A stretch of DNA of 64,000 nucleotides from Candidatus Parcubacteria bacterium (GTDB lineage: Bacteria; Patescibacteriota; Minisyncoccia; Phycocordibacterales; CAIZLB01), in NCBI GenBank assembly GCA_039795775.1, contig JBDKLC010000005.1, positions 312,638 to 376,637 on the forward strand, in the 5' to 3' direction. The notes under the pieces were generated by a model. That model was not told the DNA's origin, made no database searches, and was given only the letters and a program-made list of their open reading frames with translations. Position 1 is the stretch's first letter. The number at the start of each line of letters is the position of its first letter. Positions 1-64,000 of this stretch are shown here, one piece after another. A program made the position numbers and the translations under genes.

Positions 1-1602
1 AGCTCCATATGCGTATGAGTACACATAGAAGTATCGTCGGATATGTGACCACTGGGCAAACATATATCCATCAAGTTCCTTAAACTTCATGACAGGACCA
101 ATGTATTGCTGCATGTGCTTGTTGTGCGATTGAGCGATTTCTTCTTTTGACAAAGAGCCCTTTTCTCGAATTTGCTTGTGAAGATTAAGTTCGAAATTGA
201 AACATGCGATTTGTCGGAATACTGTAGAGATATAATCCTGAATTCTGTCGTGCAAAGCAACAATTTTTTCTTTATCTGAAAGCGTTTTGAGCACTTCTTC
301 AAACGCGAGGTTTTCAAAGAATGTACTCGCAACTTCTGCTACTGAAGTAGTGTAGTGCTGATACATAGTCCGTGGCTTTTTAGAAAGCTCTGTATGAATA
401 GCATGACCCATTTCGTGAGCAAGTGTCATCACTGCATCTGTACTTGGTACGTGGTTGAGCATGACCAATGTAGGAACATTACTTCCTCCCCAGCAATATG
501 CTCCACCTTCTTTACCCTTTTTTGGATGCACATCTATCTGTCCATTTTTTACCATTGAATCAAGAATATCTACATATCGAGTACCTGCTCGGGCAAAACC
601 TTGTCGAGTGAGCTGTAGAGCTTCGTCAAAACTTACTTTCTTTTCAGTTTTTCCAATACCAACACCTCGATCTGCATATTCCAATGAAGGAAGCTTAAGA
701 AGTTTCGCCTTTAGTTTGTAGAATTTTTTACTGATAGTAAATCCTTTTGTAACAGTGTCTACAAGGGCCATAATTGCCTTTTCATCGTTTTGATAGCCCT
801 TAATTGTTGCACTATATGGATGTTCGTAGCCTCTGAGTTCGTCGTTTATCTTTTTATTTGTATAAATTGCGTTAATTTCATGTTCAGCAAAGTATGAGAC
901 GTTCTTTAAAGTCTCATTTACTAGATCTTGTAGTTTTCGTCGGTCCTTTGTTGGTAACTGTCCAATACTGTTTGTGGCTTCAGCGAGAGACATGACTTTA
1001 CCCTTGAATGTAACAGTCTGTGCTGAACGAACTTTAGCAAAACCATCTACCCACATATCGAATGCTGGTCTATTCTTGAGGCTCATTATTTTTTCCTCTG
1101 CTTCAGTTAGGTTGTAGCGCGCACCTTCGAATACTGTTTGGAGGTAGTATGTATAATCATTCAAAACTGGGCTTGTAAGAAACTTCTTTTGCTGTTCTTT
1201 TGAAATTTTTCCGAGTTTAATTTCAAAAAACAAAATGAGGTTTGAAGCCTTTGTTAATCGTGGTTCGAGCAATCCCACTTTTGCTGTAAGTGCACTGTTT
1301 TGACTTTCTACACTGAGTCGATTGTAGAGATAAAACATTGGTCGAGATGAACCAACCGTTTCAGTCATTTTTTCTAGGTCGAGGAGAGCTGTATATAATG
1401 CTTGTTCATCAGAAAGATAGTCATCTTTTTTTGCATAAGTATCAGCAAACGTCTTAAACGCGCGCTCAATAGTCTGTATATCAGCTTCAATGTTAGGGTC
1501 TTTTTCGTTTTTGTATAGCAAGGTGAAATCCCATTCTGTTTTATAGTCGGGTTTGCTTGTTTTTGTAGTAGTTGATCGATTTGTGGATGGCGATTTTTTC
1601 AT
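1..1602 (-). CDS. pepF: Oligoendopeptidase F (M3 family metallopeptidase), C-terminus truncated by window edge
   Basis: Long minus-strand ORF starting at 1602 and running off the window. The translation carries the HEXXH zinc motif (LAHEMGHAIH) and overall M3/PepF-like sequence. It is not in the ORF track because it has no in-window stop. Confidence 0.8.
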   Translation of the reverse strand, partial: MKKSPSTNRSTTTKTSKPDYKTEWDFTLLYKNEKDPNIEADIQTIERAFKTFADTYAKKDDYLSDEQALYTALLDLEKMTETVGSSRPMFYLYNRLSVESQNSALTAKVGLLEPRLTKASNLILFFEIKLGKISKEQQKKFLTSPVLNDYTYYLQTVFEGARYNLTEAEEKIMSLKNRPAFDMWVDGFAKVRSAQTVTFKGKVMSLAEATNSIGQLPTKDRRKLQDLVNETLKNVSYFAEHEINAIYTNKKINDELRGYEHPYSATIKGYQNDEKAIMALVDTVTKGFTISKKFYKLKAKLLKLPSLEYADRGVGIGKTEKKVSFDEALQLTRQGFARAGTRYVDILDSMVKNGQIDVHPKKGKEGGAYCWGGSNVPTLVMLNHVPSTDAVMTLAHEMGHAIHTELSKKPRTMYQHYTTSVAEVASTFFENLAFEEVLKTLSDKEKIVALHDRIQDYISTVFRQIACFNFELNLHKQIREKGSLSKEEIAQSHNKHMQQYIGPVMKFKELDGYMFAQWSHIRRYFYVYSYAYGA

Positions 1603-1629
1603 GCCAAAACTATAGCATAGGCTGTGCAC

Positions 1630-2262
1630 CTAGGAAATAATCTTTTTCATAACTTTAAAATCAGCCAAAAGAGTACTTTGCATGCTGCCGTTGTAGAGGG
1701 CTACGGCTGGATGATAGAGAGGTACGATCTGTACAGAGCCGTAGCGGGTCTTTGCGGTGAAGCTTCTGCCATGCATCTGTGAGATTGGTTCTATCTGATT
1801 ATGTAGACCAAATCGCTCCATCACATACACCATCGAAAAACGACCAAGAGTTGCTATCACTTGTGGTTGGATTATATCTATCTGTCGATCAAGAAACACC
1901 CCATATGCAGCAATTTCATCTGGTTTGGGGTCACGATTGTCTGTAGGTCTATCATTTACAATATTTGTAATATAGATGTCCTCACGTTTGAGTTGTACTG
2001 AGTCCAGCAATTTATCCAAAAACTTTCCTGAAGCACCACAAAAAGGCCGCCCTGTAAGCGATTCTTTTTTGCCAGGTGCTTCACCAACAAACATGATTTT
2101 TGCAAAATGACTTCCCTCTCCTATAACTGGAAATGTATTGTTAGCTCGGCGTTCATCTGCGAGTGCTGTATCAATGGCTACAACACCTTCACGAACGAGA
2201 TTGATAGCATCAGCTCGAGCTTGCAATGCGGCTTTGGTAGGTTGTGATGACTTTTTCGCCAT
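1630..2262 (-). CDS. Uracil-DNA glycosylase, family 4
   Basis: Family-4 UDG motifs: GEAPG near the N-terminus, a GRPFCGASG-like segment and a C-terminal HPA(V)ALY region. Confidence 0.85.
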   Translation of the reverse strand: MAKKSSQPTKAALQARADAINLVREGVVAIDTALADERRANNTFPVIGEGSHFAKIMFVGEAPGKKESLTGRPFCGASGKFLDKLLDSVQLKREDIYITNIVNDRPTDNRDPKPDEIAAYGVFLDRQIDIIQPQVIATLGRFSMVYVMERFGLHNQIEPISQMHGRSFTAKTRYGSVQIVPLYHPAVALYNGSMQSTLLADFKVMKKIIS

Positions 2263-2290
2263 AATTTGGCCATTATATCGCAGTGCCGGC

Positions 2291-3799
2291 TTACGCAGAA
2301 GGAGATGTACCGATTGCTACGACTTTCAAGTTCCCCATTCTTTCGATGAAGTATCTATCGTGACTTACAACAATAAGCGTACCCTCATATTCTTTGAGGG
2401 CTTCTTCGAGCGACTCTAATACTTCAAAATCGAGGTGGTTTGATGGTTCATCGAGGATGATGCAATTTACATTTTTGCACATAAGTACTGCCAATATAAA
2501 TCGTGACCGTTCACCAGAACTGAGTTCAGATATTTTTTTATTAACATCTTCTGCAGAAATCTTAAATCGATGAAGAGTTTTTCGAGCAATGCCCTCTTCA
2601 AGCTCAGTGAGTCTTAAGAATTCATCTCGTACTGTAGCGTCAGGAAGGACATCTTCTACTTGTGGCAGGTATCCGATATGAAGTCGTGCACCTTTTACGA
2701 GCATCCCACTCGTCGGAGTGAGCGTTCCGAGGAGCATTTTAATGAGCGTCGTCTTTCCAATGCCATTAGGTCCAGTGAAAAGAACTCTATCTCCATAGTT
2801 GATGGTCAGATTAATTGGTCCAAGTGTGTGGTGTGGAAGTTTCTTTGTCACATCCTTGAGATCAAATACTTTATCTCCACTTCGTTCTTCACTATAAAAC
2901 CGTACATTGAGTGGCAATGGTTCTTTCGGCTTTTCAATTTCTTCCATTCGTTCGAGTCTGTCGCCCAGTCGCTTTGCACCTTGCTGATAGGCAGTTTGAC
3001 CTTGTCGTACTTTGAAGTTGTATAGGTTTTTGTCGTTATCTCTTGGTTCAGCATTTCCAATATCTACAGCCCGTCGTAGTTTTTGGTCGATAATTTCTTC
3101 GATATGTCCACGCTTCTCGACGTCGTCAGAGTAGGCTTCCCAGGCACGCTCAAGTCGGGCTGTACGTTCTTGAATGTACGAACTGTAATTTCCTTCATAT
3201 ACGTGTAGATTTTTTTCAAATTCATCGATTTCAAATATTCTCGATACTGTTGCGTCGAGGAATGCTCGATCATGTGAAATGATTAAAAATGTTTTTGAGC
3301 TTTTCTTAATATAATCTTCAAGAAATGAAAGTGCTGCGATATCAAGGTTGTTTGTTGGTTCATCAAGAAGAAGAATATCCTGCTTGGCCATCATGATCCG
3401 GGTGAGGGCTACTTTTGTTTTTTCACCCCCACTTAGCGTACCAATCTCACGGTTAAGAATACTTGAAGATAAGTTCAACTTTTTGAACACTTTTTCAATC
3501 GCATCTTTTGCAAGTACAGTTCCAATAAAATCTTCTACCGTAGAACTATTCAATTCAGAGAATTCTTGAGGGATATATCCAATAGTGATTTTTGGTGAGA
3601 GAGTTACGATACCTTCATCTTGCTGAAGTTGAGCTGAAAGAATTCTCAAGAGCGTAGACTTCCCAGAGCCGTTTGGACCGACAAGACCAATTTTTTCACC
3701 CTTTTGAATTGAGAGATTAATATTTTTGAGTACAGGAAAAGTCTCGTATGACTTACATACGTTTGTTGAACTTATAATTGGTTTATTTTGAATAGACAT
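2291..3799 (-). CDS. ABC-F family ATPase (two tandem ABC cassettes, no transmembrane domain)
   Basis: Two Walker A motifs (GPNGSGKST, GPNGIGKTT) and two ABC signature motifs (LSGGEKTKV, LSSGERSRF) in one soluble 502-aa protein. Confidence 0.85.
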   Translation of the reverse strand: MSIQNKPIISSTNVCKSYETFPVLKNINLSIQKGEKIGLVGPNGSGKSTLLRILSAQLQQDEGIVTLSPKITIGYIPQEFSELNSSTVEDFIGTVLAKDAIEKVFKKLNLSSSILNREIGTLSGGEKTKVALTRIMMAKQDILLLDEPTNNLDIAALSFLEDYIKKSSKTFLIISHDRAFLDATVSRIFEIDEFEKNLHVYEGNYSSYIQERTARLERAWEAYSDDVEKRGHIEEIIDQKLRRAVDIGNAEPRDNDKNLYNFKVRQGQTAYQQGAKRLGDRLERMEEIEKPKEPLPLNVRFYSEERSGDKVFDLKDVTKKLPHHTLGPINLTINYGDRVLFTGPNGIGKTTLIKMLLGTLTPTSGMLVKGARLHIGYLPQVEDVLPDATVRDEFLRLTELEEGIARKTLHRFKISAEDVNKKISELSSGERSRFILAVLMCKNVNCIILDEPSNHLDFEVLESLEEALKEYEGTLIVVSHDRYFIERMGNLKVVAIGTSPSA

Positions 3800-3968
3800 A
3801 CACGCGACGACCTTTATGGGCCGTAAATTAGCTAATAAGTTGTATTAGTTGCGTGTAATCATGGGTAAAATAGTTAAGTTGTGCTAATTGTAGCAAGTAT
3901 TGTCTGTGTTGCAAAATTCACCTCGAAACTATGCTCGACGTTTGAATATATATAAATATCAACAAAGT

Positions 3969-3995
3969 AAAAAGTAGGAATATTTCCTACTTTTT
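3969..3995. terminator. Palindromic bidirectional intrinsic terminator (A-tract, GTAGGAAT/ATTCCTAC hairpin, T-tract), copy 1 of 5
   Basis: Perfect palindrome AAAAAGTAGGAATATTTCCTACTTTTT, immediately downstream of the minus-strand gene 4042..4860. Confidence 0.7.
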
Positions 3996-4041
3996 ACTTT
4001 ATACTAGTTTGAGGTATTTATTGAATTGAACTGAAAAATTA

Positions 4042-4860
4042 CTATACCTTCTTTTTAGATTTAGTTTCTTTCCCCTCTGCTGCTAATTTTGGTTTATGAC
4101 TCAAAAAATGGTCTTTAAACGCATTGCCTGCATCTGTTCGATATCGGCAGTAGTCACATGTAGCGCTTTCTTTTGGAATAGCATCAGAATCGAGGCATTC
4201 CTTGATTCTGCCAAGCGTATCATCAATCCAGTCTGCATTTCCCTTGTATGGAATGACTTTAATATTAAATTCAAGGCGTGAATCAAAACCGTCTCGGTCT
4301 TTTGTAGCATTTGCGTATACGAAGTATCCAGTATCAGATACATCAAAGCCACGGTTACGTAAAAGCCACTGATATACCTCCATTTGCCGTTTATAGCCGT
4401 CTTGCCACTCTGCATCGAGATTTACCTCACTATCCTTACTTGTCGACTTATAATCGACTACAATCAATTCTCCTTTCTTATTTATCCAAACATCATCTAC
4501 TGCACCAAAGATCAAAAAGTTTGTTGGTTCATGGTAAAACTGAACACCAACAAAGTTTTCTCGCCATGTATCCATTTCGTCATGTGCGAACGGAATAGCA
4601 TCGATTTTGTTTTCTGACATAAGTGGATGGGCCGTAGAGTCAGCACGGTGGACATCAAACTCTTTTTTCAAAAGATGATCTACAGCACTGTTGAGGTTGA
4701 AGGGAAAACTAGCAGGGCGGCCAACACCTAATCGACGGTCAAGATAAAAACACCGTGGACACTCAATAAACATATCGATTTTTGATCGACTGAGTTTGAA
4801 TTGCTCCTTACTTTTAGGGTCGTATTTTTTGACCCATTTTTTGCCAGTTGAAAATGCCAT
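4042..4860 (-). CDS. PD-(D/E)xK nuclease, Cas4/RecB-like, with four Cys (putative Fe-S staple)
   Basis: IVVDYKS and EVYQW (D/ExK) core. N-terminal CPRC and C-terminal CDYC cysteine pairs fit the Cas4/AddB-type Fe-S nuclease architecture. Separated by 2 nt from the upstream gene. Confidence 0.65.
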   Translation of the reverse strand: MAFSTGKKWVKKYDPKSKEQFKLSRSKIDMFIECPRCFYLDRRLGVGRPASFPFNLNSAVDHLLKKEFDVHRADSTAHPLMSENKIDAIPFAHDEMDTWRENFVGVQFYHEPTNFLIFGAVDDVWINKKGELIVVDYKSTSKDSEVNLDAEWQDGYKRQMEVYQWLLRNRGFDVSDTGYFVYANATKDRDGFDSRLEFNIKVIPYKGNADWIDDTLGRIKECLDSDAIPKESATCDYCRYRTDAGNAFKDHFLSHKPKLAAEGKETKSKKKV

Positions 4861-4862
4861 GA

Positions 4863-5732
4863 TTATGAATTCATTATAGACCCAATTTCCTCTAACATAC
4901 TAACTATCTTAGATTCGCTGAATCCGAGATCCTTTAGTTGTTGTGAGCTATTGTACACACTCCTACAGAGTACCATTTTGTGAGTAATGAGAAGCTGTTT
5001 TTCAGCTGGTGTGATTGTTGTGAGAGCTGTCACTGGGTGCAGCTTTGTCTCTTCGATCATATCTCTGAGGTTTCCAACCAGCGGATAATCCCAACTCATC
5101 ATATTGAGTTTGTTACATTCACCATACTTGATAGCTGTTTCTGTGAACTTTGTGTTTGTAATAAGCCATCCTTCTGCAAGTTTTCGAGGCATTTTTCCAT
5201 AGTCGTAAACGTTACTTGCAAGATCTTCATACCGAGCCTTTACATAAAGCGCAACTTTGAGATCGGTCTTACCTGAAGGTTCATTGTGATATTTCACTTC
5301 AGCCATAATGAGTTTATTTTGATTCCAAGCAACAACATCCACTTCGTGAGGAACGCAACTACCAAAGACTACTTGTCCTGTAAGGGCTTCAAAACCTTTT
5401 GCTTTGAACAACTCAGTGACATAAACCTCAAATGGAAAACCAGTTGGACCAAATTCCATAAGAGATCGTCGGAGCGAATATCGGAGCGCCGCGGGTCGAG
5501 CACGTTCTTTGAGCTCATGAAATGCTTTTTTATAAATATCAGACGCTGTTGTATCAATAATCTGATGTTCTGAGATCTGGTGAACAATAGATTTTACGAC
5601 ACTTTCAGCGACATGCTCATCTGCACCTGATTTTATGAGAGAGGTTTTTAATTTGCTTGTCTGAAACTCTTCTTTACTACCGTCTTCTTTTTGGATGTAT
5701 ATCTTTGATTGCATACTACGAAAGTATACCAC
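4863..5732 (-). CDS. ATP-cone domain fused to Mrr-like PD-(D/E)xK restriction-endonuclease domain
   Basis: N-terminal ATP-cone-like segment (KIYIQKEDGSKEEF...KLKTSLIKSG). Downstream HEVDVVAW...AEVKY nuclease core. Overlaps the mnmA 3' end by 17 nt. Confidence 0.6.
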   Translation of the reverse strand: MVYFRSMQSKIYIQKEDGSKEEFQTSKLKTSLIKSGADEHVAESVVKSIVHQISEHQIIDTTASDIYKKAFHELKERARPAALRYSLRRSLMEFGPTGFPFEVYVTELFKAKGFEALTGQVVFGSCVPHEVDVVAWNQNKLIMAEVKYHNEPSGKTDLKVALYVKARYEDLASNVYDYGKMPRKLAEGWLITNTKFTETAIKYGECNKLNMMSWDYPLVGNLRDMIEETKLHPVTALTTITPAEKQLLITHKMVLCRSVYNSSQQLKDLGFSESKIVSMLEEIGSIMNS

Positions 5733-6798
5733 CGCCTATGCACTTCGAACCACTGTAGATAACTATAGATTGTCCTGGTGTAAGGGCCGTCTGCGGTTGA
5801 TCAAAAGAAACTGAATATTGTCCGCTGTTTCCTTTTGAAATACGACATGTTTGTTTTTGCTGTCTGTATCGCGATCGAGCTTCATATGATTTTGTAAGGT
5901 CTGGTTCAGTAATAGTCCAATTTACAGATGTAAGTTCAACTGTTTTTGGCATATAATCTCCTTTTTTAAAAATATCTTGTGGCACTACCGTAATTATGTT
6001 TTTTTCGAGGTCTTTTGCAACAATATAATGAGGTGTGTCATCTGGTCGAGTGATTGTCAGTCGGAAACCATGTCGTTCACCAATTGTATACAAGAGTGAA
6101 CCGTCATGTTCGCCTATGATTGCTCCATGTGCATCAAGTACGGCCCCCTTTTCTGTTTGTATATATTCCTTTAAGAACTCCTTCATATCTACATGCCCGA
6201 GGAAGCAGATTCCCTGACTGTCTTTTTTATCAAATACTGGCAACTTATATTTCTCAGCAAGTTTTCGAACCTCAGGCTTTAGCAAGTGACCAATTGGGAA
6301 CAATGTGTGTTTGAGGTCCTTCTGATTGAGGGTCCATAAGAAATAGCTTTGATCTTTGTTAGGATCTTTTCCTTCGTGCATTTCACTTGCTTCTAGCGTC
6401 ACTATATTTTGAGCATAGTGACCTGTAGCGATAAAATCCGCACCTTGTTTCAGTGCCTCATCAAGAAACGAGCCGAATTTAATCTGCCGATTACACATCA
6501 CATCTGGGTTAGGAGTTCGCCCAAGCTTGTATTCGTTGATCATATAGTCCACTACGTCTTTTTTGTATCGTTCTGCAAAATCAAACGTAAGAAATGTAAT
6601 ATCAAGAGCCGCTGCTACGCGCATTGCATCTCGTCGTTCATCTTTCCATGTGCATTCGCCATTTTCTGGCTGCCATACTTTTATAAAAACACCTGTCACA
6701 TCGTAGCCTGCCAATTTCAAAAGAAGTGCTGATACAGAAGAATCAACACCGCCAGACATACCAACAAATACTTTAGGTTTTTTTGAAATACTCTTCAT
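5716..6798 (-). CDS. mnmA: tRNA-specific 2-thiouridylase MnmA
   Basis: PP-loop SGGVDSS at the N-terminus, MnmA-length protein, conserved catalytic-Cys context. Confidence 0.9.
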   Translation of the reverse strand: MKSISKKPKVFVGMSGGVDSSVSALLLKLAGYDVTGVFIKVWQPENGECTWKDERRDAMRVAAALDITFLTFDFAERYKKDVVDYMINEYKLGRTPNPDVMCNRQIKFGSFLDEALKQGADFIATGHYAQNIVTLEASEMHEGKDPNKDQSYFLWTLNQKDLKHTLFPIGHLLKPEVRKLAEKYKLPVFDKKDSQGICFLGHVDMKEFLKEYIQTEKGAVLDAHGAIIGEHDGSLLYTIGERHGFRLTITRPDDTPHYIVAKDLEKNIITVVPQDIFKKGDYMPKTVELTSVNWTITEPDLTKSYEARSRYRQQKQTCRISKGNSGQYSVSFDQPQTALTPGQSIVIYSGSKCIGGGILS

Positions 6799-6828
6799 AG
6801 AAGATATGCCAGACTGAGCCTATGAAAT

Positions 6829-7821
6829 TTACTTTAGATACTTATTCTTAAGGCGTACATGCTCATCATGAGTCTTAGCAAAATGAGTTATACCATCTTT
6901 ATCCGAAAGAAAGAAGAGGTAGTCGTTTGGAATGGGGCGAAGTGCAGCCTCGATACTTTGAATTCCTGGATTTGAAATCGGTGTTGGAGGAAGACCTTTA
7001 TTTGTGTAGGTGTTATAAGGTGAATTCACTTTGAGGTCATTTAGTGTAAGTTGAGCCGATGTTTTTCCGTTTACATATGTAAATGTGCTATCTACCTGAA
7101 GCGGCATTCCAATTTCTATTCTTCGCCACAAAAGATCTGCAACCATTTTTCTGTCTTGTTCTGTTTGTACCTCACCTTCTAGGATTGAAGCCATAATAAT
7201 AATATCTTTCATACTATGCGATGAACTAGCAATTTCCTGCTCATACGGCTTCAATTGCTTTTTAAAAATACTGCCCATCATAGTAATAATCATTTCAGAC
7301 GATGCTTTGGGCGGAAAGAAATACGTATTTGGAAAGAGATATCCTTCTTTACCCTGTATTGATACTAAGAATGAATCTCGATCAATATCTGGGAACTTCT
7401 CATGGATAACGTCGGCTATCTTAAATACATTTGTACCTTCAGGAATTGTGACTTTTGTTGGAATATATCCATAATCACCATTCACCACACGTCGGGCAAT
7501 ACGAATGACATTCTGAGGTTTATTAAATTCATACATTCCTGCTGATATTTTGTGTTCACCACCGAGGAGAATAATTGCACTTCGAAGTACGATGCTAGAT
7601 TTCACAACCCCTCTGTCTCTCAGTTCATTAGCAATACTAGTAAGACTTTGTCCTGATTCGATTTGGACTGTTGTGCCGGCCACAAAGTTAAATGGAGCAG
7701 CAAATACAAATGTATAAATAATAGAAGCAAATGTAATGATGACGAACGTGAAAACACTAATGAACGCCACTAGTAAGAAACTTAAAGATTTTTTCTTTTT
7801 AGGGATATAGAGATCGTCCAT
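6829..7821 (-). CDS. mltG: Endolytic murein transglycosylase MltG/YceG family
   Basis: N-terminal TM helix and a YceG-like domain with the GLPPTPISNP motif. Start moved to the internal Met (MDDLY) to avoid overlap with the upstream gene. Confidence 0.8.
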   Translation of the reverse strand: MDDLYIPKKKKSLSFLLVAFISVFTFVIITFASIIYTFVFAAPFNFVAGTTVQIESGQSLTSIANELRDRGVVKSSIVLRSAIILLGGEHKISAGMYEFNKPQNVIRIARRVVNGDYGYIPTKVTIPEGTNVFKIADVIHEKFPDIDRDSFLVSIQGKEGYLFPNTYFFPPKASSEMIITMMGSIFKKQLKPYEQEIASSSHSMKDIIIMASILEGEVQTEQDRKMVADLLWRRIEIGMPLQVDSTFTYVNGKTSAQLTLNDLKVNSPYNTYTNKGLPPTPISNPGIQSIEAALRPIPNDYLFFLSDKDGITHFAKTHDEHVRLKNKYLK

Positions 7822-7828
7822 GTAGTGA

Positions 7829-9082
7829 TTAGATAGGTAGGTTTGCTGGAGGTTCTGACTTCTTTGCCTGTACTCGACTGAGAGTTGGAGTTCGAGAGAC
7901 ATCGCCTGGGAAGTGGTAAATAGTAGCTAATTCTTCAATATTCATCACAAATGGATCTGATTTGTAACCAACTGGAATATACTCAGCCACAAAGAATGCT
8001 CGTGCCTTATACTTATCAAACAATTCTTTTTTCATCTTTTGAACCTTCTTGCCTGATCGATCTTGCCATGGATATTTTACGCCTGGAGCTTTATCTGGCT
8101 TAAAGCCGTTGAGATTTGAACTATTGTACTGTCGGAATGCACCTGTAAGTCCAGAGATCATAGAAGACCGATATGCATCTTTTCGCGCAGCATAAATACT
8201 TCGAATACCGCAATCGAATGGTGTCTTCGCCAAACTTTTTTCGATAGCATCCACAGCGTCCTTTTCTCCCTTACTGAGCTGCATTGTATTTGGATTGACT
8301 GGTTTATCTGCTTTAACCTCAACATCTCGCTTCATTCGCTTTTTGAGGTCTTCTGCAGCATCATGTTTCCAGTCTACGAGTTCCCCCCACTTGCCACCAG
8401 GTTTCTGTTTGTGCTTTACATGAGCTCTCACACAAATCTGAATCCATGCTTGCTCGCCTGGTTTGAGAGAACCAAGAAATTCAATCAATGTCGTGATAGG
8501 GTCGATTTTTACTTCTTCTTTTGGATCTTTGTCGAGACCGTAATCTACGTATGTCTTGATAGGAAGATGTGATGGGCCCGTCTTTATAAATTCACAGCCC
8601 CAAAAATCATACTTTTCAGCATTAAATTCAATAGCGTTTGTATAGTCTGCAACTTCTGTTATTTCAATATCAGGAAACTGACCATAGAGCTGAGTTTCAA
8701 TCATGTCTTTAAACTTGTCTCGAGTCCAAATGAAAAATCGAACCACTCCGTCTATAGAAGTAACTTCAAGTGAAAACCATGGTCGAGTAGACCCATTCCA
8801 GTATTTATCAAACCAGTTACCTTCACCTCCTGTCTGATAGAGCGATGTCATGAAGAGCTCCATGGCAAGTGGAGATTTGGTGATACCACGAGGGATCTTG
8901 AGTTCGAGTACTTTATACTTTTGCGCAGCGAAGAATGTTGCACGCACAAAGGCCACCCAGTTTTTCCAAAATGATCTGAGTAATAAGTACGGAAATAAGA
9001 GTACGATAAAGAGCAGCACAAATTGAAATGCTGAGAATATGATAGGTCCAATTGCTTCTCGAAATGTAATAGCTGCGTCCAC
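7829..9082 (-). CDS. Hypothetical membrane-anchored protein (417 aa)
   Basis: Long ORF with an N-terminal hydrophobic segment and no recognisable catalytic motifs. Confidence 0.55.
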   Translation of the reverse strand: MDAAITFREAIGPIIFSAFQFVLLFIVLLFPYLLLRSFWKNWVAFVRATFFAAQKYKVLELKIPRGITKSPLAMELFMTSLYQTGGEGNWFDKYWNGSTRPWFSLEVTSIDGVVRFFIWTRDKFKDMIETQLYGQFPDIEITEVADYTNAIEFNAEKYDFWGCEFIKTGPSHLPIKTYVDYGLDKDPKEEVKIDPITTLIEFLGSLKPGEQAWIQICVRAHVKHKQKPGGKWGELVDWKHDAAEDLKKRMKRDVEVKADKPVNPNTMQLSKGEKDAVDAIEKSLAKTPFDCGIRSIYAARKDAYRSSMISGLTGAFRQYNSSNLNGFKPDKAPGVKYPWQDRSGKKVQKMKKELFDKYKARAFFVAEYIPVGYKSDPFVMNIEELATIYHFPGDVSRTPTLSRVQAKKSEPPANLPI

Positions 9083-9163
9083 GTGTCTATTTTAACTTGT
9101 TATCTGCCAAGACGGAAGAGGAAAAGAAAAGACCTCGATATGCTCGGGGTCTTTTTCTTCAAA

Positions 9164-10207
9164 CTATTTAGTTTCGATGAGGTGATATTTTCCTTCTTTG
9201 TCTTTCTTGAAGAATTTTGTGTTCTGGAGATTGACGAGGATAGTGTTTTCTTTTACGTATCGTTCTTTGAGTACTTTTTCGATAATCTGCTCTTTTGTGA
9301 GTGGACCATTCTTTTCGAGTACTTTCTTGATAACGTCTTTTACGACACCACTGAGGTAACCCCATTCTGTGAGAGCGTATAATCCTCGGCCAACGAGTAC
9401 GAATCGTTTATCTTTGATAAGTTCGTTGTGAGTTGTAGCAATGTGAGCCTTTTTATTGAAAAGCTGGTTGATGAGCTTAGCAATGTCTCGGAAGTGAATT
9501 GGAGATCCGTGTTTTCGCATAGCGAGGAATGCGTAGTCTCGAATACCCTTTGTTCGGATATTTGGAGATACTGATTTACCCCATTCACCAAGAGGGTTCT
9601 TATCGATATGTTTTGAAATTCGGAGCCATCGCTTTGCGACTTCCTCATTCCGATACTTTTCGTTTACATCCTTGAGGTGTTCGAGGAAACTCTTAATCAT
9701 TTCTGATTCTGGTACGAGATCATCGTCATCGAGGCCTTTGTAGAGTTTTCGGAGCGCTTCGTGAATCTTTTTTGAGAGTTCTGTATCTACATGCCATCGG
9801 TGTTTGAATTCACCGTCTTCTTTTTCTTTCTTAAATACGTCACTTACCACGAGCATAAAGTGAATGTGGTTCTGAACTGATTTGTCCTTAGAAAGGTGGT
9901 TGAGGAGGTCGTCTTCTGCAAGTACGGCACCGAGGTCTCGGATTACTACTTCGAGTTCTTCAAAAGCGATTTTTTCACCCTTAAAATGAGCCGATTTCCG
10001 GATATTTGCAAGAGCTGCATTTTCGATCTGTCGTACTCGTTCTCGAGTGATATTATACAACTCACCAATGGCTTCAAGAGTCATTCGTTCGTTGTCTTTA
10101 TCAAGACCGTATCGTTTTGTTACTACAAGACGTGCTCGCTCAGGAAGTGCTGAAAGCAATTTCTTTGTAACATTCTTCGGTTTGTAGGTTAGTCCTATAG
10201 TTGCCAT
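9164..10207 (-). CDS. Sigma-70 region 4-like HTH protein with long C-terminal extension
   Basis: N-terminus resembles RpoD region 4 (LEAIGELYNITRERVRQIENAAL). No regions 1-3. The remaining ~270 aa are uncharacterised. Confidence 0.65.
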   Translation of the reverse strand: MATIGLTYKPKNVTKKLLSALPERARLVVTKRYGLDKDNERMTLEAIGELYNITRERVRQIENAALANIRKSAHFKGEKIAFEELEVVIRDLGAVLAEDDLLNHLSKDKSVQNHIHFMLVVSDVFKKEKEDGEFKHRWHVDTELSKKIHEALRKLYKGLDDDDLVPESEMIKSFLEHLKDVNEKYRNEEVAKRWLRISKHIDKNPLGEWGKSVSPNIRTKGIRDYAFLAMRKHGSPIHFRDIAKLINQLFNKKAHIATTHNELIKDKRFVLVGRGLYALTEWGYLSGVVKDVIKKVLEKNGPLTKEQIIEKVLKERYVKENTILVNLQNTKFFKKDKEGKYHLIETK

Positions 10208-10283
10208 ATAAGTTATACTTTATTTTTAGCACATCCTGTTAAATACGTCAAGTTTTTGTCAATATTTGACTATTGTCTAATAC

Positions 10284-13139
10284 TTACAATCCTGGGACTA
10301 CAATATTCACCAACTTTCCTTTAACGTAGATTACTCTAGCTGGTGTCTTATCCCCTATTCGTGCCTTAATCTTGTCCATTAATAGCACCATTGATTTTAC
10401 TTCTTCCTCATCATCTGTGTGACTTACAAATGTTTCTCGTACTTTGCCGTTAATTTGAACAACAATCTTCCATGTATCTGACTGAAGTTTCTTTGGATCA
10501 AATTCTTGCCATGGCATTGTGTGGATACTCTTCTTATTTCCAAGTTCTGCCCAAATTTCTTCTGTCACATGTGGAGCAATTGGAGCGAGGAGTTGGAGAA
10601 GCACTTCGTATTCGTTTCTGTAAACTGTTTCTTCTTTCTCGAGTGCGTTGAGCAAAATCATAAGAGATGAAACTGCTGTGTTGAATCCCATCGATTCTAT
10701 ATCATCTCCCACCTTCTTGATTGTCTGATTGATGATGAGTTCAAGATGCTTTCGCGAGCCATCTGTAGGTGCTTTTTTCTTTGTAACTACGTTTTCCTCA
10801 AGATTGTAAACTCGTTCGATGAATCGTCGTGAACCAATCATGTTTGAGGTGTTCCACGCGATAGCCTGATCGAATGGTCCCATGAACATTTCGTACACTC
10901 GGAGCGTATCAGCGCCATAGAGAGCAACGAGTTCGTCAGGACTTACCGTATTTCCCTTAGATTTAGACATTTTTTCTCCGCCTTCGGCCAAGATAAGTCC
11001 ATGAGATGTTCGTTTCTGATACGGTTCTTTTGTTGGAACCACACCAATGTCATACAAGAACTTGTGCCAGAATCGAGAATACAATAAGTGGAGCGTTGTG
11101 TGTTCCATTCCTCCATTGTACCAATCGATTGGTGTCCAATACTTAAGATTTTTTTCTGAAGCGAGTGCTTTTTTATTCTTTGAATCTGCATATCGGAGAT
11201 AGTACCAACTTGAACCAGCCCACTGGGGCATAGTGTCAGTTTCTCGTTTTGCAGGTCCCTTACATGTTGGACACTTTGTATTCACCCATTTTGTAAGCGT
11301 CGCAAGTGGAGACTCACCTGTATCAGTTGGAGCAAACTCTTTGATTGTAGGAAGCTTGAGCGGTAATTCTTTTTCAGGAAGAGCTACAATTCCGCACTTT
11401 TCACATGTTACGACTGGAATTGGTTCACCCCAGTATCGCTGCCGAGAGAAAATCCAATCTCGGAGTTTGTACTTTACTACCATCTTGCCACCAACTGCCT
11501 TTGTAATGTCTTTCTTTGCTTGTTCTGATGAAATACCATCAAACTTTTGTGAGTTAAAGAGTGTTCCTTCACCCAAGAATGGCTGCTTATCAATAAACTT
11601 CGCAAACCCATATACGTGAAGTATTTCTTTTACCTCTTTTCGAGCTCGATCTACCGGAAGCCACTCGAGAACAAATTTATTCTTTTCATTTTCTTCGAGG
11701 GCAGTCTCTTTTTGTGTCAGACTATTCAATCTAATATGAACAAATGTTGTTTTTGCTTCAAATGCTTTATTTTTTGAATGAGCAAAATATCGATACGTAA
11801 ATGTTTCCTCACTCACATCAACGATTTTTGCATCTGTATATCCTGTTTCTTCTGCAAGTTCTCGGATAGCTGTCACCTGTGGCAACTCACCCTGTTCAAC
11901 AGTACCTCCAACAAAAAGTCTTCCACCAAGCTCTGGTTTCCAGTTTATTGTGAGAATATTTCCCTTTCCGTCTTCTACAATAGCGACAATTTTGTTTTTG
12001 AGCTCAAATGACTTCACACCGGCCACGTCTGGTCGTTCATGAATAGGATTAAGTACTGGCTTGAAAGGAAGATTGTATTTGAGAGCAAAGACATGGTCTC
12101 GAGCATCGTGAGCAGGTACGGCCATAACTGCTCCAGTACCATATGAAGCCAATACATAGTCTGCAATCCAAACAGGAATTTCTTCTCCGTTTACTGGGTT
12201 GATAGCAACAACGCCTTTGAGTACGACACCAGTTTTTTCTTTTCCTTCTGCAGTTCGTTCGATTTCGGCTACGCCTTTGAGAGACTCAATATATTCTTCT
12301 ACTTCAGAATAATTTGAAATATTCTTTGAAAGTTTTTTAACAAGCTCGTGCTCAGGTGCAAGTACAACATATGTCACGCCAAACAACGTATCCGCTCGTG
12401 TCGTAAATACAGTGATTGTTTCTTCTGTACCTTTTATTTTAAATGAAAGTTCTGCCCCCTCGCTTCGTCCAATCCAGTTTCGTTGCTGAATTTTGATCTT
12501 TTCAAGGTAATCGACATCGTCGAGATCTTTGTCGAGTCGATCGGCATATTTTGTAATAGCGAGGATCCACTGATTCTTGTCTTTCTTAGTTACTTCAGTA
12601 CCACATCGTTCACATTTGCCATCAATAACTTCTTCGTTAGCAAGTACGGTCTTATCTTTTGGACACCAGTTTACATGTGTCATTTTCTTGAAAGCGAGAC
12701 CTTTCTTAAACATTTGCAAAAAGATCCACTGTGTCCACTTGTAGTATTCAGGGTCTGTAGTATTCACTTCTCGTGACCAATCAAAAGAAATACCGAGTGC
12801 CTTGAGCTGTCGTCTGAAGTTATCAGTGTTTGTTTTTGTTACTTTTGCAGGTTGAATGCCTGTCTTGATAGCGTAGTTTTCTGTAGGAAGGCCGAATGCA
12901 TCCCAACCAATTGGATACAACACGTTTTCACCTTGAGCTCGTCTCTTTCGGGCTACGGCATCCATAGCGGCATAACTTCGGATATGCCCAGTGTGAAGAC
13001 CCGCTCCAGATGGGAATGGGAATTCAATGAGGCCGTAAAACTTTTTAGCTTTACTTGTGTCAGAGGCTCGGTACATCTTTTTTGTTTCCCAAACCTTCTG
13101 CCATTTCTTCTCTATTTTCTTGTGGTCGTATTTGTTCAT
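10284..13139 (-). CDS. leuS: Leucyl-tRNA synthetase with an inserted NUDIX hydrolase domain
   Basis: HIGH motif (HTGHIRSY), KMSKS, editing-domain motifs (TTRADT, GTGAVMAVPAHD). A ~150-aa insertion carries a perfect Nudix box, GGTVEQGELPQVTAIRELAEETGY. Confidence 0.9.
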   Translation of the reverse strand: MNKYDHKKIEKKWQKVWETKKMYRASDTSKAKKFYGLIEFPFPSGAGLHTGHIRSYAAMDAVARKRRAQGENVLYPIGWDAFGLPTENYAIKTGIQPAKVTKTNTDNFRRQLKALGISFDWSREVNTTDPEYYKWTQWIFLQMFKKGLAFKKMTHVNWCPKDKTVLANEEVIDGKCERCGTEVTKKDKNQWILAITKYADRLDKDLDDVDYLEKIKIQQRNWIGRSEGAELSFKIKGTEETITVFTTRADTLFGVTYVVLAPEHELVKKLSKNISNYSEVEEYIESLKGVAEIERTAEGKEKTGVVLKGVVAINPVNGEEIPVWIADYVLASYGTGAVMAVPAHDARDHVFALKYNLPFKPVLNPIHERPDVAGVKSFELKNKIVAIVEDGKGNILTINWKPELGGRLFVGGTVEQGELPQVTAIRELAEETGYTDAKIVDVSEETFTYRYFAHSKNKAFEAKTTFVHIRLNSLTQKETALEENEKNKFVLEWLPVDRARKEVKEILHVYGFAKFIDKQPFLGEGTLFNSQKFDGISSEQAKKDITKAVGGKMVVKYKLRDWIFSRQRYWGEPIPVVTCEKCGIVALPEKELPLKLPTIKEFAPTDTGESPLATLTKWVNTKCPTCKGPAKRETDTMPQWAGSSWYYLRYADSKNKKALASEKNLKYWTPIDWYNGGMEHTTLHLLYSRFWHKFLYDIGVVPTKEPYQKRTSHGLILAEGGEKMSKSKGNTVSPDELVALYGADTLRVYEMFMGPFDQAIAWNTSNMIGSRRFIERVYNLEENVVTKKKAPTDGSRKHLELIINQTIKKVGDDIESMGFNTAVSSLMILLNALEKEETVYRNEYEVLLQLLAPIAPHVTEEIWAELGNKKSIHTMPWQEFDPKKLQSDTWKIVVQINGKVRETFVSHTDDEEEVKSMVLLMDKIKARIGDKTPARVIYVKGKLVNIVVPGL

Positions 13140-13145
13140 AAATAA

Positions 13146-14222
13146 TTAGTTTGATGGATAGGGCTTTCTTTTTGTTTTTCTTCCTGCTTTTCTGAAGGCA
13201 CCTTTACCATATGTTGCCTCAATAATTCGAGCTAGTTCCAGAACTCTACCGCTAAAATAAGATTTAGTGAAGAGTCTAAATACATCTCCGGGACTATTAA
13301 ATCTATCTTTATTTTTTTCGTATAATTCCTTGTTCGCTTTTTCCAGTTCACGTCTTTCTTTTTTATACGCTCCACCCTCACGTGTATACACTTCCGCACC
13401 CGAACCAACTTGCTCACCGATGACATTATCTACCACAATTACTGGAGCACCCGCCTGGGTAGAAAATTCAGTTTGGCGTGCTTCGAGTTCTTTTTTGCGT
13501 TCAACAATGTCTTCTTCTAAACCTTTTATTGAAGTGCTTTTTACTCTCATGAACCGCAATGCCAACTCTTCTACAACAGCCTCATTTACATCAGTAAAAT
13601 AAGATTGTAACTGTTTGCCTCCACCACCATCTTCCTCATTCACCATAAACTCAAGACCAATTCTTCGGTCACCGAGTTTGATCTTATTTTTTTCAGCATC
13701 TTTGCCAACTACATGTTTACTTGCAAATCCAAATCCGTGAATGAGTTCGTGCGCTAGTACATGTGCAAATTCTATTTTACTAGTTCTTTTGATGAAATTA
13801 TTATCAATAGCAATATATTGTCCGCCGGCATCCCATATAGCGGGAGTATGTTTAAATCGTTTTCGAATGACCTCCTTTCTTTCTTCAGGATATGATGAAT
13901 TCTCAGCATCAATTATATGAATCTGCTCAGGCTTGAATTGAATTGGATGTTCGGGACCATATTCTTTCAAAAAGTCTGGCAACATATTACATACATCGAC
14001 AATAATCTCGAGTTGTTCCATCGTTTTCATGATTTCACACCCATAAAATGGTTGATGTTCGAAATCACGAGCATACCGAGCAATGACTTGCTCCTCACTT
14101 ACTGGCGCATCTTTAGGGATACCGACAACTCTTTTGATTGCCGTATTGTGATGAACCTGTTCTTGAGGTTCTACAGATACTTCAGGCTCAATTGGATTAG
14201 GAATGGGCGCACCCTCTTTCAT
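13146..14222 (-). CDS. Hypothetical protein with HEXXH zinc-metallopeptidase-like motif
   Basis: AHVLAHELIHGFGF motif with acidic residues downstream, which could make it a gluzincin. No other family signal. Confidence 0.5.
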   Translation of the reverse strand: MKEGAPIPNPIEPEVSVEPQEQVHHNTAIKRVVGIPKDAPVSEEQVIARYARDFEHQPFYGCEIMKTMEQLEIIVDVCNMLPDFLKEYGPEHPIQFKPEQIHIIDAENSSYPEERKEVIRKRFKHTPAIWDAGGQYIAIDNNFIKRTSKIEFAHVLAHELIHGFGFASKHVVGKDAEKNKIKLGDRRIGLEFMVNEEDGGGGKQLQSYFTDVNEAVVEELALRFMRVKSTSIKGLEEDIVERKKELEARQTEFSTQAGAPVIVVDNVIGEQVGSGAEVYTREGGAYKKERRELEKANKELYEKNKDRFNSPGDVFRLFTKSYFSGRVLELARIIEATYGKGAFRKAGRKTKRKPYPSN

Positions 14223-14231
14223 AGATCGGTG

Positions 14232-15242
14232 TTAGTTTTTTATTCCTGGCTGAACAGTCACAGGATATCGAACTGGGTCAATTGTTTTGGTAAAGCATAC
14301 TCGGCCAGCACCGTGCTTCCAGTTATCAGGCGAAGTGAGTTCACGTACGTCTGAAGAAAGTTGATTTTTTGCCTGTTGTCTTGTCTCTCGTGCAAATGTA
14401 GCGCATAGCTGGAATGAAGGACCAGATGTTGCTGTACTAACATTTTGTACAACACTATATTCGTAAGGTAGTTTTGTTACAGGGTCAGTTTGAATTGTAT
14501 AGTCACGGATTGAATCATTAAGATCAGCAAGTGTAGCTGGAAGTTTTCCTGACTGCTGGTATACATTCACAATTTCCCATTTGATAGTAGTCAAATCAGA
14601 AACACGCTGTTCATCCAATCTGTATTCACGCTGTGTTGATGGTGAACCAACAAGAGCAAAGCCTGTAACAATACTCGCAACGATAATAGCAGTCACCACA
14701 CCAAAGAATATCTTTCTCTTTTTTGGTTCTGAGTAGAATGTACCCTTAATGTCTGAGATGTAATACCAGAAGATAAGCCCAGCTGTAAGAAGTACAGCGA
14801 CAACTTTCAATACAAACCGTGTTGTAATTTCTCCATCAAGAAGATAGTTAAGGAGCACAATAACATCAATAGCAATTGCTACACCTGTGATAAAAAGTGT
14901 AAGGTACACCAACCATCGTCGGATAGCGTATTCTCGTTTTTCAGGATTCTGAGTAAGATCCTTGAAAATAAGTCGAGAAAGGTATAACAGCACAGGGTAT
15001 GCAACGATGATGCATGAAAGACCTGTTTTTATAGCAGAAGAAAAGCTATCAGAAGCGTATGTGTCATACAACGCTGTCTCTGGAAAAAGCTGATTGATGA
15101 CAGCAAATACAAACGAAAGGAAACCACCGGCTAGTACATACAGTGCTACAATTGCTCCGAGATTTAGGAAGAAATCTTTCGGAGTTGAATGTGACTTTGG
15201 CTTGATTTGGTTGTTTTGACCTGCCTGTACTGTGGATTCCAT
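14232..15242 (-). CDS. Polytopic membrane protein with C-terminal extracytoplasmic domain, hypothetical
   Basis: Several hydrophobic helices in the N-terminal two-thirds. Sits 9 nt downstream of the HEXXH gene on the same strand. Confidence 0.55.
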   Translation of the reverse strand: MESTVQAGQNNQIKPKSHSTPKDFFLNLGAIVALYVLAGGFLSFVFAVINQLFPETALYDTYASDSFSSAIKTGLSCIIVAYPVLLYLSRLIFKDLTQNPEKREYAIRRWLVYLTLFITGVAIAIDVIVLLNYLLDGEITTRFVLKVVAVLLTAGLIFWYYISDIKGTFYSEPKKRKIFFGVVTAIIVASIVTGFALVGSPSTQREYRLDEQRVSDLTTIKWEIVNVYQQSGKLPATLADLNDSIRDYTIQTDPVTKLPYEYSVVQNVSTATSGPSFQLCATFARETRQQAKNQLSSDVRELTSPDNWKHGAGRVCFTKTIDPVRYPVTVQPGIKN

Positions 15243-15300
15243 ATAATATGTATGTATTGAGTGATAATACCCAAATAATACAATGGAATTGGCTAAATTG

Positions 15301-15873
15301 CTATTTGATGTCTTTTCGAGCTTCTTTCATTTTTTCTGCCCAAAAAGCTACAGTTTTGATCATTGCTTTAGCACTTTCTGCATGTCGTTCATTGAATTGA
15401 TACTCCCCTTTTTCGTTAAGATGTTCCCAGTAATTTGGGAAAAGAATTTGATCGCGGATATCGAACATGTTGAGTTGTCCTGCTACTCCTCGTAAATGTT
15501 CAACGGCTCGAGCTCCACCAGCAAGTGCTCCGTAACTCACAAAGCTGATAGGCTTGAAACTCCATTCAGTATACAAATAATCAAACGCATTTTTGAGAGC
15601 AGCTGGCATAGAGTGGTTGTATTCTGGTGTCACAACTACAAATCCGTCTGCAGAGCCAACAATCTTTGACCACGCTTTTGTGTGATCTTTAGAATACTGG
15701 TTTTGACTTGCTGGTACAGGTTCATCAAGAAGTGGCAAGTTTATATCAGCGAGGTCAACAAGTTCAACTTCAATACCAGGATGGTCTTTTGCAATTGAAT
15801 AAAACCACTGAGCTGGCTGCATATTAAAACGACCTGGTCGTGTAGATCCGGCAATAATTATTATCTTTGTCAT
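15301..15873 (-). CDS. NAD(P)H-dependent FMN reductase / flavodoxin-like fold protein
   Basis: N-terminal IIIIAGSTRPGRFN motif typical of NADPH-dependent FMN reductases. Confidence 0.7.
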   Translation of the reverse strand: MTKIIIIAGSTRPGRFNMQPAQWFYSIAKDHPGIEVELVDLADINLPLLDEPVPASQNQYSKDHTKAWSKIVGSADGFVVVTPEYNHSMPAALKNAFDYLYTEWSFKPISFVSYGALAGGARAVEHLRGVAGQLNMFDIRDQILFPNYWEHLNEKGEYQFNERHAESAKAMIKTVAFWAEKMKEARKDIK

Positions 15874-15965
15874 AGTGACTAAAGTATACGCCTCAAAAAA
15901 AGCTCTGAGCCTGTGGATAAGAAATACTTTGTATCAGGCTACATATGCAAGTTGATGTAAAGAAG

Positions 15966-16571
15966 CTAGCGAGCCTTCTGCTGTGGAGTATAGTCTTGGA
16001 TAGCCACTACTTGCACTTTAAAGAGAAGTGTTGCATTAGGTGGTATAACTGACTTCCCTTTGCCATCCTTCACGCCTTGAGCTCCATAAGCCTTTTCAGG
16101 GGGTATTGTGAGGTCTTTCATTTCCCCTACTTTCATACCCAAAACACCTTCATCCCAACCTTTGATAACCATGCCAGCGCCAAGTAAAAAACCAAACGGC
16201 TTTTGTGGGTCAATATTTGAATCAAACACCGTGCCATCTTCGAGTTTTCCAACATAGTTTACAAACACGGCATCACCGTTTTTTGCTACACGAGCGTTCT
16301 TCTGTGTTGGAGCAGGTGTCGTCCGTGTAGCTGCAGTACCTTTAGCCAACGTATCTAAACGAGTATCAAGAGGGTTTTGATTCGATGCTCCTGCTTTTGC
16401 TGTAGTAGTAGCAGTTGCAGCAAGATCTTTGTTTACGAGCTCATCTACAAACGATGCTTTTTGAGAAGTTTCAACTTTTTTAATTTGAAAATTATTATAA
16501 ACATACACACCACCAATTACTACGAGAATTGCAGCGAGTGCACCTGCGATGTTTGTCATTGTTGAATTCAT
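15966..16571 (-). CDS. FKBP-type peptidyl-prolyl cis-trans isomerase, membrane-anchored
   Basis: N-terminal TM helix, then an FKBP domain (VNYVGKLEDGTVFDSN...GWDEGVLGMKVGE). Confidence 0.8.
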   Translation of the reverse strand: MNSTMTNIAGALAAILVVIGGVYVYNNFQIKKVETSQKASFVDELVNKDLAATATTTAKAGASNQNPLDTRLDTLAKGTAATRTTPAPTQKNARVAKNGDAVFVNYVGKLEDGTVFDSNIDPQKPFGFLLGAGMVIKGWDEGVLGMKVGEMKDLTIPPEKAYGAQGVKDGKGKSVIPPNATLLFKVQVVAIQDYTPQQKAR

Positions 16572-16669
16572 GTTTTGTATGATATCAAATCTAGAGTGTT
16601 TGGTGAAAAGGTGTAGACAAATCTATTTATCAGTGATATCGTATTTTCGGGAAAAGAACACCCACACAC

Positions 16670-16918
16670 ATGACAGAACAAGAACCAGTTAATATAATCA
16701 GACTCGAAAGTCGTCCCGGCGTATGCGTCGGGTATCAGGTAAACGGAGCGAACGGCACACGTTTCGTTCAACCTATCGGGGCGCCAGGATACGTCATCCC
16801 AGCACCAGAACCAGAGCCAGAACCAGTTGCACCACCTTCGCAACTCGGTCGTCCCAGCGATGGTCGCAGCAGGCGTGAAGGCCACGGAGCCCTCCAATTC
16901 CTCGGCATTCGCTATTAA
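16670..16918 (+). CDS. Small GC-rich ORF with PEPEPEP repeat (possibly a foreign islet or structured RNA instead)
   Basis: An 82-aa ORF in a local GC spike, far above the flanking sequence. No SD sequence or family signal. Confidence 0.25.
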   Translation: MTEQEPVNIIRLESRPGVCVGYQVNGANGTRFVQPIGAPGYVIPAPEPEPEPVAPPSQLGRPSDGRSRREGHGALQFLGIRY

Positions 16919-16961
16919 CGCGACTCAACATCAACCCTTAACCAAGGAAATAAATCCAAAA

Positions 16962-17003
16962 GGCGGTCCCGCGAAAACTCGCAGGACCGCCTTTCAACTT
17001 TTT
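16962..17003. terminator. Intrinsic terminator (12-bp GC hairpin + T-run), bidirectional
   Basis: GGCGGTCCCGCG-AAAACT-CGCAGGACCGCC followed by TTTCAACTTTTT. Sits at the 3' end of ychF (minus) and of the small plus-strand ORF. Confidence 0.7.
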
Positions 17004-17008
17004 ATATC

Positions 17009-18118
17009 CTAAATTTTAAACTCCATCACATCCCCATCCTTTACGATATATTCTTTTCCTTCTGTTCGTACAAGGCCTTTTTCTCGTGCTGTAGCGTATG
17101 AGCCAGCATCAATGAGATCTTTCCAGAATACGACTTCTGCTCGAATGAATTTTTCTTTGAAATCTGTGTGAATAGCAGTTCCAGCCATTGGTGCATTCCA
17201 GCCTCGCTGAATTGTCCAAGCTCGGGTTTCTACTTCACCTGTAGTGAAATATGTCTGGAGGTCGAGGAGTTCATATCCTTTTCGGATGAGGTTGTCGATA
17301 CCGTCATCTTTTGCGCCAAGTTCTTTTCGGAACATTTCTTTTTCGTCACCTTCGAGGTCTTTGAGTTCGTGTTCTACACCGGCATCTGCGATAGTCCATT
17401 TGAAGTTATTGTCTTCAAAAAACTTCATGAGTTTTGCATATCGCTCGTCCCCTTTGCCGTCATTCATTTCGTCGAGGTTTGAGCCACCAGCTTTTTTATT
17501 CAAAATATACATGATTGGCTTCATGGTAAGGAGCTGGAGATTTTTGATAGCTTCTTTATCATCGTCAGTGAGATCTGCTTGTTGAGCGAGTTTGCCAGCT
17601 TCAAGCACAGCCGCTACTTTTGTAAGAGCCGCCGCTTCTTTGATAGCCGCTTTATCGCCTCTCTTTGCATCTCGTTCTGCATTACCTAATCGCTTCGATA
17701 CAGTCTGAGCATCTGCAAGAATAAGCTCGAGGTTGATAACTTCAATATCATCTACAGGAGAAATTTTACCTGCAACGTGGATGACATTTTGATCTTCGAA
17801 AATTCGCACCACTTCTGCAATAGCATCCACTTCTCGGATATGAGAAAGGAATTGGTTACCGAGACCTTCACCTTCTGACGCGCCTTTCACAAGACCTGCA
17901 ATATCTACGAATTCGATAACAGCTGGAATTGTTTTTCCAGTATTTGAAAAGGCAGACAATTTCCAGAGTCGTTCATCAGGAACAGGCACTACACCTACAG
18001 ATGGGTCGATAGTACAAAACGGATAGTTTTCCGCTGGAACTGATTTTTTTGTAAGGGCGTTGAAAAGCGTAGACTTACCTACGTTTGGAAGGCCAACGAT
18101 ACCAATAGCGAGTTTCAT
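17009..18118 (-). CDS. ychF: Ribosome-binding ATPase YchF (Obg-like GTPase family)
   Basis: [16 protein letters not shown]-loop, NYPFCTI motif and a C-terminal TGS domain. Confidence 0.9.
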
Positions 18119-18120
18119 AA

Positions 18121-18366
18121 TTATTTTTTATCAGGAGTACCCATGATGTTCTTGAGTTCAGCCTGGTGTTTCTGTACAACTTCCATAGTAGCCTTCATCT
18201 GATCCATTCCACTGTCCATCTTGAGCTTGATTTCAGCTGCGATGTTTTGGAAAAAATCTGGATTCTTTTCTACCATTGCGAATACTTTTTCTTGCTCTTC
18301 AGCTGGCACATCTTTCATTTGCCGCTTGAGCATTTGCTTCATAAGAAAATTTTTGAACATTGACAT
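18121..18366 (-). CDS. Small hypothetical protein (81 aa), immediately upstream of ychF
   Basis: ORF lying 2 nt from the ychF start. Lys- and Glu-rich helical sequence. Confidence 0.45.
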   Translation of the reverse strand: MSMFKNFLMKQMLKRQMKDVPAEEQEKVFAMVEKNPDFFQNIAAEIKLKMDSGMDQMKATMEVVQKHQAELKNIMGTPDKK

Positions 18367-18385
18367 AGGAGTCTATCCTAGCAAA

Positions 18386-19945
18386 TTAGCCTTTTAATGG
18401 CAAAGAGATGTTGAATGATGCACCCTTATTGATGCCGTCTGATTCCACCCAAATGTCGCCGTGATGTTTTGTAATGATATTTTTAGCAATATATAGACCC
18501 AATCCCATGCCTTCAGTGTCAGCTCGACGAGCATTTGATGTTCGATAAAACTTTGAGAACATAAATGGAATTTCTTTTTGTTCAATACCAATACCACTAT
18601 CTTTGAATATTATATAAAGCTTATGGTCATTGTGCTGTACTGAAATAATCACTTTTCCATGTTCAGGTGTATACCCAAGAGCATTTTCAAACAGAATCTG
18701 AAGTGCAAATTGAAGTCGTGTTTTATCCGCTTCGATAACAGGCACATTTTCTCCCACAATCATTTCTACCAAAATATCTTTTCGTTTGATCTGGTCTTGA
18801 TGATTATCTTTGATAAATTGCAGCAATTCTTCTACTTGTACAGGAGTAATTCGATAGAAGTTATCGTCTACTTCATTCTGTGCAACATCCATTACGATGT
18901 TTGTAAGTTCAAATAACCGCATACTTGAATACTGTATCTGGTCTACATACTGATTTCGCTTTTCAGACGCTGTTTCTGTACGAAGTTCTTCAGCAATCCA
19001 ACGAATATGCGTAAGCGGTGTTCTAAATTTGTGACTAATAGTATTAATAAACTCATACTTCACCGCATCGGCTGACTTGAGTTGCATCCATACATAATGT
19101 GCAATCGCTGTAGTCACCAACGCTGATATAAACGGAATGAGCCAGTGTGGAAACCCTACAATACTTTTTACTAAAATATTATTTAAAATATTGATTCCTA
19201 CAATAATGAATCCTAAAAGTGCAGTACCTATGCCATACAAAAAAGCTCTTTTTGCAAAAATATGCATATCCATCAAATCATACTTGAGTACTCCATACGC
19301 AAGCGGAATAGTATACAAACCAAGAAGCACTGACGGCATCAAATCTATATTGAAATGAAATATTGGTAAGAACCCAATTGATCCAAAGATGTACGCCCAT
19401 CCAAAGGCCAGCATAAAATATCCAGCTCGCTTCTTTGTGATTTCGTTTCCTGTCGCGTACTGGTGAGCGACCACAGTGAAAAAATATCCTGACACAACAA
19501 AGAAATATAGTACAAATAACCAATAATACGGGCCCATATTGTAGAAATTGGGCATGTAGTCATACGGTTTTGACGAAAGAACATATCGATAGGTATCTTG
19601 CAAAAAGAACGCAAGCAAAGCTACGGCTCCAGTATATACAGCCACCAATCCCCACTTTTGCTCATTGAGCTTATTGAACAATGAAAAAGCCATTGTAGCG
19701 TTGAAACAAACGGTAAGTATGTTGATCAACGTTATTACCAAATAAAATCGTGAAAGATCATGATTGGATGTATTGATACCAAGCAAATACGACACTGAAA
19801 AAATGACAAAACACATACATGTCAAAAAGAATGCTATATGTGTGAGTTTTTTTGGATCCCTTGCAAGAACAAAAATACCTAGACACGCACTTATGAGTGC
19901 AGACAAACCATATCCAACTGTATAAATAATGAGAGCGGTAGACAC
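18386..19945 (-). CDS. Sensor histidine kinase with multi-TM N-terminal sensor domain
   Basis: About 7 TM helices, an H-box (HKFRTPLTHI) and an HATPase_c G-box (GMGLGLYIAKNI). No response regulator adjacent. Confidence 0.85.
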   Translation of the reverse strand: MSTALIIYTVGYGLSALISACLGIFVLARDPKKLTHIAFFLTCMCFVIFSVSYLLGINTSNHDLSRFYLVITLINILTVCFNATMAFSLFNKLNEQKWGLVAVYTGAVALLAFFLQDTYRYVLSSKPYDYMPNFYNMGPYYWLFVLYFFVVSGYFFTVVAHQYATGNEITKKRAGYFMLAFGWAYIFGSIGFLPIFHFNIDLMPSVLLGLYTIPLAYGVLKYDLMDMHIFAKRAFLYGIGTALLGFIIVGINILNNILVKSIVGFPHWLIPFISALVTTAIAHYVWMQLKSADAVKYEFINTISHKFRTPLTHIRWIAEELRTETASEKRNQYVDQIQYSSMRLFELTNIVMDVAQNEVDDNFYRITPVQVEELLQFIKDNHQDQIKRKDILVEMIVGENVPVIEADKTRLQFALQILFENALGYTPEHGKVIISVQHNDHKLYIIFKDSGIGIEQKEIPFMFSKFYRTSNARRADTEGMGLGLYIAKNIITKHHGDIWVESDGINKGASFNISLPLKG

Positions 19946-19981
19946 GCCATCATTATACCCTGCATCCTATTTCGTATTCAA

Positions 19982-21268
19982 CTATATATTGCTCCCCATC
20001 TTGTAGATAACAAGAGAAGTCTTCCTCTTTTTCCAAACATCATGAAGTTTTTTTACAAATTTCCAACCAGCAACAGCTTCATCCAGGCTAATAAATATTT
20101 TTTTGTTTCCTTGAAGTGCAGACATGAAGATGTGCTCATAGGCATCCATTCTCTGAAGCGGAACAATATGAGGGGCATTTAATTCTAATCTCAGTTTCTT
20201 AACGGGTTTTGTCTTTGAACGAAACGTTATGATGAGAGAAGCTGAGTTATCTTTAAGACATTTACCTGCTGAAATAATCAAGCGTGTTTTTTTCCAATGA
20301 GGCAAAGATGTTTTGAGCTCAGTTTTGAAAAAAGTTTCTGTAGTAGAATCTGCAGCTATACCGGTAGTCTCTGTATACCCCTTGTATTGCCCACGCACAG
20401 TCTTGCTGGCAATAATACTGAGTGAATGCAGTACTTTGGCTCGCTGTTTTGCCACTTCGTCTGCCTCACAGTTAGAAGATGAAAGTACCATAATAGCCGA
20501 AAGCATCTGCAGCAAATGGTTTTGTCCTACGTCTTTGAGTGCGCCCACCTTGTCATAGAATGCTCCCCGAGATCCAATATCTTTCTTCTCATGAATAGTG
20601 GCTTCAATTTGTTCAATATATGTATCATTCCAAAAATGAGAAAAAAGTATATTCTTTTTGTCTTCCTCGAGTCGGTGCAAGACATCTTTTCCTAAATAAT
20701 GATCAATACGATAAATACCTGATTCCTCAATGTATTTTTTGAGAACACTGTCGAGTTCTTTTGCACTCTTATCATTTTCTCCAAATGGTTTTTCGATAAG
20801 TACGTGCGGTTTGTAGATAGGAGTAGCTAGTAAGAGCTGCATCCAGCCAAGCTGATCAATGATTATAGGTTGATATGCCGGTGGCACTGACAAATAAAAA
20901 TATGCTTTAGCAGTCTGATACGACTCGAGCTTTCGCTTGAGCCGCTCATAATCTACACCATGGTCGAATTGGCCTTCAATATAAAAACAGTGTTGTGTAA
21001 ACTCACCAATTAATTCTAATTTGTCTTTGATTAATTCTTCTGGCAAAGCAACGTCCCTCACAATTTCTTCTATGTAAAATCTAAACTCCTCCTGTGTAAA
21101 TGGTTTTCTACCAAAACCTACGAGCAAAAATTGAGGTGAGAGATTTCCACGAACAAAAAGCTTATACAACGATGGTATAAGTTTTTGTCTTGCGAGATCA
21201 CCTGTGACCCCAAATAATATGAAAGCTGTTTTTACTGACACGGCAGTCTCCCCATGCATGGAGACCAT
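19982..21268 (-). CDS. zwf: Glucose-6-phosphate 1-dehydrogenase (short form)
   Basis: N-terminal NADP-binding FGVTGDLARQKLIPSL and the RIDHYLGKD active-site motif. Confidence 0.8.
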   Translation of the reverse strand: MVSMHGETAVSVKTAFILFGVTGDLARQKLIPSLYKLFVRGNLSPQFLLVGFGRKPFTQEEFRFYIEEIVRDVALPEELIKDKLELIGEFTQHCFYIEGQFDHGVDYERLKRKLESYQTAKAYFYLSVPPAYQPIIIDQLGWMQLLLATPIYKPHVLIEKPFGENDKSAKELDSVLKKYIEESGIYRIDHYLGKDVLHRLEEDKKNILFSHFWNDTYIEQIEATIHEKKDIGSRGAFYDKVGALKDVGQNHLLQMLSAIMVLSSSNCEADEVAKQRAKVLHSLSIIASKTVRGQYKGYTETTGIAADSTTETFFKTELKTSLPHWKKTRLIISAGKCLKDNSASLIITFRSKTKPVKKLRLELNAPHIVPLQRMDAYEHIFMSALQGNKKIFISLDEAVAGWKFVKKLHDVWKKRKTSLVIYKMGSNI

Positions 21269-21274
21269 TATAAC

Positions 21275-22531
21275 CTAGAGTCCGAGATCTGTACCACCTA
21301 CCTTTGGAATACTATTCACAACAGGTGTTGTATTAGGAGCAACGTCAGAATTCTGAGTGTTTGGTGTTGTGACAGTTGTTGTTGGAGTGCTTGTAGCATC
21401 TGTAGATGTTGCAGATGTAGATGAAGCTGTATCTGTAGTAGATGCAATAGCAGTAGCAGCTGCACTCGTTGTTGTGGTCTCAATTAGTTTTCGCACAGCA
21501 ATATGTGCATTCTTTTCAGTATCAAGAATACTTTGTGCATCACTTGCCGCTCGGTCTGCTTGCTGTACAACGAGAATTACATCTGAAAACTGTTTATTGA
21601 TTTTGTATGAAATAGCTTTTTCAAGTGCTCGATCCGCTTCTGCAAGCTTCACACCTACAGCTACAACTGTATTGATAGCAGTTTGAGGATGAGCTGCTGC
21701 CAATCGATTCTTTGCATCTTTGAGGTCTCGTACCTTGTCTGATACTTCTTTGATTTTTAATTCTGCCTTAGTTGAACTGTTACCTGCAAGTGCGATCTCT
21801 TTATTCTGGAGATCAACTCGAGCTACGGTACTTGTAGCAAGTTCGTCTTGAATAGTAGCAAGAAGCGCAGTAACACTCGCTTGATCTTCTGGAGTTGAAG
21901 ACGATGTATCTGCAGCATCAGCGATAGCTACTTTTGCAAACAACTCTTCGTGAGCTTTGAGTGATGACTCAAAGTTAAGAGCAATTTCTTGCGCAGCTGC
22001 AATATTATTTTCTGAAATAAGTGACGCCACCTGGTTTTTCACCTGACTCGCCTGTTTTTTAAATTCTTGCTGAACAATAGCTTTTCGTTCAGTTGTAAGT
22101 TTGCCTTGTACTGAAAGTGTAGCCGCTTCTTGGAGTCGTCGTTCACTTACTTCGAGAGCAAGTCGCGCTTTTGCTTCAGCTGAAACTGCAGCAAAACTAA
22201 GCACTTCTTCATTTACCTTCTTGAGGCCGAAGAGTGAATCACCTGGAAGAGCTCGCTCAGCAGCAAGTGATACCCCGCCAGACACAAAGAGAAGCATCGC
22301 TATAACAAATGCCGGTACAAACTTTTTATATTCAATATATGAAACGATTCGGTCAATAAATGGAGACTTGATAGGTCGAGAACTTGTAGGAGAAGAAATA
22401 GACACAGCTTCAATTTTGTCCACAACCAAAAGAACTCTATTCAACACCTCTTCCTTTTCAGTCTGGGAGAGATGAATAGATTTTATTCTTGAAATTAATT
22501 TTTCTAGTCTTTTATCAATCATTTTTTTCAA
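21275..22531 (-). CDS. Putative anti-sigma factor / membrane protein with Thr/Ser-rich C-terminal tail
   Basis: Overlaps the ECF sigma gene upstream. Single TM helix, a coiled alanine-rich extracytoplasmic region and a T/S-rich tail. Confidence 0.55.
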   Translation of the reverse strand: MKKMIDKRLEKLISRIKSIHLSQTEKEEVLNRVLLVVDKIEAVSISSPTSSRPIKSPFIDRIVSYIEYKKFVPAFVIAMLLFVSGGVSLAAERALPGDSLFGLKKVNEEVLSFAAVSAEAKARLALEVSERRLQEAATLSVQGKLTTERKAIVQQEFKKQASQVKNQVASLISENNIAAAQEIALNFESSLKAHEELFAKVAIADAADTSSSTPEDQASVTALLATIQDELATSTVARVDLQNKEIALAGNSSTKAELKIKEVSDKVRDLKDAKNRLAAAHPQTAINTVVAVGVKLAEADRALEKAISYKINKQFSDVILVVQQADRAASDAQSILDTEKNAHIAVRKLIETTTTSAAATAIASTTDTASSTSATSTDATSTPTTTVTTPNTQNSDVAPNTTPVVNSIPKVGGTDLGL

Positions 22532-23042
22532 ACATATCTTTTAGATCTTTCAATGCTCGATGTATTCGCACGGAAACGGTATTCTCACGTTGATCTGTTA
22601 TTTCTGCGATTTCTTTTACAGAAAGACCATCTACGTAGCGAAGCATCAAAAGATGTCGTAAAGGCTCTTCAAGTCGATTGAGAAGTTTCATTGCTAATGC
22701 GCCATCTGCTTGTTCAACAATACGCTCAGCATGTGTATGATCTCCTGGGTCAAACCCGTCTTCGACTAATATATCGAGAGACATTTCTTTATGCTTTCTG
22801 TAATTGTCGATAATTGCGTTTGAGGCAATTCTGAACAAAAGGGCTTTAGGATTTGAAACTTCACCGTCAGCTCTGAGGTACTCCCAGAACTTCACAAATG
22901 CATCTTGGACAATGTCCTTGGCCTTTTCTCGATCGGAAAGCTTATAAAAAGCAAACCGGAAAAGAGCATCTGAGTGTTCGTCGTATGTACCCTGAAACTG
23001 CTTTTTTAGTGTGGCTGTGTGTGTCTTATTCGACATAGACAA
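22515..23042 (-). CDS. ECF-type RNA polymerase sigma factor (sigma-70 regions 2 and 4)
   Basis: Region 2 (DIVQDAFVKFW) and a region-4 HTH (LSVKEIAEITDQRENTVSVRIHRALKDL). Confidence 0.85.
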   Translation of the reverse strand: MSMSNKTHTATLKKQFQGTYDEHSDALFRFAFYKLSDREKAKDIVQDAFVKFWEYLRADGEVSNPKALLFRIASNAIIDNYRKHKEMSLDILVEDGFDPGDHTHAERIVEQADGALAMKLLNRLEEPLRHLLMLRYVDGLSVKEIAEITDQRENTVSVRIHRALKDLKDMFEKND

Positions 23043-23071
23043 TGACGTATAAACGTGTCGTTTATTACAAT

Positions 23072-23105
23072 GTGACTTTTAATACCAGTAGATTAGCCGT
23101 ATAAT
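23072..23105 (+). promoter_or_regulatory. Putative promoter with perfect TATAAT -10 only 9 nt upstream of the ATG (possible leaderless transcript)
   Basis: TATAAT at 23100..23105. The -35 is weak. Confidence 0.3.
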
Positions 23106-23113
23106 AACCTTAC

Positions 23114-23989
23114 ATGCAACCAAGGAAACGAAGAGCTGGCACACCTGCACCAGCCTCAACTATCTGGAAAATATCGGCTCTAGTACTCGTATCTATTTTT
23201 ACCATACTTTTGGTAGGAGGTACAGTTTCGTTGTCTAAGTTGGGGCTTGAACCTTGGAGATTTTATCTCAATGTCGCAAACCCAAATGTCACATTTGTAA
23301 GTATTCAAGCAGGTCTCCGAAAAGAACAAATCGCTGAAATTTTGTCGAAACAGCTGAGCTGGCCTGAATCAGAAAAGGGGGCTTTCATGGCAGCGGCTGC
23401 AAAGCGTGATAAACAAAATCCTGAGGGTGTCTTCCTCCCTGGTAACTACTGGGTCTACAAAACAGCTACAGGCGAGCAGGTAGCCAATCAGATGATCGAT
23501 GCTTTCTACTCTAAGGTTAAGCAAAACATCCTTAACAAAGATCAAACAAATTTTAAAGATAAAATGAATTTGGCTACAGCAGTCAAAATCGCTTCTATCC
23601 TCCAACGAGAAGCGGCTGGTCCTGAAGATATGAAAATTATTTCAGGTGTAATATGGAATCGACTCTTTAGAGGCATGACACTCGATATGGACGCCACACT
23701 TCAGTACAGCAAAGGTGCTCCAGGCGACTGGTGGCCAAAAGTTGCTTCTTCTGACAAGCGACTTGAATCTCAATTTAATACATACAAATTCAAAGGCCTT
23801 CCTCCAACAGCTATTGCAAACCCAAGTCTCGATGCTCTCTATGCCGCGTACAATCCTTCTTCTACAGATTGTATTTTCTACATTCACGATGCAAAACGGA
23901 ATTTTCACTGCTCTGTTACCTACGAAGAACACAAACAAAATATTTCTACATATTTGATTGGTAAGAAGCCAACTCCTTCTAGTTTGTAA
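23114..23989 (+). CDS. MltG/YceG-like endolytic transglycosylase paralog
   Basis: N-terminal TM helix and a YceG-like domain (IASILQREA, GLPPTAIANP). Confidence 0.75.
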   Translation: MQPRKRRAGTPAPASTIWKISALVLVSIFTILLVGGTVSLSKLGLEPWRFYLNVANPNVTFVSIQAGLRKEQIAEILSKQLSWPESEKGAFMAAAAKRDKQNPEGVFLPGNYWVYKTATGEQVANQMIDAFYSKVKQNILNKDQTNFKDKMNLATAVKIASILQREAAGPEDMKIISGVIWNRLFRGMTLDMDATLQYSKGAPGDWWPKVASSDKRLESQFNTYKFKGLPPTAIANPSLDALYAAYNPSSTDCIFYIHDAKRNFHCSVTYEEHKQNISTYLIGKKPTPSSL

Positions 23990-24010
23990 AAATTTGTACA
24001 AATCAGAGAA

Positions 24011-25306
24011 CTACATACACAGAGCAATTCCCACAAACGGAATATTTATTCTGCGTTCTCGAAAACCAACATGCTTTGATTCATAGTCGCTTTTTTGTAA
24101 TGCAGACATGCTCGATCCCAGAAACACTGTATGGCTGCCAAAGGTTTTGTTGAGATCGTCCACGACAGAAAATACTTTATCACTCGATTCAGCTATTTCA
24201 CTTTGTCCAAATAGATCCCTTGTCACCGCTTCTTCTTCGATCAAGCTGCGCAATGTGATGCCAGATGTTCGATAGAGTGTGCGTGCATTGTATACCTGAT
24301 CAAAATACTGCCGAACAACTTTGAGAAGCTCGTTTGGTGATGACGTAGCCAACGGCAGGTTTATTTCGACACTCCGATACCGAAATTCAGACGTCTTGAG
24401 ATAAAACGTAATCGCACGACTAGATACTCCATGAAAGCGGGCTTTTTCACAAGCCATCTCTATATTTTTTGAAAGTTGAGAAAATATGAATTGTCTATCT
24501 GACGTCGCAGGAGTAAAGGTACGAGACTTCATAATAGAACCGATATCACTCGCAGGTGACGCCGCTGTCGATAACTCTTTTACAAAATATCCCTGAAACT
24601 CAAGCCAAATCTCTTTGTATGGTTTCGCTATTTGATTCACTCGCATCCACGCGTCGTCTTTTATTGCAAAGTCGTATGCCGTCTCAATTCCCCTCTGTCT
24701 CAAATACATAGACATAGCGCCACCAATTCCCCACACTTTGTGAATCGGCAATTGTTTTATAAAACTCACTATGTCTTCTTTTTTTATAACAGTAAATCCC
24801 GCAGGCTTCTTGTGCTTTGATGCTACTTTGGCCAGTACTTTGTTTGGAGCAAGCCCCACACCAAATGTAATACCAAGTTTCATTTCAAGATCTTTCTTTA
24901 TATTGAATGCGTACTCAGCGTGGGTCATACCGTGTGGCAATGTCACATCGGTGATATCAGCAAAACATTCATCTATACTGTATTCCTCTACGTGAGGCGT
25001 GTATCGACGCACGATGTTGTACATGCGCCGCGCAAATATGCAGTACATTTCATAATCAGAATCTAAAAGAATTGCTTCGGGACATACTTTTTTTATTTCA
25101 CCAATACGCATACCTCGTGTCACACCTTTGGCTTTTGCCTCATAACTAAAAGCCGCAGCAATACCACGCTCGAGACCCGTAATAACAGGCTTACCTTTGA
25201 GTTTGTGATTCTTGGCTTGTTCTACAGATGCAAAAAAAGCATCACCATCTATGTGAAGAATGTATCGAGACTTATGTGGAATTGATGATAAACGAGGAGA
25301 ATTCAT
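24011..25306 (-). CDS. umuC: Y-family translesion DNA polymerase (UmuC/DinB-like)
   Basis: N-terminal ILHIDGDAFFASVE catalytic motif of Y-family polymerases. Immediately downstream of the S24 peptidase gene. Confidence 0.85.
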   Translation of the reverse strand: MNSPRLSSIPHKSRYILHIDGDAFFASVEQAKNHKLKGKPVITGLERGIAAAFSYEAKAKGVTRGMRIGEIKKVCPEAILLDSDYEMYCIFARRMYNIVRRYTPHVEEYSIDECFADITDVTLPHGMTHAEYAFNIKKDLEMKLGITFGVGLAPNKVLAKVASKHKKPAGFTVIKKEDIVSFIKQLPIHKVWGIGGAMSMYLRQRGIETAYDFAIKDDAWMRVNQIAKPYKEIWLEFQGYFVKELSTAASPASDIGSIMKSRTFTPATSDRQFIFSQLSKNIEMACEKARFHGVSSRAITFYLKTSEFRYRSVEINLPLATSSPNELLKVVRQYFDQVYNARTLYRTSGITLRSLIEEEAVTRDLFGQSEIAESSDKVFSVVDDLNKTFGSHTVFLGSSMSALQKSDYESKHVGFRERRINIPFVGIALCM

Positions 25307-25312
25307 GTTTGA

Positions 25313-25726
25313 TCACTTGTGATACGTACGAAATGTGGATACAACAACACCAACAATCTGCCCATCTCTTGGAAAGATTGGCTCGTAGAGATCATTTGCG
25401 GCCTCAAGATACAGCCGACCATCTGATGTCTTTTGCAAATACTTGAGCGTATAGCCATCTTCTATAAGAGCCACGACAATGTCTCCTGTCTTGCAGTCAG
25501 TGGTACGTTGAAATACAACATAGTCGCCATCAAGTATGCCGGCATCCTGCATTGAATCTCCTTGCACACGCAACAAATACGAAGAATCTTTATCTTGAAT
25601 AAGATACTGCTCAAGGTTGATAGTCTCAGAGAGCTCTTCTTCTCCAGGAGAAGCAAATCCAGCGCGAATATACCCAAGAAACGGAATCTGAATTCCGGAC
25701 GCGTTTTTATTTTTTTTGAAATGCAT
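25313..25726 (-). CDS. umuD: UmuD-like S24 peptidase (LexA C-terminal domain only, no HTH)
   Basis: GDSM Ser nucleophile and a downstream Lys (the ALIEDGYTLKYL segment). About 137 aa with no DNA-binding domain. Confidence 0.75.
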   Translation of the reverse strand: MHFKKNKNASGIQIPFLGYIRAGFASPGEEELSETINLEQYLIQDKDSSYLLRVQGDSMQDAGILDGDYVVFQRTTDCKTGDIVVALIEDGYTLKYLQKTSDGRLYLEAANDLYEPIFPRDGQIVGVVVSTFRTYHK

Positions 25727-26015
25727 GAACACCAGGTTTCATAAACGAATCAGTCATAGACACAAACGCTCGTCGGGCATCAAGCAATGAAATACTTGAT
25801 TCTTGGAGTTCATCACGAGAAATAAATACAGGAAACCAATTGTCGACAAAAAACTCACGGCCCTTGCCATCAAACGTTCTCTGACCTCGTCGCTTTGATT
25901 GCCATGGGAGACGATGAAACCCGACATCATTTGTATTTGTAAAAAATCGCTCATGTTCAGTCTCTTCAGGGTGAACATAGCCTTCTTTATAAATATGCGG
26001 AGTTTGTATAGACAT
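25707..26015 (-). CDS. Hypothetical protein overlapping umuD start
   Basis: A 102-aa ORF co-directional with umuDC and overlapping it by 20 nt. No motif. Confidence 0.35.
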   Translation of the reverse strand: MSIQTPHIYKEGYVHPEETEHERFFTNTNDVGFHRLPWQSKRRGQRTFDGKGREFFVDNWFPVFISRDELQESSISLLDARRAFVSMTDSFMKPGVHAFQKK

Positions 26016-26094
26016 AGATTCTTGGTTTAACTTCTAATGTCTATAGTATAGTGAACAAGTGTTCACCTACGCAAATATGTTATCCCCAGGAGCT

Positions 26095-26694
26095 TTATTC
26101 AGACTTTGATCGAGCTTTTGCTTTTGTTTCTGCTTTTTTAAGCTTTCTGAATTCACTTACAGTCATAAGAGTACGCATATCGTCCATTCTATCTGTATAC
26201 ATAATGCCATCGAGATGATCAATCTCATGCTGAATAATCCGAGCTTCAAGTTGATTAAAATGCTTTGTCACGCGCTCTCCTTCTGCATTTGTATATTCAA
26301 CATCTACTTCAGTTGGCCGAGGTACTTTTCCGAGTACGTCAGGGAGACTAAGACATCCTTCCCAGTCAGCCTTAATTTTATTTGAAAATTGTATGATTTT
26401 AGGATTTATAAATACTTCTTTTACTATTTTTTTAACTTTTCTTGTAGATGTATCGTGTATGTACATCACAAAAACACGCTTATTGTTTCCAAGTTGTGGA
26501 GCAGCAATACCTACACCTTCATATTGCTCGCAAGCCAAAAACATCTTACGGAGAAATTGTTTGAATGGTGCTGAAACCATTTCTTGCTTTGATACAGTTT
26601 TAGATACTGCTCGAAGTATTGGATTACCAAGCATCACGATAGGTGTCTTCTTTTTTTCTCTAGGTGCTGATGATACTTTTTGTGATGAAGCCAT
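26095..26694 (-). CDS. def: Peptide deformylase
   Basis: The three PDF motifs: GVGIAAPQLG, EGCLSLP and HEIDHLDG. Confidence 0.9.
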   Translation of the reverse strand: MASSQKVSSAPREKKKTPIVMLGNPILRAVSKTVSKQEMVSAPFKQFLRKMFLACEQYEGVGIAAPQLGNNKRVFVMYIHDTSTRKVKKIVKEVFINPKIIQFSNKIKADWEGCLSLPDVLGKVPRPTEVDVEYTNAEGERVTKHFNQLEARIIQHEIDHLDGIMYTDRMDDMRTLMTVSEFRKLKKAETKAKARSKSE

Positions 26695-26700
26695 GTGAAT

Positions 26701-27348
26701 TTATTTATTTTTAGAAAATATTTTATTTAGTACTTTTCGAATTGTCTGAATGAGACGGTCTCGACTGTCTTTATCTTTTGCAAAGTGCATGATCGTAGGA
26801 ATAAACGAAAGAATAATAATAAGAACAATGATAGGAATAAGATAGTGATCAATATTTGGTACTACAGAGCCAAGGAAATATCCAAGAAGCGTGAGGCCCA
26901 CAGCCCACAACAACCCTCCAATAATGTTGTATGCGAGAAACACACGATAATTCATTGTGCCTACACCAGCTAGTATTGGTGTGAATGTTCGTACGACAGG
27001 AAGAAATCGAGCAAGAATGATGGACTTCTTTCCATGAATAGCAAAAAATTCATTTGCTTTATGAAGATTATCTTTGTGAAAAAAGAGTGAGTCTTCTTTT
27101 GTAAAAATCTTAGGACCAACTTTTTTACCAAACCAGTACCCCACACTGTCTCCCACTACCGCTGCTATAAATGTTCCGATACAAAGAACCCAAATATTAA
27201 GAAGTCCTTGAGAAGCCAAAAAACCCGCTGTAAAGAGCAAACTATCTCCTGGCAAAAAGAAGCCGACGAGAAGGCCGGACTCAGCAAATATTATAGAAAA
27301 CACGCCAATATAGCCGACGGTCTTGATGATTGTGACGAGGTCAAACAT
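26701..27348 (-). CDS. DedA/SNARE-associated family membrane protein
   Basis: Typical DedA N-terminal amphipathic region (GVFSIIFAESGLLVGFFLPGDSLL) and several TM helices. Confidence 0.8.
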   Translation of the reverse strand: MFDLVTIIKTVGYIGVFSIIFAESGLLVGFFLPGDSLLFTAGFLASQGLLNIWVLCIGTFIAAVVGDSVGYWFGKKVGPKIFTKEDSLFFHKDNLHKANEFFAIHGKKSIILARFLPVVRTFTPILAGVGTMNYRVFLAYNIIGGLLWAVGLTLLGYFLGSVVPNIDHYLIPIIVLIIILSFIPTIMHFAKDKDSRDRLIQTIRKVLNKIFSKNK

Positions 27349-27380
27349 ATCACCAGCTTACACTATTGCTCTAAATTGGT

Positions 27381-27434
27381 CCAAAACAAAAAACGCGTCA
27401 TGGACGACCCTAATTCGAGTTGTCCCTGACACGT
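27381..27434 (-). terminator. Intrinsic terminator downstream of the 2OG oxygenase gene
   Basis: Imperfect 16-bp hairpin followed on the minus strand by TTTTTGTTTTGG. Confidence 0.55.
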
Positions 27435-27489
27435 TTTGATTTGTATGAATTATTTCTACTTTTTCGAAGTGTGATCAGCCATGGAGTAT

Positions 27490-28335
27490 TTACTCCTTAA
27501 AAAACTGACGAAACTCTTCATGAGGCATACCGTAGTTGAAGCCGAGGTTTTCTTTGTGTAAATCCTGAAGGCGTCCCTTGAGCTTGTCATACACAGGCCC
27601 GGCGAGCTGCACAAAGACCACAGCAGAAAGACGACCTCCCCGTTCGCCCTTTTGAGCAGTCTCACCATTTGAGATCACACGGTGCACAGTAGCGGTCAAA
27701 CGCCCCTCAGATCGCAATTGAAGCTGCATAGAAGGAATAATGACTGTCTCACCCTCAGATACAGGCATATCACGCCATGTCTTCTGTGGATCGAGATACT
27801 GAAGCCCAGGAGCGCTCTCAAAGAGATGGAGTGTGAATCCACTTTGATCCGTGTGAGCTTCCGCGGTTTCGATGCCTACGGGCACATCGTCAAAGTAGTG
27901 AATGAACCGAATGAAGTATGCATCTTCACGCTCTGAGACTTCCTTTTCAAATCCATTCAAACCAAACTCATGCTCGGCTTGTCTGGCAAATCCAAGGACC
28001 ATCACTTTGATATCGCTAATAAGCGCCGTAGCAGCTTGGACGAACGCGGTGGCAGTTGGGTCGCTGATCTTTGCTGCTTCATTCATGAGCCACGCAAGAC
28101 CCGCCAAGGCCAAATCAAAGTTTTCTTTCTTGTCTTTACTCGGACCTGTCTGACCTTTTTTCTCATACCCCACGCCAGCGCTGCCGTTGCTATAGCCAAA
28201 CTTCACCTTCACCTCGTCTGGTAATGAACAAAACTGTTTCCACAATTTCATCACCTCTTTTACTCGTGCCCGAATTTCAGGTGGATATGCAAGTGCAACA
28301 TATCCTTCTTTTTCCAATTGTTGAATTGATTTCAT
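27490..28335 (-). CDS. 2-oxoglutarate/Fe(II)-dependent oxygenase (IPNS-like DIOX_N + 2OG-FeII_Oxy)
   Basis: HxD...H facial triad (EAHTDQSGFTLH ... TVHRV). Start placed at the internal MKSIQQ, because the upstream part of the ORF is a terminator hairpin. Confidence 0.7.
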   Translation of the reverse strand: MKSIQQLEKEGYVALAYPPEIRARVKEVMKLWKQFCSLPDEVKVKFGYSNGSAGVGYEKKGQTGPSKDKKENFDLALAGLAWLMNEAAKISDPTATAFVQAATALISDIKVMVLGFARQAEHEFGLNGFEKEVSEREDAYFIRFIHYFDDVPVGIETAEAHTDQSGFTLHLFESAPGLQYLDPQKTWRDMPVSEGETVIIPSMQLQLRSEGRLTATVHRVISNGETAQKGERGGRLSAVVFVQLAGPVYDKLKGRLQDLHKENLGFNYGMPHEEFRQFFKE

Positions 28336-28400
28336 AAATAGTAGTTGTTTGTGTTGAATGTGGTCACAGATGTAACCGTTATCAATTGTAGAAAGTCCTG

Positions 28401-28441
28401 AAAACAAAAAAAGCGAGGATGTCCTCGGTGAAGACATCCTC
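28401..28441 (-). terminator. Intrinsic terminator after the wHTH-NUDIX gene
   Basis: 9-bp stem GAGGATGTC/GACATCCTC followed on the minus strand by TTTTTTTGTTTT. Confidence 0.7.
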
Positions 28442-28448
28442 GGCACTA

Positions 28449-29177
28449 TTATGGTCGCTTATCTCCGCGCTTTATTTGCTCCGTAAAAAAGTATGGCAAT
28501 GAGTCTATTTTCCCATCTTTGATAGCTTTGAGAACCGTAGTAATTGCAGCAATAGAATCAAACGGATCTGACTCATTCTGAATAGCTTCGTCTATTGGTA
28601 CCCAAAAGTTTTCTCCGTAATCAGATTCTCGAATCAATGTCCCAGATGAAGTTGTGGCATATGCAACTGGAAATAATACATCTGAAAATAATTCATTCTG
28701 TACGTACATCATTCGTCGTTCCATACCTATAGTCCTAAACGAAGCATCAAGACCAGTTTCCTCTTTGAGCTTTCGAGTGGCCGCTGCATCGATCGTCTCA
28801 CCTTTGAGCACAACGCCTCCCATTACACCTACTTTTCCATACGAAGGATTACTTTTTCGTCGTTGGTTCAAAATTTGCAATTCACCACCAACAACTCGAG
28901 ACACAATTGTAATTACATTTATTTTATACAAACTGACAATCTTTTGTGAGTCAGTAATTGGCAAAAAGTCAGCCACATGATGAACACCTATTTCTGATAA
29001 GGCGTAGCCATCATCGCTTTTCGTTAGATATCCTTTTTTAACTAAAAACTGCAAATGATAATTAAACAAATCATTAGGAATTTTTTCTTCAGGTTGAAGT
29101 TCGCTATATCGAAGAGACTTGGCGTTTTTAAGCTTACTGAGAATGTGATTTTGAATTGGAGAAAAATTTTGATGCAT
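28449..29177 (-). CDS. Winged-HTH + NUDIX hydrolase fusion protein
   Basis: N-terminal wHTH-like segment. Nudix box GGVVLKGETIDAAATRKLKEETGL. Confidence 0.75.
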   Translation of the reverse strand: MHQNFSPIQNHILSKLKNAKSLRYSELQPEEKIPNDLFNYHLQFLVKKGYLTKSDDGYALSEIGVHHVADFLPITDSQKIVSLYKINVITIVSRVVGGELQILNQRRKSNPSYGKVGVMGGVVLKGETIDAAATRKLKEETGLDASFRTIGMERRMMYVQNELFSDVLFPVAYATTSSGTLIRESDYGENFWVPIDEAIQNESDPFDSIAAITTVLKAIKDGKIDSLPYFFTEQIKRGDKRP

Positions 29178-29284
29178 ACGCGTTTCCGTTTGATCCTCGT
29201 GAACAGCTATTCAGCGAGTATCTCTTCGGCAATGACGCAATTCTACATATATTTGAAAAAGACGCTACCGAGGAATGCCTCGGC

Positions 29285-30145
29285 TTACAACACCCGTCCA
29301 AAGAAGCCCGCAAACACCTCGTTGAAGGCTAATATAATGGCGATCACAAGAATCATTAAAAGTCCGATAGTTAAAGATGAGTTTTTTCTGAGTTTTCCCC
29401 AAATAGACATCCCCAAGAGCACGAGCGTAATAACAAACGCTAAGAGCGTAAAAAGTATAGAAATAACAGTACGTGGAGCTCCCGCTACAGCACCGAAAAC
29501 GCTTGCACTTTGTGTTGCCGACACAGTCGACGCATCTTTCGACGCATCTCCTACTTTGTCTACAGTTCCAGAAGCAGCCACAACCTTTGGTGTTCCGAAA
29601 AATTCAACAATAAATATCGCTCGATAGCCGTTATACCGACCCTCAGCTGTGGCAATACCAATTTCAGTAAAGTTTTTATTTAAAATATTTTCACGATGCG
29701 TCTGTGAATTCATCCATGCATTTACCACATCTTTTGAATCGAAAAAGTTGATAGCGAGATTCTCGCCTGCATATTTGTAGTCGTATCCAGCTTTTTCAAA
29801 CCAAGACCATGGCGATGTACCATCAGGGCCGGTATGAGAAAAATATTGCTTTGAGGCCATATCATTTGCTTTGGCTTGAGCTGCCTGTTGGAGTACGGCA
29901 TTTGGAGTAAGGTCACGAAGCTTGTCTCGTGATCGCTCGATGTTTGTAAAATCAACGACACGTAGTGACAGTACCTGAGCAAACATGCCATTTCGCGGCA
30001 GTAAGATAAGTGAGTGCGACAAAAATACAACTTCAATAATAAGCACAGCACCAAGCAAGACAGATGCTACCGACTCGCGTAAGAGATGCGGATGGTGATG
30101 GTTTGAATCGTGCGATACGAAGTATTTAATAAAGAAGTTTTTCAT
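29285..30145 (-). CDS. CAP (SCP/PR-1/YkwD-like) domain protein, membrane-anchored
   Basis: CAP-domain signature segments (FSHTGPDGTSPWSW, YKYAGENLA, VVNAWMNSQTHRENIL). TM helices at both ends. Start set at MKNFF. Confidence 0.7.
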   Translation of the reverse strand: MKNFFIKYFVSHDSNHHHPHLLRESVASVLLGAVLIIEVVFLSHSLILLPRNGMFAQVLSLRVVDFTNIERSRDKLRDLTPNAVLQQAAQAKANDMASKQYFSHTGPDGTSPWSWFEKAGYDYKYAGENLAINFFDSKDVVNAWMNSQTHRENILNKNFTEIGIATAEGRYNGYRAIFIVEFFGTPKVVAASGTVDKVGDASKDASTVSATQSASVFGAVAGAPRTVISILFTLLAFVITLVLLGMSIWGKLRKNSSLTIGLLMILVIAIILAFNEVFAGFFGRVL

Positions 30146-30426
30146 AGCCAGATTGAAATGATTGCATACACATAAAAACTCAATAGTACAAGCAAAAATA
30201 CTGAAATCAATTTTACCCAGAAATACTGATAATATTTTAATAGTATTGCTACAACAATAAGTGATATCACAACCAGTGGCCACATTCGACTAAATATGTA
30301 GTTCATCGACAAAACACCACCTTCGATTCGGAAGCCAATAAATGGAATATTTAAAAGTAAAATGGCCGCAGCCAGAAGATACTTAATCATTGTCCTATAG
30401 TAACAGGCTATGCTGCACTTTTCCAC
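30142..30426 (-). CDS. Small hydrophobic membrane protein
   Basis: A 94-aa ORF with three predicted helices, abutting the CAP gene. Confidence 0.4.
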   Translation of the reverse strand: MEKCSIACYYRTMIKYLLAAAILLLNIPFIGFRIEGGVLSMNYIFSRMWPLVVISLIVVAILLKYYQYFWVKLISVFLLVLLSFYVYAIISIWL

Positions 30427-30448
30427 TATTCATTCTCTACCATATTGA

Positions 30449-30964
30449 CTAGTTATTTACAAAATCAACAATCAATTCTTTACCCACACCTCCCTCTCCA
30501 AAGGAAATTCGCTCATGTGGAATATATACAGACTTTAATTCGAAACTTTTTTTATCACTTGATACATTGTAAAGTACTTTATATTTTTGGATATAAACCC
30601 AGTAACTCTCGTCTGTAGCATCAGGACAAATTTTCTGTACGTTACAAGAATCTTGAACACCCTGCGCCATGCGAGTAAATTTTGTATGAGCAATAGTATC
30701 TAAAGACGCAACAATATTTTGTTGAAAAATAAAAAGCAATATAACACACAGTGAATATGTAGCAGACTTATTGTATTCATTAAACTTAATTTCATCATGC
30801 TTGAACTTCCAATAGAACAATTTTATTACTCGTATCAAGAATGCAACCGCATGACCTGCAACGAGAACCATTAAGATCATGGCTACAAAATTACTTACTG
30901 ACCGCTCAAATAAGAACAATGTGCCTATTGCAAAAAGTCCAAAATATCTAGTTATTATTTTCAT
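30449..30964 (-). CDS. Hypothetical membrane protein
   Basis: A 171-aa ORF with N-terminal TM helices. Confidence 0.45.
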   Translation of the reverse strand: MKIITRYFGLFAIGTLFLFERSVSNFVAMILMVLVAGHAVAFLIRVIKLFYWKFKHDEIKFNEYNKSATYSLCVILLFIFQQNIVASLDTIAHTKFTRMAQGVQDSCNVQKICPDATDESYWVYIQKYKVLYNVSSDKKSFELKSVYIPHERISFGEGGVGKELIVDFVNN

Positions 30965-31002
30965 AAATATAAATTAACTATAACACACACATCGTTGTAG
31001 GT

Positions 31003-31049
31003 TCATGTATACAAATTCAAATAGCGCAGAGGTGTGTCCTGTGCGCTAT
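31003..31049 (-). terminator. Intrinsic terminator after GC-rich membrane protein gene
   Basis: 8-bp stem ATAGCGCA/TGCGCTAT followed on the minus strand by TTTGAATTTGTAT. Confidence 0.5.
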
Positions 31050-31107
31050 CATAGTCTTCGCTATTGCATGGTGACCTAACCATATATTGATTCATCGTTG
31101 CGCGATG

Positions 31108-31680
31108 CTATTCGCGGTTGTCGGGATGCCCTTCGCCTGGGCCTTCTCCTGGGCGCGCCGCATTGAGCAAGTCGTCGGCAGTGACTGAGGTATTTCCGAC
31201 ATCTCGAACTCCCTGGATGTAAGGCCCCTGTTCGCGAGGACCATCAGGAGTCATCACATGTGAATCCGCAAGGATCACGACAACTTCTACGGTTTCACCT
31301 GAATACTGTGATTCCTGCGAGCCGCCTTTTGGGACAGGCATATAGAGGAACGTATAGTAGGCATACATGATGCAGATGCCGGCGATGATGCTGCCCACCA
31401 TCCAGTTGTAGGAGATGAAGGACAGCAACGGCAGAAGCACCACGGGCCAGTAGACCACGTTTGCTTTGGTGAAGCCATCGGCACTGACGGTGCGGAACTG
31501 GCCGAACAGGAACACTGGTGAGAACACCAGGAAGAAGTCCAGCCAGAGTGCGGCCGTAACCGAACTTGTGACTTTGTAGGCAGCGCCTCCCGCCAAGATT
31601 TGGGCGAAAAGCAGAACGAGCAGAGCCCGAACTGGCATGCGATGCTTTTGAACGATGTGTGACGCGATTTGCGATTTCAT
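31108..31680 (-). CDS. Hypothetical 4-TM membrane protein in GC-rich islet
   Basis: ORF with strongly elevated GC relative to its flanks and 4 hydrophobic helices. Confidence 0.55.
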   Translation of the reverse strand: MKSQIASHIVQKHRMPVRALLVLLFAQILAGGAAYKVTSSVTAALWLDFFLVFSPVFLFGQFRTVSADGFTKANVVYWPVVLLPLLSFISYNWMVGSIIAGICIMYAYYTFLYMPVPKGGSQESQYSGETVEVVVILADSHVMTPDGPREQGPYIQGVRDVGNTSVTADDLLNAARPGEGPGEGHPDNRE

Positions 31681-31908
31681 GGGTTTGTTGTGGTATGTGG
31701 GTTAGACAAATGCTTACCAGAGACCTTCTCCTTCAGCAGAGAACATCCATGTATGTAAAATACGTACACAACACTATCTACAGCATGGATACTTTCTGCT
31801 AAAGGAGGACAAACCCTGTCACGAGAATCAATATGTGAAGGAACTTAGTTCGATGTATATAATAGCATGAAATAGTATAAAAGTCAATGCATACATAATG
31901 CAAAAGAT

Positions 31909-31939
31909 GCAAAAGAAAAGGCCCCAACCGGAGTTGGGG
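31909..31939 (-). terminator. Intrinsic terminator after the second GC-rich islet gene
   Basis: Hairpin CCCCAAC/GTTGGGG with a CGGA loop, followed on the minus strand by TTTTCTTTTGC. Confidence 0.6.
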
Positions 31940-31988
31940 ACCTTGAGAAGTTGTGCGCAAGTCTTCTTAGTAGTGCGCGTGGGCGGGA

Positions 31989-32327
31989 CTAGTCCGTGTC
32001 CCACATCCAGGTGCCGTCATCGCCCTGGTGAGCGCTGCCGGCGTCGGTGCGCATGGAGCCTTCGTCAATGGGGCGAGCCCCTCCGACGCACTTCATCAGA
32101 TGAGTTCCCTCATAGCGGACGTGCAGGCACCCCTTGTGCAAGCACAAGATGATCCATTGGGCGGCCAGCGAGTCGGTCGCGTTGGCGTAGTCGGCCTGAT
32201 ATCGGCCGGGGACAATCAGGTATTCTCCAGCTTTTTCGGTGGAACCGATTTGCTTGGCGAGAATGGCGCGAGCGCCTTTTTCACCTTGGTCGGCGATGAT
32301 TGCTTTAACTTCAGCAAGTGTTTGCAT
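31989..32327 (-). CDS. Hypothetical protein in GC-rich islet
   Basis: A 112-aa ORF with GC near 60%. No motif. Confidence 0.5.
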   Translation of the reverse strand: MQTLAEVKAIIADQGEKGARAILAKQIGSTEKAGEYLIVPGRYQADYANATDSLAAQWIILCLHKGCLHVRYEGTHLMKCVGGARPIDEGSMRTDAGSAHQGDDGTWMWDTD

Positions 32328-32385
32328 GGTTTGTTTCTTTCTATCAGTTGAATGTTGAATTTAGGTTTATGAAACAGCCACATGG

Positions 32386-32437
32386 TGACTGCATCTTGGA
32401 ATGCCCCTCCGTAGAGAGGCGCTTAAAGATGCAGTCA
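32386..32437. repeat. 12-bp perfect inverted repeat with 28-nt spacer
   Basis: TGACTGCATCTT ... AAGATGCAGTCA, upstream of the islet gene. Confidence 0.6.
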
Positions 32438-32559
32438 GACACTCATTGAAACTTTAAATGTGCTTACAAGTACAATAATAGCATATTTAATGCTATTTGT
32501 CAACATACCCTAAGCCCCTATCCTACTAGCAAAATATGGCTTTTTTTAAGCTTATTGGA

Positions 32560-33033
32560 CTACTCTACCTGACTCTTTATCTCTTCAAGTGCTGTAGATA
32601 ATGTTTGTTCTATTTCAATTTTTTCAGCATCAGAAATTTGTCTACCTGGCGATTTTGTAAATACAAAATAAAGCGGACTATCATCTGACAAGTCAAAAGT
32701 CATACCGAAATTTTTTCTAAAAGGTCTCTTTAGTTGTGCTACGAGCTGCGCAGCAATTTTTTGCTCTTCTACGTCTACACTGAGAAATTCAGAATCAACA
32801 CTTACCATGGCAGTCGTGCTTGTAAACTTTAGTCCTAACTTAAACTTACTCATATCTTTCTTTTCTGCGCTTGATTCAGCTGCTACTACTTCTGGATTGG
32901 TTTGACCGAAATTTGCTTCGTGTGATGGCATATTGTTTGGTGTTATGAGTAAATTGTAGCATATATAAAAAATAGAAAACCCCCACGTCCATGTAACGTG
33001 AGGGGTAGAATTTTGATTGACACTTCCAAGCAC
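32560..33033 (-). CDS. Hypothetical protein (the true start may be the internal Met at MPSHEANFG)
   Basis: ORF only. Acidic, with no motif. Confidence 0.45.
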   Translation of the reverse strand: MLGSVNQNSTPHVTWTWGFSIFYICYNLLITPNNMPSHEANFGQTNPEVVAAESSAEKKDMSKFKLGLKFTSTTAMVSVDSEFLSVDVEEQKIAAQLVAQLKRPFRKNFGMTFDLSDDSPLYFVFTKSPGRQISDAEKIEIEQTLSTALEEIKSQVE

Positions 33034-33043
33034 CGTGCGTGCA

Positions 33044-33544
33044 TTAATCGCTTGGTTTACATTTTGGCTTCATGAAAAGCCAGCGTGTAGCGCTTGCAAA
33101 GACAGCGTTGAGATCAATCAACCCGCTGCTGCTATGCGTGCTGCTCACGTATTGGATGTAGCTGGCATGACTAGCTTCAGGGTTGAAAGGCTCGTTGATT
33201 CTGATGAAACCTTTGTCTTGCTCTTGTGAAGCAATTAACGGGTAGTCATCAAGACACGGAACCAATCCAATTTGACTCGCTCGGTCACATATCTCACCAG
33301 CTGTCACTTGGCCATTGGCAAAACCAAGACTGGCAGCGGTGACGACTACTAAAGTAAAGTCTGGTAACTCTGTTTTTGTATACCAGAAACGTGCAGGACG
33401 CACTATCCGCGCTGGGTTTAAGGCTCTCTTTAGAAGCCGCCTTACTTGATCTGGATTTTCGATGAGTTCCTGCATGCGGCCTTGGCTCATGCGAGGAAGT
33501 GATGTTGCTATTGTTGCTAGTAGTTTTGCCGTTTGTGGGCACAT
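33044..33544 (-). CDS. Hypothetical protein
   Basis: A 166-aa ORF with no recognisable motif. Confidence 0.45.
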   Translation of the reverse strand: MCPQTAKLLATIATSLPRMSQGRMQELIENPDQVRRLLKRALNPARIVRPARFWYTKTELPDFTLVVVTAASLGFANGQVTAGEICDRASQIGLVPCLDDYPLIASQEQDKGFIRINEPFNPEASHASYIQYVSSTHSSSGLIDLNAVFASATRWLFMKPKCKPSD

Positions 33545-33604
33545 TGCGTTTTTTCCTTTCGGTGTTCGCTTTGAATGCTAGAGGACATCCACTCCATGTG
33601 GGTA

Positions 33605-33658
33605 GTCATAGCTCGCATATTTCAATTTTAATTACAGTTCAAACATGCGAGCTATGAC
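33605..33658. repeat. 14-bp perfect inverted repeat with 26-nt AT-rich spacer
   Basis: GTCATAGCTCGCAT ... ATGCGAGCTATGAC, in the 5' region of gene 33044..33544. Confidence 0.6.
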
Positions 33659-33776
33659 CAACCTGTGCTTGCAACATAAAGAACTACTGGAGTGTAGTTA
33701 TACAACTTTTTGTAAATAAGTCAACGCAGGTATTCACTGCTGCTTTATCATCCGCAGTCTCCTATCAAATAAAATA

Positions 33777-33809
33777 ACAGCCCCCGAAATGGAGGCTGTT
33801 CTTTTATTT
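33777..33809. terminator. Hairpin + T-run (AACAGCC/GGCTGTT), forming with the next 19 nt a diverged copy of the tRNA-Ala 3' end-plus-terminator unit
   Basis: 7-bp stem with an 11-nt loop, followed by CTTTTATTTG and then the 19-nt tRNA 3'-end copy. Confidence 0.5.
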
Positions 33810-33821
33810 GTGGACCCTACA

Positions 33822-33925
33822 GGATTCGGTCACAGGTCTCGCCGACATGCGGCTCGCCCGCGACCCCGCCTCCCTCGTCTCGGTTCGCCTTGCTCACAAC
33901 GAGACTTCAGTCCGGCTTTCTCATC
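33822..33925. repeat. GC-rich ~100-nt tRNA-associated structured element, copy 1 (candidate ncRNA or mini-insertion)
   Basis: Shares a 52-nt identical 5' module and a 19-nt 3' module with the copy at 60009..60109. The variable centre forms a hairpin in both copies. Flanked by a 19-nt direct repeat of the tRNA-Ala 3' end. Confidence 0.6.
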
Positions 33926-33943
33926 AAGTAGCTCAGGAAATAG

Positions 33944-33980
33944 AAAACACCAGATATATCGTCTGGTGTTTTCTATTTCT
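33944..33980. terminator. Bidirectional intrinsic terminator between element copy 1 and tRNA-Ala
   Basis: 8-bp stem ACACCAGA/TCTGGTGT flanked by an A-run and a T-run. Confidence 0.65.
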
Positions 33981-33981
33981 G

Positions 33982-34054
33982 TGGACCCTACAGGATTCGA
34001 ACCTGCCACCCCCTCAGTGCAAATGAGGTGCTCTACCAAATGAGCTAAGGGCCC
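33982..34054 (-). tRNA. tRNA-Ala (anticodon TGC)
   Basis: Manual cloverleaf: acceptor GGGCCCT/AGGGTCC with the G3:U70 Ala identity pair, D arm GCTC...GAGC, anticodon loop TTTGCAC, T-loop TTCGAAT. CCA is not encoded. Confidence 0.9.
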
Positions 34055-34512
34055 GTTTTGTTGTGAGAATATAATAGCCTAAATTTTTAAAATAGCCAAG
34101 CCCTGCCCTCTTTCTATCCACAGGCAACACATAAAGGCGACATCTGAGAAATGAAAAAGCCATCCTGTGTGGATGACCTTGTGTAAAAAATTTTAGACGG
34201 AGTCTAAAGAGTGGGCCGAAGCCCACAGAACATATACTGACGACTCTGAGGTGGCCAAGGACATTCGGTGGCACTGGTACACGAATATTGACGAGAGCTG
34301 TTTTGCTCAGTGGCCTACATTGCGGCCTAGCCATGTATGATTCGAGCGATCGGTTCGCAACGCTTTGACGGGCAAGCGCTAAACATCGTTGGTCTCATAG
34401 CGTCCGAGAGACCTCATACACCTTGGCCACCTTCTCTAGTCATTAGTGGCCTGTCCAACACTTTACTACATTTATCTAAAAAATCAACCCATTTACACTG
34501 ACATACTCTGAC

Positions 34513-35550
34513 CTAAACAGTTCGTCGTCGCATAGCGAGATTGAGCATGTGTTTGAGGAATTCGTGTGCTTTTACACCTGCAGCTTCGAGAGATTTGAGG
34601 AATGGTGAGTGCTCACCAAGACCAGGCTGTGTGTTTATTTCAATAAGATAAACGCCTCGAGTCGGAGATACGATGAAATCGGCTGATGAATAGTGGTCGA
34701 TACCCATGCCTGTGTGTACTCGTCGAAGAATGTCATTGATCTGTGCTTTTTCTTCAGATGTTAGCTGCGCAGGTACTTGATGATGAAAAAGACCTGACTG
34801 CTTTGTGGCGTAGTCGAAGATATGATCTTTCTTGCCTTTTTGTCGGCCTTCTTTGTGTTCGCCTTGTGGGTCGAGATGATGCTTCACTTCTACAGGCATA
34901 AGTGTGTAGATGTCGTTGCCACGAAAATCTTCGAGTGTTCCTGAGATGATTTCCTTTCCACTAATAAATTCTTCTACTACTATTTCTGGAGAAAATTGTC
35001 GAGCGTGGTCGATGGCTTCGAGGAGCTCTTGGAAGTTTGTGGCGTGTGTGACACCAATAGATGAGCCAAGTCCTCGGGGCTTTACCACAACAGGCATTGG
35101 GAATGACCGGAAAAGGTCGTGTGCAAGAGGTTCGAGGTTGTCTGTCTTATTCACAAACAAATCTTTGTAGTAGGGAGTCTTGATACCATGCGCTTTGAAC
35201 TGCTCTTTTGCCATAGACTTGTTCATAGCCACAGCAGATGTAAGTGAGTTTGATCCAGTAAACGGAATTGAAAACGCTTGGAGGATTTTTTGGATTTTGC
35301 CGTCTTCGCCATTTTCTCCGTGAAGCGCATTAAAAATAACATCTACTTTTTTGAGAGCTGCTTCTGGTTTGAGTGGAATACCATCAATGTGCCACTCGCC
35401 TTTTTTATCAATAAAAATATCTACAGGAGTGTAGAGTTGAGACATATCAGAAGATCGAAGAAGGTCGATGATCCGTTTGCCTGTTTTGAGAGACACTTCA
35501 TATTCTGATGAATTGCCACCTCGGAGAATGCCTACTTTAATAATTGCCAT
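34513..35550 (-). CDS. ddl: D-alanine--D-alanine ligase
   Basis: ATP-grasp Ddl N-terminus (IIKVGILRGGNSSEYEVSL). Start set at the internal MAIIK. Confidence 0.85.
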   Translation of the reverse strand: MAIIKVGILRGGNSSEYEVSLKTGKRIIDLLRSSDMSQLYTPVDIFIDKKGEWHIDGIPLKPEAALKKVDVIFNALHGENGEDGKIQKILQAFSIPFTGSNSLTSAVAMNKSMAKEQFKAHGIKTPYYKDLFVNKTDNLEPLAHDLFRSFPMPVVVKPRGLGSSIGVTHATNFQELLEAIDHARQFSPEIVVEEFISGKEIISGTLEDFRGNDIYTLMPVEVKHHLDPQGEHKEGRQKGKKDHIFDYATKQSGLFHHQVPAQLTSEEKAQINDILRRVHTGMGIDHYSSADFIVSPTRGVYLIEINTQPGLGEHSPFLKSLEAAGVKAHEFLKHMLNLAMRRRTV

Positions 35551-36043
35551 TCCTAAAGTATATCCTAAGAATAAAAAAACTCCCTGTGTATTACTTGTTA
35601 CAGAGAGGTCATTACTATCCAAATAAAAGTTCGGGGCACCTACGCGATTGCGCAGATGCCCCTTATGCCCGACCAATTGATATGGGGGGTGTAAATGTAC
35701 GTCCGTAGGACTGATGTCGTGGAGCGAAACCCTCGCCTAATTGAAGTACTGGCATAAACCCAATAGCCGTAAAGGAGTCAGACCCCTTTTGTACTCCTGT
35801 AACTAACACAGGTGGGAATAGAGAGCTACAAAAGACACGCTCCCGCTCGAGATTCCGTTTCGCGCCGGCAAACACCTGCGTTACCACATTAGTGAGTATT
35901 GGCCCCACTCCACGATATCAATCGTCTATGAACATACTGAAAGATCTACTGACTGACCGAATCACATAGTATCCTTCTTTTCGAACAATGTCAAGTATTT
36001 TATAAAAATGTGTGTACAACCCAAAATATCTGCTCCTTCTACG

Positions 36044-37363
36044 CTATCGAGGTAAAAATCCTTGATTGTCACTTCTCTTCTTTTTGTGGAAGGTAATAGC
36101 AAACCGGTGAGCCTCAGCATTGAGCCGAATAATATCGTCTTGGAGTTGTTCTGACATCTGATTCAATGTATTCAAAGCTTCTTTATTGAGAATTTCTCGT
36201 GCTTTGTGGCGGTCATCTTTTACAACAGAAATAATAGTCGGCCATGTGATGTCCACATCTCCGAGTTCTTCTTGTCGCTTCTTTACTTGATCGAGCACCT
36301 TCTGTACAGCGTTTATTTGCCCCTTTCCTCCGTCAATGAGCATGACGTCTGGCATTGGCCATTCAGGATGATTGAATCGTCGCTTGAGCACTTCTTGGAG
36401 TGCAGCAGTATCGTTTGAACGATCTACAGAACGAATAATAAATTTTCGATACATGTTTTTGTCGAATTCACCATTGGCCATAGCGACCATGACACCCACC
36501 ATGTTTTTTCCTGACATATGTGCAATGTCGTACGCTTCCATTCGAAATGGTTTCGCGGGTTGATGAGTTTGAGTGTCGGCATCATTCTTTTGATACGCAG
36601 TAATAGACTTCTCTTTTTTGATCATTGAAATATCCTGAATATGCGTAAGAGCCTGAAGTGTTCGTTTCACTTCGTGTGCTTTCTCGAATTCCATTGTCTT
36701 TGCGTATGCTGTCATCTGTTTTTTGAGCAAACCTACGACTCGGCTCTTTTTTCCCTCAAAGAAGAGTTTGATATGTTCGATCTGTGTTTTGTATTCTTTC
36801 TGATTCATTTCGCCTGTACATACACCTGGACAAAGGCCTATAGACCGATTGAAACACGGCTTCCCTTGAAGTGGTGTACATGTATTGTCTCGATATGGAA
36901 AAATCCGACGAATGAGTTTCATCGCTTCTTTGAGTTCGTTGCCGAGTGGGTATGGTCCGAATATATATTTGTATGAAAAATCTACCGCCTCTTGTTCGAG
37001 GTTTCGGCCACGCACTACAAGCACACGAGGAAAGGCTTCGTCGGTCATCACAACGTAGTTGAAACTCTTATTATCTTTTTCTTTTGTGTTGTATCGGGGG
37101 AGATGCTTTTTAATAAGCTCTGATTCGAGGATAAAGGCCTCGAGTACAGAGTCAGTTTGTTCAAAGGTAATCTCATCAGCGAGTGTGACCATGTCTACAA
37201 GGAGTCGTCCACGGGTTTTTATGAGGTCATTTGAGAAGTAACTTCGAACACGATCTCGGAGGCTGGTTGCCTTACCGATGTACAAAATATCCTTATTCTT
37301 CCTGAAGAAATAGACTCCAGGAGCGTCAGGTAACTTCTTCTTTTGTATGTATTGACTATCCAT
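36044..37363 (-). CDS. uvrC: Excinuclease ABC subunit C
   Basis: GIY-YIG N-terminal domain (PGVYFFRKNKDILYIGKATSLRDRVRSY) and UvrC length. Confidence 0.9.
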   Translation of the reverse strand: MDSQYIQKKKLPDAPGVYFFRKNKDILYIGKATSLRDRVRSYFSNDLIKTRGRLLVDMVTLADEITFEQTDSVLEAFILESELIKKHLPRYNTKEKDNKSFNYVVMTDEAFPRVLVVRGRNLEQEAVDFSYKYIFGPYPLGNELKEAMKLIRRIFPYRDNTCTPLQGKPCFNRSIGLCPGVCTGEMNQKEYKTQIEHIKLFFEGKKSRVVGLLKKQMTAYAKTMEFEKAHEVKRTLQALTHIQDISMIKKEKSITAYQKNDADTQTHQPAKPFRMEAYDIAHMSGKNMVGVMVAMANGEFDKNMYRKFIIRSVDRSNDTAALQEVLKRRFNHPEWPMPDVMLIDGGKGQINAVQKVLDQVKKRQEELGDVDITWPTIISVVKDDRHKAREILNKEALNTLNQMSEQLQDDIIRLNAEAHRFAITFHKKKRSDNQGFLPR

Positions 37364-37393
37364 ATCAAGTATTATATAATATATTTCGGAAAC

Positions 37394-37846
37394 ATGAAAG
37401 ATAAACATTCTCTCGCCGCCGTGCTGGCAACCTCAGGGTCGTCAGCTTCACCATTCACATCAATCCCAACCATTACAAGTGTGAGTCTCTCGTCGCACAT
37501 ACCATGGCTAAGTGAACTGCATGCAGTTCTCAATCCACCCGACACTTCTCGCAAGGAAGCATACGTCCTCGGACTTGCAATTGAAGTCCTCAAAGAACGC
37601 ATCGCGGTTCTCAATCGATATGCAAACCGCACAACTGTCGCAACCATCAGTGCCTTCGAAATCGCTCAACTGGAACAAATCTTTTGTATTCCAGTTGAAC
37701 ATGACAGGGCTCCCGCAAGGATCAATACCATCAACGAGCATGCTCGTGCAATGGTGGTCTGTCTCCAAGAGGCAGTCGATCGGCTCACACAGAAGGCCGA
37801 ACGATTAATCCCAGCAGAACCATTCCCAACTGGTTCATCAAACTAG
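37394..37846 (+). CDS. Hypothetical protein, GC-richer gene between convergent uvrC and uvrA
   Basis: A 150-aa ORF with elevated GC and its own strong terminator downstream. Confidence 0.5.
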   Translation: MKDKHSLAAVLATSGSSASPFTSIPTITSVSLSSHIPWLSELHAVLNPPDTSRKEAYVLGLAIEVLKERIAVLNRYANRTTVATISAFEIAQLEQIFCIPVEHDRAPARINTINEHARAMVVCLQEAVDRLTQKAERLIPAEPFPTGSSN

Positions 37847-37870
37847 CTCGAGCTTTAGCTCCGGCAAACA

Positions 37871-37920
37871 CAGTCCCCCGTCCGATCACTCGGACAGGGG
37901 CTGTTTCTTTTATTTTATTT
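37871..37920 (+). terminator. Intrinsic terminator (GC hairpin + TTTCTTTTATTTTATTTTT)
   Basis: CAGTCCCCCGTCCGA-TCAC-TCGGACAGGGGCTG followed by a long T-rich tract. It also abuts the uvrA stop. Confidence 0.75.
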
Positions 37921-40566
37921 TTATCTTTTCTTAAGGACCTTTCTGAGATACTGACCTGTGTAGCTTTTTGCATTGTTCGCAATCTCTTCTGGCGTACCTT
38001 TTGCAATAAGCTGCCCGCCATGAGTTCCACCTTCTGGACCAATATCGAGGATATAGTCTGCAGACTTGATAACATCCATACTGTGTTCAATCACGAGTAC
38101 TGTATTTCCCTTTAACACGAGTCGTTGGAGAATCTCAATGAGTTTCTTCACGTCTTCGTAATGAAGACCGATTGTTGGTTCATCGAGAATATAGATAGTT
38201 TTCTGGAGATGAGATCGGTAGAGCTCAGCTGAGATTTTTACTCGCTGTGCTTCTCCACCTGAAAGTGTTGTGGCTGACTGACCGAGTTCGAGATATCCAA
38301 GACCTACTTCATTCAATGTATAGAGACGATCGTAAATAGCTGGAACATCTTCAAAGAATGTAAGGGCTTCTTCAACTGTCATTCGAAGTACTTCATAAAT
38401 ATTCTTTTTCTTGTACTTCACTTCAAGTGTTTCTTTCATGAATCGCTTGCCGTTGCAGACATCACATGTCACGTACACGGTTGGAAGGAAGTGCATTTCT
38501 ACTTCGATCATTCCATTCCCCTGACATGTTTCGCATCGTCCACCTTTTACGTTGAAAGAGAATCGGTTTGCTTTCCATCCTCGCGCTCGAGCTTCTGATG
38601 ATTCAGCGAACATATCTCGGATATGTGTAAATGCCCCTGTGTATGTAGCTGGGTTTGATCGTGGTGTTCGTCCGATTGGTGATTGGTCGATGAGGATTGA
38701 GCGGCCGAGGTATTCTGAACCGGAGAAGCTTGTACAGTTATAAATGTTTGAACTTCGGTGGTCTTTGTCGAGACGAGCTTGGAGGTTTTTGTGGAGAATT
38801 TCATATACGAATGAAGATTTTCCTGAACCTGACACACCAGTCACGCAGACAAGTCGTCCAAGTGGTACTTCAACATTCATATTTACAATGTTGTTTACTT
38901 TTCCTCCTGTAACTTTGAGTGAACCTTTGTTGTCATCTCGTCTCTTTTCTGGAATAGGAATAACTTTGTCGCCTCGAAGATAATCGAGTGTTACTGAACC
39001 ACTCTTGTTTGTCTTGGCAGTAAGGAGTTCATCGAGATAACCAGAAGCTACTACATGTCCGCCGTGTACTCCAGCACCTGGACCAATGTCGATAAGATAG
39101 TCAGCTGCGTAGATAGTATCTTCGTCGTGTTCTACCACTACTACAGTGTTACCAAGGTCTCGAAGCTGTACGAGTGTTTCGATAAGGCGATCATTGTCTC
39201 GTTGGTGAAGACCAATTGTTGGTTCGTCGAGTACGTACATTGCACCCACAAGTCCAGAACCAAGCTGTGAAGCGAGTCGGATTCGCTGCGCTTCTCCACC
39301 AGAGAGTGTGTTGGCTTTTCGGTTAAGTGAAAGATAATCGAGACCTACGTTGTCCATGAAGACGATTCGAGCTGTGATTTCCTTGATGATAACTTTAGAA
39401 ATTTCTTTCTCTTTTTCTGTGAGAGTGAGATTATTGAAGAAGTCCAATGACTCTTTGATAGTCATGTCTGTAATTTGCACGATGTTCACTTTCTTTTTGT
39501 CATTTAATAAAAATACATTGAGTGCTTCTGGTCGAAGTCGATCTCCTTTACACACAGGACATGGATCGTTGATGAAGAAATGTCGTGTACCGAGACCGTT
39601 ACATTCAGGACATGCACCGTATGGTGAGTTGAACGAGAATAGTCGTGGCTCTACCTCTGGGAATGAGAAACCGTCGTATGGACACATGAACTTAGAAGAA
39701 ATGAGTTTGTCTGCGTCTGCAGTAACAATTCGGATGAGACCTTCTGTTTCTTGAAGAGCACGTTCAACGGCTTCGTTGAGTCGCTCCTTGAAGTCGGGAG
39801 TATTTTCTTTTATTTCTGAAATATAAAACTGATCGACAAGAACATCGATGTCGTGTTTCTTTGTCTTTGAGAGAATGATTTGTTCTCGAAGCTTTTTAAC
39901 TTCGCCGTCTACTCGCACTTCTTCGTATCCTTTACTCAAGAGATCGTAGAGAAGCTGGTAGTATTCTCCTTTTCGCCCAACAACGAGAGGCGCGTACACT
40001 TTGAACATTTCTCCGCTCACTTCTACACCCATGACTTTCTTTGCACTCTTCGCTTTTGTTTTCTCAGAATCAATTGCTTGTACTGTATTGAAAATAGTTT
40101 CCAAAATTTCTTCCTTTGAAAGTTTTTTGATTTCACGTCCGCATTCGAGACAATGTGGCTTTCCTACTCGTGCATAGAGAATTCGAAGGTAGTCGTAAAT
40201 TTCGGTGATAGTAGCAACTGTAGATCGTGGATTGTTTGATCGAGACTTTTGGTCAATAGAAATAGCTGGCGAAAGTCCTGAGATTTCATCAACATCTGGC
40301 TTTTGCATTTGTCGGAGGAATTGTCGCGCGTATGCAGAAAGAGATTCGACATATCGTCGTTGGCCTTCAGCAAAAATAGTATCGAACGCTAGAGATGATT
40401 TACCAGATCCTGAGAGACCAGTAATAACCACGAGTTTATTTCGTGGCATTTCAACGTTGATGTTTTTGAGATTGTGGGTTCGAGCACCCTTCACCACAAT
40501 CATTTCATCGCTGCCGGATTCTTTAGCCGACTCCTTTCCAGATTCTTTTTTGTTTGTTTTACTCAT
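37921..40566 (-). CDS. uvrA: Excinuclease ABC subunit A
   Basis: Two ABC ATPase modules with zinc-finger insertions (CxxC pairs) and a [10 protein letters not shown] Walker A. Confidence 0.95.
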
Positions 40567-40743
40567 AAATATTATTTAAAAATTGTCTCAATTTCTTTCT
40601 ATTCCCTCCACATGTTCGTCCGCTCATTTACCACACTAACACGCAAAATCAGCCCGGTCCTGGCCATAGGGGCTGTATATGTCTATCTATATGACTCAAG
40701 TATAGTCCCAGCGTTACAAAATGCAATAGATGTAAAAGGTTCG

Positions 40744-40770
40744 AGCGCCGGCACAGATTGTGCCGGCGCT
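40744..40770. terminator. 11-bp GC hairpin, putative terminator downstream of 40824..41444
   Basis: AGCGCCGGCAC-AGAT-TGTGCCGGCGCT with only modest T-runs on either side. Confidence 0.45.
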
Positions 40771-40823
40771 CTTTGTTAGGTTGTATGGCTATTGCAGCCA
40801 AATGGTGACCGAAGCATGAATGC

Positions 40824-41444
40824 TTAGGGTATTGGTGTAGTCCGAAACGGAATGTGATTCAGGTAGTGAAGCGCTAGGGCATAATTGTCTGCCCAATCCA
40901 TCATTTGCATTCCGTTGACTGGAATTACTTTGATTGGAAATTGCGAGGACAATCCACTCAGCGCTTGAAGTGCAGGCACCGTGTCTCGAACGTAATCTTC
41001 GAGTCTTCTGTCGATGTCTTCATCATCCTTACGTCCCCGGTCGATAGCACGTTGACGACACTCTTCGATAGGTGTATCCACCCATACTAGTGTGATGTTA
41101 TCCAGGCCCAACTCAGACATGAGCGAGATAGCGAGCGGAACCTGATCCCCTAGACGAACGAATCCGTCGAGTAGAATGTTTGACGCCGCCTCTCGAACTT
41201 TTCTGAGCTCTGCTCTGAGCGGATCAATGAGCATTTCCGTAGGTGCAAGCGTGTGCTTTGTCCTTTGCTTATACTCCTTCATCCTGATGCCGATAGGTGT
41301 GTTACCTTCTTCTTCCTTCCGGCAAACATCTCCGCAGCCTATCATGGCTACTTCGAGCTTCGTGTGAATCGCTTTGACAAGAGTTCCTTTTCCTCCATTC
41401 GGTGGCCCAGCAACTAGTATCAAACCGCTTTCTATTTTCTCCAT
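40824..41444 (-). CDS. Adenylate kinase-like P-loop nucleoside monophosphate kinase (divergent)
   Basis: GPPNGGKGT Walker A and an LLDGF motif, both as in Adk. Start set at MEKIESG. Confidence 0.55.
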   Translation of the reverse strand: MEKIESGLILVAGPPNGGKGTLVKAIHTKLEVAMIGCGDVCRKEEEGNTPIGIRMKEYKQRTKHTLAPTEMLIDPLRAELRKVREAASNILLDGFVRLGDQVPLAISLMSELGLDNITLVWVDTPIEECRQRAIDRGRKDDEDIDRRLEDYVRDTVPALQALSGLSSQFPIKVIPVNGMQMMDWADNYALALHYLNHIPFRTTPIP

Positions 41445-41660
41445 TTTAATCCTCCAAGGTTGAATGTTCAAATCTAGCCCCTCTTTCCAGGGTTTAGGAA
41501 AGTAGCCAGACCAAAATCCTACCACACGATTTTACTTTCATCAAGGTCGTTGAGACACTTATAATTAATGAATTCTGATATATAAATTTAATATATACAG
41601 CTTCGTATATATTCGTATATAAAGATAAAGAAGATAAAATATGTATAAAAACATCTCCTA

Positions 41661-41691
41661 GTAAAAAGTAGGAATAATTCCTACTTTTTAC
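41661..41691. terminator. Palindromic bidirectional terminator, copy 2 of 5
   Basis: GTAAAAAGTAGGAATAATTCCTACTTTTTAC. Confidence 0.7.
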
Positions 41692-42080
41692 TTTGATAGA
41701 AATTATATATATCAGATATATACGACACCTCTTCAAATTGCTAAAAAAGACTGACACTCTATATTCACACTCTCCCCCTTGAAATCATAAAAAAACAGCG
41801 TATAGTATATTTCCAGAGGGAACGCTGCCAACGTTCAAAGGCATTCTTTAGTCGTTTCGCAAGAAATGGCAACCCAAAGAGTGTATGAGGTCACGGCATA
41901 ACCCAAGTAGAAACCAAGCACGAATGCAAACGCATCCAAGCACAGCAGATAGCGAAAACATGGTCCATCCACAAGGAGGCCAATATACGCTATCCTACAA
42001 GGCGGGTAACTATATCCGCCACCTCGGTCCCGGCCGTTTTCCGCGCATCCTGCTCGGCGACTAACCTCGCCATCATCGGT

Positions 42081-42128
42081 TTACCCCGATACAAATCAGG
42101 CCAGACTCCACCACGGAGCCTGGCCTGA
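42081..42128 (-). terminator. Intrinsic terminator of uvrB
   Basis: 9-bp stem TCAGGCCAG/CTGGCCTGA followed on the minus strand by TTTGTAT. Confidence 0.6.
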
Positions 42129-42143
42129 ATCATTTCTACTTTA

Positions 42144-44216
42144 CTATTTTCCTTTACGACCGCCTTTTCCCTTCTTTCCTTTCAAACCATCTCGCTCCAC
42201 TCGTTCAGCGAGTTCTTTTATTTCATCTCGCAAGATAGCTGCTGTTTCGAAATCGAGAATCTTTACCGCGTCTTCCATCTGCTTTTCTTTCTGTTTAATA
42301 AATCCGTGAGGGTCGTTGTTGAATGCTGATGCATCGAGTACGAGAAGATTGGCAACTGTCTTTTGATGTTCTGACTGAATACCATCTGTAATATCCTGAA
42401 TCTTTTTGGCAATTGTCTTTGGAGTGATGCCGTGCTCTTTGTTGTATGCGAGCTGTACGTTTCGTCGTCGAGTTGTTTCGGCGATTGCTCGTTCCATTGA
42501 GCCAGTCATGTTGTCTGCGTAGAGCACTACTCGTCCTTCAACATTTCGAGCCGCTCGTCCAATAGTCTGGATGAGAGCAGTTTCTGATCGCAAAAAGCCT
42601 TCTTTGTCAGCATCGAGAATGCCGATGAGCGACACTTCAGGTAAGTCGAGACCTTCTCGGAGCAAGTTTACACCGACGAGAATATCGAATTCTCCTTTTC
42701 GTAAATCTGTTAGAATCTGAATTCGCTCCAGTGTCTCAATATCACTGTGCAAATATTTAGTTTTTATTTGTCTTTCCTTCAGGAACTCTGTGAGGTCCTC
42801 GGCCATCTTTTTTGTAAGTGTTGTAGCGATAGCGCGAAAACCCTTTTTGATCACAGCTTCAGCTTCTTCGATAAAATCAAAAATCTGGCCTTTATATGCA
42901 GTATCTCCTGTACCTTTTGAAATAATTGGCTTGATGACAAGCTCAGGATCAACGAGACCTGTTGGTCGAATGATCTGCTCTACTACTTGCTCACTGTGTT
43001 CTTTTTCGTATTTTGCTGGAGTTGCGGATGTATAAATAGCCTGACCAATTCGTTTTTCGAATTCATCAAATTTGAGCGGTCGGTTATCCATAGCACTTGG
43101 CAATCGGAATCCGAAATCAACGAGATTCTTTTTTCGTGATTGATCGCCGGCAAACATACCGCCAATCTGCGGAATACTTACGTGTGATTCGTCGATAATT
43201 GTGAGGAAATCTGGAGTGCCGTCTGCTTTGTGAGGAAAATATGAAAGCAATGTATCAGGAGCTTCGCCTGGAGCTTTACCAGAAAAATGTCGAGAGTAGT
43301 TTTCGATACCGTTGCAGTAGCCCACTTCTCGAATCAATGCGAGGTCGTATGTAGTACGTCGCTTGAGTCGTTCTGCTTCTATTTCTTTTCCTGCTGCTTT
43401 GAGTTCGAGGAGTCGTGCATCGAGTTCGTTTTTGATATCAATAATAGCTCGTTCTCGCTCGTTCTCTGGTGTCACGAAGTGTTTTGCTGGGAATAGGAAG
43501 AATGCATCTACTTCTTTGATGATCACACGAGTTACGGCATCTATTTCGATGAGTTCGCCAATAGTAGATCCTTCGAATACAACTTTATAAACGATTCGTT
43601 CGTTTACTGGCATTACTTCAATAGTATTTCCGAGAGCTCGGAATGTTCCAGGAGTGAGGTCAGCTGTTGTACGAGTGAAATACATAGCAATGAGTCGTCG
43701 AATCATTTCACCTCTATCTGCAGACATGCCTTTTGTCACTTTCATGTTTACTTTTTCGTACTCAATAGGTGAACCCAAACCGTAAATACAAGACACCGAC
43801 GCAACGATAATCACATCTTTTCGTGTGAGCAATGCTTGTGTTGAGGCATGTCGAAGTCGCTCGATTTCTTCGTTGATCTGAGCTTCTTTTTCAATATATG
43901 TATCTGAATGTGAAATGTATGCTTCAGGCTGATAGTAGTCGTAATACGATACGAAATAGTGCACCGCATTATCAGGAAAAAATTCTCGGTACTCTTGAGC
44001 GAGCTGTGCAGCAAGCGTTTTGTTGTGCGCAATCACGAGCGTTGGCTTGCCTATCTGGGCAATAACGTTGGCCGCAGTAAAGGTTTTACCGGTACCTGTG
44101 GCACCAAGTAGTGTCTGATGGCGCATGCCCTTTTTAAGGCCTTCTAGGAGCTTTTTGATGGCTGTAGGCTGGTCTCCAGCGGGCTTGAAATCGTTTTTAA
44201 AGTTGAAGAGTGACAT
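42144..44216 (-). CDS. uvrB: Excinuclease ABC subunit B
   Basis: SF2 helicase motifs (GATGTGKT), a beta-hairpin region and a C-terminal UvrB/UvrC interaction domain. Confidence 0.95.
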   Translation of the reverse strand: MSLFNFKNDFKPAGDQPTAIKKLLEGLKKGMRHQTLLGATGTGKTFTAANVIAQIGKPTLVIAHNKTLAAQLAQEYREFFPDNAVHYFVSYYDYYQPEAYISHSDTYIEKEAQINEEIERLRHASTQALLTRKDVIIVASVSCIYGLGSPIEYEKVNMKVTKGMSADRGEMIRRLIAMYFTRTTADLTPGTFRALGNTIEVMPVNERIVYKVVFEGSTIGELIEIDAVTRVIIKEVDAFFLFPAKHFVTPENERERAIIDIKNELDARLLELKAAGKEIEAERLKRRTTYDLALIREVGYCNGIENYSRHFSGKAPGEAPDTLLSYFPHKADGTPDFLTIIDESHVSIPQIGGMFAGDQSRKKNLVDFGFRLPSAMDNRPLKFDEFEKRIGQAIYTSATPAKYEKEHSEQVVEQIIRPTGLVDPELVIKPIISKGTGDTAYKGQIFDFIEEAEAVIKKGFRAIATTLTKKMAEDLTEFLKERQIKTKYLHSDIETLERIQILTDLRKGEFDILVGVNLLREGLDLPEVSLIGILDADKEGFLRSETALIQTIGRAARNVEGRVVLYADNMTGSMERAIAETTRRRNVQLAYNKEHGITPKTIAKKIQDITDGIQSEHQKTVANLLVLDASAFNNDPHGFIKQKEKQMEDAVKILDFETAAILRDEIKELAERVERDGLKGKKGKGGRKGK

Positions 44217-44381
44217 ATATGTGTATGTATGAGTATGAGCGCAAAAATGCGTGATTACCTAGACTATATCATAGAGGGTCATACGCACGAAAGATGTGTT
44301 TAATTTGCTGCGCAAATAACGTTTGAATACGTGCTGAAAACTGTTAAAAAAAGATCAACTATAGTGCAAAAGGTACAAAAT

Positions 44382-44408
44382 AAAAAGTAGGAATAATTCC
44401 TACTTTTT
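44382..44408. terminator. Palindromic bidirectional terminator, copy 3 of 5
   Basis: AAAAAGTAGGAATAATTCCTACTTTTT downstream of tgt. Degenerate half-copies follow at 44440..44475. Confidence 0.7.
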
Positions 44409-44513
44409 ACTTATATAGTTTTCTATATATATTTATATGAATTAATATAAATGTATCCCTACTTTTATTCCTACTTTTGTCTCTACTTTATATCTGCCTT
44501 TATATTTACATTC

Positions 44514-45845
44514 TTATTCGCGATCTTTCTTGTACAACTGCAAAAATGCAGTTTTGAATTCATCAAACTTTCCTGGACCTTCTACAAGCGCAGCTCGCAT
44601 GTTTTTTACGAGGTTGATAGTGAAATATAAGTTGTGAATTGTGGCCAATGTACCACCAAGCATTTCTTTTGCACGGAAAAGATGTGCGAGATACGCACGT
44701 GTGTAATGGGTACATGTATAACAACCGCATCCTTCCTCTGGCGCAGTGAAGTCATCGCCATATTTTGCATTGGTCATGTTGAGCTTACCGATTTTTGTGA
44801 GAAGCGTTCCGTTGCGAGCATTTCGTGTTGGCATCACACAATCAAAGAGGTCACAGCCGTTTTCTACAGCACCAAACAAATCTTCTGGTTCACCGATACC
44901 GAGTAAGTGTCGCGGTTTATCTTCAGGCAAAATTGAATTCACCCATGACACCGCCGTGATCATGTCTTCTTTTGCAAATGACCCACCAATACCGAAACCG
45001 TCGAATGAGTGAGTTGCGACAACTTCTTTCATTTCTTTTGAGCCGTCGGCTTGCACCACTTCTTGCATAGACTTCACATCGACAGTCATATCAGCGAGAA
45101 TTTGTGCTGATTCTTTGCGCAGTTCTTCGTGACGACCGCCTTGTACGATACCAAAGAGGGCTTGTTTTGAAGCTTGCTCTGCATTGTCTTTATGAAATTG
45201 CAGACTTCGTTTTGCCCAACGATGTGTACGATCGAGCGCTTCGCGTTGATAATTGAACGGCTCGTTGGGTGACGTACATTCATCAAATGCAAAAATCATA
45301 TCTGCACCAATGTTGTGTTGAATTTCGATCGACTTTTCAGGAGTGAAATAATGCACAGAGCCATCGATGATAGATTTGAACATCACACCGTTGGCATCAA
45401 TCTTTGCTGCGTGCATTGCAGGATTTTCTTCACCGTGAAGACTCTTTGCTTGTGGCAACTCAAGAGGGTCAGTTCCCGACTTTGTGAGCTTCGAAATATT
45501 TTTGCCGTAGGCCGCCCCAAGAGAAAACGCTTGGAATCCACCTGAGTCGGTCATTGTTGGTCCATGCCAATTCATGAATTTGTGCAGACCTCCAGCTTTC
45601 TTGATGACATCGTCACCTGGTTGGAGATAGAGATGGTATGTATTGGCAAGACACACCTGCGCACCGAGCGTGGCAAGCATTTCAGGAGTGATGGCTTTGA
45701 TGGTTGCTTTTGTACCCACAGACACAAAGGCCGGTGTAAGAATCGTACCGTGTGGTGTCACAAGTTCCCCTGCCCGCCCGAGCTTTTGCTCTCCGGCCGC
45801 CGTGGTCAGCTTGTGTGTGATAGTAAATTTGAGGGGTGATGACAT
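44514..45845 (-). CDS. tgt: Queuine tRNA-ribosyltransferase
   Basis: TDSGGFQ catalytic motif and a CxCxxC...H zinc site (CGCYTCTHY). Longer than typical Tgt. Confidence 0.9.
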   Translation of the reverse strand: MSSPLKFTITHKLTTAAGEQKLGRAGELVTPHGTILTPAFVSVGTKATIKAITPEMLATLGAQVCLANTYHLYLQPGDDVIKKAGGLHKFMNWHGPTMTDSGGFQAFSLGAAYGKNISKLTKSGTDPLELPQAKSLHGEENPAMHAAKIDANGVMFKSIIDGSVHYFTPEKSIEIQHNIGADMIFAFDECTSPNEPFNYQREALDRTHRWAKRSLQFHKDNAEQASKQALFGIVQGGRHEELRKESAQILADMTVDVKSMQEVVQADGSKEMKEVVATHSFDGFGIGGSFAKEDMITAVSWVNSILPEDKPRHLLGIGEPEDLFGAVENGCDLFDCVMPTRNARNGTLLTKIGKLNMTNAKYGDDFTAPEEGCGCYTCTHYTRAYLAHLFRAKEMLGGTLATIHNLYFTINLVKNMRAALVEGPGKFDEFKTAFLQLYKKDRE

Positions 45846-45976
45846 GAAAGATTTATAACATAATTTAAATAAATATACCTAATGTCGTCCCGTACAAAAG
45901 TTCAGCCAGGTCGTCAACGGACGCCTGGCTGTGTGAACTTTATGTTCCCCCTTTCGGTTGGGTTGTTGAGTTGTAG

Positions 45977-46522
45977 TTATTTGTGCTTTTTTCCATCGTG
46001 CAGACGCTTCTTACCAGTAGCTACCTGCAAACGGAATAGGTCATCGACGGGTAGCCAGACTGTGTTGAAGTCTGCGACTATCTGTGCGAGGTTTTTGATC
46101 ACTCGTGACTTCGGATGAACGAACAGTCTCTCGACGAAGGGCAGAATCAAATTGATGAATCGAGCAATGTGCTGAGTAGTCACACGCTCAATCGGTATAC
46201 CAGCGCAGCGCGCCGCCATACCGACAAGTTGATTGTATGCTTCGTGGGAGCGTTCATCTATCCAGACCAGGTTGTAATGCTCGTTCGAACCGTTTTGACA
46301 TCGGGGTTGCCGATGATGACGGTTGAACTTTGCCTGTTCTCCTGGACTCAGATAGATGGTGATCTTTTCGTTGCGTTTCTTTTTTTCTTTTTTTAGCTGG
46401 GTTTGGGTTACCTCAGCTACGTGCTTTGGCCCTTTTTTTCTAGTTTTTATGGGTTTATCCTCCTTCCGAAATGCAGTATACAAAAAGCCGCGTCCAAATG
46501 GAAGCGGCTGTGGCAAAGGCAC
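45977..46522 (-). CDS. Putative HNH/His-Me finger nuclease-like protein in GC-rich segment
   Basis: RHH...N...NLVWIDERSH pattern resembling an HNH core. No Cys zinc ligands, so the call is weak. Confidence 0.35.
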   Translation of the reverse strand: MPLPQPLPFGRGFLYTAFRKEDKPIKTRKKGPKHVAEVTQTQLKKEKKKRNEKITIYLSPGEQAKFNRHHRQPRCQNGSNEHYNLVWIDERSHEAYNQLVGMAARCAGIPIERVTTQHIARFINLILPFVERLFVHPKSRVIKNLAQIVADFNTVWLPVDDLFRLQVATGKKRLHDGKKHK

Positions 46523-46908
46523 CGAAGTGCCAAATGTGTCTCTGAGCGAAAGCTTGTGGCTATCGCATTACAGAGTTGTACGGAGCTGGCTGTGGAATAT
46601 ATGTATATCCCGAAGTGTTTGTACCGAGTGCTGTCGGTACTGATCCTTGCAAGTTATGAACGTCGCGTTCGATCTGCGTTGCGATGTCCATCGGCATGCT
46701 CAGAGCTCCAAAGAACTGTTTGAGGGCAATTCCAAGCGCAAGTGATGCACTCAGAAAAAAAATCCCGGCAGCGACGCCGAGTACGAACAACATGGTATTT
46801 CCTTTTACCATAATGTTAATGATTAAAGGGGGCTTTCGAAAAGCCGACATGCTGTTCGTATTGGCGTGTGCCAATCTTCCCCCTCTTTCGAGGCAATCGT
46901 GAGGTCGC

Positions 46909-46955
46909 ATGCAAGCGAGGATGTACAACTGTATTCTATGCAGACGTCGCTTGCA
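46909..46955. repeat. 10-bp inverted repeat with 28-nt spacer
   Basis: ATGCAAGCGA ... TCGCTTGCAT. Confidence 0.55.
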
Positions 46956-46957
46956 TA

Positions 46958-46988
46958 TAAAAAGGCGACCATTTGAGCGGTCGCCTTT
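46958..46988. terminator. Bidirectional intrinsic terminator (AAGGCGACC/GGTCGCCTT)
   Basis: 9-bp stem with an 8-nt loop, flanked by AAAAA and TTTT. Confidence 0.65.
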
Positions 46989-47176
46989 TCCTCACTAGCT
47001 AGAAACCTTGCGATCGCTCCCGAAAGAGGGGGACGATGTAAAGGTGCTTCAGTAGTAGTATAACGTCTTATAGGGGTTTTGCAAGCCGAATTTAGCCAAT
47101 TATATAGAGGGTTAAATTGATATATTGTGGCATGGGAGAATTGATATATAGGATATATGTATAGTTTGTAACCATA

Positions 47177-47205
47177 GTAAAAGTAGGAATGTTTCTTACT
47201 TTTAC
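47177..47205. terminator. Palindromic terminator family, degenerate copy 4 of 5
   Basis: GTAAAAGTAGGAATGTTTCTTACTTTTAC, with one mismatch in the arm. Confidence 0.5.
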
Positions 47206-47345
47206 AAACAGTGAGTTGTATATGTTTGTTGGGAAAAGCCATCGAATTCCCTATTTTTAAAATTTAAAAACAAAAGACCCACCCGAAAGTGAGAATTTTG
47301 TGAAATTCCCAATCGGGTGGGTCGCGTGGATATTCGAAACGAATC

Positions 47346-47744
47346 TTATAGTTTGTTCCAAACAGCTCTTGGGAGCCTCCTGCGATCCAGCAAGTGGTCC
47401 GCCATCAAGAAACTGGCAGTGAACTGGCCCTCATCGCTTTCAATGGAGCCCTCAAAGACCACACCGGCAACGCCACCAAGTCGTGCGCGTTGCCCTTCTG
47501 TGGTGACAAGGCCCTCCATGGTTTCTGAACCGATATTTTGCGATGTTTTACGCTTTCGGAACATTTCATGGGCAGTTTGCACAAGCAGCGTGCGATCTGC
47601 ATCGCTAAGTGGCCTTCCAGACGTTGTGAAGCAGTAGAATGACTGTGACATAAGTGTATAATCTCGACGTATTTGGTTGTAGGTTGACGTACCCGGGTTT
47701 GGGTACGGAACGTGTTCTAGTAGTTCAGCAATATTAAAGCACAA
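47346..47744 (-). CDS. Hypothetical protein, GC-rich
   Basis: A 132-aa ORF with elevated GC. No motif. Confidence 0.45.
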   Translation of the reverse strand: MCFNIAELLEHVPYPNPGTSTYNQIRRDYTLMSQSFYCFTTSGRPLSDADRTLLVQTAHEMFRKRKTSQNIGSETMEGLVTTEGQRARLGGVAGVVFEGSIESDEGQFTASFLMADHLLDRRRLPRAVWNKL

Positions 47745-47772
47745 ATATAGAAAAAGTAAACCACTCTGCAGA

Positions 47773-49035
47773 TTACTGAGGATTTGAATCGAGAGCGTTC
47801 ACGTCGATAGTCTCTGTCACTTCTGGGCTGTAGTAGCCATTCTTTTTGAGGAAGGTGATGATCTTCTGGGCATCTGATGTTCTGTCTTCACTCTTCAAAA
47901 TAACAATCATGATAGGTCGTGTTCCCCCTTTTGCCAAAGGAATGTTGAAAATAGAAACAGTAGTCTGTTTTGCTTCATCGATAAATCCGTTCTTGCCACC
48001 AATAAATGTTTTTTCGAGAAGGAGTCTATTTTTGTTTACCCATGTGTGTCCGAGAATTGCGAACTGCTTCACTCGTGTCATGTCATAGAGCACTGGAGCT
48101 TTTTTATAAATATATCGTCCAAGCGTAAAGAGATCGCCGATACTTGAAACGTTCTGAGGTGAGAGCCCGCTTGGGTCTTCATAATATGTGTCTGTCATTC
48201 CAAGAGCTGCTGCTTTCTTGTTCATTTCTTCAAGAAATTTCACATGACCTTCAGGATACGCATCAGCAATCACTTCGGCGCCGTCGTTGCTTGATTCGAT
48301 GAGAAGTGGGTACATCAAATCTACAAGCTTAATCTTTTCTCCAAGAAGTAGTCCTCCTTCACTTCCATATGCATTGTATGAATCTCGAGATACGATAGCC
48401 ACTGTCTTTGAATCCATTTTTTCGTGAGCAATAAGAGCTGTCATCAGCTTTGAGACAGAAGCCATTGGAGAAATATATCCTGGGTTTTGTTCATAAATAA
48501 TTTCACCTGTCTCTGCATCCCCTACCAAAAACGCTCGTGCAAGAAGTTTTGGAAACTTGTCTTGATTAGCAAGTTTATATTGATTCATTGAAGTAGATGT
48601 TGAAAAAGCGTCATCAGAACCTCGAGGCTCAGCCGGTGTAGTAGTTTGTGTAGACTGCTGAGTATTTTGAACTTTGTTCTGTGATGGTTGAGACGTAGTT
48701 GTTCCTGCTACTTTTCCCTTTTGATTCAAACCATTAATTGAGATAGTCGGACCGTTTGCATCTGTGATGTAGTCCCGTACCACAAGCACTGCCTGTGTAA
48801 TAAATGAAGCAATAGCCATTCCAATGAAGAGCGCAAGAACACCCCAACCTACATATTCTGTCGTTGTATGATCACGTGTATACCATTCTTTGATGAGACG
48901 GAAATGAATTTTTGGCTTCACAACTGGCTTTTCAGGATGTACGTCGCCATTTGAATGACGTTTGCCACCAAAGTCACCAAACTTCACATCTTCGAGTTCA
49001 TCTAAATAATTTTGCTGTGCTTCTTTTGGATCCAT
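47773..49035 (-). CDS. D-alanyl-D-alanine carboxypeptidase (S11, PBP5/DacA-like), membrane-anchored
   Basis: SxxK (ASVSKLMT), SxN (SSNDG) and a KTG-like (GKNGF) motif. N-terminal TM helix. Confidence 0.8.
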   Translation of the reverse strand: MDPKEAQQNYLDELEDVKFGDFGGKRHSNGDVHPEKPVVKPKIHFRLIKEWYTRDHTTTEYVGWGVLALFIGMAIASFITQAVLVVRDYITDANGPTISINGLNQKGKVAGTTTSQPSQNKVQNTQQSTQTTTPAEPRGSDDAFSTSTSMNQYKLANQDKFPKLLARAFLVGDAETGEIIYEQNPGYISPMASVSKLMTALIAHEKMDSKTVAIVSRDSYNAYGSEGGLLLGEKIKLVDLMYPLLIESSNDGAEVIADAYPEGHVKFLEEMNKKAAALGMTDTYYEDPSGLSPQNVSSIGDLFTLGRYIYKKAPVLYDMTRVKQFAILGHTWVNKNRLLLEKTFIGGKNGFIDEAKQTTVSIFNIPLAKGGTRPIMIVILKSEDRTSDAQKIITFLKKNGYYSPEVTETIDVNALDSNPQ

Positions 49036-49091
49036 ATTTGCACTTAGTATACTACAATTGTATGAAATTTCTCTAACTTTTTCCTCAAGAT

Positions 49092-50081
49092 TTATTGAAG
49101 AGTAGTTGTAGCAGGCGTTGTTGTAGAGGCTTGTCCTTTGAGCTTGAAAAACACTTTATTTCCAAAACGCATATCAATATAAACAAACTGCGCCAATGAT
49201 CGTGGCTGTGTTGATGATCCAACGCTCGCCTTACCCTGCTTTCCTACAAAAACTTCACTACCGAGAGCTGCAATCAAATTGTTGAGCGAGTCTTCGAGCG
49301 ACTTTTGATCTGAAAAATATATCTCGCCATTTCCAAGGAGTTTTATATTAAATGTATGCGCGTCTTTTACTGTAATGTATGAAATTTTTAATCCTTGTGC
49401 ATCCAATGCATCTGCGAGATTTATAATCTGAGCGTATGTTGTTGAACTCATAAGCGCCTGGCCGATAGGTTGAGGCCCGATAGATCCACCAAAAAACTTT
49501 GTATATGCATTTCCTTGGAAGTTTGGAGCTAAAGAAAAGATAAAACCTTGTGAGTCAATAAAGTAACATTGTTGACCAGTCTCTATTGTCTCTGGTGCAT
49601 ATGGTGATGTAGCTGTAGCAGCATTTACTTCTGACTGATCCATAGAGATAGTTGCTGCAATATCACTCGGACTTGTGGCCTTACACCAAAGTGATTTTGG
49701 TTTTCGTTCAGAAATAAGAACTTCAATTTTTGTTGGAGTAACGGCATGCACTACGACAGTCGCAAACCGAGGATATGCCTCCATTAAATTTCTCTCAATT
49801 TTTCCTGAAGGATAAAATAGAATATTTTTACGTGAAAAAATAACACCTTTAGAAGCACCAAGCATGTCTTGTACTTTTGCGGTGATTTGAGCTGTAGGTA
49901 CTACTTGGTTGCCTTGAACTTCAACAGTTTGAATTGTTACCGCATCGAGATGAGACGCTCCAGCGAGTGCAGCAAACAAGAGAATAATAAGAAAACCATA
50001 CACTGCTGTACGTCGTACGGTTTGCTTTCGTCTCCTTCGAACTACTTTTTGAGAACGGAGGTAATCTCTCGAGTTCTTCAT
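49092..50081 (-). CDS. ftsQ: Cell division protein FtsQ/DivIB-like (POTRA domain)
   Basis: N-terminal TM helix, then a POTRA-like segment (IQTVEVQGNQVVPTAQI). Thr-rich C-terminus. Confidence 0.65.
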   Translation of the reverse strand: MKNSRDYLRSQKVVRRRRKQTVRRTAVYGFLIILLFAALAGASHLDAVTIQTVEVQGNQVVPTAQITAKVQDMLGASKGVIFSRKNILFYPSGKIERNLMEAYPRFATVVVHAVTPTKIEVLISERKPKSLWCKATSPSDIAATISMDQSEVNAATATSPYAPETIETGQQCYFIDSQGFIFSLAPNFQGNAYTKFFGGSIGPQPIGQALMSSTTYAQIINLADALDAQGLKISYITVKDAHTFNIKLLGNGEIYFSDQKSLEDSLNNLIAALGSEVFVGKQGKASVGSSTQPRSLAQFVYIDMRFGNKVFFKLKGQASTTTPATTTLQ

Positions 50082-50086
50082 AGGAA

Positions 50087-51361
50087 CTAAGACTGCTTCT
50101 TAATAATGTCTCGTCCGCCCATGTAAGGTCTGAGTACTTCTGGAATGATGATAGAGCCGTCAGCTTGCTGATAATTTTCAATAATTGAAATAAGAAGTCG
50201 TGGAGTTGCCGCAGCTGTGTTGTTCAATGAGTGAACGAATCGGAGTTTGCCTTCTTCGTCTCTGTATCGAATGTTGAGTCGTCGTGTCTGGAAATCGTGG
50301 AAGTAAGAAGCAGAATGTGTTTCACCGTATTTACCTTCACCTGGTCTCCATGCTTCGATGTCGTATTTTTTTACTTGTCCAAGACCAAGGTCGGCGCCAC
50401 AGTTTACTACGACATGATATGGCACTTTGAGCGCCTGGAGGAGTCTTTCTGCGTTAGCTGTAATCTGTTCGTGAAGTTCTACTGATGTCTGGTGATTTGC
50501 TTCACAAAGTACAACTTGTTCAAATTTATAAAATTCGTGAACTCGGTACAACCCTTTTACATCTTTACCATGACTACCTGCTTCTCGTCGGAAACATGGA
50601 GAAAACGCGAGCATTTTTATTGGAAGCTGTGATTTGTCGATTACTTCGTCTGAATAGTATGCCATTGTTGCTACTTCACCTGTTCCTGCGAGGTAGTCGT
50701 TGTCCTGAGTTTTATAGAGGTCATCTTCTCCTTGTGGAAGATATCCAGATCCGAGAAGAGTTTCTCGTCGTACAAGAGAAGGCACCATCATAGGTGTGAA
50801 TCCTTCTTTTACCATCATATCGAGCACAAACTGCCATACGGCAAAGTGAAGAAGTGCTCCGTCATTTTTGAGGAAGTATCCTCGGAAGCCAGCAACTTTT
50901 GCACCTCGTTCAAAATCCACCATATCGAGTGCTTCCATGAGTTCGTGATGTTTTTTTGGTTCAAAAGAGAACTGTGGAATATCTCCCCACTGTCGTACTT
51001 CTTGGTTGTCTGCATCTGATTCACCTTCTGGTACAGAAATATCTGGAATGTTTGGTACTGCGACCATGAGCATCTGCCATTCTTTCATCACTTCAGCGAG
51101 TTGGTCTTCTTCGATCTTTGATGCTTCTTTTACGACTCGCATCTGGTCGATGAGTGTCTGTCGCTCTGCCTGATCTTGTGTAGATGTGATTTGCTGACTT
51201 ACTTTGTTTTGTTCAGTCTTCTTTGCTTCAACAGAAGCGATGAGTTCTCGTCGCTTTGTATCTACTTCTATGAGTTTTTCTACGTCGAAATCAAGTCGCT
51301 TTTTCTGGGCGCCGGCTTTGATGAGGTCTTTGTTTTCTCGGATAAATTTGATGTCGAGCAT
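50087..51361 (-). CDS. serS: Seryl-tRNA synthetase
   Basis: N-terminal coiled-coil arm and a class II core. Motif 2 and 3 context (FRRE, GSGYLP...), SerS length. Confidence 0.9.
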   Translation of the reverse strand: MLDIKFIRENKDLIKAGAQKKRLDFDVEKLIEVDTKRRELIASVEAKKTEQNKVSQQITSTQDQAERQTLIDQMRVVKEASKIEEDQLAEVMKEWQMLMVAVPNIPDISVPEGESDADNQEVRQWGDIPQFSFEPKKHHELMEALDMVDFERGAKVAGFRGYFLKNDGALLHFAVWQFVLDMMVKEGFTPMMVPSLVRRETLLGSGYLPQGEDDLYKTQDNDYLAGTGEVATMAYYSDEVIDKSQLPIKMLAFSPCFRREAGSHGKDVKGLYRVHEFYKFEQVVLCEANHQTSVELHEQITANAERLLQALKVPYHVVVNCGADLGLGQVKKYDIEAWRPGEGKYGETHSASYFHDFQTRRLNIRYRDEEGKLRFVHSLNNTAAATPRLLISIIENYQQADGSIIIPEVLRPYMGGRDIIKKQS

Positions 51362-51425
51362 ATGTTCAGCTTATTTTTAGCTATTTTTTATGAATTCATC
51401 ATACCAAATGGCTTAGATTGAGACA

Positions 51426-52424
51426 ATGAAGACAAAAAACGACCCTCATGGGACAAATGACCGCACCAGTTCCGGTAGCGGAACTCTCGTACAACCACAT
51501 ACTATATATATGAGGGAATACGGTCCTCTCCTCAGCCAGATTTCTGACCCTCCCAAGCAGCTCTTTACCGCTGGAGACCACACACTCATATCATCGGCGT
51601 TGCTTGATCAGACGTTTGATGTACCAGGCTACGAGCCAGCTAATATCAAGTTTCTTTGTGTAATTGGTTCACGTAAATTTACAGACTACGGCAAAACAAT
51701 TTGTGAGTCGCTGATCAAGAGTCTCGAAGGCTTGCCAGTCATTATTGTTTCGGGTCTGGCACTTGGTATAGATAGCATTGCCCACCGCTCGGCAATCCTC
51801 CATGGACTTAAAACCATTGCGGTACCAGGATCCGGACTTCATCCCTCTGTCCTCTACCCCCGTTCCCATTTCAATTTAGCAAATGAAATCATCGAAAAAG
51901 GCGGACTCATTCTTTCCGAATATGCACCGAATACACCAGCCAGTCCGTGGAGCTTTCCTATTCGAAACAGAATTATGGCAGGTTTATCACATTCAATACT
52001 TATTATTGAAGCTGAAGAAGATTCAGGTACCCTCATAACTGCTCGTCTTGCTCTTGAATACAACAGAGATGTGGGCGTTATACCGGGCTCAGTTTTTTCC
52101 TCTACTTCAAAAGGTCCTCATGGTCTTCTGACGAAAGGAGCTGCACCTATTACATCTGGAGATGATCTCATCAAACACCTTGGATTCAAAAAGCTAGAAA
52201 ATGCTTCCTCCTATCAACCGTCACTCTTTTCACAGTGCTCTTCTGACGAAAAAAGAATCCTCGCATTGCTCACCGAACCGCGTACTCGTGATGAACTCGT
52301 AAAGCAATCAAACATGTCAGTGAGCCATGTACAAATACTTCTCTCAATGCTTGAAATCCGCAAACTTATAAAAGAAGAATATGGAAATATTTATCTCATT
52401 CATCCGTTTATACAAGAGAAGTAA
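51426..52424 (+). CDS. dprA: DNA processing protein DprA (Smf)
   Basis: Rossmann-like DprA core (IVSGLALGIDSIAHRSAIL..GLKTIAVPGSGL). Conserved synteny with topA. Confidence 0.85.
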   Translation: MKTKNDPHGTNDRTSSGSGTLVQPHTIYMREYGPLLSQISDPPKQLFTAGDHTLISSALLDQTFDVPGYEPANIKFLCVIGSRKFTDYGKTICESLIKSLEGLPVIIVSGLALGIDSIAHRSAILHGLKTIAVPGSGLHPSVLYPRSHFNLANEIIEKGGLILSEYAPNTPASPWSFPIRNRIMAGLSHSILIIEAEEDSGTLITARLALEYNRDVGVIPGSVFSSTSKGPHGLLTKGAAPITSGDDLIKHLGFKKLENASSYQPSLFSQCSSDEKRILALLTEPRTRDELVKQSNMSVSHVQILLSMLEIRKLIKEEYGNIYLIHPFIQEK

Positions 52425-52449
52425 TTGTGACGGGTAAAACACCACATAT

Positions 52450-54786
52450 TTGTCAAAATTAGAAAACCTGTGCAATACTACGCTTATGGCAACAGCCTCA
52501 CATTCAAATTCATCAGCAAAAAAACTCGTCATTGTAGAGTCACCTGCAAAAGCAAAAACAGTTGCTAAGTATCTTGGAAGTGATTACAAAGTGGTAGCTT
52601 CTGTAGGTCACGTACGAGATCTCCCTAAGAGTAATAAAAAAGCTATTGATATTGCAAAAGGGTTTGTTCCTCACTATGAAGTTTCTCCAGGAAAAGAAAA
52701 AGTTATTGCTGAAATCAAAGCAATGGCGAAAGATGCAAAAGAAGTACTCATCGCTACCGACCCCGACCGAGAAGGAGAAGCTATTGCATGGCACATCAAA
52801 GAAGTACTTGGCCTCAAACATCCAAAGCGAGTTGTGTTCCGAGAAATTACAGAAAATGTGGTGCGTGAAGCGGTTCTTAATCCTCGAGAAATTGACGACA
52901 ACCTCAAACAGGCACAAGAAGCCCGACGAGTGCTCGACCGACTTGTAGGATACGACCTCTCTGGTCTCATTTGGAAAAAAGTTCGATACGGTCTTTCTGC
53001 TGGCCGAGTACAATCTCCGGCTCTCCGAATAATTATGGAACGAGAACGAGAAATTCGCGCGTTCATTCCTGAAAAATTCTATGTGATCAAAGCTGATACA
53101 AAGACAAAAGGCAGCGAGGCACTTTCTCTCTACTGTACAGACGAACCTCGAGACAAAAAGATTGCTGATCATATTATCGAACAAGGTAAGTCTCACGACT
53201 GGAATGTCATCGATGTACAAGAATCAGAAGTAAAACGATCTCCAAAGGCACCATTTATCACGTCTACTCTTCAGCAAGCAGCAAGTACACGTCTTGGGTT
53301 CGCGCCATCACGAACAATGGGTCTCGCACAAAAGCTGTACGAAGCTGGCCATATTTCATACATGCGAACTGACAGTACCAACTTGAGTAAAGTAGCTGTA
53401 GAGCAAGCAGTAAAAGTGATCGAATCAGAATTCGGGAAAGATTATGTTATGACTCGAGTATATGCTTCAAAGAGTAAGAATGCTCAAGAAGCGCACGAAG
53501 CTATTCGACCTACACACCTTGGTGTAGTAGATGCTGGTGCAAACGATGACGAAAAGAAACTCTACCGACTCATCCGTGCTCGAACTCTCGCCTCTCAAAT
53601 GGCTGACGCACGAACAGCACGAACAAAAATTATCGCAAACATTGTTGGTGTATCATCAAATAGCAAAGATGCTATTCCTGATTTCTCAGCAACTGGCTCA
53701 CGTGTTATCTACGATGGTTGGCTCAAGGCTGATCCTGCAGCACGTGGCGAAGATGTAGAACTTCCTAAAGTAGCACCTGGTGAACCACTCAAGCTTCTTG
53801 ATATTGCAGCCGAAGAAAAAACAACAGAACCTCCATCTCGATATACAGAAGCGGGTCTCATCAAAGAACTCGAAAAACGAGGTATTGGCCGACCGTCTAC
53901 ATTCGCAAGTATTATTCGAACACTCGAAGAACGAGCATATGTAGAAAAAGTAAACAAAGCGCTTGTGCCAACTGACACCGGTGATGTAGTAAGTTCATTC
54001 CTCGAACAAAACTTCGAATCATATATCAGTGACAACTTCACTGCTGAAATGGAAGACAAACTCGACGATATTGCTATCGGCAAAGGAAAATATCTTCAAA
54101 CTCTCAAAGATTTCTATGGTCCATTTACAAAAGAAGTAAAAGCAAAAGAAAGTATCGACAAACTCACAACACTCGGTGATGCTGATGCAAAATTCGTTTG
54201 TCCAAAGTGCGCCAGCTCAATGGTTGTGAAGCTTTCACGAGCCGGCAAGTTTTTGAGTTGTTCTCGATATCCAGATTGCGACGGCGCGCTCACCATAGAC
54301 GGAAAAGAAATTCAGAAGGATGCACCTCTCGGTGTTGATCCTGAGACTTCCCTTCCTATCTTCGTAAAAGTTGGACGATATGGTCCGTATGTACAGCTCG
54401 GTGAAAAGACAAAAGAAAACAAAAAGCCACGTATGGCGAGTATTCCAAAAACATTTGATCCTGAGAATATTACTGTAGAAAATGCTTTGAAGTTCTTGTC
54501 GCTTCCTCGAAAGTTAGGACCTCACCCAGAGACTGGCGATACTATTTCTGCCAATGTTGGAATGTTTGGGCCGTATGTAGTACACCAAAAAGATTTCAGA
54601 TCACTCAAAACTGACGATGTATACACCATCACCCTCGACCGAGCTATCGAAATCTTCAAGGAACCAAAGAAAATCGGCCGTCGTGGTGGCTTCAAGAAAA
54701 AGACTGATGCAGAAAAAACGACTGACACCGCAACAACTACCGCTCCCGACGAAAAACTAGCACCAAAGAAGAAGTCTAAAAAATAG
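52450..54786 (+). CDS. topA: DNA topoisomerase I
   Basis: TOPRIM N-terminus (LVIVESPAKAKTV), active-site Tyr region and C-terminal Zn-ribbon Cys (CPKC ... CSRYPDC). Confidence 0.95.
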   Translation: MSKLENLCNTTLMATASHSNSSAKKLVIVESPAKAKTVAKYLGSDYKVVASVGHVRDLPKSNKKAIDIAKGFVPHYEVSPGKEKVIAEIKAMAKDAKEVLIATDPDREGEAIAWHIKEVLGLKHPKRVVFREITENVVREAVLNPREIDDNLKQAQEARRVLDRLVGYDLSGLIWKKVRYGLSAGRVQSPALRIIMEREREIRAFIPEKFYVIKADTKTKGSEALSLYCTDEPRDKKIADHIIEQGKSHDWNVIDVQESEVKRSPKAPFITSTLQQAASTRLGFAPSRTMGLAQKLYEAGHISYMRTDSTNLSKVAVEQAVKVIESEFGKDYVMTRVYASKSKNAQEAHEAIRPTHLGVVDAGANDDEKKLYRLIRARTLASQMADARTARTKIIANIVGVSSNSKDAIPDFSATGSRVIYDGWLKADPAARGEDVELPKVAPGEPLKLLDIAAEEKTTEPPSRYTEAGLIKELEKRGIGRPSTFASIIRTLEERAYVEKVNKALVPTDTGDVVSSFLEQNFESYISDNFTAEMEDKLDDIAIGKGKYLQTLKDFYGPFTKEVKAKESIDKLTTLGDADAKFVCPKCASSMVVKLSRAGKFLSCSRYPDCDGALTIDGKEIQKDAPLGVDPETSLPIFVKVGRYGPYVQLGEKTKENKKPRMASIPKTFDPENITVENALKFLSLPRKLGPHPETGDTISANVGMFGPYVVHQKDFRSLKTDDVYTITLDRAIEIFKEPKKIGRRGGFKKKTDAEKTTDTATTTAPDEKLAPKKKSKK

Positions 54787-54853
54787 TTTTTGCTTTTGCT
54801 ATTGCTGTTGCTATAGTGCGATGTAACAATACTATAAGCTAGTGCGTATATAG

Positions 54854-54880
54854 AAAAAGTAGGAATAATTCCTACTTTTT
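54854..54880. terminator. Palindromic bidirectional terminator, copy 5 of 5 (between convergent topA and parB)
   Basis: AAAAAGTAGGAATAATTCCTACTTTTT. Confidence 0.75.
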
Positions 54881-54955
54881 CTATATATACCCGAAGATAT
54901 ATATTTGACCTATTTGATCTATAGATAGACCAGCTCCTGATATTTACTCTGATAC

Positions 54956-56053
54956 TTACAAAGAAAAATTCTTGATTGAATAGATATCTTCGTCTGATTC
55001 TGGCACTGCTGGAGTTTCAAATTCAAGTCCGTCTACAGGCACATTTTCTACTGGGATACCGTCTACGGTGATAACACCAGCGTCGTTTGTTTCAACAACT
55101 TCAAGTGGCGTTGCAGCTGAGATTGCAGCGAGTGTTTCTGCGTCTGCCATTGCATCAGCAGCCATAGCTCCAGCACCTACCTGTGCAGCTATATGTCGGT
55201 TGAGCATTGAGTTTGAACCCTTGATCTGGTTTGTCTCAAGAAGAGTCAAAATCTGTCGCAAGTCATCGTGCGTAAAGAAATCAATCATGATTTTGCCACC
55301 GTTTTCTCGTCGTTCGATCTGCACTCGAGTACCGAGCGCCTCGTTGAGTTTTGATTCGAGCTCGATGAGTTCTGGATCTGGTCGGAAGTCCTTCTTTCGA
55401 ACTCGATCAACAGCAACTTTTCGCGCAAGGGCTTCAGCTTCTCGCACTGTAATCTTTTTGAAAACAATTTCTTTGAAAAGAGTGTCTTGTTCTTCTGGCT
55501 TATCTACCAACATAAGGAGCGGTCGTGTGTGACCTTCACTGATCCGCTTTTCTGAAAGGGCCGTGAGCATGTGTTCTGGGAGCGACAACAAACGAATACT
55601 GTTTGTTACGTATTCTCGACTCTTTCCCATCTTTTCAGCAATCTGAACATGCTTGAAATTGAATTCGTTTGCTAGTTTGTCGAAAGCTCGTGCTCGGTCT
55701 ACAGGGTTGAGATCTTCTCGCTGGAGGTTTTCAATAATAGCGAGTTCGAGTTTTACTCGAGCATCTTCTTCACCGGCTCGAATAATTGCTGGAATAGCCT
55801 GAAGACCTGCGAGCTTTGATGCTCGAAGTCGTCGTTCACCGGCAATGAGTTCGTATTCTACTGCGATGCCACCGTCTTCTTTGATCACTTCTTTTCGAGT
55901 CACAGTAAGTGGCTGGAGAAGTCCGTACATTCGAATAGACTCAGATAAATCTTTGAGCGCATTCTGGTCGAAGTCTCTTCGTGGCTGATATGGGTTTGGT
56001 TTGATTTTTTCTGTTTCTATCCAGAAGATCGAGTTGTTGAAATATTGTGACAT
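54956..56053 (-). CDS. parB: ParB/Spo0J-family partition protein with long Ala-rich C-terminal extension
   Basis: ParB box (KIKPNPYQPRRDF), GERRLRASKLAG and an HTH. No parA adjacent. Confidence 0.8.
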   Translation of the reverse strand: MSQYFNNSIFWIETEKIKPNPYQPRRDFDQNALKDLSESIRMYGLLQPLTVTRKEVIKEDGGIAVEYELIAGERRLRASKLAGLQAIPAIIRAGEEDARVKLELAIIENLQREDLNPVDRARAFDKLANEFNFKHVQIAEKMGKSREYVTNSIRLLSLPEHMLTALSEKRISEGHTRPLLMLVDKPEEQDTLFKEIVFKKITVREAEALARKVAVDRVRKKDFRPDPELIELESKLNEALGTRVQIERRENGGKIMIDFFTHDDLRQILTLLETNQIKGSNSMLNRHIAAQVGAGAMAADAMADAETLAAISAATPLEVVETNDAGVITVDGIPVENVPVDGLEFETPAVPESDEDIYSIKNFSL

Positions 56054-56127
56054 AACGTGTGCTTAATGAGTGCATTCTATCATTCAACGAAGGAGTTACG
56101 CAAAGTTTATATATTATTCATATTTCT

Positions 56128-56155
56128 TTGATTTTTTATTAATTTTTAGTACACT
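56128..56155 (+). promoter_or_regulatory. Sigma-70-type promoter for tRNA-Leu (TTGATT-16-TACACT)
   Basis: The -35 TTGATT and -10 TACACT are separated by a 16-nt AT-rich spacer. The tRNA 5' end lies 9 nt downstream. Confidence 0.55.
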
Positions 56156-56164
56156 GTCTGACAT

Positions 56165-56247
56165 GCCGTGGTGGCGGAATGGTAGACGCAATCGACTCAA
56201 AATCGATCGGGGGCAACCCCGTGAGAGTTCAACTCTCTCCCGCGGCA
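56165..56247 (+). tRNA. tRNA-Leu (anticodon CAA), long variable arm
   Basis: Manual fold: acceptor GCCGTGG/CCGCGGC, anticodon stem ATCGA/TCGAT with loop CTCAAAA, variable arm CGGGGGCAACCCCGTG, T-loop TTCAACT. Confidence 0.85.
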
Positions 56248-56319
56248 CACATACAAAAGATCTATATAGACTTGCGAAACTTGCCCTTTGGGGCTTTTTT
56301 CGTATAGTAAAAGCACAAC

Positions 56320-57243
56320 ATGACCCTGCATACGTCTAGATCAGACCATACAAAGCCAAAACTCCTTGTTGTCCTTGGACCTACAGCCGTGGGCAAAAGT
56401 GACTTGGCGGTAGAGCTTGCACTTCGTTTCAATGGCGAGGTTATTTCTGCCGACTCACGACAGGTGTACAAGCAGCTCGATATTGGAACAGGGAAAATCA
56501 CAAAAAAAGAAATGAAAAAAGTGCCTCATCATCTTCTCGATGTTGTATCAGCAAAAAAAGTATTCAGCGTGTCTGATTTTCAAAAAAAAGCGATGAGTGC
56601 GGCGGACGATATCATCAGTCGAGGAAAGCTTCCTATTCTCTGTGGAGGTACTGGGTTTTATATTCAATCACTCGTTGACGGGGTTGTACTTCCCGAAGTA
56701 CCACCAAATGAAGCCCTCCGAAAGAAACTCTCAAAAAAATCTGCAGAAAAGCTCTATGACATGCTTCTCAAAATAGACCAAGAACGAGCAGCAGATATCG
56801 ATAAACATAACCCAGTTCGTCTTATACGAGCCATAGAGATAGCAAAAGCGCTCGGACGAGTCCCTAAGGCGGTATACAATTCCCCTTTCTCTACGCTTCA
56901 AATTGGGCTTGATATATCAGATGAACTATTGAAGGCCAAAATTCACAAACGACTTCTCGCTCGACTCAAAAAAGGCATGCTCAAAGAAGCACAGAACTTG
57001 CATGCTGCTGGTCTCTCATGGAAACGTATGGAAATGCTCGGACTCGAATACAGATATATGGCGCTCTTTTTGCAAAAAAAGATTTCCAAACAAGAAATGA
57101 TAGAGCGACTGACGTTTGATATTTGGCATTATGCAAAACGACAGCGAACATGGTTCAAAAGAGATGCTCGCATCAAATGGTTTTCTCCTACACCAAAAGA
57201 CCTTAAAAAGATATCAAAAGAAGTTAAAGATTTTCTGAAATAA
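56320..57243 (+). CDS. miaA: tRNA dimethylallyltransferase
   Basis: P-loop GPTAVGKS and DSRQVYKQLDIGTGK motif. Confidence 0.9.
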   Translation: MTLHTSRSDHTKPKLLVVLGPTAVGKSDLAVELALRFNGEVISADSRQVYKQLDIGTGKITKKEMKKVPHHLLDVVSAKKVFSVSDFQKKAMSAADDIISRGKLPILCGGTGFYIQSLVDGVVLPEVPPNEALRKKLSKKSAEKLYDMLLKIDQERAADIDKHNPVRLIRAIEIAKALGRVPKAVYNSPFSTLQIGLDISDELLKAKIHKRLLARLKKGMLKEAQNLHAAGLSWKRMEMLGLEYRYMALFLQKKISKQEMIERLTFDIWHYAKRQRTWFKRDARIKWFSPTPKDLKKISKEVKDFLK

Positions 57244-57256
57244 AACTGATATCATA

Positions 57257-58132
57257 GTGACTATGGAACAACCACATAGTACTCACAAAATATCATTAAA
57301 AATGTCTGCCGCCCTACTGCTCATTACAGGAGCTGTATTCTTATTTATAGGTACGAGAGATACATATTCACTCCGTGAAGACGATGTTTTTTCTACAACT
57401 ACACCCGCTGATACAGTTGTCGCTACATCTTCTGCTACCACAACTCTCGCAGATGCAAGAACAAGTACACATGTATATCCAAAAACTATTGAGTATCCTT
57501 TTGAAACGTTTACAAAAAAGCTCACTTTTCCTCAACTTCGAAATATTCCTCTTAAGTCAGTTGAGACAGCAATTTTAGAAGAAATTGATATACCTGCCGT
57601 TACACATTCTGAAATAAACGATATACAGTCAGAAGAACACGGTATTGTAGAGATGGATTACAGTGTGAACTATGACAAGAACAACATACTGAGTCTTTCG
57701 ATTGGCGTAGATACTATGGGCGCGTATCCAGACTACTTTACTTCAAATTTCAACTTCGATGTACGAACTGGTAAACAGATCAAGCTTGAAGATATCATTG
57801 CTCCAAGAAAGATTGATGCTCTCATTTCCCTTCTCAACACAAAGCTTGCAGCAAATGTTGAAGATGCCTACAAATTTGCACGAGTGAACAATCCTGATAA
57901 CAGAGAGGGTGAATGTACTGTAGATACTATCAAGGAACAGCTCCCTGATTCTGTGAAGTTTGATAAAAATGCTATTGATATGAGTATTACATCAGAAGGA
58001 ATCGCGTTCTATTTTGAATATGGATTCGCTCATGTAGTACGAGCATGTCAGCCTGAGCAAGTTGCACGTATGACATACAAAGAGTTGAAAGAATATTTGA
58101 AAGCAGATGGGTTGCTTGGTGCTGAACTTTAA
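57257..58132 (+). CDS. Membrane-anchored DUF3298/DUF4163 (RsiV-like) domain protein
   Basis: N-terminal TM helix. Extracytoplasmic region with a GAYPDYFTSNFNFDVRTGKQIKLEDI motif resembling the DUF3298 family. Confidence 0.5.
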   Translation: MTMEQPHSTHKISLKMSAALLLITGAVFLFIGTRDTYSLREDDVFSTTTPADTVVATSSATTTLADARTSTHVYPKTIEYPFETFTKKLTFPQLRNIPLKSVETAILEEIDIPAVTHSEINDIQSEEHGIVEMDYSVNYDKNNILSLSIGVDTMGAYPDYFTSNFNFDVRTGKQIKLEDIIAPRKIDALISLLNTKLAANVEDAYKFARVNNPDNREGECTVDTIKEQLPDSVKFDKNAIDMSITSEGIAFYFEYGFAHVVRACQPEQVARMTYKELKEYLKADGLLGAEL

Positions 58133-58150
58133 TTTACATCCAGCGACAGA

Positions 58151-58777
58151 TTAAATATAGTTCTCTTTAACATCATACAGACCCACTCTTGTTGTTTCTA
58201 TACATTCACACCCTCGCAGTATAGCTGCTGCTATTCGATGTGAATCACCTCCTCCATTAGAAAAATATACTTTACCATCAGGCTGTCGATACATATTCAC
58301 TCGAGTCACTCTTGGTATATCGGTAGATAAACCAGCGTAGTGTTTAATAGCATCAACACTTTTTGAACCTTCACTTATACCGAATTCTGAAACCCACACT
58401 TTGCCAACATTTTCACCGCGGCCTCTCCAATCTTTAAATCCTGCGGCATGAACAACAAGATCAAGTGGTATCTGAATACATTCTTCCCCAGCTGAAATAT
58501 CTATTTCTCCAAGACTCACTTTTTCTTCATATGGAATATCATTTGTATCAAAGAAAAACTTTTCTCCTAGATACTGATCAACTTCTTCTGGCGTTACATA
58601 TTGCCATGACTTTTTTGTATTTTGTGAATAGTCTTTAAATGGTGCTTTTGAGCGGTCCACTGGAGACACCGCTGGAGCGTGTGCAATAAAATCTTTAAAC
58701 TCTCTCAATCGATCTTCTTTTTTTTGTTCAAATGATGTGTCGCTTGTATCAGGTTGTAGGTGTGGTGATTCTTGCAT
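58151..58777 (-). CDS. Hypothetical protein with ParB/sulfiredoxin-like GxxHR(I)AAA motif
   Basis: C-terminal SNGGGDSHRIAAAIL resembles the ParB/Srx-fold DGHHR.AA signature. Confidence 0.4.
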   Translation of the reverse strand: MQESPHLQPDTSDTSFEQKKEDRLREFKDFIAHAPAVSPVDRSKAPFKDYSQNTKKSWQYVTPEEVDQYLGEKFFFDTNDIPYEEKVSLGEIDISAGEECIQIPLDLVVHAAGFKDWRGRGENVGKVWVSEFGISEGSKSVDAIKHYAGLSTDIPRVTRVNMYRQPDGKVYFSNGGGDSHRIAAAILRGCECIETTRVGLYDVKENYI

Positions 58778-58815
58778 TTTATTTGGCGATATTTTTGTTT
58801 ATTTAGTAAGAAAAA

Positions 58816-59430
58816 CTAAGCATTTACACCGAAATCTTTAAGACGTTCAGTTAAAGAGCTTACATCTGTATATACATGACCCTGAATGCCCAACCTCTCT
58901 GCGGCTTCGACATTTAGAACATTATCATCAATAAAAATAGATTCTGATGGTTCCCCATTGATCTTTTGCAAAGTGTGTAAGTATATCTCAGACTCTGGTT
59001 TTACCATTTTTATATGGCTTGAAATAATTATGTGGTCAAATAAATTTTTGAACTCAGGAAAATCTACAAATATTTTTCTATCAAAAAAGCTATGGTTTGC
59101 ATTCGATAGCAGCACTATCTGATATCCGCTAGCGCGTAATTTGCTTATTAAATCAATCAACTCATTATTTAATTTCAAATACGAATCAGCCTGACTTCTT
59201 ATTTCCTGTTTAGTGGCCGTTATGCCTTCATACTTTGAGAAGCGATCAAATATATCATCCTCCGATAACTCACCGAGGTCGAATCGTTTGAGAATATCCT
59301 GAAGCTCAGAATCGACAAAGCCGCGATTTAGATAATTATCCTTGTACCACAAACTCAGCACTGGATCGATAAGTACACCAAAACAATCGAATATTATAGT
59401 TTTAATATTTTTATTAGCAGTAATCATCAT
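58816..59430 (-). CDS. HAD-superfamily hydrolase
   Basis: Motif I (IIFDCFGVL) and a C-terminal motif III/IV (IFIDDNVLNVEAA). Confidence 0.8.
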   Translation of the reverse strand: MMITANKNIKTIIFDCFGVLIDPVLSLWYKDNYLNRGFVDSELQDILKRFDLGELSEDDIFDRFSKYEGITATKQEIRSQADSYLKLNNELIDLISKLRASGYQIVLLSNANHSFFDRKIFVDFPEFKNLFDHIIISSHIKMVKPESEIYLHTLQKINGEPSESIFIDDNVLNVEAAERLGIQGHVYTDVSSLTERLKDFGVNA

Positions 59431-59500
59431 GTATATGTGTCGTGAATCTGAATGGGATATCGCGCTTCGCCGTTTAATTTATGTAATTAATCGTATCACA

Positions 59501-59540
59501 GAAGCCGGCTCACTGCGCGACTGCGTCCGGCTTTCTCGTC
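59501..59540. repeat. Partial (3' module) copy of the tRNA-associated GC-rich element
   Basis: CGACTGCGTCCGGCTTTCTCGTC matches the element 3' module CGACTGCAGTCCGGCTTTCTCATC and is preceded by a hairpin. It holds the same position relative to the terminator and tRNA-Trp as the other two copies. Confidence 0.5.
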
Positions 59541-59556
59541 CATCGTATAGAACCGT

Positions 59557-59596
59557 CAATATAAAAGACCGCAGTGATAAGCGGTCTTTTATATTG
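59557..59596. terminator. Bidirectional intrinsic terminator / 40-bp palindrome downstream of tRNA-Trp
   Basis: CAATATAAAAGACCGC-AGTGATAA-GCGGTCTTTTATATTG. Confidence 0.7.
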
Positions 59597-59599
59597 ATG

Positions 59600-59671
59600 C
59601 GGGCCCACCAGGACTCGAACCTGGAACTGCGGTTTTGGAGACCGTCGTTTTACCATTGAAACTATAAGCCC
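59600..59671 (-). tRNA. tRNA-Trp (anticodon CCA)
   Basis: Manual fold: acceptor GGGCTTA/TGGGCCC (two G:U pairs), D arm GTTT...AAAC, anticodon loop CTCCAAA, T arm CCAGG-TTCGAGT-CCTGG. 72 nt. Confidence 0.85.
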
Positions 59672-59770
59672 ATATTGTTGCGAATCGTCGAGACTGGCCA
59701 CCGAAGACGACTCAACCAGGCCAGTATACACTATTTTTGGCCATTTTGAAGCGTCACTTCCCGAGCAAAA

Positions 59771-59796
59771 GAAAAACCCCAGATGGGGCTTTTTCT
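59771..59796 (-). terminator. Intrinsic terminator of rpmG
   Basis: On the minus strand, AAAAAGCCCCATCTGGGGTTTTTCTTTT. Confidence 0.65.
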
Positions 59797-59949
59797 TTAT
59801 TTCTTAGCTTCTGTGAAAACTACTCGCTTTCGAAGCTTCTTACTGTATTTCTTGAGAGCAATCTTAGGATTTTTCTTCTTATTCTTAGTAGTATAAAGCT
59901 CCTCTCCTGTCTGCTTGTTTCTCAATTTGATTAATCGGTCTTGTGACAT
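59797..59949 (-). CDS. rpmG: 50S ribosomal protein L33
   Basis: A 50-aa ORF below the track threshold. MSQDRLIKLRNKQTGEELYTTKNKKKNPKIALKKYSKKLRKRVVFTEAKK fits the L33 pattern (YTT.KNK...KL.LKK...R.H/R..F.E.K). Classic tRNA-Tyr/rpmG/tRNA-Trp neighbourhood. Confidence 0.8.
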   Translation of the reverse strand: MSQDRLIKLRNKQTGEELYTTKNKKKNPKIALKKYSKKLRKRVVFTEAKK

Positions 59950-59960
59950 ATGTGGTTAAG

Positions 59961-59988
59961 ATAATAACAGATATTGAAGAAAAAGCAA
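59961..59988 (-). promoter_or_regulatory. Promoter of rpmG (TTGCTT-16-TGnTATTAT extended -10)
   Basis: The minus strand reads TTGCTTTGCTTTTTCTTCAATATCTGTTATTAT. The start codon is 11 nt downstream of the -10. Confidence 0.55.
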
Positions 59989-60008
59989 AGCAAACGCCCA
60001 AATATTGG

Positions 60009-60109
60009 GGATTCGGTCACAGGTCTCGCCGACATGCGGCTCGCCCGCGACCCCGCCTCCTTTGTCGCCATCGCAAGCGATATGGCGACTGCAGTCCGGC
60101 TTTCTCATC
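60009..60109. repeat. GC-rich ~100-nt tRNA-associated structured element, copy 2
   Basis: Identical to copy 1 over GGATTCGGTCACAGGTCTCGCCGACATGCGGCTCGCCCGCGACCCCGCCTCC and over CAGTCCGGCTTTCTCATC. The central hairpin has a different sequence (GTCGCCAT...ATGGCGAC) but the same geometry. Confidence 0.6.
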
Positions 60110-60127
60110 TACCCCATCATTGGAAAT

Positions 60128-60159
60128 AAAAAATACCCCTCAAATGAGGGGTATTTTTT
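60128..60159. terminator. Bidirectional intrinsic terminator between element copy 2 and tRNA-Tyr
   Basis: AAAAAATACCCCTC-AAAT-GAGGGGTATTTTTT. Confidence 0.75.
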
Positions 60160-60166
60160 ATTTCTG

Positions 60167-60250
60167 TGCGTGGGGAGGGATTCGAACCCCCGTAGCCCAA
60201 TGGGCGATAGATTTACAGTCTACTGCGATTGACCACTCCGCCACCCACGC
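60167..60250 (-). tRNA. tRNA-Tyr (anticodon GTA), long variable arm
   Basis: Manual fold: acceptor GCGTGGG/CCCACGC, D arm GCGG..TCGC, anticodon stem GTAGA/TCTAT with loop CTGTAAA, long variable arm, T arm GGGGG-TTCGAAT-CCCTC. Confidence 0.85.
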
Positions 60251-60357
60251 AAGTCATATTGGTCTGCGATACACCGCTATAAATAGTGATGTATCGCAAA
60301 AGGATTCTAACAGACTAAAGCCTTTAAATCAATATGACTCTGGGCGAGCAACCATCG

Positions 60358-63075
60358 CTATGCGACGTTTGTTGGAGTTGCAATCATGCTTTCTTTGATG
60401 AGTGCACCTTTTTTACCCTTCTTTACTTCGAAACTAAATTCTGGAGCTTCTGATGCTGTCTTTGGATGACCCTTTGTACCTACAGTGATAGTGCCTCCCT
60501 TCATTACCCCTTCTGAAATAATGAGAGATGCAACTGGAGTGAGGATCTTATTTTGAATAAGTCTTTTTAATGGTCGAGCACCGTACTGTGGGTTGTAGCC
60601 TTCTTTTGAAAGATAATCGAGAACCTCAGGTTTGAGATCGAGAATAATTTCTTTTTCGAGAAGTCGTTCTTTCACCTTTGATACTTCTATCTCTACAATC
60701 TTCTTGATTGATTCCTGACTCAAGATATCGAAGAGAACAATTTCGTCGAGTCGGTTGATGAATTCTGGTCGGAAATGATCCTTAAGAGCAGACATCACTT
60801 TGTCTTTCACTTCTACGTAGTTTGACTGGTCACTCTTTGCAGATGAGAAGCCAATCTTTTGCATTCGATCAATATACTGAGCACCAATGTTTGATGTCAT
60901 GATAATGATTGTATTTTTGAAGTTCACAGTTCGTCCTTTTGAGTCAGTGAGTCGACCATTGTCGAGCACCTGAAGAAGAATGTTGAAGATTTCAGGATGA
61001 GCTTTTTCAATTTCATCAAACAAAATCACTGAGTATGGTCGGTGTCGGATTGTATCTACAAGTGTACTGTTTTCGTCGTGGCCAACATAGCCTGGTGGCG
61101 CACCAATAATCTTTGATACAGCATGTTTTTCCATGAATTCAGACATATCCACTCGGATAAGTGCCTTTTCATCATCAAACATAAATTTAGCGAGAGACTT
61201 TGTGAGTTCTGTTTTACCTACACCAGTTGGACCGAGGAAAATAAATGAACCAATCGGTCGATGAGGGTCGTTGATACCAGCTCGTGATCGCTTGATTGTG
61301 TCTGCAACCTTTTGCACGGCTTCGTTCTGCCCCACTACAGACTTTGTAAGTTCTTCTTCGAGTCGGTTGAGCTTTCGAGCTTCTTCTTCGAGCATTCGTG
61401 ATACTGGAATACCTGTCCATCGAGAAACAACGTCTGCAATTTCGTGTTCTGTGATTTCTTCTTTGAGAATTCGTCGAGAACTCTGAAGCTTTTTGAGTCG
61501 TTTTGTTTTTGTTTCGAGATCTTTTTCGAGGCCAGGAATCTTTCCATATCGAATTTCAGCAGCTTTAGAGAGGTCTGCGTGAGCTTCAGCTCGTTCTGCT
61601 TCTTGTCGAAGTGTTTCAAGACTCTTTTTGATAGCCTTAATATCACTCAATGTTTCTTTTTCATTAATCCATTTAGCTTCTACTTCTGAAGTCTTGTCTT
61701 TGAGGTCAGCAATTTCACTTTCGATGTCCTTGATTCGAAGTTTTGTATCTTTTTCTTTTGAAACTTCGTGTTCTCGTCTGAGTGCTTCTCGTTCAATTTC
61801 GAGTCGCATGATCTTTCGGTGAGCATCTTCGAGTACAGGAGGTTTGTTTTCGAGAGAAATCTTGAGACTTGAGGCAGCTTCATCGATGAGGTCTACAGCT
61901 TTGTCTGGGAGGAATCGATCACTGATGTATCGTGTAGAAAGTTGTACAGATGAAATGAGAGCATCATCTGTAATTCGTACGCCGTGATAGAGCTCATATT
62001 TTTCTTTGAGCCCTCGCATGATAGCAATGGCGTCTTCTATAGATGGCTCATTTACGTACACAGGCTGGAATCGTCGCTGGAGAGCTGGATCCTTTTCGAT
62101 ATGCTTCTGGTATTCCTTGAGTGTTGTAGCTCCAATAGCTCGCAATTCGCCTCGAGCGAGAGCTGGTTTGAGCATGTTTGAAGCATCAAGAGAGCCTTCT
62201 GCTGCTCCTGCTCCTACAATTGTATGAATTTCATCGATGAATAAGATGATCTTACCATCTGACTTCTCAATTTCTTTTAAAATATTCTTCAAACGTTCTT
62301 CAAATTCTCCTCGGTACTTTGTACCAGCAACGAGAATTCCAAGATCAAGAGAAACAAGCTCCTTATCTTTCAAAGATTCAGGAACATCTCCCATAGCAAT
62401 TCTGTTTGCGAGACCTTCTGCAATAGCTGTCTTACCTACTCCGGCTTCACCAATGAGGATTGGATTGTTTTTTGTTCGTCGAGAAAGAATCTGAATCACT
62501 CGGCCAATTTCTGAATCTCGTCCGATCACAGGATCAAGCTTGTGTTCTCGAGCAAGAGATGTGAGGTTTCGAGTGTACTTAATAAGCGCCTTCATCTTTT
62601 TTGGATGAGACGATTCTGTAGGTTTTGAATTTTTGAGAGATTCGAGAGCTGAAATAACTGTCTCTTTTTCAAGTTTGAATTTGTTGAGGAGGTCACGAGC
62701 TGAACTTGCAACATCAAACATTGCGATAAAGATGTGTTCTACAGATACGAATTCATCTTTGAGCTGTGTCGCTACTCTGGCAGAACCTTCGATAATAGAA
62801 GCGAGCTCAGGAGTGAGATAGAGCTGATATGAAGGAGAAATAGTAGAAGAAGCCTCTCCAGTCTCTATAGACTCAAGAATATTGTCTGTCAGAAGCACAG
62901 TATCTACTTCAAGCTTTTCAAGCACTGAAAGCACCAAACTATCTTCTTGCACCATAAGTGCAGTCAAAAGATGTAACGGATTTACATTGTTCTGTCCCCG
63001 TTCGATGGCCAATTCATGGGCTTTTCGAATCGCTTCTTTTGCTTTTGTTGTGAAATGATTGAATGGAGGCATCAT
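60358..63075 (-). CDS. clpB: ClpB-type AAA+ chaperone (two NBDs, long coiled-coil M-domain)
   Basis: Clp_N repeats, Walker [10 protein letters not shown] (NBD1) and GPTGVGKTE (NBD2), and a long coiled-coil between the NBDs typical of ClpB. Confidence 0.85.
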
Positions 63076-63192
63076 ATATTTAAATGTTTATTGACCAGTA
63101 AGATTATAGCATGCACGTCAAGCTGTCGAGACGTGGACAACTGCTACATAACAAAATTCATATTTTTCAAAATATATGAAAATTGTTGAGAA

Positions 63193-64000
63193 TTATTTGA
63201 TAACTTCTTTAAGTGCGTTGAGTAAGATTGGGAGGTCGGATGTTCGAGTATACCGACCAAGAGTAATTCGGAGAGAACTTTTCGCGCAGTGTGGCTTTCC
63301 AATGGCTTCTATAACATAAGACGATGAATCTTCAGAAAGATTTCGACAACTTGTGACAGACGACACGGCAATTCCACGAACATCGAGTTTCAGGACAAGG
63401 AATTCACCATCGGCCTCAGGAATACAGACATTTATATTGTTTGGCAATCGTTTTTCGAGATCGCCATTAGGTACAACGTGTGGGTGAGCTTTTTGTATCT
63501 CAGAAAGGAGCCAGTCTCGCATCTCTGCTACTCGTGCTGATTCCTGTTCTTTTTCCTTTTCAGAAAGAGACAATGCAAGAGCAAATCCTGTGATTCCTGG
63601 GAGATTTTCTGTACCGGCTCGTCGGTCAGACTCTTGGCTTCCACCAATCATTTGAGATTGTATCTGTACCCCTCGTCGAACAAAGAGCATGCCTGTTCCT
63701 CGTGGACCGTATATTTTTGAGCCATCGAGTGTGAGGAGGTCTACATTGAGAGCTGGAATTCGTAGAGAGCAATATGCAGCAGCCTGACTTGCATCTGTGT
63801 GGAGGTACGGATATCCGTGACTGCCAATTCCCTTTTCTTTCTTGAAAGCTCGAATAGCTTTTGCAGTTTCAGCGATAGGTTGGATTGTTCCAATTTCGTT
63901 GTTGGCATACATCACTGATACTAGGACAGTCTCAGGTCGAAGTGCTTGTTTGATTTCTTTTGGATCCACAATACCGTTTTCCATTACAGGTACCACAGTG
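63193..64000 (-). CDS. Cysteine desulfurase (class V aminotransferase, IscS/NifS-like), N-terminus beyond window
   Basis: The C-terminal half of a fold-type I PLP enzyme, with the catalytic Cys loop context (SSVTSCRNLSEDSSS) and an LRITLGRYT tail. The ORF continues past position 64000. Confidence 0.75.
   Translation of the reverse strand, partial: TVVPVMENGIVDPKEIKQALRPETVLVSVMYANNEIGTIQPIAETAKAIRAFKKEKGIGSHGYPYLHTDASQAAAYCSLRIPALNVDLLTLDGSKIYGPRGTGMLFVRRGVQIQSQMIGGSQESDRRAGTENLPGITGFALALSLSEKEKEQESARVAEMRDWLLSEIQKAHPHVVPNGDLEKRLPNNINVCIPEADGEFLVLKLDVRGIAVSSVTSCRNLSEDSSSYVIEAIGKPHCAKSSLRITLGRYTRTSDLPILLNALKEVIK

Follow-up and report, generated by a model that had tools for sequence, protein, structure and literature searches.

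A structured element set in the T-loop of partial tRNA duplicates behind tRNA genes of CPR bacteria

We find that a short GC-rich repeat located beside tRNA genes of a Candidatus Parcubacteria bacterium belongs to a unit that is a partial copy of the neighbouring tRNA, in which the T-loop is replaced by a folded RNA of ~100 nt (the core, ~90-110 nt). The unit contains, as its minimum tRNA content, the T-stem 5' strand, both halves of the T-loop, the T-stem 3' strand, the acceptor 3' strand and the discriminator, and some of the related units additionally carry a mimic of the acceptor 5' strand. The original prediction, made from a 64,000-nucleotide stretch of DNA (hereafter, the window), had treated the repeat as an independent module that happens to lie next to tRNAs; it is instead embedded, as a T-loop insertion, in a partial duplicate of the adjacent tRNA, and this embedding explains its association with tRNA genes. 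Taken as a whole, the evidence strongly indicates that the window harbours one member of a widespread CPR family, in which a structured core occupies the T-loop of a partial tRNA duplicate behind the parent gene.

The repeat itself is genuine. An exact search located the 52-nt block GGATTCGGTCACAGG…CCGCCTCC at 33822-33873 and 60009-60060 only, with 0 mismatches and against a chance expectation of 0, while the plus-strand 3' module CAGTCCGGCTTTCTC, described in the prediction as the shared end of the element, is exact in both full copies (at 33908 and 60092) and recurs with 2 mismatches at 59523. The centres of the two copies are, as had been noticed, unlike in sequence and form a hairpin in both, and the core is indeed rich in GC (~65%, versus ~41% for the window background). 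The window contains two full copies (33826-33925 and 60013-60109) and one degenerate copy (59458-59540), each separated by a single hairpin from the minus-strand tRNA gene that precedes it (Ala, Tyr and Trp, respectively). The third copy does exist behind tRNA-Trp, but it is larger than had been proposed and degenerate. The strand assignment has to be revised: the element had been read on the plus strand, whereas fold energies, G-U pairs and one-sided changes favour the minus strand, and it is best read in the sense of the tRNA (the predicted minus-strand RNA folds of the two full copies reach -46.1 and -50.8 kcal/mol, compared with -32.8 and -39.8 kcal/mol for the plus strand). The features of the window are as follows.

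34099-34071, minus strand: promoter-like site of tRNA-Ala (promoter scan)
33981..34054, minus strand: intact tRNA-Ala(TGC), CCA unencoded (ARAGORN; Rfam tRNA, 64.9 bits)
33937..33979, minus strand: 18-bp A-tract/T-tract hairpin of the terminator type, separating tRNA-Ala from the element (sequence)
33926..33936, minus strand: left flank of copy 1, CUGAGCUACUU, a remnant of the 5' side of the T-arm (fold)
33826..33925, minus strand: conserved core of copy 1 (covariance model R1, 117.3 bits, E = 5e-24; consensus structure, covariation)
33809..33825, minus strand: tail of copy 1, AUCCUGUAGGGUCCACA, equal to tRNA-Ala from position 59 to the discriminator, plus CA (exact repeat)
33776..33800, minus strand: intrinsic-terminator-like hairpin closing the copy 1 unit (terminator scan)
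60332-60304, minus strand: promoter-like site of tRNA-Tyr (promoter scan)
60166..60250, minus strand: intact tRNA-Tyr(GTA), upstream of copy 2 (ARAGORN; Rfam)
60123..60164, minus strand: A-tract/T-tract hairpin between tRNA-Tyr and copy 2 (sequence)
60110..60122, minus strand: left flank of copy 2, CAAUGAUGGGGUA (fold)
60013..60109, minus strand: conserved core of copy 2, with a different variant of the central hairpin (R1, 112.1 bits, E = 7e-23)
59997..60012, minus strand: right flank of copy 2, AUCCCCAAUAUUUGGG, a small hairpin just upstream of rpmG (59797-59949) (sequence)
59599..59671, minus strand: intact tRNA-Trp(CCA), upstream of copy 3 (ARAGORN; Rfam)
59561..59594, minus strand: A/T-tract hairpin after tRNA-Trp (sequence)
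59458..59540, minus strand: degenerate copy 3 (R1, 12.2 bits, E = 0.64; same place relative to tRNA and hairpin)
56165-56248, plus strand: tRNA-Leu (ARAGORN; Rfam)

Copy 1 displays the arrangement most directly. Its core comprises, from 5' to 3', GAUGAGAAAGCCGGA, a long irregular helix tipped by the variable hairpin, the invariant hairpin GGUCGCGGGCGAGCCGCAUGUCGGCGAGACCUGUGACC and a terminal GA, and the minus strand reads …CCUGUGACCGA and then the tail AUCCUGUAGGGUCCACA. With the CGA that ends the core included, this tail reproduces 20 nt of the tRNA-Ala 3' end as a direct repeat (33809-33828 is identical to 33980-33999); an exact 18-mer of the tRNA end occurs at 33811-33828 and 33982-33999 only, where 0.01 occurrences were expected. 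On the opposite side, the left flank and the GAU of the core pair with the tail (CUAC/GUAG and GAU/AUC), forming a weak duplex of -5.4 kcal/mol. In copy 2, the UGGGG of the left flank resembles the 5' strand of the tRNA-Tyr T-stem (GGGGG) and pairs with CCCCA in the right flank, and this cognate flank duplex (-13.2 kcal/mol) is the joint best among 9 tails. The right flank retains AUCCC as its sole remaining match to tRNA-Tyr, the acceptor part being gone, and a systematic scan for tRNA ends found no intact tRNA-Tyr duplicate at this copy (8 mismatches). Copy 3 consists of GACGAGAAAGCCGGAC and a 3' hairpin that is diverged and contains an AT-rich insertion, and lacks both the central hairpin and a recognisable tail; its sequence is identical in two metagenome contigs (L001 and L002). 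No copy accompanies tRNA-Leu, the fourth tRNA of the window, and promoter scans of copies 1 and 2 found no promoter of the element's own. The repeat of the tRNA-Ala 3' end at 33809-33828 had not been remarked upon in the original prediction.

To characterize the distribution of the element we relied on exact words, covariance models and scans for duplicated tRNA ends. An exact 22-mer of the core retrieved three CPR MAGs from a species-level genome collection (L004, the Saccharibacteria genome L005 and the Parcubacteria genome L006), and a 24-mer retrieved the metagenome contigs L008 and L009. In L004, L005, L006 and L008/L009 the order of elements is the same, namely a tRNA, a hairpin, the core and a copy of the 3' end of that locus's own tRNA (Trp, Ala, Ile and Trp, respectively). 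Model R1 added a shorter variant behind tRNA-Ser in L006 (57.6 bits), whose tail is one base off the tRNA, and the core of the main family is found behind five tRNA species: Ala, Tyr, Trp, Ile and Ser. Two further matches, L003 (Cystobacter) and L007 (Microlunatus), were discarded as chance matches in GC-rich sequence whose surroundings bear no similarity. Additional loci were gathered through homologues of ribosomal protein L33 and Ddl, and these revealed divergent relatives that are invisible to R1; a second covariance model, R2, was built from six of their cores and picked up an independent tRNA-Leu copy in L017 (39.7 bits). A third, AT-rich subfamily lies behind tRNA-Thr in L011 and behind tRNA-Tyr in L025/L026. 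A hairpin of the same A/T-tract style follows the tRNA at every related locus.

The scan for duplicates asked, at 37 distinct tRNA loci, whether the final 15-16 nt of the tRNA occur a second time with up to 3 mismatches. Such a duplicate is present at 15 of them (~40%), in several CPR lineages, against a background of 4-8 mismatches, so the tRNA association that had been predicted from the window extends to other genomes. In a locus-wide version of the scan (up to 2 mismatches in 16 nt) all duplicates shared the strand of their tRNA and were spaced at a period of 139-185 nt, and there were no upstream, opposite-strand or kb-scale copies of a tRNA end, nor any beyond 185 nt. The covariance models likewise found further copies and covariation in other CPR genomes, and every significant match was adjacent to a tRNA, with none elsewhere in the ~350 kb searched with R1 and the 293 kb searched with R2.

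The flanks of the related units are built from the local tRNA in the same manner. Across subfamilies, the right flank corresponds to the local tRNA from about position 59-61 to the discriminator, whereas the left flank approximates the local T-stem 5' strand and continues into a T-loop-like UUCGAA, AUCGAAC or UGAGAAAG. Comparison of each tRNA T-stem with the left flank of its element gives CGAGG/CGAGAG, CUUGG/GUUGG, GCGGG/GCGAG, GGGGG/UGGGG and GGGGG/GGAGGA. The core occupies position ~58/59-60/61 of the T-arm copy, the second subfamily having its junction at ~60/61, and the 5' junction keeps a pentamer that resembles a T-loop (UGAGA, UUCGA or AUCGA). Flanks derived from the locus's own tRNA are found in L004 (Trp), L005 (Ala), L006 (Ile and Ser), L008 (Trp), L011 (Thr) and L033 (Trp), as well as in L017 and L025/L026 (Tyr, Trp and Leu in each case). 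The L017-Tyr unit carries a 7-bp mimic of the acceptor 5' strand (GCGCUGG), the end of the variable arm and the T-stem, with a flank duplex of -24.2 kcal/mol; judged by its sequence, it is clearly a copy of tRNA-Tyr that lacks the D and anticodon arms and holds the core in its T-loop. The duplicated segment measures 16-24 nt and its left limit differs by subfamily, CCA is present in only 2-3 of ~14 tails, and the tails of L005 and L025-Leu are decaying.

The two flanks are capable of pairing with each other and do so preferentially with their own partner: cognate flank duplexes give -12.0 kcal/mol versus -8.6 kcal/mol for non-cognate combinations (permutation p about 0.005). This closing helix is significant overall and weak in window copy 1, L005, L006-Ser and L011. 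It persists even where the tail has drifted from the tRNA, as in copy 2 (UGGGG/CCCCA) and in L026-Leu, in which GAUG…GGAG pairs with CUCCAUC, compared with GCCGGAG/CUCCGGC in the tRNA itself.

Structural modelling supports a three-way junction as the fold of the core and its tRNA-derived flanks, formed by the closing helix and two long hairpins. In the main family 98.4% of the cells of the alignment are paired, 8 pairs in the central helices changed on both sides, and 0 of 500 shuffles reached the observed score, in agreement with the earlier proposal that the element is structured. The second subfamily shows compensatory change at 20 of 32 pairs, with fold z-scores of -4.6 to -6.4 against shuffled sequence. 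The 3' module is in contrast almost invariant, covariation being located elsewhere in the core, and the 52-nt module has only 2 variable positions across at least three lineages. When seven sequences are aligned, G-U pairs are seen in the 3' hairpin, whose sole changes, G-U to A-U and C-G to U-G, keep the pairing only in the sense of the tRNA, which points to the tRNA-sense strand.

The distribution of the element does not follow that of its hosts: core similarity is discordant with host relatedness, and close relatives differ in whether the element is present. The window and L005 share a Ddl-tRNA-Ala neighbourhood, and their Ddl proteins are 78% identical, placing the window with Saccharibacteria; the cores at these orthologous tRNA-Ala sites are 82% identical with different central hairpins, whereas the window core is 93% identical to the tRNA-Ile copy of the Parcubacteria genome L006. 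L017 and L026 contain closely similar, nearly identical cores behind two tRNA-Trp genes that differ greatly, the flanks agreeing with the local tRNA in each case, and the tRNA-Leu(CAA) site carries different core subfamilies in related genomes. Filled and empty sites can be compared directly. The Ddl-tRNA-Ala site is filled in the window and L005, empty in L040, L041 and L045, and occupied by a serine-recombinase element in L044, while L017 is filled and L018 empty next to the same L33 protein. In the latter pair the empty site consists of the tRNA and the tail-side flank, whereas the terminator that follows the tRNA in L040 is homologous to the tRNA-side hairpin of L005, placing the insertion beyond the resident terminator; since the terminator stays with the tRNA in one comparison and the empty site matches the tail-side flank in the other, the insertion boundary is inconsistent. 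In L006-Ser and L017-Trp the hairpins that flank the element on its two sides are homologous. Assembly of the metagenome contigs L001 and L002 stops at the element or within it, which is what a repeat would be predicted to cause. Within the window, the combination of identical modules with unrelated central hairpins, flanks and terminators gives no sign of recent transposition in this genome.

Database searches identified no known family. In gathering mode, Rfam reported only the four tRNAs of the window, and the matches touching the element in E-value mode lie far below family thresholds; accordingly there was no match to RNase P, SRP, 6S or tmRNA, as originally noted, nor to any other Rfam family, group I introns (RF00028), group II introns and ribozymes included. 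ARAGORN found no tmRNA, and the element, at ~100 nt and in multiple copies, has neither a proper T-loop nor a tag frame. No match to a known IS or MITE end was found. Two gapped patterns had no match in viral contigs; a phage search gave one marginal chance match in a GC-rich Gordonia phage and a plasmid search none. No free, circular, phage-borne or plasmid-borne copy turned up in the collections searched. There is no transposase, integrase or reverse transcriptase linked to the element, no tnpA or tnpB at any locus examined, and no credible ORF in the unit (the ORFs of the window in this area overlap the structured core, the hairpin and the tRNA genes). Neighbouring genes vary between loci and none recurs; Pfam had no match for four ORFs beside copy 1 and two near copy 3.

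Several more specific ideas were pursued and set aside. A hammerhead ribozyme was suggested by CUGAUGAG, which occurs in L005 only, with no stem II ahead of GAAA, and a box C/D RNA is contradicted by L005 and L006, in which UGAUGA and CUGA are not maintained. A retroviral-type primer-binding site or a reverse-transcription stop at m1A58 conflicts with the junction at ~60/61 in the second subfamily and with the absence of CCA from most tails; the latter count also deprives the tail CCA of value as proof of a mature-tRNA intermediate. An 18-nt tail over positions 59-76, the segment relevant to the primer-binding-site/m1A58 idea, fits L004 and L006-Ile. Simple target-site duplication leaves the tRNA-specific left flank unexplained, prophage att scars with a distant partner are contradicted by the lack of any repeat beyond 185 nt, and tandem duplication followed by insertion requires too many coincidences.

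The element shares single features with several known systems and fails a defining feature of each family tested. Like tRNA-targeting integrative elements and prophages, it is associated with a duplicated segment from the T-loop to the 3' end of the tRNA, an intact tRNA on one side, and filled and empty sites; unlike them, the unit spans only 139-185 bp, carries no integrase, places the same core behind many tRNA species, has a left flank that is also tRNA-derived and an interior that is a covarying structured RNA. In archaea, non-canonical tRNA introns occur in the T-loop, and their transposition among tRNAs has been proposed in Thermoproteales. The resemblance to these introns is one of position alone (related inserts at ~58/59 in several tRNA species), as the host here is bacterial, the tRNA upstream is intact, and the interrupted copy, having neither D nor anticodon arm, is not the working gene. 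No published description of the element was found in the literature searched, the only related work found being on the group I introns of Patescibacteria tRNAs, which are larger, sit in the anticodon loop (35/36) and match RF00028 (PMC13011429). They share with the element the host group and the tRNA-gene target, and homing-endonuclease genes lie near the same tRNAs in relatives, but the element is placed in the T-loop of an incomplete tRNA copy and has no RF00028 match. As in the tRNA-like domain of tmRNA, viral tRNA-like structures, mascRNA and YrlA, a helix of the acceptor/T-stem type is joined to a non-tRNA body in the absence of an anticodon arm; here, however, the T-loop is the point at which the body is inserted, a genome has several copies that imitate different adjacent tRNAs, and no tag frame is present. 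The scaffold RNAs of IS200/IS605 elements (TnpB omega RNA) offer a parallel in their conserved scaffold and fixed boundary (…GACCGA in our case) followed by 16-18 nt of insertion-site sequence. They differ in that the loci examined lack tnpA/tnpB and any subterminal-hairpin or target-tetranucleotide pattern outside the T-loop, and in that the 3' segment belongs to a neighbouring gene that is left intact. BOX, REP/BIME and Correia repeats resemble it in being short, modular and present in multiple copies, and in having a variable middle between conserved ends, but they are dispersed, not specific to tRNAs and not built of the target gene's sequence. In contrast to MITE and IS transposons, finally, the only inverted repeat is the target-derived T-stem pair, there is no target duplication of fixed length, and the tRNA-adjacent matches of R1 and R2 show no dispersal.

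What kind of entity could produce this pattern? We lean tentatively, at slightly less than an even chance, towards the core family being a selfish, non-autonomous insertion element that is exchanged horizontally and specialised on tRNA T-arms, a preference that is based on the incongruent core similarity, the patchy presence, the several subfamilies per site and the decaying copies. The facts that speak against it are that no mobility gene is linked to it and no free, phage-borne or plasmid-borne copy was found in the collections searched, that the window copies give no sign of recent transposition, that the insertion boundary is inconsistent, that both flanks match the local tRNA while the intact tRNA stays upstream, which no single known mechanism fits, and that the constancy of the 52-nt module and the compensated closing helix suit a selected host RNA equally well. 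The latter is the main rival, a host-beneficial tRNA-mimic RNA, i.e., a non-coding RNA gene that arose by tRNA duplication and acts perhaps as a decoy, sponge or regulator, and we consider it possible but rather improbable. Its acceptor/T-stem minihelix would be seen by RNase P, RNase Z, the CCA-adding enzyme and perhaps a synthetase or toxin, with the core replacing the elbow. A near-invariant 3' module combined with covariation in the rest of the core, the compensation of the closing helix where the tail departs from the tRNA (copy 2 and L026-Leu), the complete 7-bp acceptor mimic of L017-Tyr, the terminator after the tail of copy 1 and the retained pentamer at the 5' junction all agree with such a function; it is harder to reconcile with patchiness among close relatives and many empty loci, with core similarity that does not track the hosts, with the weakness of the closing helix in a number of copies (among them window copy 1 and L005), with the degenerate copy 3 and the decaying tails of L005 and L025-Leu, and with promoter scans that found no own promoter in copies 1 and 2.

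That the unit is the scar of site-specific integration, with the repeats as attL/attR of an integrase-mobilised miniature and the core as a recombinase-binding or folded single-strand site, seems unlikely. Integration into tRNA genes is classically recognised by direct repeats that extend from the T-loop to the end of the tRNA, relatives have genes for large serine recombinases directly beside the same tRNAs (tRNA-Leu in L030-L032, tRNA-Ala in L044), and recombination between the repeats would yield the empty site of L018. Nevertheless, recombinase genes are absent from all units and the repeats have no partner at kb scale; a single core family is associated with at least five tRNA species, whereas a classical element is tied to one fixed tRNA segment; a left flank derived from the tRNA is not expected under an att model; the G-U pairs and one-sided changes fit RNA or one specific DNA strand; and the comparison of L005 with L040 leaves the resident terminator on the tRNA side. 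Very unlikely, in our estimation, is a relic of a T-loop intron, by which the core once interrupted the functional tRNA gene, a copy free of the intron appeared upstream, and the interrupted one is now in decay. The location of the core at ~58/59-60/61, the acceptor 5' strand, variable-arm end and T-stem kept by the interrupted L017-Tyr copy, and the presence of anticodon-loop group I introns in CPR tRNA genes (PMC13011429) are in line with this origin, but the R1/R2 matches include no full-length interrupted tRNA that lacks an intact upstream copy, no group I intron model or ribozyme family matches, the same improbable healing event would be needed at many loci, and the core modules are conserved and not decaying.

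Returning to the insertion element that we favour, it would be exchanged both between genomes and between tRNA loci, and would be tolerated because the intact tRNA and terminator always remain upstream; it would probably be transcribed by read-through from the tRNA promoter. Insertion might proceed by homing-type repair of a break in the T-loop, by crossover of a small circle in the tRNA 3' segment, or by copying of a chimeric pre-tRNA. Homing-endonuclease genes and partial 5' duplicates of tRNAs adjoin the same tRNAs in relatives, which suggests that mobile DNA of these genomes makes general use of tRNA genes as its arena. A bolder possibility, which we regard as doubtful, is that these loci represent an undescribed class of CPR element, in which a structured RNA, or else one folded strand of DNA, would lodge itself within the T-loop of a copied 3' portion of the adjacent tRNA and thereby give rise to tRNA-specific mimics behind a large share of tRNA genes; its spread, at the RNA level or through a protein acting in trans, would build both flanks from the local tRNA, and the mimics might be processed or charged like tRNAs.

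About 40% of the sampled tRNA loci are occupied, in several CPR lineages, and yet no Rfam family describes the element. It leads to assembly breaks beside tRNA genes and could cause tRNA fragments or att sites to be annotated wrongly; with the two covariance models, a genome-wide survey becomes straightforward. If the element is mobile, it would represent a new way to colonise tRNA genes without destroying them in extremely reduced genomes. If it is a host RNA, these bacteria would possess a set of tRNA-specific mimics, with a possible role in tRNA processing, defence or host-symbiont conflict.

At one tRNA-Tyr locus, a 5' fragment of the tRNA gene carries an insert in its D-loop, an arrangement that is the mirror of the 3' element arrangement behind tRNAs. 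It is listed here with the other features located around tRNA genes, both in the window and in related CPR genomes or metagenomes (loci and contigs designated by L-numbers).

L017, 7500-7887: 5' tRNA-Tyr fragment with a GC hairpin in the D-loop, followed by a 70-aa GIY-YIG ORF and then an intact tRNA-Tyr
L019-L021 (in L019, about 6599-7457): LAGLIDADG-type ORF ending at or inside tRNA-Tyr
L018, 3960-4229: LAGLIDADG fragment immediately after tRNA-Leu(CAA)
L030, 11401-13104 (also L031 and L032): large serine recombinase gene overlapping the tRNA-Leu(CAA) 3' end
L044, 7092-8641: large serine recombinase gene overlapping the tRNA-Ala 3' end
Window, 34180-34156: terminator closing the stretch between Ddl and tRNA-Ala

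The serine recombinase genes look like ordinary integrated elements that occupy the same tRNAs. In L017 (11345-11605), tRNA-Leu(CAA) and the element behind it have an inverted orientation compared with this gene in L018 (3861-3943), L025 and L026. Many metagenome contigs stop approximately 60-260 nt past rpmG or within a tRNA T-arm (L013-L016, L019-L024 and L046), which suggests that the tRNA-linked units cause repeat-induced assembly breaks.

The tRNA genes of the window do not encode CCA, and their discriminator is followed by CA. CCA is encoded in the empty-site orthologues L010 Trp (7835-7909), L041 Ala (7319-7394) and L044 Ala; it is also present in two tails (the element's copy of the tRNA 3' end) of the main family, those of L004 and L006-Ile, though absent from their own tRNA genes.

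The Ddl/tRNA-Ala interval of the window (34055-34512) comprises ~450 nt without a credible ORF, and a search of Rfam at E-values up to 0.1 returned no match within it. The corresponding interval in L046 is likewise ORF-free, of comparable length, and ends in a similar terminator hairpin. The GC content is 0.44-0.50 at window 31000-33600, compared with ~0.40 in the surroundings. The four minus-strand ORFs located there, immediately downstream of copy 1 (the element behind tRNA-Ala), had no match in Pfam. This segment, which adjoins the tRNA-Ala unit, may be a foreign island.

Follow-up and report, generated by a model that had tools for sequence, protein, structure and literature searches.

T-loop-type att sites carry a direct repeat that spans the T loop to the tRNA 3' end, and some CRISPR-associated transposons use homing guides against tRNA genes and land about 50-65 bp downstream of them. 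In Nanoarchaeum, split tRNA genes include separately encoded 3' halves that are joined via GC-rich complementary leaders. A direct repeat at a tRNA-Ala gene in the window (the whole stretch of 64,000 nucleotides that was analysed) bears some likeness to each of these systems and was originally predicted to be the classic footprint of a site-specific integration. We found that it is the tail of a structured RNA element and no integrase att scar, and that this element is a previously undescribed, widespread structured RNA element of the ultra-small CPR/Patescibacteria bacteria.

The window contains exactly two copies of GTGGACCCTACAGGATTCG, one at 33810-33828 and one at 33981-33999, with no further match at up to 3 mismatches and none expected from 100 shuffles, which rules out a chance or low-complexity origin of the repeat. 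The 19-nt exact copy that had been predicted was borne out, and direct reading showed that it is one base longer, giving 20 exact nucleotides (33809-33828 and 33980-33999). Its template is positions 56-74 of the tRNA-Ala(UGC) gene (33981-34054, minus strand; ARAGORN, with an Rfam tRNA score of 64.9 bits), which has no encoded CCA (...GGGUCC-A-C, then AGAAA). The repeat therefore runs from C56 to C74 of tRNA-Ala plus one base and comprises the T-loop 3' half, the T-stem 3' strand, the acceptor 3' strand, the discriminator and a C, so that the ARAGORN and Rfam placement agrees with the tRNA origin that had been proposed for it (T-loop 3' half and acceptor 3' strand). The sole promoter-like site on the minus strand within 33500-34600 (TTGGCT-17-TATTAT, 34071-34099) lies upstream of tRNA-Ala and the promoter scan of that interval found none between tRNA-Ala and the element, which we counted as an argument for expression together with the tRNA. 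As for a conserved non-coding RNA in the 450-nt gap upstream of tRNA-Ala, there was no Rfam match and no clear conservation (3 relatives).

A terminator-like hairpin was indeed found beside each copy of the repeat, on the minus strand in both cases. The first (33937-33979, inverted repeat I2), with an 18-bp perfect stem, a 7-nt loop and a U-rich 3' side, is the intrinsic terminator of tRNA-Ala itself and aligns with the terminators of the element-carrying locus L003 and of the element-free ortholog L088. The second (33766-33810, inverted repeat I1; 33776-33800 on the minus strand in the terminator scan) closes the element, in which it takes up 33766-33808. Read on the tRNA strand, the order is thus the tRNA, its own terminator, a 14-nt linker, a 94-nt domain, the copy of the tRNA 3' end and the second terminator, and the GC-rich element lies exactly between the two repeat copies, as predicted. 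The idea that the duplicated unit extends to about 60 nt by including the trailer was not established, because the trailers after the two copies are identical at 30 of 45 aligned positions when shuffles reach up to 28 (30 shuffles).

This first element copy has three parts, all on the minus strand. The linker with the 5' strand of the closing helix P1 (CUGAGCUACUUGAU, 33923-33936) was delimited from folds and from the covariation of P1 across the family; in these folds, GAU pairs with A59-U60-C61 and CUAC with G64-G67 of the tail. The 94-nt three-way-junction domain (33829-33922), defined by our model R1, by conserved blocks and by the covarying helices P2 and P3, consists of GAGAAAGCCGGA, the variable hairpin P2, GAGGCGGGGUCGC, the hairpin P3 and GUGAC, and R1 scores 94.1 bits (E 6e-24) over 33815-33931. 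The tail (33809-33828) is the 20-nt exact copy of tRNA-Ala C56..C74 plus A (19/19 of the tRNA part, exact prefix of 20), of which nucleotides 59-65 form the P1 3' strand, most of the acceptor 3' strand being unpaired.

The element is a discrete unit that also stands at tRNA-Tyr, as the original prediction had it. Behind the tRNA-Tyr(GUA) gene (60166-60250, minus strand; ARAGORN and Rfam) and the terminator hairpin that follows it (60123-60164), a second copy at 60002-60115 on the minus strand was identified by R1 (81.8 bits, E 1.5e-20) and by alignment to copy 1: its 3' two-thirds are identical to copy 1 and its P2 is swapped for a different, compensated hairpin. The weaker equivalent of the repeat that had been noticed there is thus accompanied by a whole element copy, but the tail match is limited to the first 8 nt (8/19 positions match tRNA-Tyr), so that this tail is decayed. 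A possible remnant of a third copy lies at 59447-59546 (minus strand) behind tRNA-Trp (59599-59671), seen from an exact 13-mer and from reading the sequence: GACGAGAAAGCCGGAC is retained and little else, and the R1 score (9.8 bits, E 0.76) is not significant alone. At least two of the four tRNA genes in the window therefore carry the element, with a possible remnant behind a third.

Outside the window, the domain was found in at least 80 metagenomic loci and in 3 CPR genomes. The tRNA genes in front of it cover at least 15 isotypes, and the tail copies the locus's own tRNA each time. The family members measure about 115-170 nt, are encoded on the same strand as the tRNA and follow directly on its intrinsic terminator. 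Among 53 distinct tRNA-element pairs, the tRNA end is located 24-90 nt upstream of the element, and in window-type copies its distance to the domain clusters at 55-65 nt. Divergent copies behind tRNA-Met, Arg, Leu and Ser obey the same rule. A possible 4-nt CGAA repeat flanking the domain was also seen in divergent copies and is suggestive only. Some loci hold several copies: in L042, elements lie between the tRNAs of one cluster and 3 of the 4 tRNA genes carry one; tandem units occur in L012, L037, L038, L054, L065 and L084; and an identical module with its spacer stands behind tRNA-Ser(GCU) and tRNA-Ser(UGA), two of these copies sharing an 81-kb contig (L045 and L064). The domains of a Saccharibacteria-like stretch and of a Parcubacteria metagenome-assembled genome are about 94% identical.

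Several matches were set aside as chance: 4 of the 7 genome matches of a 21-mer, which come from non-CPR genomes rich in GC and have no tRNA close by (L001, the one that was inspected, falls in sequence that looks protein-coding), and L011 and L057 from the metagenome scan, which have none of the downstream conserved blocks of the element. INPHARED and PLSDB gave no meaningful matches, a single weak partial match to a Gordonia phage being taken as chance, and IMG/VR held no element copies. Rfam 15 at the gathering score found only tRNAs in the whole window; on the locus at E<=10, nothing covered the element and the few weak sub-threshold overlaps (such as sR035, 23 bits for a cutoff of 233) were noise; and on 10 other loci at E<=1, no family covered it, so that tRNAs and a tmRNA were the only credible matches of all these scans. 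Full-text literature searches, which included work on Patescibacteria tRNA introns, found no description of this element.

The tail is a copy of the mature tRNA end. Its identity to the locus's own tRNA is 0.82-0.98 per position over positions 56-73 and, in about 20 of 51 loci, breaks off precisely at position 74, the trailers past this point being unrelated. CCA is encoded in 13 of 36 intact tails (36%) but in only 5 of 51 tRNA genes (Fisher p=0.006), and the paired comparison of tails and genes gives 12 versus 2 (p=0.013); a tail that was perhaps copied from the mature tRNA would explain this CCA. At tRNA-Ala, the T-stem of the tRNA differs between the window and L003, and the tail changes with it. 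There are also loci in which the domain is kept and the tail is decayed or not derived from a tRNA (copy 2 of the window, positions 1400-1488 of L042, L055 and L027).

The domain of about 94 nt combines the invariant cores GAGAAAGCCGGA, GAGGCGGGGUCGC and GUGACC with two variable covarying hairpins. Family-wide, 90.5% of the helix cells are paired, and the covariation score is 0.380, compared to 0.161 in shuffles (0 of 500 reach 0.380) and at most 0.122 with slid partners. In P1, 79% of the cells are paired and both sides change in 6 of 7 pairs. Its 3' strand corresponds to nucleotides 59-65 of the neighbouring tRNA's 3'-end copy, which runs from C56 to the discriminator plus C and often CCA; its 3' junction is C56-G57-A58 and its 5' junction in divergent copies is still TTCGAA. 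The resulting topology is that of a tRNA T-arm in which the domain takes the place of T54-Psi55 and which continues into the acceptor 3' strand, the tail being mostly unpaired beyond P1. The strand of the element is fixed, because a G.U pair in P3 is invariant (62/62 and 41/41), and the tRNA-sense strand folds better than the opposite strand by 11-13 kcal/mol; judged from sequence, the structure may nevertheless be one of folded single-stranded DNA rather than RNA. A 7/7 complement that could serve as acceptor 5' strand was found at the expected place only in the tRNA-Ser lineage (5 loci), two other 7/7 complements lying elsewhere in the sequence and not being significant, and no general two-stranded acceptor stem was found (4 of 62 loci do better than shuffles at p<=0.05).

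The reading that we favour, with somewhat less than even confidence, is that the element is an RNA-level truncated tRNA mimic that carries the conserved domain. It resembles the tRNA-like domain of tmRNA, YrlA/Y RNA, viral 3' tRNA-like structures and mascRNA in its mimicry of the T-arm and acceptor end, in the NCCA-type 3' end seen in a third of the copies and in the grafting of a non-tRNA functional module onto a tRNA-like part. It differs from them in that its module replaces T54-Psi55 inside the T loop, in that D and anticodon arms are missing, in that most copies have no acceptor 5' strand, in that each copy mimics the adjacent tRNA and in that their Rfam models do not match it. Of what a tRNA mimic should have, a T-arm analogue closing on a T-loop-like junction is present (P1, C56-G57-A58, TTCGAA), and a two-stranded acceptor stem is absent outside the tRNA-Ser lineage.

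As such a mimic, the element would be expressed as RNA, either from transcripts that run past the tRNA terminator or as part of tRNA operons, and read-through may be low because the terminators between tRNA and element look strong (L003). The RNA is predicted to fold as a truncated tRNA and would act by displaying the conserved domain alongside a tRNA 3' end of the mature type (NCCA). Its tRNA-like arm would most likely recruit RNase P, 3' trimming and the CCA-adding enzyme, by which the domain would be matured and stabilised; since most copies lack the acceptor 5' strand, recognition by RNase P is doubtful for them. Function would reside in the domain, as a catalyst or as a binder of a protein or ligand, and selection or conversion would keep the tail identical to the cognate tRNA. 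The direct repeats made by the tail would then account for tandem amplification and for precise loss. Against this reading, mobility of the element is suggested by its presence in some close relatives and absence from others, by its tandem arrays and by a module that recurs behind two tRNA-Ser genes on a single contig.

None of the ribozymes, riboswitches and introns that we compared accounts for the domain. Hammerhead, twister, hairpin and HDV ribozymes and group II domain V, as well as the RNase P CR-I/P4, the sarcin-ricin loop and the GEMM-I and ZTP riboswitches, showed no convincing likeness by eye and had no Rfam support. The tRNA introns of Patescibacteria belong to the same phylum and are likewise structured RNA insertions tied to tRNA genes, but they are self-splicing group I introns within the anticodon loop of complete tRNAs, whereas the element has a 94-nt domain without an Rfam group I match and sits in a truncated copy downstream of an intact tRNA. 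An intron of a complete tRNA was rejected, as in silico removal restored a tRNA across the junction in 0 of 81 cases and no group I or II family of Rfam matched.

A processing scaffold alone should preserve P1 pairing and not identity to the tRNA, yet in both the window and L003 the tail follows the tRNA and P1 is weak (3+4 bp). This exact identity despite a weak P1 fits a role that needs the exact tRNA sequence, be it homing or partnership with the tRNA. It is possible, and we propose it tentatively, that the tail is functional as an exact cognate tRNA 3' end and that the element is the RNA component of an undescribed tRNA-directed system of CPR bacteria. Possible forms of it include a homing or guide RNA directed to the copied tRNA gene, a spare 3' half or an external-guide-like partner, the 94-nt domain being in that case a new ribozyme or a protein-recruiting scaffold.

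A more specific and rather doubtful reading is that of a selfish non-autonomous mobile element that homes to tRNA genes, with the domain as scaffold and the 19-22-nt tail as guide or homology segment. By analogy with the scaffold-plus-3'-guide RNAs of TnpB and Cas12 and with the tRNA-targeting guides of CRISPR-associated transposons, it would insert at a short, fairly fixed distance downstream, just past the terminator, through a trans-acting enzyme encoded elsewhere. The orthologous tRNA-Ala sites are empty in L088-L090 and filled in the window and L003, the element starts right after the tRNA's own terminator, and the clustered 55-65-nt distance of window-type copies, the tandem units, the shared tRNA-Ser module, the about 94% domain identity between the Saccharibacteria-like stretch and the Parcubacteria genome and a tail that is mostly unpaired past P1 and tracks the tRNA rather than its P1 partner all fit such homing. 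The geometry is also reminiscent of TnpB omega/reRNAs and Cas12 crRNAs, with a scaffold of about 100 nt followed by about 20 nt matching a tRNA gene, and of homing guides of CRISPR-associated transposons, with an element a few tens of nucleotides downstream of the matched site. However, in this 94-nt domain with a 19-22-nt tail equal to the tRNA gene 3' end, the first 7 nt of the putative guide are locked in the covarying P1 and the CCA extension has no counterpart in the target genes, where it would be a mismatch for a DNA guide. Unlike the guide RNA systems, the element has neither an effector or transposase gene in cis nor transposon ends, and neither an adjacent tnpB or iscB, nor IS200/605 ends, nor an Rfam omega-RNA match was found. 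Transposase, recombinase, integrase, TnpB, IscB, Cas and reverse transcriptase are absent from the 25 most frequent Pfam families of the neighbourhood (135 ORFs, about 45 loci), and none lies beside the window copies; no autonomous copy exists among 99 model matches, and phage, plasmid and IMG/VR collections lack the element. Terminal inverted repeats were not found either, the only inverted repeats being the two terminators and internal stems, and a candidate 15-nt 73% pair (33827-33841 and 33900-33914) was rejected as composed of halves of internal stems and as missing from copy 2; nor is there the short fixed target-site duplication of a MITE, an IS-type transposon or a casposon-like insertion at tRNA 3' ends, the repeat being 19-22 nt long and ending at the mature tRNA end. 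Finally, P2 is strongly diverged between the window and L003 despite a common insertion point and a similar linker, which indicates long vertical residence and not recent jumps.

Quite unlikely, in our estimate, is a trans-acting partner of the cognate tRNA, in which the free acceptor/T-stem 3' strand with NCCA pairs with the tRNA 5' part. Such an RNA could replace the 3' half where the T-loop or 3' end of a tRNA is damaged, or be a natural external-guide-like RNA that brings RNase P or another enzyme to the 5' strand, and the domain would supply catalysis or protein binding. The exact identity from C56 to the mature end, the CCA enrichment, the missing acceptor 5' strand of most copies and the parallel changes of T-stem and tail at the orthologous tRNA-Ala locus agree with it, and a fold of the read-through transcript pairs the tRNA 5' strand with the distal tail; this pairing is, however, thermodynamically degenerate with the canonical tRNA fold. 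A pairing of the linker with the cognate D-arm, suggested by the same fold of the window (p=0.02), was rejected, since it did not generalise: complementarity reached p<=0.05 in 3 of 53 pairs, and mean duplex energies were -8.0 kcal/mol for cognate, -8.3 for shuffled and -8.4 for non-cognate pairs. The copies that keep the domain with decayed or non-tRNA tails, and the lack of any repair ligase or nuclease linked to the element, also speak against such a partner. The split tRNAs of Nanoarchaeum and engineered RNase P external guide sequences share with the element a separately encoded tRNA 3' portion, made of a T-arm analogue, the acceptor 3' strand and NCCA, which stands beside a GC-rich structured segment and could pair with a tRNA 5' portion, but a complete and normal tRNA gene lies upstream of the element, the 3' portion starts at C56 only and there is no complementary 5'-half gene.

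We consider integration by a tyrosine or serine integrase into the tRNA 3' end, as a miniature element or as the remnant of a decayed or excised island, to be very improbable. Like tRNA-gene att sites, the locus has a direct repeat that begins in the T loop, stops at the tRNA 3' end and measures about 19-22 nt (here the 20 nt of C56-C74 plus one base), its tRNA is intact and its insert is missing from some relatives: the search for empty sites that had been proposed found tRNA-Ala with its terminator and no element in L088, L089 and L090, all with uvrC-ddl-tRNA-Ala synteny. A serine recombinase gene stands beside tRNA-Ala in the element-free L090, which indicates that the locus is used by true integrative elements. 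An attL model, however, predicts that the flank of the intact tRNA is element-derived and that the distal copy keeps the original flank, and we found the opposite: the tRNA-proximal flank is original and not element-borne, because its hairpin is orthologous to the terminator of the empty site and aligns with those of L088 and L003. Moreover, att sites should belong to one element lineage specific for one tRNA, with a repeat that is a DNA copy of the gene, whereas here one conserved, covarying and strand-specific structured domain carries a different tRNA end per locus over at least 15 isotypes, with CCA in tails (13/36) that the genes mostly lack (5/51). The insert also keeps the same size of about 100-170 nt in at least 80 loci (about 150 nt in the comparison with att sites, and without an integrase), no integrase was among the most frequent Pfam families near the copies of about 45 loci, and the absence of one beside the window copies, already noted in the original prediction, was confirmed, the four ORFs downstream of copy 1 having no Pfam match. 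Of the readings first put forward, the attL/attR footprint and the island scar are therefore not supported, and the third one, an RNA gene duplicated along with the 3' segment of the tRNA, comes close to what the evidence shows.

A cis-regulatory leader of the downstream gene, riboswitch- or T-box-like, is equally hard to credit: several copies do lie directly before a same-strand gene with no terminator between (copy 2 before rpmG; L009, L014, L032) and the three-way junction with its conserved unpaired bases looks aptamer-like, but the downstream genes are mixed (methyltransferases, pilin-like proteins, ABC transporters and purD-/tsaD-like ORFs, so named from N-terminal sequences and in agreement with GARS_A and TsaD among the neighbour families), a terminator, or 260 nt free of any ORF, follows many copies, no consistent downstream gene class with an expression platform was found, and what stays constant is the tRNA upstream.

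CPR/Patescibacteria account for much of bacterial diversity and combine minimal genomes with an odd RNA biology, including introns in tRNA and rRNA genes. To these reduced genomes, the element adds an unannotated, highly structured RNA for which no described RNA family or mobile element gave a match. Its conserved structured domain sits in the trailer of many CPR tRNA genes, and it copies the mature 3' end of each tRNA. In practice, its 19-22-nt direct repeats at tRNA genes are open to being misread as att sites or island boundaries. Depending on its function, the element would represent a new tRNA-scaffolded non-coding RNA or ribozyme, a new way of targeting tRNA genes or a device for tRNA maintenance.

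The original prediction had described a repeat of the tRNA-Ala 3' end bracketing a GC-rich element, and this description was accurate. The 19-mer GTGGACCCTACAGGATTCG has exactly two exact occurrences in the whole window (33810-33828 and 33981-33999) and no third match there with 3 mismatches allowed, where no such repeat is expected by chance, and a GC-rich segment lies between its two copies. On direct reading, the identity is one base longer (33809-33828 = 33980-33999). Since tRNA-Ala(UGC) occupies 33981-34054 of the minus strand according to ARAGORN and Rfam, the repeat corresponds to tRNA positions C56-C74 plus one base. On the tRNA strand, a long hairpin follows each repeat copy, and the sole promoter-like site within 33500-34600 is found upstream of tRNA-Ala (34071-34099). 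Along this minus strand, tRNA-Ala (34054-33981) is followed by an 18-bp perfect terminator hairpin (33979-33937), a 14-nt linker (33936-33923), a 94-nt domain made of GAGAAAGCCGGA, hairpin P2, GAGGCGGGGUCGC, hairpin P3 and GUGAC (33922-33829), a 20-nt tail (33828-33809) and a second terminator (33808-33766). The GC-rich segment has a second copy downstream of tRNA-Tyr (60002-60115, minus strand) and a remnant downstream of tRNA-Trp (59447-59546). Complementarity between the linker and the tRNA D-arm was also seen in the window, but such a pairing does not generalise and was rejected.

The ~350-nt non-coding gap between ddl and the tRNA-Ala promoter (34156-34512, minus strand) ends with a terminator-like hairpin (34156-34180) and contains long GGCCAAGG/CCTTGGCC-type pairings; it has no Rfam match at E<=1, is not clearly conserved in three relatives, and could be a lineage-specific sRNA or small ORF. 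Downstream of the element, the 31000-33600 region, which may be acquired DNA, has a G+C content of 0.44-0.50 versus ~0.40, shows no synteny with the Saccharibacteria locus L003 or the element-free relative L088, and carries four minus-strand ORFs without Pfam match (31108-31680, 31989-32327, 32560-33033 and 33044-33544). Five near-identical palindromic hairpins resembling terminators (AAAAAGTAGGAATAATTCCTACTTTTT) form a family within the 64 kb (3962-3999, 41656-41693, 44375-44412, 47171-47208 and 54847-54884).

Using an exact 21-mer from P3 as a query for genome searches, the same architecture was recovered in three CPR genomes, behind tRNA-Ala in a Saccharibacteria genome (L003), tRNA-Ile in a Parcubacteria genome (L006) and tRNA-Trp in an uncultured bacterium (L002). 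At least 80 metagenomic loci matched a two-block pattern, including two (L011 and L057) that look like chance matches because the other conserved blocks of the element are absent. Approximately two thirds of the copies have a same-strand tRNA gene (ARAGORN) ending 24-90 nt upstream; those without a detected tRNA are mostly either the second of two tandem units or situated no more than ~100 nt from a contig end, and a few copies are preceded by degenerate or interrupted tRNAs. The distinct tRNA-element pairs number 53, and at least 15 isotypes are represented (Ala, Arg, Asn, Asp, Gln, His, Ile, Leu, Lys, Met, Ser, Thr, Trp, Tyr and Val) when divergent copies found with a covariance model are included. 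In all subfamilies, the domain is followed by 19-22 nt that correspond to the 3' end of the tRNA of that very locus, with a per-position identity of 0.82-0.98 over positions 56-73.

Upstream of tRNA-Ser-type elements, a tRNA-Ser(CGA) is seemingly interrupted after the anticodon region (L023, ~3800-4090, minus strand; L043, ~430-830, minus strand; L077, ~120-410, plus strand), and only parts of it were called by ARAGORN. The interrupting segment of ~200 nt holds another complete tRNA-Ser-like gene and may therefore reflect an insertion or the nesting of one tRNA gene within another. The 'tRNA-Stop(tta)' called by ARAGORN upstream of the L053 and L072 elements has a CUUUUAA anticodon loop and is therefore likely to be a tRNA-Lys(UUU) called out of phase, not a suppressor.

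Two structure alignments, one anchored on the invariant blocks and one made with MAFFT (A2), both support four helices: the closing helix P1, which pairs the 5' flank (-7 to -1) with tail positions 59-65, a 3-bp GCC/GGC helix, P2 and P3. On A2, 90.5% of the cells are paired and the covariation score is 0.380, compared with 0.161 in shuffles (0/500 reaching 0.380) and at most 0.122 with partners slid, with changes on both sides of the helix in P1, in the basal part of P2 and in the interior of P3. A G.U pair in P3 is invariant (62/62 distinct aligned elements and 41/41 A2 sequences) and would become C.A if the opposite strand were read; together with a fold of the tRNA-sense strand that is 11-13 kcal/mol more stable than that of its complement, this identifies the tRNA strand as the sense strand of the element. 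The topology is that of a T-arm with T54-Psi55 replaced by a three-way-junction domain, and divergent copies retain TTCGAA at the 5' junction, so that in these copies a possible CGAA repeat flanks the domain. In the tRNA-domain spacer of one subfamily (L019, L037, L039, L044, L048, L055, L068, L082 and L084), a perfect hairpin of 9-11 bp, whose loop region (AACUGCUU) is conserved, abuts the closing helix on the 5' side, in the position that the D and anticodon arms occupy in a tRNA; copies of the tRNA-Ser lineage have a perfect acceptor 5' strand ahead of this hairpin, giving an L-shaped tRNA-like outline.

The tail resembles the 3' end of a mature tRNA. Its identity with the tRNA ends exactly at position 74 in ~20/51 loci, with unrelated trailers beyond, and CCA follows the discriminator in 13/36 intact tails versus 5/51 tRNA genes (Fisher p=0.006), 12 of these 13 tails adjoining CCA-less tRNA genes (paired p=0.013). 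The window and L003 differ in the T-stem of their orthologous tRNA-Ala (CCUGU and CUGGU, respectively), and each tail matches its own tRNA despite a weak P1 in both. The acceptor 3' strand is unpaired in most copies, and only tRNA-Ser elements of the GGAGAGG lineage have a complete acceptor 5' strand. Tails are decayed in the window copy behind tRNA-Tyr, L055 and L027, and one copy (L042, 1400-1488) is closed by a non-tRNA helix. In L060 and L066, the duplication reaches 24-27 nt past the tRNA end into the trailer, including the whole terminator stem in L060; in L066, the distal copy lacks the second half of the tRNA-proximal hairpin, itself a perfect palindrome. These extended duplications hint at how the junction forms.

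The search for empty sites in relatives was successful: tRNA-Ala and its terminator stand without the element in three relatives sharing the uvrC-ddl-tRNA-Ala synteny, whose Ddl proteins share 71%, 62% and 59% identity with that of the window. By alignment, the empty-site terminator is orthologous to the hairpin that separates tRNA from domain in the window and in L003, and the element starts directly after this hairpin. What lies next to the tRNA is therefore the original flank and the tail is part of the insert, which is the opposite of what the initially proposed attL/attR footprint would predict. In the element-free relative L090, a serine recombinase gene (Resolvase and Recombinase domains; 4103-5641, minus strand) directly downstream of tRNA-Ala looks like a genuine integrative element at this same tRNA locus. 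Tandem units (L012, L037, L038, L054, L065 and L084) and an identical module and spacer behind tRNA-Ser(GCU) and tRNA-Ser(UGA) on one contig would be the expected product of unequal recombination between the 19-22-nt direct repeats.

No Rfam family matches the element, no terminal inverted repeats were found, and an intron of a full tRNA was rejected, as excising the domain in silico restored a tRNA at 0/81 loci. Phage, plasmid and IMG/VR collections contained no copies save one weak partial Gordonia phage match, treated as chance. Genes downstream of elements share no common theme, and the adjoining genes (135 ORFs from ~45 loci) are not enriched in integrase, transposase, RT or Cas families. 

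Altogether, these results show that the element is conserved, structured, strand-specific and physically linked to tRNA genes, and that its tail reproduces the 3' end of the cognate tRNA in mature-type form. Our best, still tentative, reading is that its RNA would be produced by terminator read-through or inside tRNA operons and would fold as a truncated tRNA mimic, whose tRNA-like arm may connect the conserved domain to the tRNA-end machinery and provide it with a defined NCCA end; this domain would be the functional part. A non-autonomous tRNA-homing element using the tail as a guide or homology segment is the main rival, and would fit the empty sites, the location just beyond the terminator and the fact that copies from different CPR lineages are nearly identical; however, we consider it unlikely given that no enzyme gene was found nearby, that the 'guide' is paired, that tails carry CCA and that residence has been long and vertical. 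A trans-acting spare 3' half or an external-guide-like role is more doubtful still, and the integrase-scar and cis-regulator models, both poorly supported, are very improbable. The nearest known systems, namely att duplications at tRNA genes, tRNA-like RNAs, scaffold-plus-guide RNAs and split tRNA halves, each have one feature in common with the element but fail on the others, and the literature searched, including work on Patescibacteria tRNA introns, yielded no description of it. Since no family or system was found to unite a conserved domain inserted in a T-loop with a tail copying the neighbouring tRNA, we rate this tRNA-linked element as new in kind.

Follow-up and report, generated by a model that had tools for sequence, protein, structure and literature searches.

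When an intact tRNA gene precedes a direct repeat of its own 3' end that begins in the T-loop, the arrangement constitutes the classic signature of attL/attR. The element family described here has the same layout as the integrative elements that target tRNA genes (tyrosine-integrase islands, prophages, and tycheposons): an intact, functional tRNA, an insert, and then a repeat of the tRNA 3' end that begins at the T-loop, with older fragments displaced downstream and decaying. Fragments of tRNAs left by integrated elements are discussed in two reports (10.1101/2022.07.05.498093, 10.1101/2020.12.28.424599). Unlike such elements, the insert found here is about 100 to 180 nt long, has neither integrase nor cargo, folds into a conserved, strand-specific three-way junction, and contains an inverted copy of the target that would be needless in a double-stranded attP. 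Repeats of the MITE or REP type (Correia, RUP, BOX, and REP/BIME) provide another comparison. Like these, the element is small, non-coding, multicopy, intergenic, and often adjacent to a terminator, its inverted-repeat ends fold into a hairpin, and contigs break at it. In contrast to these repeats, it is strictly linked to tRNA 3' ends, its terminal helix varies with the neighboring tRNA, its 19-nt duplication (tRNA positions 56 to 74) is far beyond usual target-site duplications, and it has no known parent transposon.

Several systems resemble the element in structure rather than layout. By analogy with integron attC sites and the CTX-phi attP(+), structure would be conserved over sequence, only one strand would fold correctly, and a stem would recreate a target-like duplex with central mismatches, here tandem G.A pairs at positions 57/58; the analogous target would be the tRNA T-loop instead of attI or dif, with the crossover at the junction end of the stem. 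As in the primer-binding site of retroviruses and LTR retrotransposons, one strand complements a particular tRNA over its 3' portion, runs in the same direction, and enters the T-loop, but it has no complement of CCA, extends to C56 rather than stopping at 58/59, and is accompanied by no evident reverse transcriptase or LTR-like organization. The tRNA 3' external transcribed spacer RNAs (3'ETS-leuZ, for example) and tRNA-like minihelices are similar in that the element lies in the 3' trailer, where it is probably co-transcribed, and holds the acceptor and T-stem 3' strand within a helix. Unlike 3'ETS RNAs, it is repeated after many different tRNAs together with a duplicated piece of the tRNA, and since its closing helix seldom pairs out to position 72, it does not qualify as a genuine acceptor/T minihelix. 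In the same phylum, structured RNA elements are already tied to tRNA genes: Patescibacteria tRNA genes hold group I introns (PMC13011429), which split the anticodon loop at position 35/36 and are recognized by Rfam intron models, whereas the element, far smaller and without an Rfam match, is located beside an intact tRNA instead of within it.

The window, meaning the whole 64-kb stretch of DNA analyzed, carries the locus on its minus strand, as it does every feature located below. Gene order and the L33 gene are real and routine. As the preliminary description had it, clpB is followed by tRNA-Tyr, a hairpin, an element, rpmG, a terminator, tRNA-Trp, a hairpin, a partial element, and a gene for a HAD-family hydrolase. 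The clpB product (60358..63075, 905 aa) matches the Pfam families AAA_2, AAA_lid_9, ClpB_D2-small, and Clp_N, and the HAD protein (58816..59430, 204 aa), which also has a Pfam match, aligns along the entire query at 100% identity with RL094_590, an NCBI protein of 203 aa encoded in a 'Candidatus Parcubacteria bacterium' MAG. The 50-aa open reading frame at 59797..59949, which had been proposed as rpmG with a profile search as the way to check it, encodes ribosomal protein L33: the search against PF00471 (Ribosomal_L33) placed it in this family, with a match over positions 2 to 47 of 47 at E=9.5e-9 and 35.9 bits versus a cut-off of 25. An identical protein is named L33 by JGI, 53 homologues were found, and a terminator scan placed an intrinsic terminator at 59772..59793. 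The position given earlier for the rpmG promoter was also correct, and it falls in a block of about 55 nt conserved with the closest relative, L119. This probable promoter (59961..59988), as read from the sequence, has the -35 element TTGCTT (59983-59988), a 16-nt spacer, and the extended -10 element TGnTATTAT (59961-59969); it scored below the threshold of the consensus scan and was not flagged. That scan did find promoter-like sites upstream of both tRNAs, with the tRNA-Trp site (TTCAAA, 16 nt, TATACT) at 59723..59750.

ARAGORN identified tRNA-Tyr (60166..60250), tRNA-Trp (59599..59671), and a tRNA-Ala elsewhere in the window, with the anticodons GTA, CCA, and TGC, and all three are tRNA genes by their RF00005 scores of 57-65 bits (60.3 for tRNA-Tyr, 57.3 for tRNA-Trp) against a gathering score of 29. 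The T-loop and 3' end of tRNA-Tyr read CGAATCCCTCCCCACGCA (60167-60184), an 18-mer that occurs once in the window, and those of tRNA-Trp read CGAGTCCTGGTGGGCCCG. A structured 5' leader of tRNA-Trp was considered and rejected, as the fold was no better than shuffles. The hairpin after tRNA-Tyr (60123..60165), which we call T1, as we do the usual hairpin between a tRNA and its element, is long and A/U-based (AGAAAUAAAAAAUACCCCUC-AUUU-GAGGGGUAUUUUUUAUUUC). A homologous hairpin also stands 3' of tRNA-Tyr in the element-free relative L119, and by this sequence comparison T1 at tRNA-Tyr is the native terminator, outside the insertion; the idea that T1 is a constant part of the element was dropped because it is native there. 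The hairpin after tRNA-Trp (59556..59597; UCAAUAUAAAAGACCGC-UUAUCACU-GCGGUCUUUUAUAUUGA) has counterparts after the tRNA-Trp gene in L111 and after a tRNA-Trp relic in L110, and is missing after tRNA-Trp in element-free L119.

The repeated element that had been noted exists: the 64 kb contain two full copies and a partial one, and of the window's four tRNA genes, three have a copy on their 3' side. Copy 2, the full copy after tRNA-Tyr (60001..60122), was delimited by alignment and detected by nhmmer (E=5e-37) and by a covariance model (58.5 bits, E=1e-12), with a minimum free energy of -50.8 kcal/mol (z=-2.9). It consists of the 5' strand of helix P1, termed x' (AAUGAUGGGGUAGAUGAG, ~60104-60122), a core of helices P2, P2a, and P3 (60016-60103), a T-loop-like 3' strand (CGAAUCCC, 60008-60015), and an outer P1 strand to 60001 (CCCCAAUAUU); homology with element-free L119 picks up again at ~59999. 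Copy 1 (33810..33935), outside the interval first reported, was found by nhmmer and the covariance model. It follows tRNA-Ala (33981-34054) and a hairpin and precedes a terminator (33776-33800), and its P1 5' strand (33920-33932) and core (33829-33919) are succeeded by an exact copy of the tRNA-Ala 3' end, CGAATCCTGTAGGGTCCAC, at 33810-33828. Over a 58-nt block on the 3' side the two full copies share 97% identity, and their last ~50 nt are identical; their flanks differ.

The partial copy at the tRNA-Trp locus (~59460..59548) is real (nhmmer E=0.0065) and longer than the first look suggested. Aligned with the full L110 element at the same locus (5785-5925), it continues up to GGCGAAGCGCGA and is then cut off. 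Still present are the 5' strand of P1 (GGACGAG, which fits T-loops of the CGAGUCC type), AAAGCCGGAC, and a long arm P2a; the P2 3' strand, the whole of P3, and the duplicated tRNA 3' end are gone. There are three exact occurrences of the 13-mer GAGAAAGCCGGAC in the window; with up to two mismatches there are 6 matches versus 1.1 expected, a number reached in 0 of 100 shuffles. Short spurious open reading frames overlap copy 2, and the inserts contain no plausible coding frame. No further 3'-end copy of tRNA-Ala, -Tyr, or -Trp, as the far end of an island would provide, was found in the window. The copies' link to tRNA genes, the duplicate of the tRNA 3' end, and the complementary strand had been missed in the preliminary description.

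Alignment-based modeling showed the element as a predicted three-way junction, with a closing helix P1, a helix P2 bearing a variable arm P2a, and a helix P3 with a covarying tip. Across 24 distinct copies, 80% of cells pair versus 65% in shuffles, both sides change at 29 of the 36 pairs, and the covariation score of 0.303 exceeds both that of shuffles (0.094; 0/500) and that of slid controls (0.03-0.07). RNAalifold, run on an ungapped MAFFT alignment, independently gave the same junction. A second subtype (L123, L111) has a comparable P1/P2/P3 arrangement, with z=-4.6 in L123 and z=-0.57, no better than shuffles, in L111. The tandem G.A motif YGAG/CGAR recurs in P1, P2a, and P3, and P1 uses G57 and A58 of the T-loop for it. 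Because of its G.U pairs, the fold is specific to the tRNA-sense strand.

The closing helix ties the element to its tRNA. If X is the segment of the tRNA gene from T-loop C56 onward, the P1 3' strand is X', a copy of X at the 3' end of the element that starts at C56 (CGARUCC...) and reaches C74 in most copies, and x' is the strand complementary to both. From C56, X' is identical to the upstream tRNA for 19 nt in six copies; in two others the match is 20-21 nt long, and in three more it reaches at least 31 nt. It is only 8 nt in the tRNA-Tyr copies (window and L098) and the tRNA-Arg copy (L080), so duplication of positions 56-74 is not universal. T-loop position 59 of X' is A or G in step with the upstream tRNA. 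The x' strand also changes with the tRNA: its duplex energy is -12.35 kcal/mol with the cognate tRNA end versus -9.51 with non-cognate ends, and only 1 of 5,000 permutations was as good. Complementarity covers 17 of 17 positions in L098 and 15 of 17 in L080, the first 13 contiguous. The element itself, ~100-125 nt long, is GC-rich and non-coding.

The covariance model, applied to Patescibacteria-like loci and L062, finds the element in other Patescibacteria contigs, and copies were assessed in contigs or MAGs L003-L005, L007, L013, L027, L037, L045, L067, L071, L074, L080, L098, L104, L110, L111, and L123. The family is multicopy, patchy among related genomes, and located solely next to tRNA genes or their relics. 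Wherever a copy is not cut by a contig end, a tRNA or the relic of one stands just before it in the same orientation; in four cases this is a degenerate tRNA 3' end rather than an intact tRNA. The tRNAs that bear elements include Ala, Tyr, Trp, Ser, Arg, Gly, Ile, Asp, Val, and Glu. What comes after the element is an unrelated gene or a terminator. Strong terminator-like hairpins separate most tRNAs from their element, which argues against its efficient transcription; in L037, the element lies within a tRNA operon (Met-Asp-[element]-Thr) with no preceding hairpin, and must be co-transcribed there. Another ~88 pattern matches came from GC-rich genomes, and nhmmer did not retrieve them at E<=1e-3.

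Comparison of relatives points to insertion at tRNA-Tyr and decay at tRNA-Trp. After tRNA-Tyr, L119 and L111 have no element and L123 has one of a different subtype; both L119 and L111 have tRNA-Tyr and rpmG, and L119 keeps the block upstream of rpmG. Because close relatives lack the copy yet keep the rpmG promoter, the tRNA-Tyr copy is, to judge from these alignments, most probably a lineage-specific insertion between a native tRNA terminator and a conserved rpmG promoter. The tRNA-Trp copy appears to be older and decayed, its 3' part lost. Element position differs between L027 and L080 at the Arg and Gly tRNA loci, L104 has the unit in tandem duplication, and truncated and nested copies occur. 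In contigs of the same species, breaks fall within the element. All of these contigs carry copy 1, either with unchanged spacing or with the contig breaking at the element, and none of the comparisons paired a filled with an empty site between strains at unambiguous boundaries. Distant HAD homologues (L113-L118) occur in other gene contexts with no match to the covariance model.

The family is apparently uncatalogued. Rfam 15, whose models include self-cleaving ribozymes, T-box, 5S, RNase P, tmRNA, and group I/II introns, gave no match to the element at gathering score over the whole window, and at E<=10 on 59400-60400 and E<=1 on L003 and L005 it returned only tRNAs and noise. Rules applied by eye for the hammerhead core (CUGANGA / GAA), group II domain V, RNase P P4/CR-I, 5S rRNA, and k-turns did not fit. 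An exact 49-mer of the element was absent from GTDB representative genomes, two IMG/VR pattern scans returned four chance matches and none, blastn against phage and plasmid collections found no element, and full-text literature searches found no description of one. None of the copies is flanked by a transposase, integrase, or reverse transcriptase, and the fetched loci, IMG/VR, and the phage and plasmid collections yielded no autonomous relative. When open reading frames within 4 kb of 16 element loci were clustered, just the HAD family and one other recurred, neither of them recombinase-like, and the orphan frames beside and downstream of copy 1 had no Pfam match. The element is small, non-coding, and multicopy with terminal inverted repeats, both ends forming P1, as in MITEs, but instead of a short target-site duplication of fixed length and an autonomous transposon, it has a duplication of 56-74 (19 nt), a longer one, or none.

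We read the interval as an ordinary clpB/tRNA-Tyr/rpmG/tRNA-Trp/HAD stretch in which two copies of a structured, putatively mobile element have settled, each 3' of a tRNA and in its orientation, and we hold this reading with middling confidence. The element would be a non-autonomous interspersed element that targets the 3' ends of tRNA genes and acts as a folded single strand, either read-through tRNA 3' trailer RNA or single-stranded DNA. P1 would sequester the anti-tRNA strand and mimic the duplex T-loop/3'-end target, and strand exchange at tRNA position 55/56, equivalent to 74/75, by a putative enzyme supplied in trans, would yield the order tRNA, X, (hairpin), x', core, X'. This mechanism does not account for how x' and X' come to match a new tRNA, and the missing enzyme genes and autonomous relative also count against it. 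In addition, the element at the tRNA-Trp locus is present in the window, L110, and L111 although the HAD proteins are only 66-73% identical, and in this comparison X' is nearly intact, one base off the tRNA; such persistence could reflect function and not selfishness. The function could be that of a structured small RNA that derives from the tRNA 3' trailer and benefits the host, comparable to the 3'ETS RNAs that tRNA operons release, and acts as a putative decoy, sponge, or chaperone for the cognate tRNA or a tRNA-targeting enzyme, with a single-stranded tail copying the acceptor 3' strand, a 5' strand able to pair with the tRNA 3' half, and spread among tRNA loci as a secondary matter. This is possible, and beyond the tRNA-Trp locus it would explain why sequence and structure are strongly conserved across distant Patescibacteria, why L037 has the element inside a tRNA operon, why x' is an exact Watson-Crick complement even where the tRNA T-stem has G.U (L098, L080, L003), and why G.U pairs make the fold strand-specific. 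We nevertheless doubt it, as copies that are truncated or lack X' are tolerated (the tRNA-Trp copy and copy 2 (W2) in the window, L098, L080), the L110 element is intact beside a tRNA pseudogene, presence at the same tRNA differs between close relatives, most copies have terminators upstream, and only some tRNAs carry an element.

Integrated islands could also have left such sequences, if internal deletion of larger tyrosine-integrase islands or prophages spared the attR-side end and a displaced tRNA 3' fragment. The direct repeat of the tRNA from the T-loop is attL/attR-like in most copies (19 to at least 31 nt from C56, just 8 nt in copy 2), the right-hand copy at the tRNA-Trp locus keeps an ancestral gene-encoded CCA and trailer, as in element-free L119, and orphan frames lie downstream of copy 1. 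We consider this origin improbable, since an integrase or larger island lies between the repeats in 0 of more than 20 copies, inserts of 100-180 nt hold neither integrase nor cargo, no further tRNA-Ala fragment follows downstream, x' would have no role in a double-stranded attP site, and a DNA arm region would account for neither the strand-specific G.U pairs and the compensatory changes nor the restriction of insertions to helix tips. A tRNA-primed or -templated retroelement, with x' as a primer-binding-site analogue recopied each cycle and X' as cDNA of the mature tRNA 3' end, would fit the orientation and tRNA specificity of x', its resemblance to a templated complement of the tRNA end rather than to a copy of the tRNA's own 5' strands, and the occurrence of CCA in X' at four loci where the upstream gene has CAA, CAT, or CTG. 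The CCA was dropped as proof of a retro origin, as the tRNA-Trp gene of element-free L119 encodes it natively, and ancestral CCA likewise explains the tRNA-Trp locus. With no copy bearing a CCA complement (complementarity ends at position 72 at most, and the best copy, L098, pairs only 56-72, without the complement of A73-CCA), trailer and hairpin DNA foreign to a mature tRNA in several duplications (L003, L037, L104), no reverse transcriptase nearby, and a duplication start at C56 that is not a known reverse-transcription stop, a retroelement seems quite unlikely. The preliminary description had raised a cis-regulatory RNA or DNA site for rpmG, and likewise for the HAD gene, and had rightly put the end of the full element about 20 nt before the rpmG -35; the CGAATCC of copy 2 ends at 60009, 20 nt from it. 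The element end is indeed 12-20 nt upstream of this -35, and the partial copy is directly upstream of the HAD gene, but rpmG in L119, L111, L120, and L123 has no element directly upstream, the L119 promoter block is conserved without one, other copies precede unrelated genes or terminators, and the copy before the HAD gene is truncated. In every case the element tracks the upstream tRNA and not the downstream genes; a cis-regulatory element is accordingly very improbable, and we take neither the tRNA-Tyr nor the tRNA-Trp copy to be a regulator of rpmG or HAD.

The mobile-element reading could be extended to a new class of guide-bearing mobile nucleic acid. Here x' would pair with a particular tRNA, or with its gene, along the 3' half and direct cleavage or strand transfer exactly at T-loop position 55/56, joining the core to the tRNA 3' end through a putative ribozyme or single-strand recombinase, with the guide retemplated for each tRNA. 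Such a minimal, protein-free 'genomic tag'-like replicator or integrator on the tRNA genes of reduced Patescibacteria genomes is a speculative proposal, and we regard it as rather unlikely.

The tiny genomes of Patescibacteria retain multiple copies of a conserved folded element attached to tRNA genes. The covariance model accounts for MAG contig breaks beside tRNA genes and flags partial tRNA fragments that confuse tRNA annotation. If the element is mobile, it would represent a new mode of targeting tRNA genes, with a target-complementary strand built into the element, and may offer a clue to the recombination or reverse-transcription machinery of these organisms. If it is instead a functional RNA, it would be a new tRNA-linked RNA class in a phylum with nearly no RNA biology data.

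Read on the minus strand, the locus runs from clpB (60358-63075) and tRNA-Tyr(GTA) (60166-60250) through a long A/U-based hairpin belonging to that tRNA (60123-60165), copy 2 of a GC-rich folded element (60001-60122), rpmG (59797-59949) and its terminator (59772-59793) to a promoter-like site (59723-59750), tRNA-Trp(CCA) (59599-59671), a second hairpin (59556-59597), a partial element (about 59460-59548) and a HAD hydrolase gene (58816-59430), whose product matches the 203-aa NCBI protein RL094_590 ('Candidatus Parcubacteria bacterium') at 100% identity along the full query length. Gene, RNA and Pfam calls bore out this order and the element copies as given in the preliminary description, and its assignment of the 50-aa ORF to ribosomal protein L33 was confirmed by a full-domain match to Pfam Ribosomal_L33 (35.9 bits against a threshold of 25, E=9.5e-9); a protein identical to the ORF product carries the L33 annotation, and 53 homologues exist. 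The ORF track overlooked rpmG only because of its 60-aa cut-off. The L33 gene is correct and ordinary, and the interest of the locus is the element, not L33. The 5' leader of tRNA-Trp (59672-59722, minus strand) is ~40 nt longer than in the closest relative, contig L119 (L33 86% identical), and contains CGACGATTCG, the complement of a CGAATC T-loop; its predicted fold was no better than shuffles.

The window holds two full copies of the element, copy 1 (33810-33935) and copy 2, plus the partial one; the full copies show 97% identity within a 58-nt 3' block and also have the first 18 nt of the core in common. Each window copy lies directly 3' of a tRNA gene (Ala, Tyr or Trp) on the tRNA's own strand, the sole window tRNA without one being tRNA-Leu (56165-56248, plus strand). 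Metagenome and GTDB contigs were scanned by pattern and the hits sifted with nhmmer and a covariance model; real copies were confined to Patescibacteria: Saccharibacteria (L013, with the same sequence as L004; L037; L071; L098), Parcubacteria (L074), Peregrinibacteria (L045, L067), unclassified 'bacterium' MAGs (L027, L080, L104) and metagenome contigs (L003, L005, L007). A further 88 or so pattern hits came from GC-rich genomes, and none of these reappeared with nhmmer at E<=1e-3. All copies uncut by contig ends stand 3' of a same-strand tRNA (Ala, Tyr, Trp, Ser, Arg, Gly, Ile, Asp, Val or Glu) or, in four cases (L004-2, L005-2, L007 and L110), of a degenerate tRNA 3' end. The element is tied to tRNAs, not to rpmG.

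Individual loci vary in arrangement. In L037 (79-561) the element sits within a tRNA operon, Met-Asp-element-Thr, with no hairpin ahead of it, and is bounded by a 41-nt exact duplication. In L104 (1894-2315, minus strand) the tRNA-Val 3' end, hairpin and element are tandemly duplicated with a period of 175 nt, and the tRNA end then appears a third time as a 19-nt copy. In L004 a 1.8-kb segment of three genes has an element on either side, and a HAD gene (2342-2947) is homologous to that of the window; HAD genes adjoin the element at two tRNA loci, Ser (L004) and Trp (window, L110, L111). Directly downstream of copy 1 and its terminator are four consecutive ORFs without a Pfam match (190, 112, 157 and 166 aa; 31108-33544, minus strand), and GC is slightly higher in the 32-36 kb stretch over their upstream part (about 0.45 vs about 0.40); no second tRNA-Ala fragment bounding them was found in the window. 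Elsewhere a 38-nt near-perfect palindrome (AAAAAGTAGGAATAWTTCCTACTTTTT) occurs five times (3962-3999, 41656-41693, 44375-44412, 47171-47208 and 54847-54884), and these copies would appear to form one family of terminator-type hairpins acting in both directions.

Relatives reveal the history of the Tyr and Trp copies. L119 has a homologous hairpin after tRNA-Tyr and the same ~55-nt block upstream of rpmG, with no element, so copy 2 was inserted between the tRNA-Tyr terminator and the conserved rpmG promoter; tRNA-Trp of L119 ends CCCG-CCA, with neither hairpin nor element. In L111 (HAD 66% identical) tRNA-Tyr and rpmG lie just 75 nt apart, the element is absent between them, and an element of a second subtype follows tRNA-Trp. 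L110 (HAD 73% identical) carries a full main-type element upstream of HAD, after a degenerate tRNA-Trp relic (5620-5740) that has a large internal deletion and receives no ARAGORN call; because this element is fully intact, it outlived its tRNA at that site. Aligned with the L110 element, the window partial copy breaks off after ...GGCGAAGCGCGA. Together, these comparisons indicate that the Trp-locus copy is old and decaying in the window and that the Tyr-locus copy is lineage-specific. Contig L123 has a different subtype after tRNA-Tyr, and element placement at the Arg and Gly tRNA loci is not the same in the syntenic L027 and L080. The right-hand tRNA-end copy at the Trp locus retains the ancestral CCA and trailer, which is consistent with an insertion that either brings in a fresh tRNA 3' end or makes a second copy of the existing one.

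The core consensus reads x' (the 5' strand)-GAG/UCG, AAAGCCGGA, the P2a arm, GAGGC, GG and GGUCGCGGGC-GA-G(3-4 bp stem and loop)C-GA-GACCUGUGAC, then CGARUCC..., and was defined as a three-way junction of a closing helix P1, P2 with its arm P2a, and P3. Eight ungapped short-form copies served to build a model (R1), with which 27 hits (24 distinct) were aligned. In this alignment, which favours the structure because it was fitted to the model, 80.1% of cells were paired (65.3% in shuffles), 29 of 36 pairs changed on both sides, and the covariation score was 0.303 against 0.094 shuffled (0/500 shuffles reached the observed value), falling to 0.03-0.07 with partners slid by 1-3 columns. RNAalifold, run on an ungapped MAFFT seed without imposed structure, predicted the same junction. 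Length varies only at helix tips, where long and short P2a forms differ, and L004-1 and L005-2 hold a ~75-nt module inside P3. G.U pairs in P3 (20/22 sequences at one pair, 10/22 at another) would be C.A on the opposite strand, so the fold belongs to the tRNA-sense strand, as RNA or single-stranded DNA. P1, P2a and P3 all contain a tandem G.A motif in YGAG/CGAR context, which gives way to Watson-Crick pairs in some copies. The same motif, as YGAR/YGAR, appears in several tRNA-element hairpins (L098, L007, L005, L004), and there the hairpin may be part of the structured unit. The second subtype, found after tRNA-Trp in L111 (5745-5925) and after tRNA-Tyr in L123 (1425-1562) and L124, has a different core sequence and a comparable P1/P2/P3 arrangement; its fold scores z=-4.6 in L123 and z=-0.57 in L111, the latter no better than shuffles. 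In its core P2 is long (ACCUUUG.../...AAAAGGU) and the P3 hairpin is capped by a UGUAA loop, its last part again duplicates the 3' end of the tRNA upstream, and the ~75-nt 'insertion' of L004-1 and L005-2 is a second-subtype module nested in the main type.

The 3' end of the element, X', duplicates the upstream tRNA from T-loop C56. Exact identity extends for 19 nt (positions 56-74) in L004-1, L074-2, L104-b, L027-Arg, L027-Gly and L045, 20 nt in window copy 1, 21 nt in L071 and at least 31 nt in L003, L037 and L104-a, whose duplications take in trailer or hairpin DNA too; X' is cut to 8 nt (CGARTCCC) in window copy 2, L098 and L080. What appears to be an element motif, CGAATCC, varies with the local tRNA, reading CGAGTCC where the T-loop does and CGATTCT after tRNA-Gly. 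The strand x' is complementary to X', with covariation at its base facing position 59 (13 sequences have U-A, 7 have C-G). The predicted x'-tRNA duplex energy is -12.35 kcal/mol for cognate and -9.51 for non-cognate pairs, with 1/5000 permutations as good; pairing covers 17/17 positions in L098 and 15/17 in L080, the first 13 contiguous. Where the tRNA T-stem has G.U (L098, L080, L003), x' is the Watson-Crick complement of the 3' strand and was thus not copied from tRNA 5' strands. Window copy 2 forms its outer P1 with its own 3' flank instead (AAUGAUGGGG / CCCCAAUAUU), and it seems to be the closure of P1 that is preserved.

The element is multicopy, non-coding, patchy, folded on one strand and present only at tRNA 3' ends, and it carries a duplicate of tRNA positions 56-74 with a complementary strand. 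It contains no plausible coding ORF, the ORFs around element loci include no recurrent neighbor except HAD, and no integrase or enzyme candidate was seen beside the copies. We give roughly even weight to its being a selfish or mobile structured element, and far less to any specific strand-exchange mechanism. Such a non-autonomous interspersed element would home to tRNA 3' ends and act as a folded single strand, with P1 concealing the anti-tRNA strand and mimicking the duplex target; insertion at 55/56, equivalently 74/75, would yield the order tRNA, X (the tRNA from C56), hairpin where present, x', core, X'.

A functional RNA derived from the tRNA trailer would account for long persistence at the Trp locus, a near-perfect X' and the L037 copy inside a tRNA operon, but truncated copies are tolerated, the element is gained and lost among relatives, and terminators lie upstream of it, leaving this reading rather unlikely. 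Direct repeats would suit remnants of integrase islands, an origin we consider improbable given that neither the covariation nor x' fits and integrases are wholly absent. A tRNA-primed retroelement is slightly more doubtful still: x' resembles a primer-binding site, but there is no complement of CCA, and several duplications take in trailer DNA. The suggestion that the full element regulates rpmG, and the partial copy HAD, is contradicted by L119 and L111, which lack an element upstream of rpmG, and by the L110 comparison, and we give it almost no weight.

No Rfam 15 family matches the element, blastn against phage and plasmid collections gave no match, IMG/VR held no true copy, and a full-text literature search returned no description of such an element. 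The nearest published case, group I introns in tRNA anticodon loops of Patescibacteria (PMC13011429), is not of this kind. The repeats of the element recall tRNA-targeting integrative elements, its size and hairpin ends recall MITE/REP repeats, and its strand-specific, target-mimicking structure recalls folded single-strand recombination sites, but it lacks defining features of each, and we file it as a variant among interspersed elements that are small and structured. As a family of tRNA-linked structured repeats in Patescibacteria it is well supported and apparently undescribed; on a more radical reading, it may be an element that bears a guide and joins itself to the 3' halves of tRNAs.
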